Source: Escherichia phage alpha3. Taken from it: a stretch of 1,786 nucleotides of DNA. The notes under the pieces were generated by a model that was not told where the DNA came from, did no database searches, and was given only the letters and a program-made list of their open reading frames with translations. The position numbers and the translations under genes are program-made. The stretch is taken from the sequence record M25640.1, one strand, 5' to 3'. How positions within the stretch are numbered: the stretch's first letter is position 1; each line of letters starts with the position of its first letter. Of the stretch, positions 1 through 1,786 are shown in pieces.

Positions 1-72
1 GGTCGTGTGATTGGTACCATCGCTACGACTCAGGTTATTCATGAATACCAAGTCCTTCAGCCGCTTAAATAA
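1..72 (+). CDS. G: 3' end of major spike protein G (partial; start is upstream of the window)
   Basis: Frame 1 is open from nt 1 and reads GRVIGTIATTQVIHEYQVLQPLK, then TAA at 70-72. The ...QVI.E...LQPLK-stop ending matches the C-terminus of phiX174 G as I recall it (...NQVIKEIICLQPLK). The ORF lies directly upstream of H, as in the microvirus order F-G-H-A. Only 23 codons are visible. Confidence 0.75.
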   Translation, partial: GRVIGTIATTQVIHEYQVLQPLK

Positions 73-99
73 AAGGCTGCCGCACTCCCGGTTAGATGC

Positions 100-117
100 C
101 TGCCCAGTGTAGGGCAG
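100..117 (+). repeat. Inverted repeat / stem-loop: 6-bp stem CTGCCC (100-105) with GGGCAG (112-117), 6-nt loop AGTGTA
   Basis: Perfect Watson-Crick complementarity read directly from the sequence; all-GC-rich stem, no following U-tract. Confidence 0.6.
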
Positions 118-155
118 ACCGAGCCGTACGGAGATACCCGATAAACTAGGAACGT

Positions 156-176
156 GGAAGGCGTTAGCCGCCTTCC
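156..176 (+). repeat. Inverted repeat / stem-loop: 8-bp stem GGAAGGCG (156-163) with CGCCTTCC (169-176), 5-nt loop TTAGC
   Basis: Perfect 8-bp complementarity read directly from the sequence; followed by CTCCTG rather than a U-tract, so not a canonical intrinsic terminator. Confidence 0.6.
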
Positions 177-194
177 CTCCTGCTAAGCCCAAAA

Positions 195-199
195 AGGAG
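195..199 (+). promoter_or_regulatory. Shine-Dalgarno sequence (AGGAG) for gene H
   Basis: AGGAG at 195-199, 8 nt upstream of the H ATG at 208. Confidence 0.7.
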
Positions 200-207
200 T
201 TACAGCG

Positions 208-1200
208 ATGTTAGGTGCCGTTGTTGGTGGCATTGCCTCAGCCTTAGCTAGTGGTGCCGCTTCGAAATTATTTGGAGGCTCTCAGCGTGGAGTTTCTGTT
301 ATGCAGCAAGGTGCCGAGTCTGCCGGATTGACTAACGGCGGCGGCGCCATTTCTATGGATAATGACCAAGGTATTCAGTCTGCTATTCAAGGCTCGAATG
401 TTCCTCCTGCTGGTCAGCTTCCTGAGTCTCAGAACTCTGGTGTTATGGCTGATGCTGGTAACATGCTTCGTAATGCTGGAAAGTCTTTGCTTGACGGAAC
501 TATTCAGGCTGGTTCTGATAAAGTTAAGCAAGCACTTATTGATAAGTTGATTGGAGGTAATGATGCTAAAGACCGAGGAAAGGCAACCCGCGATTACTTG
601 GCTGCGGCCTTCCCTGAGCTCAACCCATGGGAACGTGCTGGAGCTGGTGCTTCCACTGCCGGGTTAGAATCTTCTGCTCAGAATCAGCAGAAAGAGATGC
701 TGAAGATGCAATTGGATAATCAGAAAGATATTGCAAAAATGCAGATGGATAACAATTTGCAGATTGCTGGTATTCAGTCTGCCACTTCTCGTCAAAATAC
801 GAAGGATTCTGTTTATGCCCAGAATGAGATGCTTCAGTATAATCAACGTGAGTCGCAGGCACGCGTTGCGTCTATCCTCGCCAACACTGACCTCACGACT
901 AAACAGGCTACCCATGAAATCATGAGGATGGCCCTTACCCGTGCTCAGGAGACTGGTCAGCATTTGACTAACTCTCAGATTATGGCTTTGGAGAAAAAGG
1001 TCTATGCAGAAATTGGAAAAATTCATCAAGATACTCAAAACTCTCGCTATGGTAGCTCTCAAGTTACTGCCGCTGCGAAAGATGTTACGAATATGATTAC
1101 CGATGCCGCTTCAGGTGCTTCTGATTGGGTTTCTCAGCAGTGGAATTCGTTCTTTAAGGATGGTAAGTCCAACGGTATTTCCCTTAATACCAGAAAATAA
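208..1200 (+). CDS. H: Minor spike / DNA pilot protein H (complete, 330 aa)
   Basis: ATG at 208 with SD 8 nt upstream, TAA at 1198-1200. The translation is collinear with phiX174 H as I recall it: Gly-rich hydrophobic N-terminus MxGAxxGGIASALAxGAxSKLFGG, then AIQGSNVP, TRDYLAAAFPELNxWERAGA, KMQLDNQK, IAGIQSATSRQNTKDxVYAQNEML, ARVASI, QNxRYGSS and C-terminal FxKDGKxxGIxxNxxRK. Similar length (330 vs 328 aa). Follows G as expected. Confidence 0.95.
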   Translation: MLGAVVGGIASALASGAASKLFGGSQRGVSVMQQGAESAGLTNGGGAISMDNDQGIQSAIQGSNVPPAGQLPESQNSGVMADAGNMLRNAGKSLLDGTIQAGSDKVKQALIDKLIGGNDAKDRGKATRDYLAAAFPELNPWERAGAGASTAGLESSAQNQQKEMLKMQLDNQKDIAKMQMDNNLQIAGIQSATSRQNTKDSVYAQNEMLQYNQRESQARVASILANTDLTTKQATHEIMRMALTRAQETGQHLTNSQIMALEKKVYAEIGKIHQDTQNSRYGSSQVTAAAKDVTNMITDAASGASDWVSQQWNSFFKDGKSNGISLNTRK

Positions 1201-1203
1201 TTG

Positions 1204-1209
1204 TTGACA
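1204..1209 (+). promoter_or_regulatory. -35-like hexamer TTGACA just downstream of the H stop (positional counterpart of the phiX174 promoter upstream of gene A)
   Basis: Perfect TTGACA at 1204-1209, 4 nt after the H stop, where phiX174 also has TTGACA after H. No convincing -10 hexamer at 16-18 nt spacing (AGACTC/GACTCT region), so promoter activity is uncertain. Confidence 0.4.
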
Positions 1210-1226
1210 TTCCCTAAACCCTTATG

Positions 1227-1265
1227 AGACTCTTGCTTCAACGAAACGAAGTAGGAGTCTTTTTT
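1227..1265 (+). terminator. Rho-independent-terminator-like hairpin with U-tract; Shine-Dalgarno AGGAG (1253-1257) embedded in the 3' arm
   Basis: 13-bp stem (1227-1239 pairs with 1248-1260; 11 Watson-Crick plus 2 G-U pairs), 8-nt loop AACGAAAC, followed by TTTTT (1261-1265) and then ATG at 1266. Same layout as the phiX174 hairpin GCCTCCAAATCTTGGAGGCTTTTTTATG before gene A, as I recall it. Confidence 0.5.
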
Positions 1266-1409
1266 ATGAAACCAGCTCATCGCCTCTATCATCCTGTGCT
1301 TGGTTCTTGGTTGTTTAAGTGCCCCGTTTATGTTCGTTATGAGTCCCTTCATCACGGTCGCCTCATTAAGGTTCGTGCTGTTCGTGACCTTTCCCGCGTC
1401 AGCAGTTGA
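1266..1409 (+). CDS. Hypothetical small basic protein (47 aa), candidate leader ORF
   Basis: ATG at 1266 sits 8 nt after AGGAG (1253-1257) and directly after the U-tract, at the position equivalent to the phiX174 gene A start. It reads MKPAHRLYHPVLGSWLFKCPVYVRYESLHHGRLIKVRAVRDLSRVSS, then TGA at 1407-1409 (9 K/R, 4 H, 2 D/E). I recognise no homolog; expression is unproven. Confidence 0.35.
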   Translation: MKPAHRLYHPVLGSWLFKCPVYVRYESLHHGRLIKVRAVRDLSRVSS

Positions 1410-1633
1410 TTGCCAATCCTAAAAATTGCTTTGACGTTGTCATTGCTGAGATTGACGTTACTCACCTTTCTGTCACTTGGTATGATTTTGAAGCTGAAGA
1501 GTATGCTGAGTGTGATTCCGGCACTATGGAGCTTGTTGTTTCTCAGGTAAATTCTGGCGAGGTTATTCGCTCATCTGAAGACCTGTTTGTTGATGTTGAT
1601 GATATGGAATGGCCTTATGAAATTGCGGAGTAA
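1406..1633 (+). CDS. Hypothetical highly acidic protein (75 aa, TTG start)
   Basis: ORF from the six-frame track. The TTG start at 1406 overlaps the TGA stop of the preceding ORF (TTGA); no independent SD. 19 Asp/Glu versus 2 Lys/Arg. TAA at 1631-1633. An alternative internal ATG at 1526 has no SD. Coding status uncertain. Confidence 0.3.
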   Translation: MIANPKNCFDVVIAEIDVTHLSVTWYDFEAEEYAECDSGTMELVVSQVNSGEVIRSSEDLFVDVDDMEWPYEIAE

Positions 1634-1636
1634 GTC

Positions 1637-1726
1637 ATGGAAACTGTTATCGGAAAATTTATTGCTCTGGCTATTGTTGCTCTTATGCTGTATGGAATTG
1701 CCTGTTTGATTCGGAGGTTTCCGTGA
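1637..1726 (+). CDS. Hypothetical 29-aa hydrophobic single-helix membrane peptide
   Basis: ATG at 1637 is preceded by GGAG (1627-1630) at 6-nt spacing. It reads METVIGKFIALAIVALMLYGIACLIRRFP, then TGA at 1724-1726. An 18-residue uninterrupted hydrophobic core is flanked by K7 and R26-R27. Too short for the supplied ORF track; found by manual reading. Confidence 0.4.
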   Translation: METVIGKFIALAIVALMLYGIACLIRRFP

Positions 1727-1786
1727 AATATTTTAGTTTGGTAGATGAACATTATGCTTACTGCCCTGATACAAGGATTTTGCACA
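1723..1786 (+). CDS. 5' end of next gene (partial; GTG start), possibly replication initiation protein A
   Basis: GTG at 1723 is preceded by a strong SD, GGAGG (1713-1717), at 5-nt spacing and overlaps the upstream stop (GTGA). It is open to the window end: (M)KYFSLVDEHYAYCPDTRILH. There is weak resemblance to the phiX174 A N-terminus MVRSYYPSECHADYFDFERIE (shared H, Y and RI at equivalent spacing), and gene A is expected after H. Only 21 codons are visible. Confidence 0.4.
   Translation, partial: MKYFSLVDEHYAYCPDTRILH

Follow-up and report, generated by a model that had tools for sequence, protein, structure and literature searches.

The 135-nt spacer between genes G and H of coliphage alpha3 (positions 73-207, + strand, of the whole 1,786-nt stretch of DNA analyzed here, called the window below) is almost certainly the complementary-strand (negative-strand) origin of this phage, of the type known from G4. 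Its assignment as a minus-strand origin cassette (oric) is based on an end-to-end alignment with the F-G spacer of G4 and on the conservation of the element among related phages. The G4 homologue is among the best-studied primase substrates. Homology to it, a start site with the same geometry, and the dnaG (primase) dependence reported for the alpha3 site argue together that the G4 mechanism is the best explanation of positions 73-207; by analogy with G4, the packaged viral (+) strand would be where the cassette works as a structure.

This origin is already known: both its sequence and its assignment date from 1979. As far as the review PMC13037366 reports the work of Sims, Capon and Dressler 1979 (J Biol Chem 254:12615), the negative-strand origins of alpha3, St-1, and phiK are primase-dependent, and the 1979 title that it cites calls these sites "dnaG (primase)-dependent." Since none of the differences between alpha3 and the G4 origin is new in kind, the spacer has to be regarded as an already-known feature, to which our study makes two small additions: covariation for the long-range stem in the 5' part of the spacer, and a constraint on the loop motif of hairpin I across modern genomes.

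Genomic setting of the G-H spacer

The window is identical base for base to X60322.1/NC_001330 across the record junction, positions 1-1200 corresponding to X60322.1 4888-6087 and positions 1201-1786 to X60322.1 1-586, which establishes it as alpha3. An earlier note on this DNA had pointed to an alpha3-like lineage, which was the right direction and an understatement, the sequence being that of alpha3 itself. The window begins with the final 72 nt of G, covers the G-H spacer and the whole of H, and ends inside the long H-A spacer. Gene G (major spike protein) is represented by its 3' end at 1-72 on the + strand, with 100% identity to X60322.1 4888-4959 and an annotated end of the G coding sequence at 4959; frame 1 is open up to the TAA at 70-72, which is the G stop codon. 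Gene H (minor spike or DNA pilot protein, 330 aa), an open reading frame annotated as a coding sequence in X60322.1 and DQ085810.2, lies at 208-1200 on the + strand. Because the G stop is at 70-72 and the H ATG at 208, the spacer between them runs from 73 to 207, the 135 nt given in the earlier note, whose figure of 8 nt for the G-H gap in phiX174 proved equally accurate (G ends at 2922 and H starts at 2931).

The list of open reading frames contains none of at least 30 aa wholly inside 73-207. One frame at 11-112 (+) covers the first 40 nt of the spacer, starting within G in a frame different from that of G. The Shine-Dalgarno sequence of H, AAGGAG at 194-199 (+), is situated 8 nt upstream of the ATG at 208 and falls within the 3' end of the cassette. 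An origin annotation is absent from the alpha3 GenBank records X60322.1, NC_001330, and DQ085810.2, and one could therefore be added to the public records.

Beyond gene H, the window holds several features that deserve mention in their own right. Just past the H stop lies a terminator-like hairpin of 14 bp at 1226-1261 (+), followed by a T-run at 1262-1265; the window has no other, and this one probably serves to terminate transcription after H. Directly behind its 3' arm and T-run comes the ATG at 1266 of an open reading frame of 122 aa, one of three such frames in the H-A spacer (122, 29, and 58 aa) that are annotated solely in phage Lilleven. The 122-aa frame (window 1266-1633, equivalent to DQ085810.2 66-434) has no PHROG match and is unannotated in most records. 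It shows 72-97% amino acid identity by tblastn and is intact in alpha3-like phages, except for the X60322-derived alpha3 and St-1 records, which give two-piece matches. In the window, it is split near 1392-1396 into frames of 61 and 75 aa because TTCCC(C)GCG has one C fewer than in the resequenced alpha3 DQ085810.2, and the 1992 sequence probably lacks this C through a sequencing error. The 29-aa frame (window 1637-1726) encodes a hydrophobic peptide, METVIGKFIALAIVALMLYGIACLIRRFP, has a GGAG upstream, and is entered as a "hypothetical protein" in Lilleven. The 58-aa frame, likewise a "hypothetical protein" there, occupies 1724-1786 and continues past the end of the window, its GTG start overlapping the stop of the 29-aa frame (GTGA).

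Homology, conservation, and folding of the spacer

Over its entire length, the alpha3 G-H spacer can be aligned with the F-G spacer of G4 (NC_001420, about 3884-4019), with a mean column identity of 87% in a 3-sequence spacer alignment; a second spacer alignment comprised 18 phages. By blastn, the alpha3 spacer matched the G4-group phages ID52 and NC6 with 81.3% identity over 133 nt (E=3e-23), and the same spacer was found in St-1, phiK, Lilleven, and ten WA13-like phages. The earlier note had read the spacer as a DnaG-dependent origin of the G4/alpha3/St-1/phiK type, to be checked by alignment with the known origins. That reading is supported by the full-length homology to the annotated primer/origin spacer of G4.

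The position of the putative start of primer synthesis follows the same alignment. In the G4 record, a feature called "RNA primer of replication" covers 3970-3997, and an "origin of compl. strand synthesis" is entered at 3998. The 5' end of the G4 primer, T3997 of a CTG, and T181 of the window share one alignment column, and the start T stands 5 nt 3' of the last base of the 8-bp GC-rich hairpin I in alpha3 and G4 alike. The two start sites are thus positionally equivalent, and a start opposite T181, as proposed earlier, agrees with the annotated G4 start both in its column and in its distance from the hairpin. The CTG column is invariant in 23 of 23 homologues. In alpha3, the primase start block CCCTCCTGCTAAGCCCAA (175-192, +) carries this CTG at 180-182, T181 being the predicted template for the first primer nucleotide. 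The longer block CCCTCCTGCTAAGCCCAAAAAGGAG at 175-199 contains both the CTG at 180-182 and the H Shine-Dalgarno sequence at 194-199; it lies, as the earlier note had placed it, directly 3' of the second hairpin with the H ribosome-binding site inside. The G4 consensus given in that note, CCCTACTGCAAAGCCAAAAGGA, is exactly G4 3991-4012, and the window holds a near match to it, the 15-mer core of the G4 block having a single match in the window with 2 mismatches (0.01 expected). This 15-mer start-block core occurs once in the alpha3 genome.

The predicted RNA primer, 5'-AGGAGGGAAGGCGGCUAACGCCUUCCAC-3' (- strand), is the reverse complement of window 154-181, whose columns correspond by homology to G4 3970-3997. 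From its homology to the annotated 28-nt G4 primer, we infer that the alpha3 primer would have this sequence and run leftward through stem-loop I. The dependence of alpha3 on primase and SSB and the exact primer start would likewise follow from the G4 biochemistry and the cited literature.

The noncoding spacer is the best-conserved segment of the region. Between alpha3 and ten WA13-like phages, it is 90-98% identical, compared with 60-63% for G and 80-82% for H, and its length is constant to within 1-2 nt among relatives. Strong purifying selection thus acts on this noncoding DNA, which is better conserved than both of its flanking genes. Conservation extends beyond the stems, with hardly any variation in the unpaired blocks GCCGTACGGAGATACCCGA (122-140) and CCTCCTGCTAAGCC (177-190). 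The first of them (122-140, +), with 14 of its 19 columns invariant in 18 phages, includes the palindrome CCGTACGG (124-131); it also holds the sequence homologous to the 5' arm of stem-loop II in G4. Two parts of the spacer vary: the 15 nt directly upstream of the H ATG, and a linker (141-155, +) that has only 3 of 15 columns invariant and is located where G4 has the 3' arm of its stem-loop II.

Two GC-rich hairpins, at 100-117 and 156-176, had been singled out in the earlier note. Both are found there and both belong to the minimum-energy fold of the single-stranded DNA; comparison among relatives gives them very different standing. The hairpin at 156-176 (+) is stem-loop I, GGAAGGCG / TTAGC / CGCCTTCC, with an 8-bp stem formed by 156-163 and 169-176 and a folding energy of -9.4 kcal/mol as DNA. 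It is 100% paired in the 18 phages and includes a compensatory change of A159:T173 to C:G between the alpha3 and G4 groups. At its tip (161-168), alpha3 carries the "mini-hairpin" GCGTTAGC, an octamer unique in the alpha3 genome. The review PMC13037366 describes the mini-hairpin motif GCGNNAGC/GCGNAGC for the hairpin I site of G4, St-1, and alpha3 and, in the part where it cites Sims et al. 1979, places GCGTTAGC in the origin hairpin I of St-1 and alpha3. The loop forms that we found (GCGTTAGC, GCGCAAGC, GCGTAAGC, GCGAAAGC, and GCGTAGC) vary only at the N positions of GCGNNAGC or GCGNAGC.

The equivalent of G4 stem-loop III spans 75-120 (+). Its outer stem joins 75-81 (GGCTGCC) with 113-120 (GGCAG-A-CC), A118 being bulged, and pairing of 82-86 with 106-110 may extend it inward. 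Two partners are possible for the 3' arm GGGCAG(A)CC (112-120), the distal GGCTGCC (75-81) and the local CTGCCC (100-105), the latter giving the 6-bp hairpin CTGCCC/AGTGTA/GGGCAG at 100-117 (+) that appears in the alpha3 minimum-energy structure. In the computed folds of alpha3, the local pairing is ~3 kcal/mol more stable than the long-range one (-23.1 versus -20.0 kcal/mol); in G4, the long stem-loop is the clear minimum-energy fold (-29.1 versus -22.7 kcal/mol with the local hairpin forced). Of the 23 homologues, 22 have Watson-Crick pairs at all 7 positions of the long-range stem 75-81/113-120, the base pairs of which covary, with compensatory changes at two positions (T78:A116 to C:G and G79:C115 to A:T). 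When positions 115 and 116 vary (GGCAG, GGCGG, GGTGG), the distal arm covaries (CTGCC, CCGCC, CCACC) while the local arm at 100-105 remains constant, which leaves T.G and G.T mismatches in the local hairpin. The latter is perfect in only 4 of the 23 homologues, the others having T.G/G.T mismatches or worse, and plasmid CP062859 has CTACAG in place of the local arm, with both distal arms retained. Hence, comparison of the sequences favors the long-range stem rather than the local hairpin as the conserved 5' structure. The local hairpin at 100-117 was downgraded as a conserved element, the compensatory changes being located in the long-range stem.

Two further structural candidates were tried and set aside. 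The pairing of G4 stem-loop II (CGGAGA/TCTCCG) is formed in the G4 group; in alpha3-like phages, 1 of its 6 positions is Watson-Crick, plus one G.T, and the pairing, seen in 46% of cells overall, is not above shuffled or slid controls. The three-hairpin model of G4 is therefore not transferable unchanged, since stem-loop II is without a counterpart in alpha3-like phages, and it is evidently not class-defining, because alpha3, St-1, and phiK are reported members of the class. The palindrome CCGTACGG, to which the earlier note had drawn attention, is present as placed at 124-131 and is not conserved as a palindrome; phiK, ID62, WA45, G4, and the plasmids lack its symmetry, and it is therefore probably incidental. 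The folding energy of the alpha3 spacer as a whole is only modestly unusual against shuffled sequences (z = -1.88, 7 of 200 shuffles folding as well), and the case for the origin is consequently built on homology and conservation, not on thermodynamics. The G4 spacer has a z of -4.69.

Other readings of the spacer and its homologues on plasmids

Three other functions could be envisaged for a structured spacer at this place. The first is that the hairpins act mainly in the mRNA, as a terminator, an attenuator, or an RNA-stability element after G. In phiX174, terminators follow J, F, G, and H; the alpha3 structures stand on the coding-sense strand, hairpin I forms in 4 of 4 RNA folds, and H is followed by a terminator-like hairpin with its T-run (1226-1261). 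However, neither spacer hairpin is followed by a T-run, hairpin I being followed by CCCTCCTGC. A scan for terminators and promoters found none in 73-207 and a single terminator-like site in the window, at 1226-1261; terminator and promoter-mimic readings of the spacer were disfavored on this ground. Moreover, a role in the mRNA leaves unexplained the near-invariance of the unpaired linker and loop (GAGATACCCGA, CTGCTAAGCC) while the genes diverged by 20-40%, as well as the homology to a G4 element that lies between different genes. A search of the whole window against Rfam (E<=1) returned three sub-threshold chance matches inside H and none in the spacer. We consider a mainly mRNA-level function to be very improbable, although the spacer hairpins may have an additional role at the RNA level.

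The second reading holds the spacer to be a primosome assembly site of the phiX174 type, with a PriA/n' hairpin on which the full PriA-PriB-PriC-DnaT-DnaB-DnaC-DnaG primosome would be assembled. The relative phiX174 does rely on a site of this kind, located among intergenic hairpins, and the alpha3 spacer is itself rich in hairpins. Nevertheless, records of the phiX174 group are absent from both the 30 blastn matches of the alpha3 spacer and the 365 of the G4 spacer, and the alpha3 spacer is homologous to the G4 origin, which requires only primase and SSB (PMC6783573). The title of the 1979 paper cited in PMC13037366, for its part, says "dnaG (primase)-dependent" for the alpha3 site. A phiX174-type site at 73-207 is, in our view, hardly credible.

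The third reading, which makes the spacer primarily a translational control of H in which CUCCU (177-181) pairs with AGGAG (195-199) to throttle the low-copy H, draws on the presence of this pairing in the minimum-energy structures of alpha3 (DNA and RNA) and of ID21 and on the retention of CTCCT and GGAG in all alpha3-like phages, and yet we give it next to no credit, as the pairing is not predicted for St-1 and is missing from the ID21 centroid structure, the CTACT of G4 is unable to pair with its Shine-Dalgarno sequence, and the invariant start block already accounts for CTCCT. In the folding models, such pairing would be at most a secondary role layered on the origin.

The G4-type origin, which we retain as the reading of 73-207, has homologues outside the cultured phages. 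Window 73-189 matched E. coli plasmids of two types, with 83% identity for CP057337/CP057350 and 74% for CP062859/CP062904. The homologue lies on the - strand in an unannotated gap of each plasmid, at 1066-1201 of the 9,653-bp CP057337.1 and at 867-1002 of the 8,009-bp NZ_CP062859.1, in each case on the strand opposite to every annotated gene. These plasmid copies retain the arms of stem-loop III, the GAGATACCCG block, and TCCCTCCTGCTAAGCC with its CTG, with a hairpin I remodeled around a GCGAAGC-type core. Both plasmid types encode an AlpA-like helix-turn-helix protein, an Sf6-type small-terminase-like protein, and a resolvase; a recognizable Rep was found among the genes of neither. Among 5,426 complete E. 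coli genomes, two had a match to the origin, both on the 8,009-bp plasmid and none on the chromosome.

A wider scan with the 16-mer TCCCTMCTGCWAAGCC gave at least 120 loci in genome contigs and 43 in viral contigs, this motif being too short for such collections. With a profile built from the 18 phages, nhmmer confirmed only microvirus genomes of ~6 kb and the two plasmid types; checked in this way, the 16-mer loci revealed the origin in no bacterial or archaeal contig and in no larger viral contig. Three metagenomic microviruses from IMG/VR (L144, L152, and L180; 6142-6143 nt) carry the same cassette, with nhmmer E values of about 1e-43, and widen the alpha3-like group past the cultured phages.

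It is possible, though we remain doubtful, that the origin is a portable cassette of ~120 nt, which G4-like phages carry at the F-G junction and alpha3-like phages at the G-H junction, in both with a Shine-Dalgarno sequence at its downstream end, and which stands, at 74-83% identity, on the noncoding strand of small (8-9.7 kb) E. coli plasmids. If the plasmid copies were functional primase-entry sites, they would represent a module recruiting the host primase that is exchanged between microviruses and satellite-like plasmids, and they would hint at a single-stranded stage in those plasmids.

Proposed initiation and comparison with known systems

By analogy with G4, we propose the following course of events. 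The infecting circular viral (+) strand would become coated by host SSB, while two elements, the long stem-loop (75-120) and the highly stable, GC-rich hairpin I (156-176), would remain duplex and keep the adjacent DNA free of SSB. E. coli DnaG primase would then bind the SSB-phased structure, PriA, DnaB, and DnaC being dispensable, and would start the primer opposite T181 of the 5'-CTG-3' at 180-182, five bases 3' of hairpin I. The primer, 5'-AGGAGGGAAGGCGGCUAACGCCUUCCAC, would be copied leftwards through hairpin I for up to about 28 nt and extended by DNA polymerase III, resulting in the double-stranded replicative form. At its 3' end, the cassette also provides the ribosome-binding site of the downstream gene (H in alpha3, G in G4).

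This model is taken from the G4 origin, for which priming requires primase and SSB only (PMC6783573). The G4ori hairpins phase SSB and leave SSB-free flanks for primase, which begins, in the case of the E. coli enzyme, at the T of CTG located 3' of three stem-loops (PMC6783573). According to the same source, two primases cooperate at G4ori, the primer is up to 28 nt long, and after priming, the G4 circle is converted to the duplex by polymerase III (PMC6783573).

As to the systems already described, the alpha3 origin reported in 1979 has, to the extent that PMC13037366 conveys Sims et al., the same sequence, with no difference from the present one. The phiX174 primosome assembly site resembles the alpha3 origin in being an intergenic hairpin element that converts viral single-stranded DNA to the replicative form. 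It shows no similarity to the alpha3 spacer among the blastn matches. The start of the phiX174 complementary strand is PriA-dependent and needs the full primosome. For G4, in contrast with the full primosome of the phiX174 site, primase and SSB suffice (PMC6783573).

Turning to plasmids, the copies that we found differ from the phage cassettes in their remodeled hairpin I and in lying opposite to all annotated genes. G4-type single-strand initiation (ssi) signals have reportedly been seen on plasmids before, for example by Nomura et al. in 1991 and by Masai and Arai in 1989.

Altogether, a close counterpart of the alpha3 origin is G4oric, with which it shares the 8-bp hairpin I, the CTGC(A/T)AAGCC block, the long stem-loop III, and a cassette ending in the Shine-Dalgarno sequence of the next gene. 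The two differ in their position (F-G in G4 and G-H in alpha3), and the AAGGA of G4 is the Shine-Dalgarno sequence of gene G whereas the homologous AAGGAG of alpha3 serves H. They also differ in the outer stem of stem-loop III (9 bp in G4 versus 7 bp in alpha3), in the loop of hairpin I (GCGAAAGC in G4 versus GCGTTAGC in alpha3), and in stem-loop II (CGGAGA/TCTCCG), which is present in G4 and absent from alpha3-like phages. The refinements that our comparison brings to the G4 model are modest: the long-range stem carries compensatory changes, and stem-loop II is evolutionarily dispensable, with the sequence of its 5' arm kept.

Follow-up and report, generated by a model that had tools for sequence, protein, structure and literature searches.

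Results

Organisation of the H–A interval of phage alpha3

The window, that is, the whole 1,786-nt stretch of DNA analysed here, is 100% identical to positions 4888–6087 followed by 1–586 of the Escherichia phage alpha3 genome (X60322/NC_001330), read across the origin of that record. Downstream of gene H the alpha3 record carries no annotation at positions 1–758, and it places the start of gene A at 759, equivalent to window position 1959. Because gene A starts there, outside the window, the H–A interval of alpha3 measures 758 nt and not the ~520 nt given in a preliminary description, which had also implied that GTG 1723 is the gene A start. This GTG instead opens gene Z; gene A follows 236 nt further on, and its promoter and start are located after Z, past the window end. 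In phiX174, the H stop (3917) and the A start (3981) are only 63 nt apart.

As the preliminary description had proposed, the interval contains viral-strand coding sequence; this sequence is conserved, and it is absent from the canonical annotations of alpha3, St-1, phiK and WA13. The genes and elements are collected in Table 1. The GC content of the cassette formed by the small genes is 41.9%, compared to 45.2% for the genome, and third codon positions of X, Y and Z are 52–57% T (52% in Y), like those of the alpha3 genes F, H and D.

Table 1 Features of the window, numbered from its first nucleotide
Feature	Position	Strand	Remarks
Gene H, minor spike/DNA pilot protein, 330 codons	208–1200	+	alpha3 annotation 5095–6087; upstream boundary of the spacer
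TTGACA hexamer	1204–1209	+	3 nt past the H stop; same position as the phiX174 pA −35; no good −10 follows
Terminator-like hairpin and T-run	1226–1265	+	14 pairs, 1226–1261; T-run of about six ends at 1265
Gene X, 122 codons in the true sequence	1266–1633	+	split in the window into ORF1 (1266–1409) and ORF2 (1406–1633)
C-run lacking one C in X60322	1393–1395	+	CCC here, CCCC or CTCC in relatives (15-genome alignment)
Candidate gene W, 36–38 codons	1593–1709	+	+1 frame relative to X and Y; stop TGA 1707–1709
Gene Y, 29 codons	1637–1726	+	one hydrophobic helix, then RRFP
Gene Z, first 21 of 58 codons	1723–1786	+	alpha3 genome 523–699; runs past the window end

A missing base splits gene X in the reference record

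Three ORFs reported in the preliminary description are all present in the window: a 47-codon frame, which is the ATG-1266 version of the ORF listed at 1224–1409, a 75-residue frame with a TTG start (1406–1633) and a 29-residue frame with an ATG start (1637–1726). They are joined by TTGA at 1406–1409, by a 3-nt gap after the TAA at 1631–1633 and by GTGA at 1723–1726. The first of these joins, which had been taken for a stop/start overlap, is found in X60322/NC_001330 only, and elsewhere its TTG is an internal leucine codon. Every relative has one base more at the C-run at 1393–1395, and the apparent overlap is an artefact of the C missing there from X60322. ORF1 and ORF2 are shown to be the two halves of one gene, X, split because the 1992 alpha3 record omits one base.

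The resequenced alpha3 genome (DQ085810.2) carries gene X intact, as do 28 of the 29 other relatives. The exception, St-1, has its own 1-nt deletion elsewhere in the gene; this deletion and the C-run base of X60322 are the only indels internal to X. The 122-codon ORF is present in DQ085810.2 and 12 other GenBank genomes, and an X ORF of 120–154 codons also occurs in 15 of 15 further distinct metagenomic genomes. If the frameshifts in X60322 and St-1 were real mutations, X would be dispensable in culture.

Aligning the relatives, a check put forward in the preliminary description, showed that the frames are kept and that substitutions in X and Z are biased to synonymous sites. Pooled Nei–Gojobori dN/dS is 0.20 for X, dropping to 0.065 over residues 1–65, and 0.08–0.18 for Z, against ~1–4 off frame; variable columns in X are distributed 55/42/106 over the three codon positions. 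As judged from these sequence comparisons, X and Z are shown to be real genes under purifying selection.

The AlphaFold model of fused X is confident (pLDDT 90.5, pTM 0.81), and an independent BFVD model of the Lilleven phage protein shares its fold (TM 0.97). Apart from alphatrevirus-type proteins, searches of PDB and BFVD gave no structural match. The N-terminal half of X is basic (pI 10.4) and the C-terminal half acidic (pI 4.05). A role of the acidic half as an anti-restriction DNA mimic for K-12 and B hosts was considered and dropped as unsupported, since site counts are uninformative in a 6-kb genome (alpha3 has no EcoKI and one EcoBI site, Lilleven none of either).

Gene Y overlaps the start of gene Z

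Gene Y has a ribosome-binding site, GGAG at 1627–1630, 6 nt before its ATG, and encodes a hydrophobic peptide (GRAVY 1.53). Taken alone, Y has an unremarkable dN/dS of 0.41. Apart from ID32, every genome examined retains the Y ORF, its ATG and its overlap with Z, despite two different versions of the Y C-terminus. Z follows a Shine–Dalgarno sequence, GGAGG at 1713–1717. The overlap of the Y stop with the Z start, noted in the preliminary description, is GTGA or ATGA throughout the genomes examined save ID32, where a 1-nt gap separates the two genes. This conserved 4-nt overlap, with GGAGG or AGGA 5–7 nt upstream and inside Y, is the arrangement expected of translationally coupled genes.

Two further candidates at this locus were rejected. 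A 41-codon ORF in the +1 frame of Z (MNIML...) is open in all genomes, and Z-synonymous changes occur at 0.68 of expectation whether or not they alter it. A Y–Z fusion protein (P0022), considered as a sign of joint Y/Z action, is probably an artefact because its only source is one 761-nt contig with a coverage of 2.2.

A probable second constrained frame across the end of X and most of Y

Within positions 1595–1707, and only there, the synonymous rate of X and Y drops to 0.18–0.31 of neutral, a four- to five-fold suppression, while outside this stretch it is ~1. The edges of the stretch coincide with the ATGs and the stop of candidate gene W, whose frame is open in every genome examined, including the divergent L031. 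A frame that is open in all relatives, together with a depression of host-gene synonymous change confined to the overlap, is the pattern expected of overprinting. W has in-frame ATGs at 1593, 1599 and 1617, of which 1617 is invariant while 1593 and 1599 are each lost in some genomes, and its predicted product is a hydrophobic peptide of 30–38 residues (...MKLRSKSWKLLSENLLLWLLLLLCCMELPV).

Counting substitutions by their effect in both frames, on a simple NJ tree with parsimony, we found that changes synonymous in Y and nonsynonymous in W occur at 0.23 of expectation (P = 6e-16). Changes synonymous in W and nonsynonymous in Y occur at 0.40 of expectation, and those that are radical in Y at 0.20 (8 observed versus 39.7 expected, P = 1e-9). 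Changes silent in both frames occur at 0.91 of expectation, a neutral control made up of only three doubly synonymous sites, and in the upstream continuation of the W frame the ratios are 0.97–1.05. Recombination among such phages is known. Events per four-fold site amount to 4.0 in X and Z (n = 73) versus 0.85 in Y (n = 13; Mann–Whitney p = 3.7e-5). The +1 ORF inside Z, serving as a negative control, gave no frame-specific signal.

The variation that survives in the W stretch has a strict three-base period and falls at the third positions of the W frame. Third positions of W are 18% T, versus 52–57% in X, Y and Z, a difference typical of an overprinted frame (logic as in PMC8227390). Together, these observations strongly indicate that Y and W are both constrained over the same 67–110 nt, which would form a dual-coding segment specifying two small hydrophobic peptides.

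The constraint in 1595–1707 could instead reflect a cis-acting nucleic-acid element lying over X and Y, in which case X, Y and Z would be the only genes. Such an element might bind a protein on the single-stranded DNA or the mRNA, control translation, or act as a replication or 'reduction-effect' sequence. It would account for the loss of synonymous change, and also for the weak Shine–Dalgarno of W (only a GGA triplet, 8 nt before ATG 1617) and the lack of a universally conserved upstream start; moreover, a phiX174 fragment covering the H–A spacer acts on superinfecting phage as a 'reduction sequence' (PMC8310164). However, the remaining variation follows the third positions of W, doubly silent changes, at the three sites available, proceed at a neutral rate, the constraint has the same limits as W, and W stays open even in L031. 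The region under Y is also predicted to fold less than shuffled sequence (z = +1.8 for RNA and DNA alike) and has no match in Rfam, and a structured RNA or DNA element there was rejected. We consider a cis element rather unlikely.

It is less probable still, and in our view improbable, that W alone is translated from 1637–1709, with Y open through composition and at most delivering ribosomes to the Z start. Over this segment dN/dS is indeed lower in the W frame (0.12, versus 0.41 for Y), and most change falls at W position 3, as in an ordinary gene. Against this stand the five-fold depletion of W-silent changes that are radical in Y, the strong and conserved GGAG-N6-ATG of Y, the maintenance of the Y frame up to the Z start through both C-terminal versions, and the codon usage, which fits the genome for Y and not for W.

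Packing of the cassette and its coding nature

The preliminary description had judged the gapless tiling unlikely to arise by chance, and 1000 dinucleotide shuffles of window positions 1201–1786 bear this out: a chain at least as long as the observed 503 nt occurred in 1 of 1000. With the corrected sequence, none of 1000 shuffles yielded a chain as long as the observed 677 nt, and ORFs as long as those seen appeared in 5 of 1000. Of the proposed chain of three linked genes, the tight packing and the conserved Y/Z overlap stand, while the first two ORFs merge into one gene and W adds a fourth frame.

Separate 47-, 75- and 29-codon genes, linked through TTGA, the 3-nt gap and GTGA and leading straight into gene A, are indeed what the exact window sequence contains, and their chain exceeds 999 of the 1000 shuffles in length. 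We nevertheless regard that arrangement as very improbable. Where X60322/NC_001330 has TTGA, the reading continues within one ORF as Q-Q-L-I in resequenced alpha3 and 28 of the 29 other relatives, one compact and confident AlphaFold fold spans the ORF1/ORF2 join, and GTG 1723 opens a 58-codon ORF, with A only at genome position 759.

That the interval is merely a non-coding leader of the gene A mRNA, with ORFs produced by chance in T-rich sequence, agrees with the empty reference annotations and with the conservation of other frames as ORFs without selection, such as the 41-codon one inside Z, but is scarcely credible given the third-position bias of X (chi-square p = 4.5e-8), a dN/dS of 0.07–0.2 in frame against at least 1 out of frame, ORF-internal indels limited to single bases in X60322 and St-1 while several occur in the flanks, the confident fold of X and the rarity of such ORF lengths in shuffles.

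Signals upstream of X and possible expression of the cassette

Of the 26 distinct sequences listed, 23 have the hexamer TTGACA just after H and three have TTGACT; a promoter scan upstream of X found no full sigma-70 site. The hairpin that follows has a folding energy of −20.1 kcal/mol (z = −6.05), and its 3' arm holds the Shine–Dalgarno sequence of X (AGGAG, 1253–1257). The base of its stem does not vary, and most changes higher up preserve the pairing, while the T-run behind it is broken in many relatives (TCTTTGCTT, TCTCTATC). A hairpin of this kind would end much of the incoming transcription, which counts against expression of the cassette.

In the related phage NC35 the A-proximal promoter no longer has its −10, and gene A must therefore be reached from upstream, via the cassette. 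In phiX174 the terminator T_H halts only ~70% of transcription (10.1101/2020.03.05.979765). The cassette may likewise be transcribed by read-through of a putative, leaky hairpin terminator just after H, possibly with extra transcription from a weak promoter whose conserved −35 would be the hexamer. Translation of X would be limited because its Shine–Dalgarno is buried in the 3' arm of the hairpin, and Y would be translated from its own Shine–Dalgarno.

Distribution and prior annotation

Gene callers recover the order H-X-(Y)-Z-A on independent metagenomic contigs. On these contigs the neighbouring genes match Phage_F, Phage_G, Microvir_H, Phage_GPA, Phage_C and gpD, whereas X, Y and Z match nothing; searches of Pfam and PHROGs likewise gave no significant match for the three. 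They resemble none of the canonical Bullavirinae proteins (A, A*, B, C, D, E, F, G, H, J and K). Neither word-indexed searches of 5.8 billion proteins nor tblastn of 50,697 phage records gave matches beyond alphatrevirus-type contigs, and the same held when 1.84 billion representatives were searched exhaustively with an HMM profile of X. The sole distant match of this profile, P0049, comes from an alphatrevirus-type contig with the gene order H-X-Y-Z-A. Neither homology nor fold searches yielded a hint of function. In these searches no phage outside Alphatrevirus matched X or Z.

In one GenBank record, that of Escherichia phage Lilleven (MK629527), X, Y and Z are annotated only as 'hypothetical protein' (QBZ71502–QBZ71504), with no function given, and W is not called; no W-like protein has ever been produced by gene callers. 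The Lilleven annotation is absent from the alpha3, St-1, phiK, WA13 and other reference records. A full-text literature search found no paper on genes in the alpha3 H–A region, although these ORFs may be mentioned by Rokyta et al. 2006 and Kodaira et al. 1992.

Discussion

Our analysis makes it likely that the H–A interval of the alpha3-type microviruses (genus Alphatrevirus) holds a conserved cassette of small protein genes absent from phiX174, consisting of X, Z and a probable dual-coded pair Y/W. We interpret this cassette as accessory and specific to the genus. With low confidence, we infer that X, Y, Z and W are non-core accessory proteins, two of them membrane peptides and two of them small and soluble, whose role might lie in adjusting the infected cell (its envelope, replication or superinfection, for instance) and not in building the virion. 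A more specific proposal, to which we give about even weight, is that four extra proteins are made, with the dual-coded membrane peptides Y and W drawn from 70 nt and a 122-residue X of new fold, and that together they constitute a genus-specific host-interaction module.

K-12 and B strains support growth of alpha3-type phages but are not known to support that of phiX174 and G4. If the cassette is real, it offers a concrete place to seek the cause of the alpha3-type host range. The Bullavirinae serve as the reference for a fully annotated genome, with eleven genes whose completeness has been tested in phiX174 (PMC6883844). For thirty years the H–A region has been treated as a non-coding spacer of this model phage family. 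Should three or four extra genes be confirmed, the reference records of alpha3, St-1, phiK, WA13 and their relatives would be incomplete, NC_001330 would contain a frameshift error within a gene, and experimental evolution, hybrids and genome design would have been treating ~12% of the genome as spacer. The cassette would also supply a fresh, small example of overprinting that is testable with two point mutations.

The layout directly after the H stop is that of the phiX174 pA/T_H element, in which TTGACA is likewise followed, after ~16–20 nt, by a GC hairpin with a Shine–Dalgarno in its 3' arm, a T-run and an ATG. In phiX174 the buried Shine–Dalgarno and the ATG are those of gene A, and transcription starts inside the hairpin. 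In alpha3 the layout occurs both ahead of X and ahead of A, the latter with a strong −10; the copy ahead of X differs from that of phiX174 in feeding X, in having no recognisable −10 and in a T-run that is degenerate in many relatives.

As a block of small genes between core genes, the cassette is also comparable to phage morons: where phiX174 has only 63 nt, alpha3 has 758 nt with X, Y and Z, and the cassette genes are lineage-restricted and without homologues among core functions. A moron would be expected to bring a promoter and terminator of its own and a deviant composition, but no sigma-70 site was detected upstream of X. The base composition and third positions of the cassette match the genome, which gives no sign of recent import, and no donor was found.

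The closest parallels for candidate gene W are the overlapping genes K and E of phiX174, whose products are small hydrophobic proteins. W lies in the +1 frame and bridges the end of X and the start of Y as K bridges the A/C junction, and, as for E and K, synonymous change is suppressed in the host frames and codon usage is atypical (PMC8227390). W has no sequence similarity to either and belongs to a genus-specific cassette, not to the core genome. The pair Y/W also differs from the K and E overlaps in that both overlapping frames would encode hydrophobic peptides.

The H–A interval of alpha3

We found the window to be identical over all 1786 bases to coliphage alpha3 (X60322 = NC_001330, genus Alphatrevirus), and to span the origin of this circular record, because its two segments map to separate ends of the genome (see table). 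Gene A begins at genome 759 in the reference record, equivalent to window position 1959 and beyond the window end. The H–A interval, genome 1–758 of which is without any annotation in that record, is 758 nt long in alpha3, not the approximately 520 nt estimated in the preliminary description, and the GTG at 1723, previously taken as the start of gene A, opens a small gene that we term Z. Upstream of gene H, the G–H intergenic region contains two strong hairpins rich in GC, GCCTGCCCAGTGTAGGGCAGAC and GGAAGGCGTTAGCCGCCTTCC (folding energy of the region −48.3 kcal/mol, z = −2.1); mapping in alpha3, St-1 and phiK presumably placed the primase-dependent origin of the complementary strand here.

The chain of three short ORFs reported between H and gene A is present in the sequence, including ORF1 (47 codons, the ATG-1266 form of an ORF at 1224–1409), ORF2 (1406–1633, TTG start, 75 aa) and a third ORF of 29 aa, here gene Y, along with the two joins, TTGA and GTGA, and the motifs GGAG and GGAGG. 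Chance tiling is indeed improbable, with one of 1000 dinucleotide-preserving shuffles of window 1201–1786 producing a chain of abutting ORFs that reaches the 503 nt observed.

Features of the window and of the adjoining H–A interval (window positions unless marked as genome)
Feature	Position	Description
First segment	1–1200	genome 4888–6087
Second segment	1201–1786	genome 1–586
G–H intergenic region	73–207	
Gene H	208–1200	
TTGACA	three bases after H stop	23 of the 26 distinct sequences listed; TTGACT in the other three
Post-H hairpin	1226–1261	14 pairs, −20.1 kcal/mol, z = −6
Gene X	1266–1633	122 codons, ATG 1266 to TAA 1631–1633
Candidate W (+1 frame)	ORF listed as 1587–1709	in-frame ATGs 1593, 1599, 1617; stop 1707–1709
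Gene Y	1637–1726	29 codons, ATG start
Gene Z	GTG 1723 to genome 699	58 codons
Second copy of the post-H layout	alpha3 genome 697–760 (L004)	

Gene X and the missing base in X60322

Comparison with the H–A intervals of 14 other GenBank alphatreviruses and of 15 additional distinct genomes drawn from public metagenomes shows that ORF1 and ORF2, earlier read as two genes with a TTGA overlap, are one gene, X. At window 1393–1395, X60322 has CCC, where all others in the alignment have four bases (CCCC or CTCC); with the extra base, X reads D-L-S-P-R-Q-Q-L-I-A-N across the old ORF1/ORF2 boundary, so that the TTG of the supposed overlap becomes an internal leucine codon. The single X ORF is intact in resequenced alpha3 (DQ085810.2) and in all other genomes bar St-1, with 122 codons (a few lineages have 120, 129 or 154). 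The lineage with a 154-aa X (L018 3001–3465 and L019 689–1153) carries a 34-residue N-terminal extension, and its post-H hairpin has an enlarged loop and has lost the T-run while retaining the stem base GAGACTC/GGAGTCTC.

The missing C is probably a sequencing error and not a true mutation of that stock, since gel-reading errors usually take this form, with a base lost from a homopolymer run and G/C miscalls besides. X60322 and DQ085810.2 also disagree at window 1535 and 1538 (G in the former, C in the latter), where close relatives side with DQ085810.2; these G residues, which turn L-L of X into V-V, are probably further errors of the 1992 sequence. St-1 (GQ149088) has its own 1-base deletion 37 nt beyond the X60322 site (at about position 229–230 of L007, its sequence here), breaking X into 108- and 68-codon pieces, which could be either a sequencing error or a genuine loss in a long-passaged laboratory strain. 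These two deletions are the sole indels inside ORFs among the 15 GenBank genomes, length changes at the Y/Z junction (ID32 +2, NC29 +3) apart, and several indels occur in the non-coding flanks.

Coding evidence for X, Y and Z

The check proposed earlier, for preserved frames and synonymous bias among relatives, was positive for X: besides its intact ORF, pooled Nei–Gojobori estimates of dN/dS are 0.20 in frame against 1.2–1.8 off frame, and 0.065 against 1.8–4.1 for residues 1–65, and variable alignment columns number 55, 42 and 106 at codon positions 1, 2 and 3 (p = 4.5e-8). AlphaFold2, using 18 X sequences, modelled X as one compact alpha/beta fold spanning the former ORF1/ORF2 boundary (mean pLDDT 90.5, pTM 0.81); the BFVD model of the phage Lilleven X protein, computed independently, superposes on it at TM 0.97. 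The N half of X is basic (pI 10.4) and its C half acidic (pI 4.05); for Y the GRAVY value is 1.53 and the C-terminus RRFP, and Z gave a moderate model (pLDDT 73.8) of strands followed by one helix. Third codon positions are 52–57% T in all three genes, like those of alpha3 genes F, H and D, and gene callers independently gave the order H-X-(Y)-Z-A on unrelated metagenomic contigs. X and Y share a reading frame, separated by the TAA and one codon (window 1631–1639); stop read-through there would add the membrane helix of Y to X, and no sign of it was noticed at this site.

A candidate overlapping frame across X and Y

Y departs from the pattern of a simple gene: over its bases, dN/dS is 0.41 in the Y frame and 0.12 in the +1 frame, and four-fold degenerate sites are nearly invariant. 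Using Fitch counts of substitution events on an NJ tree of 30 genomes, which recombination could distort, we obtained 4.0 events per four-fold site in X and Z (n = 73) versus 0.85 in Y (n = 13; Mann–Whitney p = 3.7e-5). In a sliding count, the ratio of synonymous events to neutral expectation is near 1 along X, drops to 0.31 at window 1595–1624 and to 0.18–0.28 through 1637–1696, is 0.41 in the last Y window (1682–1711), and is near 1 again in Z. This stretch coincides with the W ORF, whose frame is uninterrupted in all genomes examined, even in the divergent L031.

All possible single-base changes in window 1640–1706 were sorted by their effect in the Y and W frames. Changes silent in Y and altering W were observed 18 times with 77 expected (ratio 0.23, P = 6e-16), and those silent in W and altering Y 32 times with 81 expected (0.40, P = 5.5e-10); among changes silent in W, radical ones in Y were rarer (8 observed, 39.7 expected; 0.20, P = 1e-9) than conservative ones (24 observed, 40.6 expected; 0.59). 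Changes silent in both frames, a control class of three sites, occurred 8 times with 8.8 expected (0.91). Further controls gave ratios of 0.97–1.05 for the +1 frame farther upstream in X, and 0.68 in both classes for a 41-codon +1 ORF in Z. The latter ORF (MNIMLTALIQGFC..., window 1745–1786 onward, alpha3 genome 545–670) is open in all genomes, with an ATG in nearly all; it was rejected as an overlapping gene, having no frame-specific signal, and appears to be a compositional by-product.

A structured RNA or DNA element under Y was dismissed, as the stretch folds worse than its shuffles (z = +1.8 both ways), and Rfam returned no family match for it. Dual coding of Y and W is the best explanation, and a fairly probable one, which would make W a new candidate overlapping gene. 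The ribosome-binding site of W is weak, and no W-like protein was found in the protein collection searched. Third-position T amounts to 18% in the W frame versus 52% in Y; the codon-usage reasoning on overprinting used for genes E and K of phiX174 (PMC8227390) would make Y the older of the two frames, with W overprinted on it. A 78-residue in-frame Y–Z fusion (P0022; L032 298–534, on a 761-nt contig of coverage 2.2) is probably an artefact of assembly or sequencing.

Relatives and previous annotation

Pfam and PHROG gave no significant match for X, Y or Z, searches with X and Z across 5.8 billion proteins returned only proteins from ~6-kb microvirus contigs, and tblastn of 50,697 phage records retrieved 26 alphatrevirus records only. 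An exhaustive X-profile HMM search of 1.84 billion representatives yielded one distant X relative, P0049 (129 aa, 74 bits); none of these searches found relatives of the cassette proteins outside Alphatrevirus. X is a protein without a known fold relative, and no paralogy between X and Z was detectable. P0049 lies in an H-X-Y-Z-A context (L031 820–1475) in which X is highly diverged, Z differs from alpha3 Z at four positions, and Y, whose ATG directly abuts the X stop TAA, differs mainly C-terminally, a pattern that suggests mosaic evolution or fast divergence confined to X.

The genes had been thought absent from canonical annotation, which holds for the reference annotations but not for GenBank record MK629527 (phage Lilleven), where X, Y and Z are listed as hypothetical proteins; MG945254 has related 'similar to hypothetical protein' features with other boundaries over the same stretch. 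A literature search of limited coverage found no publications on X, Y or Z.

Putative transcription signals flanking the cassette

H is followed by TTGACA, a hairpin, a T-run and the X ATG; in its 3′ arm, the hairpin carries the AGGAG of X. No variation occurs at the base of the stem, and upper-stem changes mostly preserve pairing; many relatives have a degenerate T-run. The 63-nt spacer of phiX174 has the identical layout, but with gene A starting at the ATG and, by its annotation, transcription starting within the hairpin. Beyond the window, alpha3 repeats the layout after Z, as TTGACA, 18 nt, TATATT, a hairpin, T5 and the gene A ATG, with the Z stop (TGA) inside the −35 hexamer. The promoter-like site before gene A is strong (11/12 matches), the hairpin has one compensatory pair (UA/AU) among relatives, and the actual promoter of gene A is this second copy.

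The pA/T_H promoter and terminator element of phiX174 halts about 70% of the transcription that reaches it (10.1101/2020.03.05.979765). Transcription of X, Y, W and Z would proceed via read-through from upstream late promoters, which the degenerate T-run of many relatives fits, and a weak start inside the first hairpin may add to transcription of the cassette. In NC35, a wild isolate, a 29-nt deletion (L005 690–730, alpha3 genome 704–732) takes the −10 (TATATT) and the hairpin 5′ arm before gene A, and a scan of the NC35 spacer found no sigma-70-like site anywhere; gene A must therefore be reached from upstream, through the cassette, consistent with read-through transcription.

Possible function and comparison with known systems

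Database and structure results indicated no biochemical activity for the cassette. phiX174 lacks it, and phage records outside Alphatrevirus contain no match to X or Z; the cassette therefore lies outside the core microvirus cycle. Its predicted products are two soluble proteins of small size plus one or two membrane peptides, each with a single helix. We suggest only tentatively that it is an accessory module adjusting the infected cell, and it may be linked to superinfection or host range. Its kinds of component are familiar in phages, namely small accessory genes lying between core ones, genes coupled in translation, and hydrophobic genes overprinted on others. Gene K of phiX174 is non-essential, and the status of the cassette would compare with that of this gene.

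Follow-up and report, generated by a model that had tools for sequence, protein, structure and literature searches.

Comparison across related genomes shows that the strongly acidic 75-codon reading frame found in the window (the whole 1,786-nt stretch of DNA analysed here) constitutes the C-terminal 75 codons of a 122-codon gene, ORF1, that is under purifying selection. The explanation that best accounts for the data overall, and to which we assign a probability of about 0.8, is that ORF1 is a single gene that has been split in this record and that encodes an accessory protein specific to its clade. A first-pass annotation of the window had instead read the acidic frame as a small gene in its own right, started at a TTG codon coupled to the stop of a basic reading frame upstream. 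Our results preserve most of what that annotation described and replace the gene structure that it proposed.

The split frame in the window record

The window is 100% identical to Escherichia phage α3 (X60322/NC_001330). Its positions 1201-1786 correspond to α3 genome 1-586, that is, to the opening 586 nt of the H/A intergenic region, which is 758 nt long and precedes the start of gene A at α3 759. The features relevant to the analysis are the following.

1-72: end of gene G
208-1200: gene H
1226-1261, + strand: terminator-like hairpin with a 14-bp stem and an 8-nt loop, followed by a T-run at 1260-1265 (terminator scan and RNA fold)
1253-1257, + strand: Shine-Dalgarno sequence AGGAG, 8 nt 5' of the true ORF1 start (sequence; invariant across relatives)
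1266-1633, + strand: ORF1, 122-codon accessory gene, broken here into 1266-1409 and 1406-1633
1393-1395, + strand: frameshift site, CCC in the window record (alignment)
1406-1633, + strand: acidic ORF, codons 48-122 of ORF1, with a divergence hotspot at about 1531-1590 (codons 83-101) inside it
1637-1726, + strand: ORF2, a 29-aa hydrophobic peptide with a single transmembrane-like segment, conserved in all relatives
1724-1786, + strand: start of ORF3, 58 aa in full (α3 523-699), running off the window, conserved in all relatives

The G/H intergenic region (window 73-207) is GC-rich and contains two strong DNA hairpins, at about 100-121 and 156-176, with a DNA fold of -23 kcal/mol (z -1.9); we take it to be the region in which the primase-dependent minus-strand origin of α3, St-1 and φK was placed (Sims et al. 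1979). The H/A stretch carries no annotated feature in the α3 records or in any of the 2006-survey genomes (DQ0798xx / NC_0078xx), and among the records inspected features are annotated there only in Lilleven (MK629527) and in an unverified dog-faeces genome.

In an alignment of 15 records, the window reads GACCTTT-CCCGCG at 1393-1395, whereas resequenced α3 (DQ085810.2) reads GACCTTTCCCCGCG, with CCCC in place of CCC, and one extra base relative to the window is also present in all 13 other relatives. Restoring this base joins the basic 47-aa ORF and the acidic 75-aa ORF into one 122-codon gene starting at ATG 1266. The corrected product, MKPAHRLY...SPRQQLIANPK...WPYEIAE, reads …RDLSPRQQLIANPK… across the junction and has a mass of 14.2 kDa, a pI of 4.8 and a net charge of -10. 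The TTG at 1406 becomes the Leu48 codon of this product, and its apparent overlap with a stop codon arises because the window record, reading CCC, is one base short. In 8 of the 15 related records the Leu48 codon is CTT or CTG, which provides no usable start, and in 13 of the 15 no stop lies 5' of it and the frame is continuous, so that the coupled start proposed in the first-pass annotation is better described as an internal leucine codon.

The α3 records differ at only two further nearby sites, both of them G/C calls (1535 and 1538), at which relatives mostly side with DQ085810.2. This pattern of discrepancies suggests gel-reading errors in the 1992 sequence, and the missing C is most likely a sequencing error and not a real variant of Kodaira's α3 stock; judged from these alignments, the frame break most likely belongs to the record rather than to the phage. 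Members of the ORF1 family are defined by an uninterrupted frame of 120-129 (or 154) codons from an ATG with AGGAG, located between genes H and A and followed by the 29-aa and 58-aa ORFs. The window shows this genomic position and the following ORFs; as written, it matches the family in two pieces, with the frame interrupted in this record. Programmed frameshifting at the C-run was considered and rejected, given that the run is not a slippery heptamer and that all relatives are unshifted.

A second frameshifted record is that of St-1 (NC_012868/GQ149088), in which a different 1-nt deletion, AATTG-TTTGAC at about position 222, falls within ORF1. Its product keeps 55 native residues, after which it continues out of frame, and the acidic part is lost. 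St-1 is grown on K-12 (PMC3324380), and the truncation suggests that ORF1 is dispensable in the laboratory; the deletion may be a loss-of-function allele that arose in the laboratory, or else another error in a record. Both frameshifted records could be sequencing errors, in which case they would say nothing on dispensability.

If the frameshift were genuine in the 1992 α3 stock, the acidic part would either be left over, untranslated, from a gene that had lost its function during laboratory culture, or be made by reinitiation at TTGA in a split gene whose halves re-associate. The window does read CCC, the TTG/TGA overlap has the geometry expected of translational coupling, and the independent frameshift of St-1 in the same gene makes loss in laboratory strains plausible. 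We nonetheless consider a genuine frameshift distinctly improbable, since the independent resequencing of α3 has the extra C, the two nearby G/C differences are typical of gel-reading errors and, as the first-pass annotation had correctly remarked, no Shine-Dalgarno sequence precedes the TTG. Furthermore, exact-sequence look-up in a 15-billion-protein collection finds neither split product (nor the exact fused α3 sequence; 0 of 3 found), and the members of the α3-type cluster, among those listed, are all 122 aa long.

The same evidence bears on the possibility that the acidic ORF encodes a stand-alone, very acidic DNA mimic of the Ocr or anti-CRISPR kind, paired with a separate basic partner. 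The composition reported by the first-pass annotation is accurate: the quoted 75-aa translation from TTG is recovered exactly at 1406-1633 on the + strand, with 19 Asp and Glu against 2 Lys and Arg residues (pI 4.05, charge about -17), the upstream 47-aa ORF (1266-1409) is basic (net charge about +7, pI 10.6), and negative charge is kept under rapid sequence change. We regard this possibility as highly improbable, however, because relatives do not preserve the TTG as a start, 13 of 15 records read straight through from the basic part in one frame, AlphaFold2 (AF2) folds both parts together in one domain, and no similarity to a solved mimic fold was detected. The continuous frame and non-conserved start refute the stand-alone gene structure: the supposed small acidic gene corresponds to the C-terminal 75 residues of a 122-aa protein, and what had been seen as a charge-complementary pair of ORFs is the two halves of a single polypeptide.

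Coding constraint and distribution of ORF1

A continuous 122-codon ORF1 frame, its ATG preceded by AGGAG, is present in 13 of the 15 records, namely resequenced α3 (DQ085810.2), Lilleven, NC35, NC3, ID62, WA13, WA45, ID21, NC28, phiK, NC29, ID32 and the dog-faeces genome. No indels occur in ORF1 among these 13 intact genomes, its length being exactly 122 codons throughout, and the frame is also found in further metagenomic genomes. The Nei-Gojobori dN/dS ratio of the fused frame, computed over 78 genome pairs, is 0.18; it is lower in codons 1-47 (0.07) than in the acidic codons 48-122 (0.26). Of the five off-frames, four yield ratios of 1.2-2.1, and the antisense frame that shares the third codon positions of ORF1 yields 0.29, as expected. 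Variable sites are distributed 43/34/96 over the three codon positions. Constraint is uneven along the gene: the N half is the most conserved part (dN/dS 0.03-0.09) and nearly invariant, codons 44-64 have a dN/dS of 0.03, and codons 83-101, which contain a predicted helix (85-97), reach 0.71. Many genomes also have open hydrophobic frames that overlap ORF1 and ORF3 in other reading frames; with dN/dS of at least 1, these were rejected as not coding.

The conservation and codon-substitution analysis that the first-pass annotation had suggested thus supports its candidate, with a conserved frame and a dN/dS of 0.18 over the fused frame. Its doubts about coding status are resolved in favour of coding, although the ORF boundaries and the start that it assumed were wrong. 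Nor does the compositional artefact that it had contemplated fit the data: the acidity is greater than expected by chance (the annotated α3 proteins contain no 75-aa stretch with a net charge more negative than -10), the frame is conserved, and dN/dS is 0.26 over the acidic part. We therefore assign next to no probability to a non-coding acidic ORF arising as a chance frame or compositional artefact in a long region with cis-acting signals: α3 and 23 of 26 GenBank records annotate nothing in the H/A region and T-rich microvirus DNA gives many long alternative-frame ORFs, but substitution is codon-position-specific, a dN/dS of 0.18 is seen in the ORF1 frame only (the antisense wobble-sharing frame aside), and exactly 122 codons are kept without indels in 13 genomes, with a confident AF2 fold.

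The distribution of the family is narrow. A word-indexed search identified 19 ORF1 homolog clusters, all of them on contigs of at most about 6.3 kb, an exhaustive HMMER profile search of 1.84 billion representatives gave three matches, including a diverged 129-aa form (P0020), and a tblastn search of 50,697 phage records located ORF1 in 26 α3-like GenBank records only, in 23 of which it has been left unannotated. On the basis of these searches, the ORF1 family is an orphan restricted to the genus Alphatrevirus and its close kin. The cassette formed by ORF1, ORF2 and ORF3 is absent from φX174 and G4, which makes it accessory. The corrected α3 ORF1 is 72-97% identical to the ORF1 of relatives (96% in the case of Lilleven). 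The Lilleven protein (QBZ71502.1, 122 aa) is an ortholog in the same H/A position, followed by the same 29-aa and 58-aa coding sequences; it is intact and annotated as one coding sequence, whereas in the α3 record the gene is split and unannotated.

Several variants of the family were observed. Two contigs of 6193-6303 nt (P0017 and P0018) encode 154-aa forms of ORF1 in which an acidic N-terminal extension of 32 residues (MKPLTSSEIAVINSAICDLDDSIEEVESLVAS…) precedes the normal start. A diverged 129-aa allele occurs at 820-1209 of a 1962-nt Logan contig (SRR20337160, hereafter L016); in this single contig the flanks are 81-93% identical to α3 and ORF1 shows 56% nucleotide and about 35% amino-acid identity, a profile that may reflect either local replacement or a very fast-evolving segment. 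The H-ORF1-ORF2-ORF3-A synteny is kept even in diverged L016. For NC35 and NC3, identity to α3 is 93% over the H/A region, against approximately 82-83% over G-H. Together, the identity contrasts of NC35/NC3 and L016 indicate exchange of the cassette between lineages.

Charge, predicted structure and neighbouring elements

The polarity of charge along ORF1 is kept in all homologs, with +5 to +8 in the N part and -12 to -18 in the C part; in the two forms with an N-terminal extension, the N part reaches only about 0 to +2. The acidic bias is present in every homolog, including the one that is only about 35% identical. Across codons 65-101 each of 13 genomes has 7-9 acidic residues, and there is one basic residue in total. 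Nucleotide diversity in the H/A region reaches its maximum, 0.40, within the acidic part (window positions 1531-1590), compared with 0.05-0.2 elsewhere. Judged from these alignments, it appears to be negative charge rather than sequence that is kept in the acidic part.

The AlphaFold2 model of ORF1, built on an 18-sequence alignment, has a pLDDT of 90.5 and a pTM of 0.81. It predicts one compact, mainly β domain that spans the artificial junction, with strands at residues 3-9, 13-17, 21-28, 33-40, 57-64, 69-73, 78-82, 104-110 and 118-121 and helices at 44-49 and 85-97. The structural comparison proposed in the first-pass annotation hence bears out an ordered fold, but not a resemblance to known DNA-mimic folds: we detect no similarity of the predicted ORF1 fold to any solved DNA mimic and no OB-fold match. 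Neither a non-conserved frame nor a disordered structure, two outcomes that the annotation had set against its own reading, was obtained.

Database comparisons of the cassette were largely negative. Family searches in Pfam, PHROGs, PADLOC and NCBIfam return no useful match for ORF1, ORF2 or ORF3, and in the same searches ORF1 matches no defence or anti-defence family. Sequence and profile searches of the PDB give no significant match for ORF1, a Foldseek search of BFVD retrieves only its own Lilleven ortholog (TM 0.97), and Rfam yields sub-threshold noise only over the window. The model is predicted to have a new-looking fold, with no recognisable known counterpart.

The hairpin at 1226-1261, which directly follows the gene H stop, has a predicted RNA folding energy of about -20 kcal/mol (z -2.4) and sequesters the ORF1 Shine-Dalgarno sequence within its 3' arm. 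Its sequence is conserved in 14 genomes, with a T-run that is interrupted in several relatives. No true covariation is seen in the hairpin across these 14 genomes: the outer stem is invariant, and changes in the inner stem mostly break pairs. A TTGACA hexamer at 1204-1209, immediately 3' of the gene H stop, is kept in nearly all relatives. No promoter was found 5' of ORF1, there being no acceptable -10 element after TTGACA and no + strand site in a promoter scan.

The ATG of ORF2 lies 3 nt after the ORF1 stop. ORF2 has a dN/dS of 0.34, and its dS is only 0.16, compared with 0.72 for ORF1 and 0.41 for ORF3; this low value suggests either an overlapping element or an extra constraint acting at the DNA or RNA level. 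The nucleotide-diversity minimum of the H/A region (0.05) also falls in ORF2, and a +1 frame within it (…KLLSENLLLWLLLLLCCME…) is conserved as well. The GTG start of ORF3 overlaps the ORF2 stop as GTGA, with GGAGG upstream, and is replaced by ATG in NC29, ID32 and L016. ORF3 has a dN/dS of 0.08 and an AF2 model (pLDDT 76) with four β-strands and a helix; no relationship between ORF1 and ORF3 is detectable. One 761-nt ENA contig (P0023) encodes a 78-aa variant in which the transmembrane segment of ORF2 is fused in frame to ORF3. Unless it is an artefact of assembly or of an indel, the fusion is a hint that ORF2 and ORF3 work together at the membrane.

The 3' end of ORF3 falls within the -35 hexamer of a promoter match located 5' of gene A (TTGACA-18-TATATT, 11/12, α3 696-725), which is conserved in the clade. 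In NC35 a 29-nt deletion at about 700-730 removes the -10 region of this promoter, and gene A of NC35 may depend, to judge from this deletion, on transcripts that pass through the ORF1-3 cassette. A conserved hairpin at α3 727-757, GCCCTC…GAGGGC followed by TTTTT, separates the putative promoter of gene A from its ATG and looks like an attenuator or leader structure.

Proposed role and relation to known systems

We tentatively propose that ORF1 is a non-structural, host-directed accessory factor that would act in counter-defence or host takeover through protein binding. The conserved basic half and the invariant 44-64 segment would provide a constant core, and the acidic face, in which sequence changes fast and charge is kept, would engage a basic, probably nucleic-acid-binding host partner. 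Expression would depend on transcription continuing through the hairpin that follows gene H, and translation of ORF1, ORF2 and ORF3 appears to be coupled. This proposal draws on the charge dipole, the uneven constraint, the diversity peak, the exchange of the cassette, its absence from φX174 and G4, and the truncation in St-1. We view a host-directed factor with its acidic face as an evolving interaction surface as possible, at rather less than even odds. Conservation is highest in the basic part of the protein, a pattern no less compatible with nucleic-acid binding than with mimicry, and to our knowledge the known DNA mimics are acidic over their whole surface. A more specific claim, that ORF1 is a new-fold counter-defence or host-takeover protein in which the conserved basic core carries a fast-evolving, necessarily acidic face that blocks a DNA- or RNA-binding host factor involved in defence or repair, is quite unlikely. 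If true, it would make ORF1 the first anti-defence gene described in a φX174-type microvirus, and it would account for the 12% of a size-limited genome that the α3 clade devotes to the cassette.

The conserved basic half lends itself to another interpretation, in which ORF1 serves replication, packaging or gene expression as an accessory factor that binds nucleic acid. Contact with DNA or RNA would be made by the basic β-sheet half, and control of this contact, or the recruitment of partners, would fall to the acidic half, much as in SSB, T7 gp2.5 or T4 gp32. The N half is indeed both basic (+7, pI 10.6) and the most conserved (dN/dS 0.03-0.09), and the gene lies near the replication gene A and its promoter. 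Moreover, α3-like phages have a primase-dependent minus origin that works on SSB-coated DNA. Set against the host-directed reading, we hold this role to be unlikely but credible.

The arrangement of the cassette has also to be weighed, for ORF1 could form a membrane-associated module with the ORF2 peptide and ORF3, involved, for instance, in superinfection exclusion or in modulating lysis or DNA entry. The three ORFs are tightly coupled and always syntenic, ORF2 is transmembrane-like and is fused to ORF3 in one variant, and the cassette lies directly 3' of the DNA-pilot gene H. ORF1 itself, however, has no hydrophobic segment or signal peptide (GRAVY -0.2), and its divergence in L016 is independent of that of ORF2 and ORF3, evidence against tight co-evolution; we judge such a module rather improbable.

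Whichever role applies, the analysis modifies the view of a subfamily, the Bullavirinae, that is often treated as having a completely known gene set. The α3 clade keeps a 760-nt three-gene cassette, and the reference α3 record (NC_001330) hides the largest gene of this cassette behind a probable one-base error, because of which the region is still treated as intergenic and remains unannotated in most records. With the reference annotation corrected, ORF1 emerges as an orphan whose charge dipole is unusual and conserved and whose acidic face contains a divergence hotspot. Should it be host-directed, the question of counter-defence in the smallest DNA phages would be opened; otherwise, the result is a corrected annotation.

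The presence of putative genes in the H/A region is already known, and the acidic ORF is not a new kind of element. Such genes had been noted by Rokyta 2006, according to PMC2935103, and ORF1 is almost certainly one of the five frames proposed there; only three H/A frames, ORF1-3, show coding-type constraint. The genomes of Rokyta 2006 are of the same clade, and their H/A region is the only long non-φX174 region that they contain. Recent papers on the α3 group still give only eleven φX174-type genes (PMC13029530).

Among known systems, the DNA mimics (T7 Ocr, ArdA, Ugi and some anti-CRISPRs) resemble ORF1 in being small, phage-encoded and strongly negative. The likeness extends to the pI of 4.05 in the C part and 4.8 in the whole protein, and to a charge that is kept while the sequence drifts. 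ORF1 differs from the mimics in that it shares no sequence or fold similarity with them and in that only about 60% of it is acidic, the rest being basic (N part +7). Acidic C-termini are also found in E. coli SSB, T7 gp2.5 and T4 gp32. Like these proteins, ORF1 combines a basic, conserved N part with an acidic and aromatic C-terminal end (…DDMEWPYEIAE), but it gives no OB-fold match, and its acidic part is predicted to be structured, unlike a disordered tail. Possible precedents within the same subfamily, Bullavirinae, are the φX174 proteins K and A*, which, according to PMC2935103 (table 1), are non-essential, accessory and non-structural and modulate burst size or host shut-off. ORF1 has no homology to either and a different genome position and, whereas K and A* are overprinted on essential genes, it occupies its own non-overlapping space.

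Follow-up and report, generated by a model that had tools for sequence, protein, structure and literature searches.

Directly behind gene H, phage alpha3 carries a -35-like TTGACA, a terminator-like hairpin, a Shine-Dalgarno (SD) sequence, a run of T residues and an ATG, in the arrangement that in phiX174 introduces gene A. In the deposited alpha3 sequence this ATG (position 1266) opens an ORF of only 47 codons. A first-pass annotation of the sequence proposed either that the start of gene A had been displaced by inserted material or that the short ORF encodes a leader peptide controlling downstream expression. We conclude with high confidence that a conserved gene of 122 codons (ORF1) does begin at ATG 1266, as the first of three ORFs of 122, 29 and 58 amino acids in the H-A region of Alphatrevirus genomes, and that the apparent length of 47 codons results from a C missing in record X60322.

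The window, by which we mean the whole 1,786-nt stretch analyzed here, is 100% identical to alpha3 X60322 and to the RefSeq entry NC_001330, and spans both ends of the circular record. The alpha3 records hold 758 nt without annotation between H and gene A, and the window ends inside this stretch; its features are collected in Table 1. The spacer between genes G and H (window 73-207) has 83% mean column identity to the F-G intergenic region of G4, which is annotated with a primer RNA and the origin of complementary-strand synthesis. From this resemblance, the primase-type minus-strand origin of alpha3 presumably resides in the G-H spacer, an intergenic slot other than the one used in G4.

Table 1. 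Features of the alpha3 window, in window coordinates; "record" refers to the numbering of the circular X60322/NC_001330 sequence.
Feature	Position	Strand	Remarks
End of gene G, G-H spacer, gene H	1-1200		record 4888-6087
First 586 nt of the 758-nt H-A stretch	1201-1786		record 1-586
Gene H (minor spike/pilot protein)	208-1200	+	stop TAA 1198-1200; 100% identical to record 5095-6087, annotated H
TTGACA, -35-like hexamer	1204-1209	+	directly 3' of the H stop; position of the phiX174/G4 pA -35
Terminator-like hairpin, T_H equivalent	1226-1261	+	14 bp, loop of 8; from terminator scan; kept across the clade; SD within 3' arm
Shine-Dalgarno AGGAG	1253-1257	+	in hairpin 3' arm; 8 nt before ATG 1266; AGGAGTC invariant in the clade alignment
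T-run (T6)	1260-1265	+	between hairpin and start codon; length differs among relatives
47-codon ORF as deposited	1266-1409	+	ORF1 codons 1-43, then 4 codons out of frame and TGA 1407-1409
C-run, frameshift site	1393-1395	+	CCC here; CCCC in resequenced alpha3; CTCC or CCCC in relatives
Codons 45-122 of the real gene (RQQLIANPKNC...EWPYEIAE)	1397-1633	+	stop TAA 1631-1633; in the frame that results from the missing base
ORF2, 29-aa hydrophobic peptide METVIGKFIALAIVALMLYGIACLIRRFP	1637-1726	+	3 nt after ORF1 stop; SD GGAG inside the last ORF1 codons
ORF3 (58 aa), 5' part	1723-1786	+	GTG start overlaps ORF2 stop (GTGA); SD GGAGG 1713-1717

All components of the control element that the first-pass annotation had listed are present, and the collinearity with the start of gene A in phiX174 that it recognized is real. 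In phiX174 the TAA of gene H is followed by TTGACA, the hairpin CCTCCAAATCTTGGAGG, CTTTTTT and the ATG of gene A, and G4 follows the same plan, so that the start context of ORF1, with its -35 hexamer after the H stop, T_H-type hairpin containing the SD, T-run and ATG, is that of gene A in these two phages. Over the SD, T-run and ATG, alpha3 (GGAGTCTTTTTTATG) and phiX174 (GGAGGCTTTTTTATG) are identical at 14 of 15 positions. The TTGAC of the -35 is invariant in the 15 clade records and aligns with TTGAC(A/T) of phiX174 and G4; the SD is AGGAG in alpha3, and both of the other phages have GGAGG at the corresponding place. The alpha3 hairpin folds as RNA with a free energy of -20.1 kcal/mol (z = -4.84; none of 200 shuffled sequences was as good), and is the sole terminator-like site called within the window.

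The phiX174 genome has been described as containing an overlapping pA-T_H element and leaky terminators (bioRxiv 10.1101/2020.03.05.979765). Of the parts of such an element, the H-proximal alpha3 copy has the -35 right after the H stop and the terminator-type hairpin with a T-run overlapping the SD, but its -10 is much weaker than those of phiX174 and G4. The candidates after TTGACA 1204 are GAGACT at 16 nt and TGa-GACTCT at 18 nt; neither matches the consensus, no recognizable -10 hexamer is found 16-18 nt downstream, and a promoter scan of the window called no promoter on the + strand, including at 1204, where the -10 is poor. The annotated transcription start of phiX174 (3962) lies inside the phiX174 hairpin, and pA transcripts consequently lack its 5' arm, leaving the SD unpaired. 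The phages also differ in what follows the element, as the ATG begins gene A in phiX174 and G4 and an unrelated 122-aa gene in alpha3. An in-frame ATG at 1224, which would give a form of 61 or 136 aa, was considered as an alternative start and rejected: in several relatives indels within the T-run shift it to another frame, and the conserved start is therefore ATG 1266.

As deposited, the ORF from ATG 1266 encodes a 47-residue product with nine lysine and arginine residues, four histidines and a pI of 10.6. The first-pass description of a basic 47-codon ORF ending at 1407 is accordingly accurate for the record, but the length itself is an artefact. The window contains 10 ORFs of at least 47 aa over its six frames, which makes a length of 47-61 aa uninformative when taken alone. 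At the frameshift site the sequence CCTTTCCCGCG of the window corresponds to CCTTTCCCCGCG in the resequenced alpha3 genome, DQ085810.2, and the addition of one C to the C-run extends the ORF to 122 codons. The window as deposited splits the gene into pieces of 47 and 75 aa, and a continuous ORF of 120-154 codons appears in it only when the C is restored; DQ085810.2 contains this ORF unaided. The composition of the window changes frame at the same place: the fraction of T at third codon positions, which is typically raised in this phage, is 0.45 in gene H and 0.56 in ORF1 before the indel, and after it 0.54 in the shifted frame versus 0.22 in the continued frame of ATG 1266. The first-pass annotation had allowed for a sequencing frameshift in the event that protein A proved to begin at this ATG; a frameshift does exist, but it lengthens the ORF to 122 codons without joining it to gene A. 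Programmed frameshifting at CTTTCCCG was also considered and rejected, as the 0-frame codons CTT TCC CGC lack the X XXY YYZ pattern of a slippery heptamer and resequenced alpha3 simply has the extra base.

Comparison of the two alpha3 records bears on the origin of the missing base. X60322 and DQ085810.2 differ at six sites in 6087 nt, comprising two losses of a single C in C-runs, three exchanges between G and C, and one C/T difference; three of the six fall inside the 369-nt ORF1. Lilleven, NC3 and St-1 agree with DQ085810.2 at five of the six sites. The second omission of a C, relative to DQ085810.2 and the relatives, is at record 4378, outside the window, in a C-run of the unannotated F-G spacer. 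At window positions 1535 and 1538 the window has G (GTTGTT, encoding ELVVSQ) where resequenced alpha3 and all close relatives have C (CTTCTT, ELLLSQ), and on this comparison the two G residues are probably further misreads of the 1992 record. The missing C is most probably a gel-reading error of 1992, in a stretch that was never checked for reading frame; such errors would have gone uncaught because the authors of the time took the stretch as non-coding and had no frame to check it against.

The alternative that best survives these data is that the isolate sequenced in 1992 carried a real 1-nt deletion, which inactivated a dispensable gene and left that stock making the 47-aa basic fragment. 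A true strain difference between the two alpha3 sources is suggested by the C/T site at record 2449, where the relatives side with the old record; St-1, which has likewise been propagated for a long time in the laboratory, has an independent 1-nt gap in ORF1, so that loss of the gene may be tolerated in laboratory culture, and phiX174 and G4 live without it. The other differences between the records, however, have the character of classic misreads, namely compressions in C-runs and G/C swaps, with half of all six sites concentrated in the unannotated 369 nt. Moreover, the 78 codons downstream of the gap are undamaged and equal to those of resequenced alpha3 save at the two G/C sites. We consider a real deletion unlikely, and a reading error in an intact gene the better account.

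The 122-codon gene is a constant feature of the clade. A 122-aa ORF begins at the homologous ATG in 13 of the 15 alpha3-clade records, the exceptions being the 1992 alpha3 record and St-1, and tblastn against the phage collection recovered ORF1 in 26 of 26 clade records, in two pieces only in the two old alpha3 and two St-1 records; no record from outside Alphatrevirus matched at E <= 1. The Lilleven genome has the equivalent protein annotated as hypothetical (QBZ71502.1; MK629527, CDS 5397-5765), at the same locus, behind the same hairpin, SD and ATG, with 122 aa and 96% identity to the window product once the C is restored. Unannotated equivalents of 122 aa occupy the same locus in alpha3 DQ085810.2, NC35, NC3, WA13, WA45, ID21, ID32, ID62, NC28, NC29 and phiK, with identities of 72-97% on the same basis. 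The window differs from Lilleven and all these equivalents in being split by the missing C and in reading ELVVSQ for ELLLSQ. St-1 (NC_012868; L006) has its own 1-nt gap at about 225, at another site (AAAAATTG-TTTGACG), which divides ORF1 into pieces of 108 and 68 aa; either this record too is in error, or a laboratory stock has lost a gene that it could dispense with.

Metagenomic data extend this picture. A search of 5.8 billion proteins returned 19 ORF1 clusters, with lengths of 120-154 aa and one of 211 aa, and none of 47 aa; the longest contig was 2.5-6.3 kb in nearly all of them. A profile search with the ORF1 alignment against 1.84 billion representative proteins found only three representatives, all alpha3-like. 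A divergent homologue recovered by this profile search (P0020; 129 aa, 35% identity), on the metagenomic contig L018, has the same locus order of H, ORF1, a 29-aa ORF, a 58-aa ORF and A. The position of ORF1 between the H stop and the 29- and 58-aa ORFs, with its ATG behind a T_H-like hairpin, is shared by all 15 clade records and by contigs L018, L019 and L020. Contig L019 (6193 nt) encodes an ORF1 of 154 aa at 3001-3465, with an in-frame acidic insertion of 32 codons after codon 3 (LTSSEIAV... placed between MKP and SAHRL); the hairpin ahead of its ATG has a larger loop. The motifs AHR..HP..G.WLFK.PVY and RDL..PR..L.ANPKNC and the acidic C-terminus DVDDM.WLYE, seen in the family alignments and the divergent P0020, are present in the window, on either side of the frameshift.

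The pattern of substitution is that of a protein-coding gene read in a single frame. Pairwise Nei-Gojobori dN/dS is 0.19 in the frame of ORF1, as against 1.24 and 1.78 for the two alternative frames, and variable sites are distributed over the three codon positions as 44/34/99. The same frame is constrained before and after the frameshift site, with dN/dS values of 0.08 over codons 1-43 and 0.26 over codons 45-122, where the other frames are at about 1.1. AlphaFold2 with the family alignment gives one confident predicted fold over all 122 residues (mean pLDDT 90.5, pTM 0.81). The protein has an N-terminal half that is basic, beta-rich and nearly invariant and a C-terminal half that is acidic and more variable. 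No known structural or sequence relative of this predicted fold was found, and a sequence profile search of the PDB with ORF1 returned nothing. Searches with ORF1, ORF2 and ORF3 against Pfam, PHROGs, NCBIfam and PADLOC gave nothing significant, the best matches being chance-level ones for the 29-aa hydrophobic peptide. ORF1 has no Pfam match to PF05840 (Phage_GPA), the family of the microvirus replication initiator A, and, in agreement with the first-pass annotation, no resemblance to the N-terminus of phiX174 A, to which BLASTP gave no alignment at E <= 100. By tblastn, only chance-level matches were obtained against the rest of the alpha3 genome and against G4. The three-ORF cassette shows no paralogy to either of these or to a phiX174 fragment, and a search of 5,426 complete E. 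coli genomes found nothing that matched it.

ORF1 is followed closely by two further ORFs. ORF2 occurs in every relative, even on the divergent contig L018, and its product is probably a single-pass membrane peptide; dN/dS over so short an ORF is not decisive. ORF3 extends past the window to record 699 (524-700 in L002) and is very strongly conserved, with a dN/dS of 0.086. Its homologues occur only on alpha3-like contigs of about 6 kb, it matches no family, and its TGA stop codon lies within the TTGACA of a second promoter, proximal to gene A. Both ORFs lie in other frames, and each ends at a stop codon of its own, in every one of the 15 records as well as on independent metagenomic contigs. 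Lilleven has ORF1, ORF2 and ORF3 all annotated as hypothetical proteins.

Gene A is annotated from record 759, outside the window at what would be position 1959, and its first residues (MATE...) are conserved behind an SD of their own. The proposal that its start had been displaced by inserted material is borne out by the three conserved ORFs that intervene, but the distance from ATG 1266 is 693 nt and not the approximately 460 nt suggested, a figure that leads to GTG 1723, the start of ORF3. A second copy of the control element precedes gene A at record 697-761, likewise outside the window, and consists of TTGACA-18-TATATT (11 of 12 consensus positions), a hairpin GCCCTC..GAGGGC, T5 and CGC ATG. 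With this second copy of promoter, hairpin, SD and ATG, the H-A region can be described as a cassette of about 690 nt flanked by two pA/T_H-like modules. By analogy with phiX174, transcripts from the alpha3 promoter next to gene A would be expected to begin immediately beyond the 5' arm of the hairpin there. The gene-A-proximal copy resembles the H-proximal one even in the bases ahead of the -35 (TAATTcTTGACA against TAATTgTTGACA), a likeness which suggests that the origin of the cassette involved a duplication of the control region.

Gene A stands behind its own module of TTGACA, -10 and hairpin in 14 of the 15 records compared. In NC35 a 29-nt deletion (695-730 in L004) removes the -10 and the 5' arm of the hairpin from the gene-A-proximal copy, and promoter and terminator scans of the NC35 H-A region called none anywhere. 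Gene A of this phage may be transcribed through ORF1-3, and the deletion suggests that gene A can be served by transcription that enters on the side of H.

These features bear on the second proposal of the first-pass annotation, that the short ORF encodes a leader peptide, or acts as an upstream ORF, and regulates gene A through its own translation. An SD and ATG set in an attenuator-like context of hairpin and T-run would suit such a role, as would the apparent dependence of NC35 gene A on transcription through the region. Against this, the ORF of the relatives has 122 codons, is under amino-acid-level purifying selection over its whole length and is predicted to fold as a single globular protein, and some 550 nt and two further ORFs lie between the apparent 47-codon stop and gene A, which for the most part has its own promoter, hairpin and SD, with the 11/12 promoter called in alpha3. 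The short ORF of conserved length, or with conserved stall codons, adjoining the gene it regulates that typifies a leader peptide or attenuator is not what we find here, and we regard this explanation as very improbable.

More improbable still is that what is conserved here is not a protein but a DNA or RNA element acting in cis, for instance a signal for replication or packaging. The original annotators left the region as intergenic, and microvirus intergenic regions do hold origins, as the match of the G-H spacer to the complementary-strand origin of G4 illustrates. Selection at the nucleotide level would, however, account poorly for a three-base periodicity of substitution with low dN/dS in one frame only, for an ORF still open at 35% amino-acid identity, or for a confident AlphaFold model; the Rfam scan of the window gave only noise (E = 0.26 to 0.61). 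It is scarcely credible that protein A in fact begins at ATG 1266 and that further frameshift errors hide a long N-terminal extension: the ATG does hold the gene A start position of phiX174 and G4, and the record does contain a frameshift error, but the corrected ORF ends at its TAA in every genome, ORF2 and ORF3 follow in other frames with stops of their own, the MATE... start is conserved with its own SD, and ORF1 has no similarity to A proteins.

Returning to ORF1 as a 122-codon gene, its position suggests how it may be expressed. The H-proximal module combines a perfect -35 with a poor -10 that the scan does not call, and ORF1-3 may for this reason use a weak promoter, read-through, or both. 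In the first case the ORF1 mRNA would start inside the hairpin, as at phiX174 pA, with the SD unpaired; alternatively or jointly, the leaky terminator would be read through to yield mRNA for ORF1-3. ORF2 and ORF3 have SDs of their own and stops and starts that abut or overlap, an organization that suggests coupled translation.

Since phiX174 and G4 complete their cycles without an ORF1 homologue, the ORF1 protein is most likely a non-core accessory protein, and we infer that it most likely acts on the host. Beyond this we suggest, tentatively and at somewhat less than an even chance, that ORF1 founds a structurally new accessory family confined to Alphatrevirus, whose basic, beta-rich N-terminal and acidic C-terminal halves would address a target in the host, in roles such as host takeover, counter-defence or superinfection exclusion, and that the cassette was captured by insertion into, and duplication of, an ancestral pA-T_H/gene-A start element.

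The existence of the gene is already on record. Some GenBank records annotate ORFs of the cassette as hypothetical, and an 'extra region' between H and A with putative genes, common to St-1, alpha3 and WA13 and absent from phiX174, is attributed to Rokyta et al. 2006 (J Bacteriol 188:1134) in Chantranupong and Heineman 2012 (PMC3324380). A 2026 paper on an alpha3-like genome still gives only the 11 classical genes (PMC13029530), and broad and phrase searches of the literature returned nothing relevant to the H-A region. Of note are the correction of a reference record and a clade-specific cassette of three genes, the first of which encodes a protein with a confident predicted fold without a match.

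Taken together, these results indicate that in NC_001330, the reference for alpha3, a real gene is marred by a frameshift error and by what are probably two wrong bases, and that three conserved ORFs lack annotation. ORF surveys, the training of genome models and phage design that start from this record inherit an ORF of 47 aa and an 'intergenic' region of 758 nt, both of them false. For the biology of the group, the genomes of alpha3-like phages hold some 690 nt of additional coding sequence that is absent from phiX174 and G4, with purifying selection acting on the proteins. How this cassette was accommodated within the control region of gene A is shown by the duplicated promoter-hairpin-SD module. 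If the proposed origin is correct, capture of the cassette would be a rare gain of genes in a microvirus genome limited by capsid size. The proteins of the cassette are accessible targets for asking which accessory functions a minimal ssDNA phage can afford.

Follow-up and report, generated by a model that had tools for sequence, protein, structure and literature searches.

Comparative analysis of the alpha3-like phages suggests that the region between genes H and A of Escherichia phage alpha3 contains three conserved genes, denoted here ORF1, ORF2 and ORF3, although the alpha3 references NC_001330 and DQ085810.2 and most alpha3-like genomes label these approximately 750 nt as intergenic. Within the DNA analyzed (the window, 1,786 nucleotides of record M25640.1), positions 1201-1786 are, as judged by sequence comparison, the beginning of a cassette of three accessory genes carried between H and A by the alpha3-like microviruses (Alphatrevirus) only. 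The arrangement of stop codons, start codons and SDs in this cassette fits translational coupling along ORF1, ORF2 and ORF3. The probable picture, in our judgment, is a cassette in which ORF1-3 are polycistronic and partially coupled, with gene A standing apart.

Megablast aligned window positions 1-1200 with positions 4888-6087 of the alpha3 record X60322/NC_001330, and positions 1201-1786 with positions 1-586 of the same circular record, both at 100% identity. The alpha3 records leave about 758 nt without annotation between H and A, and the window covers the first 586 nt of this stretch. The following features, all on the plus strand, were distinguished:

1-72, plus strand: 3' end of gene G (major spike protein), 100% identical to record positions 4888-4959; G is annotated at 4396-4959.
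73-207, plus strand: G-H intergenic region, in which two stem-loops, at 100-117 and 156-176, are stable; given as context and outside the finding.
208-1200, plus strand: gene H, minor spike/pilot protein of 330 aa, from the list of open reading frames; annotated at record positions 5095-6087.
1204-1209, plus strand: TTGACA, a -35-like hexamer read from the sequence, first element of a phiX174-type H-A module.
1226-1265, plus strand: terminator-like hairpin with a stem at 1226-1261 (14 pairs) and a T6 run at 1260-1265 that abuts the ATG of ORF1.
1266-1633, plus strand: ORF1, 122 aa with a missing C restored, from ATG 1266 to TAA 1631-1633.
1627-1630, plus strand: GGAG, the SD of ORF2, in the last two codons of ORF1 (GCG GAG), 6 nt before ATG 1637.
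1637-1726, plus strand: ORF2, 29 aa (METVIGKFIALAIVALMLYGIACLIRRFP), predicted to be a membrane peptide with a single pass; its ATG is conserved and its stop lies at the ORF3 start.
1713-1717, plus strand: GGAGG, the SD of ORF3, within ORF2 codons 26-27 (CGG AGG), 5 nt before GTG 1723.
1723-1786, plus strand: beginning of ORF3 (58 aa, of which 21 codons fall within the window), initiated by GTG; its TGA lies at window-equivalent positions 1897-1899.

The surroundings of the cassette are conventional. Homologues of gene H carry the Microvir_H domain (PF04687). The G-H intergenic region, to which the complementary-strand origins of alpha3, St-1 and phiK, all primase-dependent, have been mapped, has a DNA fold of -23.1 kcal/mol (z -1.88). 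In Rfam, at E <= 1, the window had chance matches only, far under the gathering scores.

The largest gene of the cassette is hidden in the window sequence by a frameshift. X60322, from which this sequence derives, is one C short in the C-run at about 1393-1395; when 15 H-A regions were aligned with MAFFT, the additional C appeared in DQ085810.2, the alpha3 genome sequenced anew, and in each of the 13 other genomes. At 1535 and 1538, too, DQ085810.2 differs, reading C where X60322 has G. As given, the window splits ORF1 into a 61-aa ORF (1224-1409) and a 75-aa acidic ORF (1406-1633). The initial annotation had listed the overlap of TTG 1406-1408 with TGA 1407-1409 as a further stop/start junction; the letters are indeed there, but since the C is missing the overlap is an artefact and not a gene junction, very probably the trace of a 1992 sequencing error. 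The in-frame ATG 1224 was considered as the ORF1 start and rejected: it is not conserved because the length of the T-run differs among the relatives, and ATG 1266 is the conserved start. With the frame restored, the N-terminal half of ORF1 is basic (pI 10.4) and the C-terminal half acidic (pI 4.05), and AlphaFold2 gave a confident model (pLDDT 90.4, pTM 0.81) from only 18 sequences. The annotation of phage Lilleven includes the same 122-aa product as a hypothetical protein.

Substitution patterns were analyzed by the Nei-Gojobori method over 13-14 genomes, and the ORF maps were drawn from the 15 H-A regions. ORF1 has a dN/dS of 0.19, with 43, 34 and 96 variable sites at codon positions 1, 2 and 3, and dN/dS of 1.2-1.8 in the alternative frames; for ORF3 the value is 0.08, with 12, 7 and 30 variable sites and alternative frames at 1.0-1.9. 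These low values and the predominance of third-position variation identify ORF1 and ORF3 as real genes. Two off-frame ORFs (1587-1709, and from 1745 on) are open in all genomes, yet their dN/dS is at least 1; given the values of about 1.0-1.9 in the alternative frames across ORF1 and ORF3, we regard them as by-products of T-rich hydrophobic coding frames. The nucleotide diversity of ORF2 and ORF3 is 0.08, about as in genes A, C and J. An excess of conservation in these two ORFs was therefore discarded, as their diversity lies within the range of A, C and J and calls for no extra constraint.

For ORF2 the evidence is of a different kind. Its dN/dS is 0.32-0.35, and the counts of synonymous and amino-acid variants are 9/9 in its own frame and 9/7 in the +1 frame, so that the two frames are not separable. 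That it is predicted to be coding rests on its transmembrane character and on the conservation of start, SD and stop position. ORF2 is unbroken at 28-30 aa in all 24 relatives, and its SD is retained as GGAG in 21 of them, being GGGG in NC3, GGAA in the metagenome contig L017, and absent in L016. Residues 4-25 (GRAVY 2.48) form a 22-residue hydrophobic core followed by basic residues. Gene calls for ORF2 exist in Lilleven as well as in the metagenome contigs L019/L020 and L021.

The cassette is confined to one group of phages. The 586-nt H-A query matched 26 records, all of them alpha3-like, and protein homologues were found only on microvirus-type contigs, of which the full-length ones are about 6 kb. 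In phiX174, 63 nt devoid of ORFs separate the end of gene H (3917) from the start of gene A (3981). The cassette is the only sizeable difference in gene content between the alpha3-like phages and phiX174 or G4. Searches of Pfam and PHROGs with ORF1, ORF2, ORF3 and the two off-frame ORFs gave nothing significant. A word-indexed protein search and a HMMER profile search (1.84 billion representatives) recovered the same family and no distant homologues, the profile search yielding three clusters; sequence searches of the PDB with profiles gave nothing credible. Foldseek comparison with BFVD found A0A4D6DYX2 (122 aa, 94% identical), evidently a member of the ORF1 family, and beyond it a single marginal match (E 5.6e-3, TM 0.45). 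The ORF3 model is of moderate quality (pLDDT 76.6), and its likeness to OmpR/ToxR-type domains, in their N-terminal sheet and first helix, is borderline. Paralogy between ORF3 and the N-terminal domain of ORF1, suggested by the likeness of RLIKVR..SPR and RILHIT..DPR, was rejected (hhalign probability 1%).

Conserved reading frames of this kind have been noticed before. According to Wichman and Brown (2010; PMC2935103), Rokyta et al. (2006) described five extra conserved reading frames present only in alpha3- and WA13-like phages. As far as that citation describes them, three of these five very probably correspond to ORF1-3, and one may guess that the two off-frame ORFs are the other two; compared with the five cited frames, the substitution analysis presented here supports three as coding. 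The feature is very probably a routine operon-style packing of three accessory ORFs that had been recognized earlier. Tight packing is ordinary for these tiny phages, and the coupling layout is a textbook one that involves no new principle. The practical consequences concern annotation: the frameshift error in X60322 conceals the largest gene of the cassette, and in alpha3, St-1 and WA13, which serve as models in evolution and synthetic-biology work, the H-A stretch should be treated as coding. Useful by-products of the analysis are thus corrections to the alpha3 annotation and a cassette predicted to encode a confidently modelled orphan protein, ORF1.

The motifs from which the initial annotation had proposed coupling are all present: GGAGG at 1713-1717, GTG 1723-1725 overlapping TGA 1724-1726, and GGAG at 1627-1630. 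In the window, bare GGAGG occurs five times against 2.8 +/- 1.6 expected, and bare RTGA 33 times against 32.5 expected. As both are at chance level, any significance of the layout must come from the relatives. We therefore compared the junctions in 24 genomes and contigs (isolates, IMG/VR, Logan/ENA and other metagenome contigs). The layout, an SD inside the upstream coding sequence and adjacent stop and start codons, is conserved both from ORF1 to ORF2 and from ORF2 to the GTG-initiated ORF, and gives both gene pairs the stop/start adjacency of a coupled pair. A gap of 3 nt separates the ORF1 stop from the ORF2 ATG in 23 of 24 cases (TAA-gtc-ATG, 1631-1639, in alpha3), and in the remaining one it is 0 nt. 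Between ORF2 and ORF3, stop and start overlap by exactly 4 nt, again in 23 of 24, as GTGA in 17 (1723-1726 in alpha3) and ATGA in six; the exception is ID32, where the overlap is lost to a 1-nt gap and ORF3 is still intact.

This constancy is accompanied by considerable sequence turnover. The ORF2/ORF3 junction is represented by 19 distinct 24-mers, every one of them with an SD. They fall into two classes. In the GTG class (n = 17) the pattern is (G)GAGG-N5-GTGA, with GGAGG in 16 and GAGG in phiK, and the ORF2 tail reads RRFP, LRFP or WRFP. In the ATG class (n = 7), AGGA or AGGAG lies 6-7 nt upstream of the start, ORF2 has 28-30 codons, and the tails are SRTLK, NRILK, DRTLR or SRSLK. The layout is retained even in L016, the most divergent relative found (ORF1 profile match E = 8e-16), whose ORF3 is about 90% identical despite its divergent ORF1. 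The survival of overlap and SD through sequence turnover and indels is good comparative evidence that ORF3 really starts at GTG 1723, in agreement with the initial proposal that this codon opens a downstream gene, and indicates that the juxtaposition of ORF2 and ORF3 itself is under selection.

The mechanism suggested by this layout is as follows. ORF1-3 would be translated from one polycistronic RNA; ribosomes ending ORF1 and ORF2 would initiate anew at the neighbouring SD and start codon, and the output of ORF2 and ORF3 would be coupled to that of ORF1, coordinating the three products. Consensus scans of the plus strand from the hairpin 1226-1261 to the promoter of gene A revealed neither a promoter nor a terminator in between; by prediction the cassette thus lacks internal transcription signals, which fits a single polycistronic message. 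Termination-reinitiation at overlapping or abutting stop and start codons is well established for trpE-trpD, trpB-trpA and f1/M13 genes V-VII-IX, usually with at least partial coupling. The canonical Bullavirinae junctions (B/K, TGATG, and D/J, TGAtATG, in alpha3, and their phiX174 equivalents) are likewise on the same strand, with stop and start 0-4 nt apart and the SD in the upstream coding sequence. They differ from the junctions of ORF1-3 in that the latter are absent from the alpha3 reference annotation, and that one of the latter uses GTG in a 4-nt GTGA overlap.

The most serious competing explanation, which we hold to be possible and distinctly less probable than coupling, is that the genes are real and each is initiated at its own SD, the overlaps reflecting only the removal of spacers in a capsid-limited ssDNA phage. 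All canonical alpha3 junctions are equally tight, the loss of the overlap is tolerated in ID32, and both SDs are strong and well spaced (GGAGG-N5-GTG and GGAG-N6-ATG). In addition, start codon and SD co-vary, GTG occurring with GGAGG (GAGG in phiK) and ATG with AGGA or AGGAG, as would be expected if selection acts on the efficiency of SD-driven initiation. Against compaction alone, other overlap lengths would be tolerated, whereas exactly 4 nt is kept in all but one of the relatives despite rewriting of the junction and the indels that give ORF2 its 28-30 codons; moreover, work in E. coli on similar junctions usually finds coupling, at least in part. As to ORF3 itself, a strong GGAGG placed 5 nt from the GTG could support de novo initiation without upstream translation.

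RNA structure bears on the same question. A candidate hairpin in alpha3, in which 1691-1703 pairs with 1715-1725, would bury both the SD and the GTG of ORF3. The initial annotation had pointed to folding at about 1700-1730 as a check on coupling, and such an SD-burying hairpin can be drawn in alpha3, yet the fold of 1690-1750 is no better than that of shuffled sequence (z -0.66) and is not conserved. Among the 11 distinct sequences compared, 84% of the cells are paired versus 82% in column shuffles; two of the pairs are broken in six and nine of the 11, respectively, and the surviving pairs never vary. Nor are the folds at the ORF1/ORF2 junction (1600-1670) and around ORF2/ORF3 significant (z -0.10 to +1.13). 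The lack of a conserved masking structure is also what compaction would lead one to expect, and obligatory coupling through a masked RBS is not supported. Since the SDs are good and no masking structure is conserved, coupling is probably a supplement to independent initiation and no strict requirement. Partial coupling that would coordinate the three products is therefore our best estimate, held with slightly more than balanced confidence.

A further parallel is in the filamentous phages. Genes VII and IX of f1 encode hydrophobic proteins of 33 and 32 aa, and the start of gene VII is intrinsically defective and wholly dependent on coupling. The putative relay of alpha3 resembles f1 VII/IX in placing a tiny hydrophobic protein gene, ORF2, on one predicted polycistronic mRNA. 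Unlike f1 gene VII, the downstream starts of alpha3 have a good SD and no conserved masking, and their dependence on upstream translation is probably partial.

A second alternative, which seems to us improbable, treats the ORF2 peptide as functionless, its translation serving only to carry ribosomes from ORF1 to the start of ORF3. Such a role would be compatible with the failure of the substitution counts to distinguish the ORF2 frame from +1, with its dN/dS of 0.32-0.35, with the variable C-terminal tail of the peptide (RRFP, SRTLK, NRILK, DRTLR and others), and with one low-coverage contig in which ORF2 codons 1-22 are fused to ORF3. A pure relay, however, needs no 29 conserved hydrophobic codons, and the first 21 or so residues, which are transmembrane-like, are nearly invariant in all 24 relatives including L016; codon position 2 is invariant throughout codons 1-25.

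The initial annotation had further proposed that GTG 1723 initiates the replication protein A and that the small ORFs control its dosage. The position of the codon invites this reading, as gene A is the next gene after H in phiX174, but we consider it highly improbable: ORF3 has 58 codons in all relatives except phiK (70) and is not gpA. Gene A has its annotated start at record positions 759-760 (window-equivalent position about 1959), in another frame, about 60 nt past the ORF3 stop and about 236 nt beyond GTG 1723, outside the window. It possesses its own promoter, TTGACA-18-TATATT (11 of 12 matches; L002 positions 697-726), the sole plus-strand match in the first 900 nt of the record, and its own GCCCTC...GAGGGC hairpin with a T-run, the SD lying in the 3' arm; the TGA of ORF3 sits inside the TTGACA -35 box of this promoter. 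In metagenomic relatives the Phage_GPA domain (PF05840) is found on the product that follows the 58-aa ORF. Hence GTG 1723 is not the gene A start, gene A is probably expressed separately from the putative ORF1-3 relay, and the idea that small ORFs gate gene A translation falls with its premise. Equally improbable is a non-coding region with chance open frames in a T-rich spacer: no CDS is annotated in the H-A stretch of NC_001330, DQ085810.2, St-1, phiK, WA13 and others, and Pfam and PHROGs gave no matches, but third-position-dominated variation and dN/dS of 0.08-0.19 occur only in the ORF1 and ORF3 frames, the ORF1 model is confident, starts, stops and SDs are conserved, and the diversity of ORF2 and ORF3 is close to that of genes C, J and A.

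The region upstream of ORF1 repeats the architecture that precedes gene A in phiX174. There, the H-A region consists of TTGACA-17-TTTCAT, a GCCTCC/GGAGGC hairpin, a T6 run and the gene A ATG, with an annotated transcription start in the hairpin loop and the gene A SD in the 3' arm. The same P_A/T_H module layout is found at 1204-1268 in alpha3: TTGACA, a hairpin with an SD in its 3' arm, T6 and an ATG. The RNA fold of the hairpin 1226-1261 is -20.2 kcal/mol (z -4.28), with none of 200 shuffled sequences equally stable; it is the sole match of the terminator scan, and its arms are kept in all relatives. The SD of ORF1, AGGAG 1252-1256, lies within the 3' arm, 9 nt before ATG 1266. The promoter scan found no plus-strand promoter at 1204 and no good -10 at 16-18 nt, where the hexamers are GAGACT, AGACTC and GACTCT. 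Expression of the cassette would depend on read-through of a leaky post-H terminator or on a weak promoter at 1204, and the hairpin may limit initiation of ORF1 on the read-through RNA.

Whereas phiX174 has one copy of this module, which serves gene A, alpha3 has two, one after H for ORF1 and one before gene A, with a cassette of about 690 nt between them. The H-proximal copy differs from that of phiX174 in serving ORF1 and in having no recognizable -10, while the pre-A copy has TATATT. We tentatively speculate that ORF1-3 constitute a stoichiometric accessory module of the alpha3-like microviruses, in which the overlap and the gap would set the molar ratio of the products by ribosome hand-over, and whose origin would lie in a duplication of the ancestral H-A promoter/terminator module or an insertion into it; this is a rather doubtful proposal, though if true it would suggest possible roles in host takeover, superinfection exclusion or anti-defence. 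In the alignment with the phiX174 H-A region, both alpha3 copies of the module start with TAATT(G/C)TTGACA.

In alpha3, the order of elements TAATTsTTGACA, SD-bearing hairpin, T-run and ATG, which characterizes the phiX174-type module (the H-A intergenic layout serving gene A in phiX174), occurs in two copies, one on each side of the cassette formed by ORF1, ORF2 and ORF3:

window 1198-1268: phiX174-type module, copy 1, before ORF1
positions 691-765 of the alpha3 record sequence (L002): phiX174-type module, copy 2, before gene A

Since the module is present twice and flanks ORF1-3, this arrangement suggests that the cassette originated by insertion into, or duplication of, an ancestral H-A intergenic module. 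The SD of ORF1 is buried within a terminator-like hairpin of -20 kcal/mol.

In NC35, a 29-nt deletion upstream of gene A (L009, the NC35 sequence, ~700-730) has taken out the 5' arm of the hairpin preceding that gene as well as the -10 box TATATT, with TTGACA retained; gene A of this phage may be expressed by read-through from the ORF1-3 cassette or from another promoter. In phiK, the change of TTGACA to TTGGCA (L005, the phiK sequence, ~695-700) abolishes the stop codon of ORF3, yielding a 70-aa product, and also weakens the gene A promoter at its -35 box.

Comparison of the alpha3 records revealed differences within ORF1. The C-run at 1392-1396 is one C shorter in the window (X60322/NC_001330) than in the resequenced DQ085810.2, and the extra C is present in every relative; its absence breaks the 122-aa gene (ORF1) into two. 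At window 1535 and 1538, X60322/NC_001330 has G and DQ085810.2 has C, with the respective residues ELVVSQ and ELLLSQ. At both positions the closest relatives, St-1, NC35, NC3, and Lilleven, agree with DQ085810.2, the farther ones being too divergent for comparison. The missing C and both G residues are probable errors of the X60322/NC_001330 reference record.

In St-1, a 1-nt deletion (L004, the St-1 sequence, ~231) cuts ORF1 into ORFs of 108 aa (a start-to-stop call, counted from an upstream in-frame ATG) and 68 aa, so that ORF1 is a genuine pseudogene in this phage or its sequence contains an error. In an ENA contig of 2.2x coverage (L023, 298-534), a deletion of ~27 nt joins ORF2 to ORF3 in frame, so that ORF2 codons 1-22 are followed by ORF3 from ~residue 5 in a 78-aa product (P0022); this fusion is either a natural variant or a low-coverage assembly artefact.

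Two further reading frames are open in every relative:

window 1587-1709, + strand: off-frame ORF, Leu/Trp/Cys-rich, 40-123 aa
window 1745-1786 onwards, + strand: off-frame ORF, Leu/Trp/Cys-rich, 38-43 aa

They look like by-products of T-rich coding frames, because dN/dS for the alternative frames across ORF1 and ORF3 is ~1.0-1.9. The +1 frame inside the ORF2 stretch may be a coding one. The off-frame ORFs may explain the count of 'five' conserved reading frames given in the literature.

Inside gene H, window 553-565 reads GGAGGTAATGATG, where a strong SD precedes two ATGs that are out of frame. An ORF of 38 aa (551-667 in the ORF list) opens there, and the arrangement is probably due to chance.

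Finally, the G-H intergenic region, to which primase-dependent origins for the complementary strand have reportedly been mapped in alpha3, St-1, and phiK, is well conserved (diversity 0.088 in six genomes), and Rfam holds no family for it. Its features are as follows:

window 73-207: G-H intergenic region, with two strong stem-loops
window 100-117: stem-loop 1, arms CTGCCC/GGGCAG
window 156-176: stem-loop 2, arms GGAAGGCG/CGCCTTCC

Follow-up and report, generated by a model that had tools for sequence, protein, structure and literature searches.

The 29-codon open reading frame (ORF2) at positions 1637-1726 of the window, that is, of the whole 1,786-nt stretch of Escherichia phage alpha3 DNA that was analysed (M25640.1), is with a probability of about 0.6 a real, translated membrane-peptide gene of the alpha3-like microviruses (genus Alphatrevirus) and the middle member of a three-ORF cassette. 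If the rival reading, in which the same DNA also codes in a second frame, is counted in, it is very probable that ORF2 is such a gene.

The Bullavirinae (phiX174, G4 and alpha3) are textbook genomes, which are held to be fully annotated with 11 genes. The 'H-A intergenic' region of the alpha3 clade would instead be a conserved and coupled set of genes with no homologues found elsewhere, one of them a probable membrane micro-peptide. ORF2 has been annotated once before, as a 'hypothetical protein', and is missing from the reference annotations. In a lytic phage of ~6 kb, such accessory genes could serve host takeover, superinfection exclusion or anti-defence.

The H-A region of the alpha3-like phages

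The window matches bacteriophage alpha3 (X60322 / NC_001330) with 100% identity, crosses the origin of that record and is laid out as follows.

1-72: end of gene G
208-1200: gene H, with its stop at 1200
1201-1786: alpha3 nt 1-586, the first three-quarters of the 758-nt H-A region

The H-A intergenic region of phiX174 is only 63-64 nt long (PMC8310164). Not a single gene is annotated in the whole H-A region in the records of alpha3 (including RefSeq), St-1, phiK and the Rokyta collection, and no mention of genes in the alpha3 H-A region was found in the literature searched, to which Rokyta et al. 2006 and the first papers on alpha3 did not belong. When 50,697 phage records were searched with the DNA and by tblastn, the alpha3 H-A region was matched in 26 alpha3-like records alone.

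Upstream of gene H, the G-H intergenic DNA (window 73-207) is GC-rich and carries two perfect hairpins.

100-117: first hairpin, CTGCCC/GGGCAG
156-176: second hairpin, GGAAGGCG/CGCCTTCC

The DNA fold z-score of this intergenic region is -1.88, and it is without an Rfam match. We take it to be where, in alpha3, St-1 and phiK, the primase-dependent complementary-strand origin was mapped.

A three-ORF cassette

The H-A region of each relative carries the same three ORFs, which are arranged along with their signals as follows.

1226-1266, + strand: terminator-like hairpin and T-run, a 14-pair stem directly after gene H
1266-1633, + strand: ORF1, with ATG at 1266 and stop TAA at 1631-1633; 122 aa in relatives (range 120-154 aa)
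1627-1630, + strand: GGAG, the Shine-Dalgarno (SD) of ORF2, within the last ORF1 codons and followed by the 6-nt spacer TAAGTC
1637-1726, + strand: ORF2, from ATG 1637-1639 to TGA 1724-1726, encoding the 29-aa hydrophobic peptide METVIGKFIALAIVALMLYGIACLIRRFP
1713-1717, + strand: GGAGG, the SD of ORF3, made by ORF2 codons Arg26-Arg27
1723-1786, + strand: 5' part of ORF3 (58 aa), with GTG at 1723; continues beyond the window, as far as alpha3 nt 699 (alpha3 523-699)

ORF1 is found as two pieces in M25640.1, 1266-1409 and 1406-1633 (61-aa, 75-aa), because of a 1-nt difference near window 1393 (alpha3 X60322 nt ~193). X60322 has one C fewer near this nucleotide than the resequenced alpha3 (DQ085810) and all relatives, and the C missing from the old record was probably lost through an error of sequencing. 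In St-1 (GQ149088), ORF1 is likewise split, by another 1-nt gap at alpha3 ~nt 230.

Judged from their patterns of substitution, ORF1 and ORF3 are unambiguously coding and under purifying selection. Their pN/pS is 0.27 and 0.10, respectively, in frame and 1.0-1.8 in the off-frames, and the variable sites are mostly third positions; among the three ORFs, ORF3 is under the strongest constraint. AF2 models ORF1 with a pLDDT of 90.5, while ORF3 has a predicted fold of three beta-strands and one helix (pLDDT 76.6). Fold searches with both returned no significant structural match.

The ORFs are packed tightly around ORF2. It starts 3 nt past the ORF1 stop, with a single spacer codon (1634-1636) between them, and in 31 of the 32 distinct sequences its own stop shares nucleotides with the ORF3 start (GTGA/ATGA). 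This geometry of stop, 3 nt and start, followed by the NTGA overlap, is kept across a 3-nt indel and two unrelated C-terminal tails of ORF2 (…LIRRFP vs …LI[SDGN]R[TIS]L[KR]). In the phage Lilleven (MK629527), ORF1, ORF2 and ORF3 are all annotated, each as a hypothetical protein.

It was also observed that ORF1 and ORF2 share one frame and are parted by an invariant TAA and one codon (window 1631-1636). The codon at 1634-1636 is always hydrophobic (GTC, ATC, ATT, GTT or TTT), with its middle T invariant in the 32 sequences. By its layout, the arrangement could be the relic of one ancestral ORF1-ORF2 gene.

A fusion on the other side was seen in a metagenomic variant, P0022, on a 761-nt ENA contig. 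ORF2 is shorter than the length minimum of the large protein search, and a tandem-variant query was used in its place, for which this fusion protein was the sole match. It joins ORF2 residues 1-22 in frame to ORF3 residues 5-58, which fits a 26-nt deletion. P0022 is known from a single short contig and could be a genuine variant or an assembly error. If real, it points to use of the ORF2 start and to a joint action of ORF2 and ORF3 at the cytoplasmic face. The frame-0 peptide may, as the fusion hints, be a membrane anchor for the downstream 58-aa protein.

Anatomy of ORF2

On re-reading the sequence, the ORF at 1637-1726 and its GGAG at 6-nt spacing are exactly as the initial annotation had given them. 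The 18-residue hydrophobic core described there is present in alpha3 (uncharged F8-I25), where KD averages 2.43 over 19 residues and the 18-mer F8-I25 has a position-independent Hessa sum of -3.6 kcal/mol. This core is, however, an exception among the variants. As residue 23 is Arg in most relatives, their uninterrupted core has 15 residues; only a few have an uncharged run of 18-19. Across the variants, the KD 15-residue mean is 2.5-2.9 and the Hessa 19-mer sums lie between -2.3 and +1.2 kcal/mol. The short core of most variants, with sums of ~0 to +1.2 kcal/mol, counts against a membrane peptide.

The proposed C-terminal Arg-Arg anchor needs a similar revision. The C-terminal side remains basic throughout, but residue 26 varies (R/W/L/S/D/G/N), and the CGG-AGG that encodes the two arginines doubles as the SD of ORF3. 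In 24/24 variants, with both tail types, residues 1-7 have no net charge and the part beyond residue 22 one of +2/+3, an asymmetry that is partly confounded by the ORF3 SD.

By itself, the ORF is unremarkable and not beyond chance; its support is comparative. The + strand of the window holds seven ORFs with an ATG, an SD and >=25 codons, three of which lie off-frame inside gene H. All three forward frames are open over the ORF2 segment, so the mere persistence of the ORF is weak evidence. The known genes of the alpha3 genome have T at 50% of third positions, and their off-frames readily yield hydrophobic ORFs. One such is a 41-codon hydrophobic ATG ORF (MNIMLTALIQGF…) in the +1 frame of ORF3 (alpha3 545-670, partly window 1745-1786). 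It is open in 15/15 GenBank records, and the pN/pS in its frame is ~1. It cautions that hydrophobic off-frame ORFs can stay open by composition alone.

Conservation and selection in frame 0

From GenBank, IMG/VR, JGI metagenomes and Logan/ENA assemblies, 52 loci were gathered, of which 51 extend to ORF2. A check for conservation in related phages had been proposed along with the ORF, and ORF2 came through it in full: the frame is intact in 51/51 loci (28-30 aa) and its ATG is invariant. Among these loci there are 32 distinct sequences at the nucleotide level, which encode 24 variants of the peptide. GGAG stands 6 nt upstream in 28/32 distinct sequences and is weakened to GGGG or GGAA in the remaining 4; where gene callers missed ORF2, the SD is GGAA or GGGG. 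Independent gene calls of ORF2 exist for Lilleven (QBZ71503.1) and for many Logan/ENA contigs.

The replacements seen in the peptide are I5V, F8L, A12V, I13V, V14I, A15S, L16F, M17I, I21V, A22S/T/V, C23R and I25V. They are conservative (I/V, F/L, A/V), and the tail is variable yet always basic. Over codons 1-25, 10 of the variable sites are first, 2 are second and 10 are third codon positions, and each of the two second-position changes turns Ala into Val.

Pairwise Nei-Gojobori pN/pS over ORF2 is 0.34 in frame 0, 0.23 in frame +1 and >2 in frame +2. As a discriminator of frames this measure was set aside, for frames 0 and +1 are inseparable by it, and site-class tests were used instead. When the same changes were placed at random, frame 0 showed an excess of synonymous changes (P=0.005-0.036) and a preservation of hydropathy (P=0.0015-0.0075). 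Frame +1 gave weaker results under the same randomisation (P 0.07-0.17 and 0.02-0.10, respectively), and frame +2 was rejected as the selected frame. Codon usage also favours frame 0, with a log-likelihood per codon of +0.15 as against -0.52 in frame +1 and -0.28 in frame +2. The third-position T content of ORF2 is 0.52, vs 0.50 in known genes.

Of the features of a small single-pass inner-membrane peptide, ORF2 has a start and an SD of its own, a positive-inside charge asymmetry and purifying selection in frame 0 (P ~0.002-0.04), with a signal in frame +1 as well.

Further constraint and a possible second frame

The conservation of ORF2 goes beyond that of an ordinary gene. Its third-position diversity is 0.072, vs 0.21 in ORF3 and 0.32 in ORF1, and its synonymous sites are 3-4x more conserved than those of the neighbouring ORFs. 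Third-position T sites are invariant in 12/14 cases (base-matched resampling vs ORF1 and ORF3, P<0.0001). The order of diversity, with position 1 (0.142) above position 3 (0.072) and position 2 (0.007), is atypical of a simple gene. Since ORF2 conserves its third positions much better than ORF1 and ORF3 do at base-matched ones, some further constraint must act on the ORF2 DNA.

Dual coding could be its source. In this reading, which includes a real ORF2, frame 0 is accompanied by a 30-aa Leu-rich peptide in the +1 frame, overprinted in the manner of E in D.

1617-1709, + strand: +1-frame 30-codon ORF, from ATG 1617 to TGA 1707-1709, encoding MKLRSKSWKLLSENLLLWLLLLLCCMELPV; overlaps the ORF1 end and most of ORF2

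By its sequence, this ORF is a candidate overprinted gene or else a by-product. In 32/32 distinct sequences the ORF is unbroken and keeps its ATG, and the zone of low diversity matches its extent. Every possible transition in ORF2 codons 2-24 was classed by its effect in each frame, with the following outcome.

Synonymous in frame 0, synonymous in frame +1: 4/4 sites variable, diversity 0.33
Synonymous in frame 0, non-synonymous in frame +1: 8/21 sites variable, diversity 0.053
Non-synonymous in frame 0, synonymous in frame +1: 8/25 sites variable, diversity 0.108
Non-synonymous in frame 0, non-synonymous in frame +1: 1/19 sites variable, diversity 0.006

The effect of frame 0 has p ~0.02 at +1-synonymous sites and ~0.02 at +1-non-synonymous sites (combined ~0.004). 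That of frame +1 has MWU p=0.003 and 0.02 (Fisher 0.039 and 0.056) and is absent in the controls: for ORF1 and ORF3, the annotated frame alone matters (alternative-frame p 0.15-1.0), and sites synonymous in the annotated and non-synonymous in the alternative frame have a diversity of 0.34 (ORF1) and 0.22 (ORF3). Such a two-frame pattern is the signature expected of overlapping genes, as far as can be read from a comparison whose key class, the doubly synonymous one, has only 4 sites. Constraint is indicated in both frames, and dual coding is therefore possible. A precedent exists in the same virus family, since E bears the same +1 relation to D.

The +1 product itself makes a poorer impression. 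Its N-terminal third (nine residues) changes radically (R4W, S5G/N, K6N, S7L) and contains the two most variable sites of the segment; the changes in its core are rare yet radical too (L to P, L to S, E to G, C to F). The +1 ORF has a weak SD that differs between sequences (GGAA, GGAT or GCGT, 7 nt before the start), and its codon-usage score of -0.52 per codon is typical of an off-frame. The uncharged run extends over 13 residues only, with a Hessa 19-mer sum of ~+2 kcal/mol. Leu-rich +1 frames, moreover, arise automatically from genes rich in third-position T. Of the features expected of an overprinted pair, the two open ORFs and the constraint in both frames were found, whereas a conserved start signal and conservation of the whole product were not.

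Given the contrast that depends on just 4 sites, the radical N-terminus, the weak SD, the off-frame codon usage and the short uncharged run, dual coding is a serious but unproven reading, and we regard it as unlikely. In its fullest form, which is as unlikely, the 90-nt segment would encode two overlapping hydrophobic micro-peptides (29 aa and 30 aa) in an unannotated accessory cassette of the alpha3 clade. If dual coding is true, three or four genes would be added to the 11 of this classical phage group. The ORF2 segment would also make a compact test case for the evolution of overlapping genes, in which two single-base mutations could separate the frames.

Readings without a functional peptide

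The low diversity, which includes four-fold degenerate sites, could also come from a conserved cis-acting nucleic-acid element between ORF1 and ORF3, with the 90 nt being open by accident. Such an element could be an mRNA structure that controls ORF3 translation or a DNA element like the 'reduction sequence' of the phiX174 H-A region, for which a cis or trans-inhibitory DNA function is described (PMC8310164). A structure of the former kind can be drawn in alpha3, where the start regions of ORF2 (1635-1644) and ORF3 (1717-1726) form a 10-bp helix with each other.

Structure as the main cause of conservation was nevertheless rejected on account of weak z-scores (RNA fold -1.56, DNA -0.37) and the lack of covariation, a compensatory change being found in 1/32 alifold pairs. 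Neither an Rfam match nor a + strand promoter was found in the segment. The variation is codon-periodic, with position 2 near invariant and replacements of the I/V, F/L and A/V kind, and the codon usage fits frame 0. The doubly synonymous sites vary as much as neutral ones, which would not be expected of a sequence or structure element. A cis-acting element in place of the peptide is, all told, quite improbable.

The helix deserves a mention of its own. UCAUGGAAAC pairs with GUUUCCGUGA so as to join the ORF2 and ORF3 start codons. Most relatives have one mismatch in the 10 bp, and no covariation was seen. From its position, it is possibly a switch for translational coupling.

Another reading makes ORF2 a relay that ferries ribosomes from ORF1 to the GTG of ORF3, its peptide having no function. 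The conserved geometry of stop, 3 nt and start with the NTGA overlap would suit such a role, as would an ORF3 that mostly starts with a weak GTG and has its SD inside ORF2. A relay ORF should, however, accept any sense codons, yet the hydropathy of ORF2 is preserved (the randomisation P of 0.0015-0.0075 given above), position-2 changes are avoided, and the positive C-terminal bias recurs in two unrelated tail types. The relay is, for these reasons, highly improbable.

Expression and proposed role

The preferred reading remains that of a translated membrane peptide. It has to reckon with the hairpin at 1226-1266, since the position of the cassette downstream of a terminator-like structure counts against it. 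The 3' arm of this hairpin includes AGGAG (1253-1257), the SD of ORF1, which is thus occluded. Its stem is kept in 12 genomes, without covariation. A scan of the window found no internal + strand promoter. The intrinsic terminators of phiX174 are leaky, including T_H in the H-A region (bioRxiv 10.1101/2020.03.05.979765), and low-level expression of the cassette from read-through late transcripts is plausible on this ground.

The only good promoter-like site is a near-consensus TTGACA-18-TATATT at alpha3 696-725, past ORF3 and upstream of gene A. Just before gene A, a GC stem (GCCCTC…GAGGGC) with a T-run follows (alpha3 696-757 region), which was read by eye and had been missed by the terminator scan. 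This order of promoter, stem and T-run resembles the pA-T_H arrangement of phiX174. In NC35, a 29-nt deletion removes the -10 element of the promoter.

How ORF2 would be translated, inserted and oriented, and what it might do, we infer from its sequence and surroundings. The cassette would be transcribed as the tail of late mRNAs that pass the leaky terminator-like hairpin after H. Ribosomes ending ORF1 at its TAA would restart 3 nt further on at the ORF2 ATG, aided by the GGAG, and those ending ORF2 would pass to the overlapping ORF3 start (GTGA/ATGA). The product would be a peptide of ~3.2 kDa with one membrane-spanning helix, which by the positive-inside rule would have a periplasmic N-terminus and a basic, cytoplasmic C-terminus. 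Because the phiX174 and G4 lineages are without ORF2, its role would be accessory. In the most plausible case, the peptide would serve as a membrane-located partner or anchor of the cassette proteins, or it would modulate some function of the host inner membrane.

Homologues and comparison with known systems

No homologue of ORF2 was found outside the alpha3-like microviruses, and none of the GTDB genomes, E. coli genomes and plasmids searched pointed to an origin of the cassette outside microviruses. The homologues of ORF1 and ORF3 are confined to microvirus contigs of ~6 kb. An exhaustive profile search of 1.84 billion representatives gave three clusters for ORF1. The only divergent relative of the cassette that was found is P0030, a 1962-nt Logan contig with a distant ORF1 homologue (129 aa, E 8e-16). 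ORF1, ORF2 and ORF3 have only weak hydrophobic-helix matches in Pfam, PHROGs, NCBIfam and PADLOC, and ORF2 belongs to no family in these collections. Its match to phrog_4546, a 36-position profile, covers residues 2-26 with E 0.003-0.026 and 15-18 bits, a score in the range for unrelated hydrophobic helices.

The initial annotation had likened ORF2 to small membrane-active peptides such as type I toxins, phage lysis or kil peptides and small regulators of membrane proteins, and had proposed an additional membrane-targeted product. The latter is likely, given the conservation and the single-pass features, whereas the specific functional analogies remain speculative. The resemblance to small single-pass membrane peptides is one of architecture only, and assignment as a toxin, lysis protein or regulator finds no backing in Pfam, NCBIfam, PHROG or PADLOC membership.

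The microvirus lysis protein E is indeed encoded elsewhere, as had been stated; it is annotated inside D (alpha3 2675-2902). Like the predicted ORF2 product, alpha3 gpE (75 aa) is a small phage protein of the same virus family with one membrane helix, which in E is N-terminal. Its gene lies over D in the +1 frame, just as the candidate +1 ORF described here lies over ORF2. ORF2 differs from E in having no sequence or profile similarity to it (a Pfam scan at E<=1 gave only DUF7266, E=0.56), in lying in the H-A region and not inside D, in being less than half its size and in being without a long basic C-terminal domain. The E of phiX174 has a conserved proline in its membrane helix, which is required for MraY inhibition. 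No proline occurs in residues 1-27 of 24/24 ORF2 variants. Membership of the E family (Microvir_lysis) was rejected on the lack of a profile match and of a helix proline and on the location outside D. Similarly, a holin is partnered with an endolysin and has ~60-150 aa and a charged C-terminus; alpha3 encodes no endolysin and ORF2 has 29 aa, and this assignment was rejected as well.

Type I toxins (TisB with 29 aa, Hok, Ldr, Ibs) and small regulators (KdpF with 29 aa, MgtS, AcrZ) are small proteins with a single hydrophobic helix and charged flanks. ORF2 is like them in its similar size, its one predicted hydrophobic helix and its charged flanks. It is unlike them in belonging to a lytic ssDNA phage and a coupled three-ORF cassette and in having no evident antisense RNA partner. 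The sole - strand promoter-like site (1443-1416) lies upstream of ORF2 and points away from it, and no Rfam match was found, in a consensus scan that could miss an sRNA. The type I toxin families (Hok/Gef, TisB, Ldr, Ibs, ShoB) were rejected, there being no Pfam/NCBIfam profile match at E<=1-10.

A functional analogy only can be drawn with Imm and Sp of phage T4, superinfection exclusion membrane proteins of 80-100 aa whose function was shown experimentally. Their sequences are unrelated to ORF2, but all are accessory, non-structural and, in the case of ORF2 by prediction, targeted to the inner membrane. A direct orthologue of ORF2 is found in Lilleven, where QBZ71503.1 (MK629527, CDS 5769-5858), an automatic 'hypothetical protein' call only, has 29 aa, is ~90% identical and, like ORF2, sits between a 122-aa and a 58-aa ORF.
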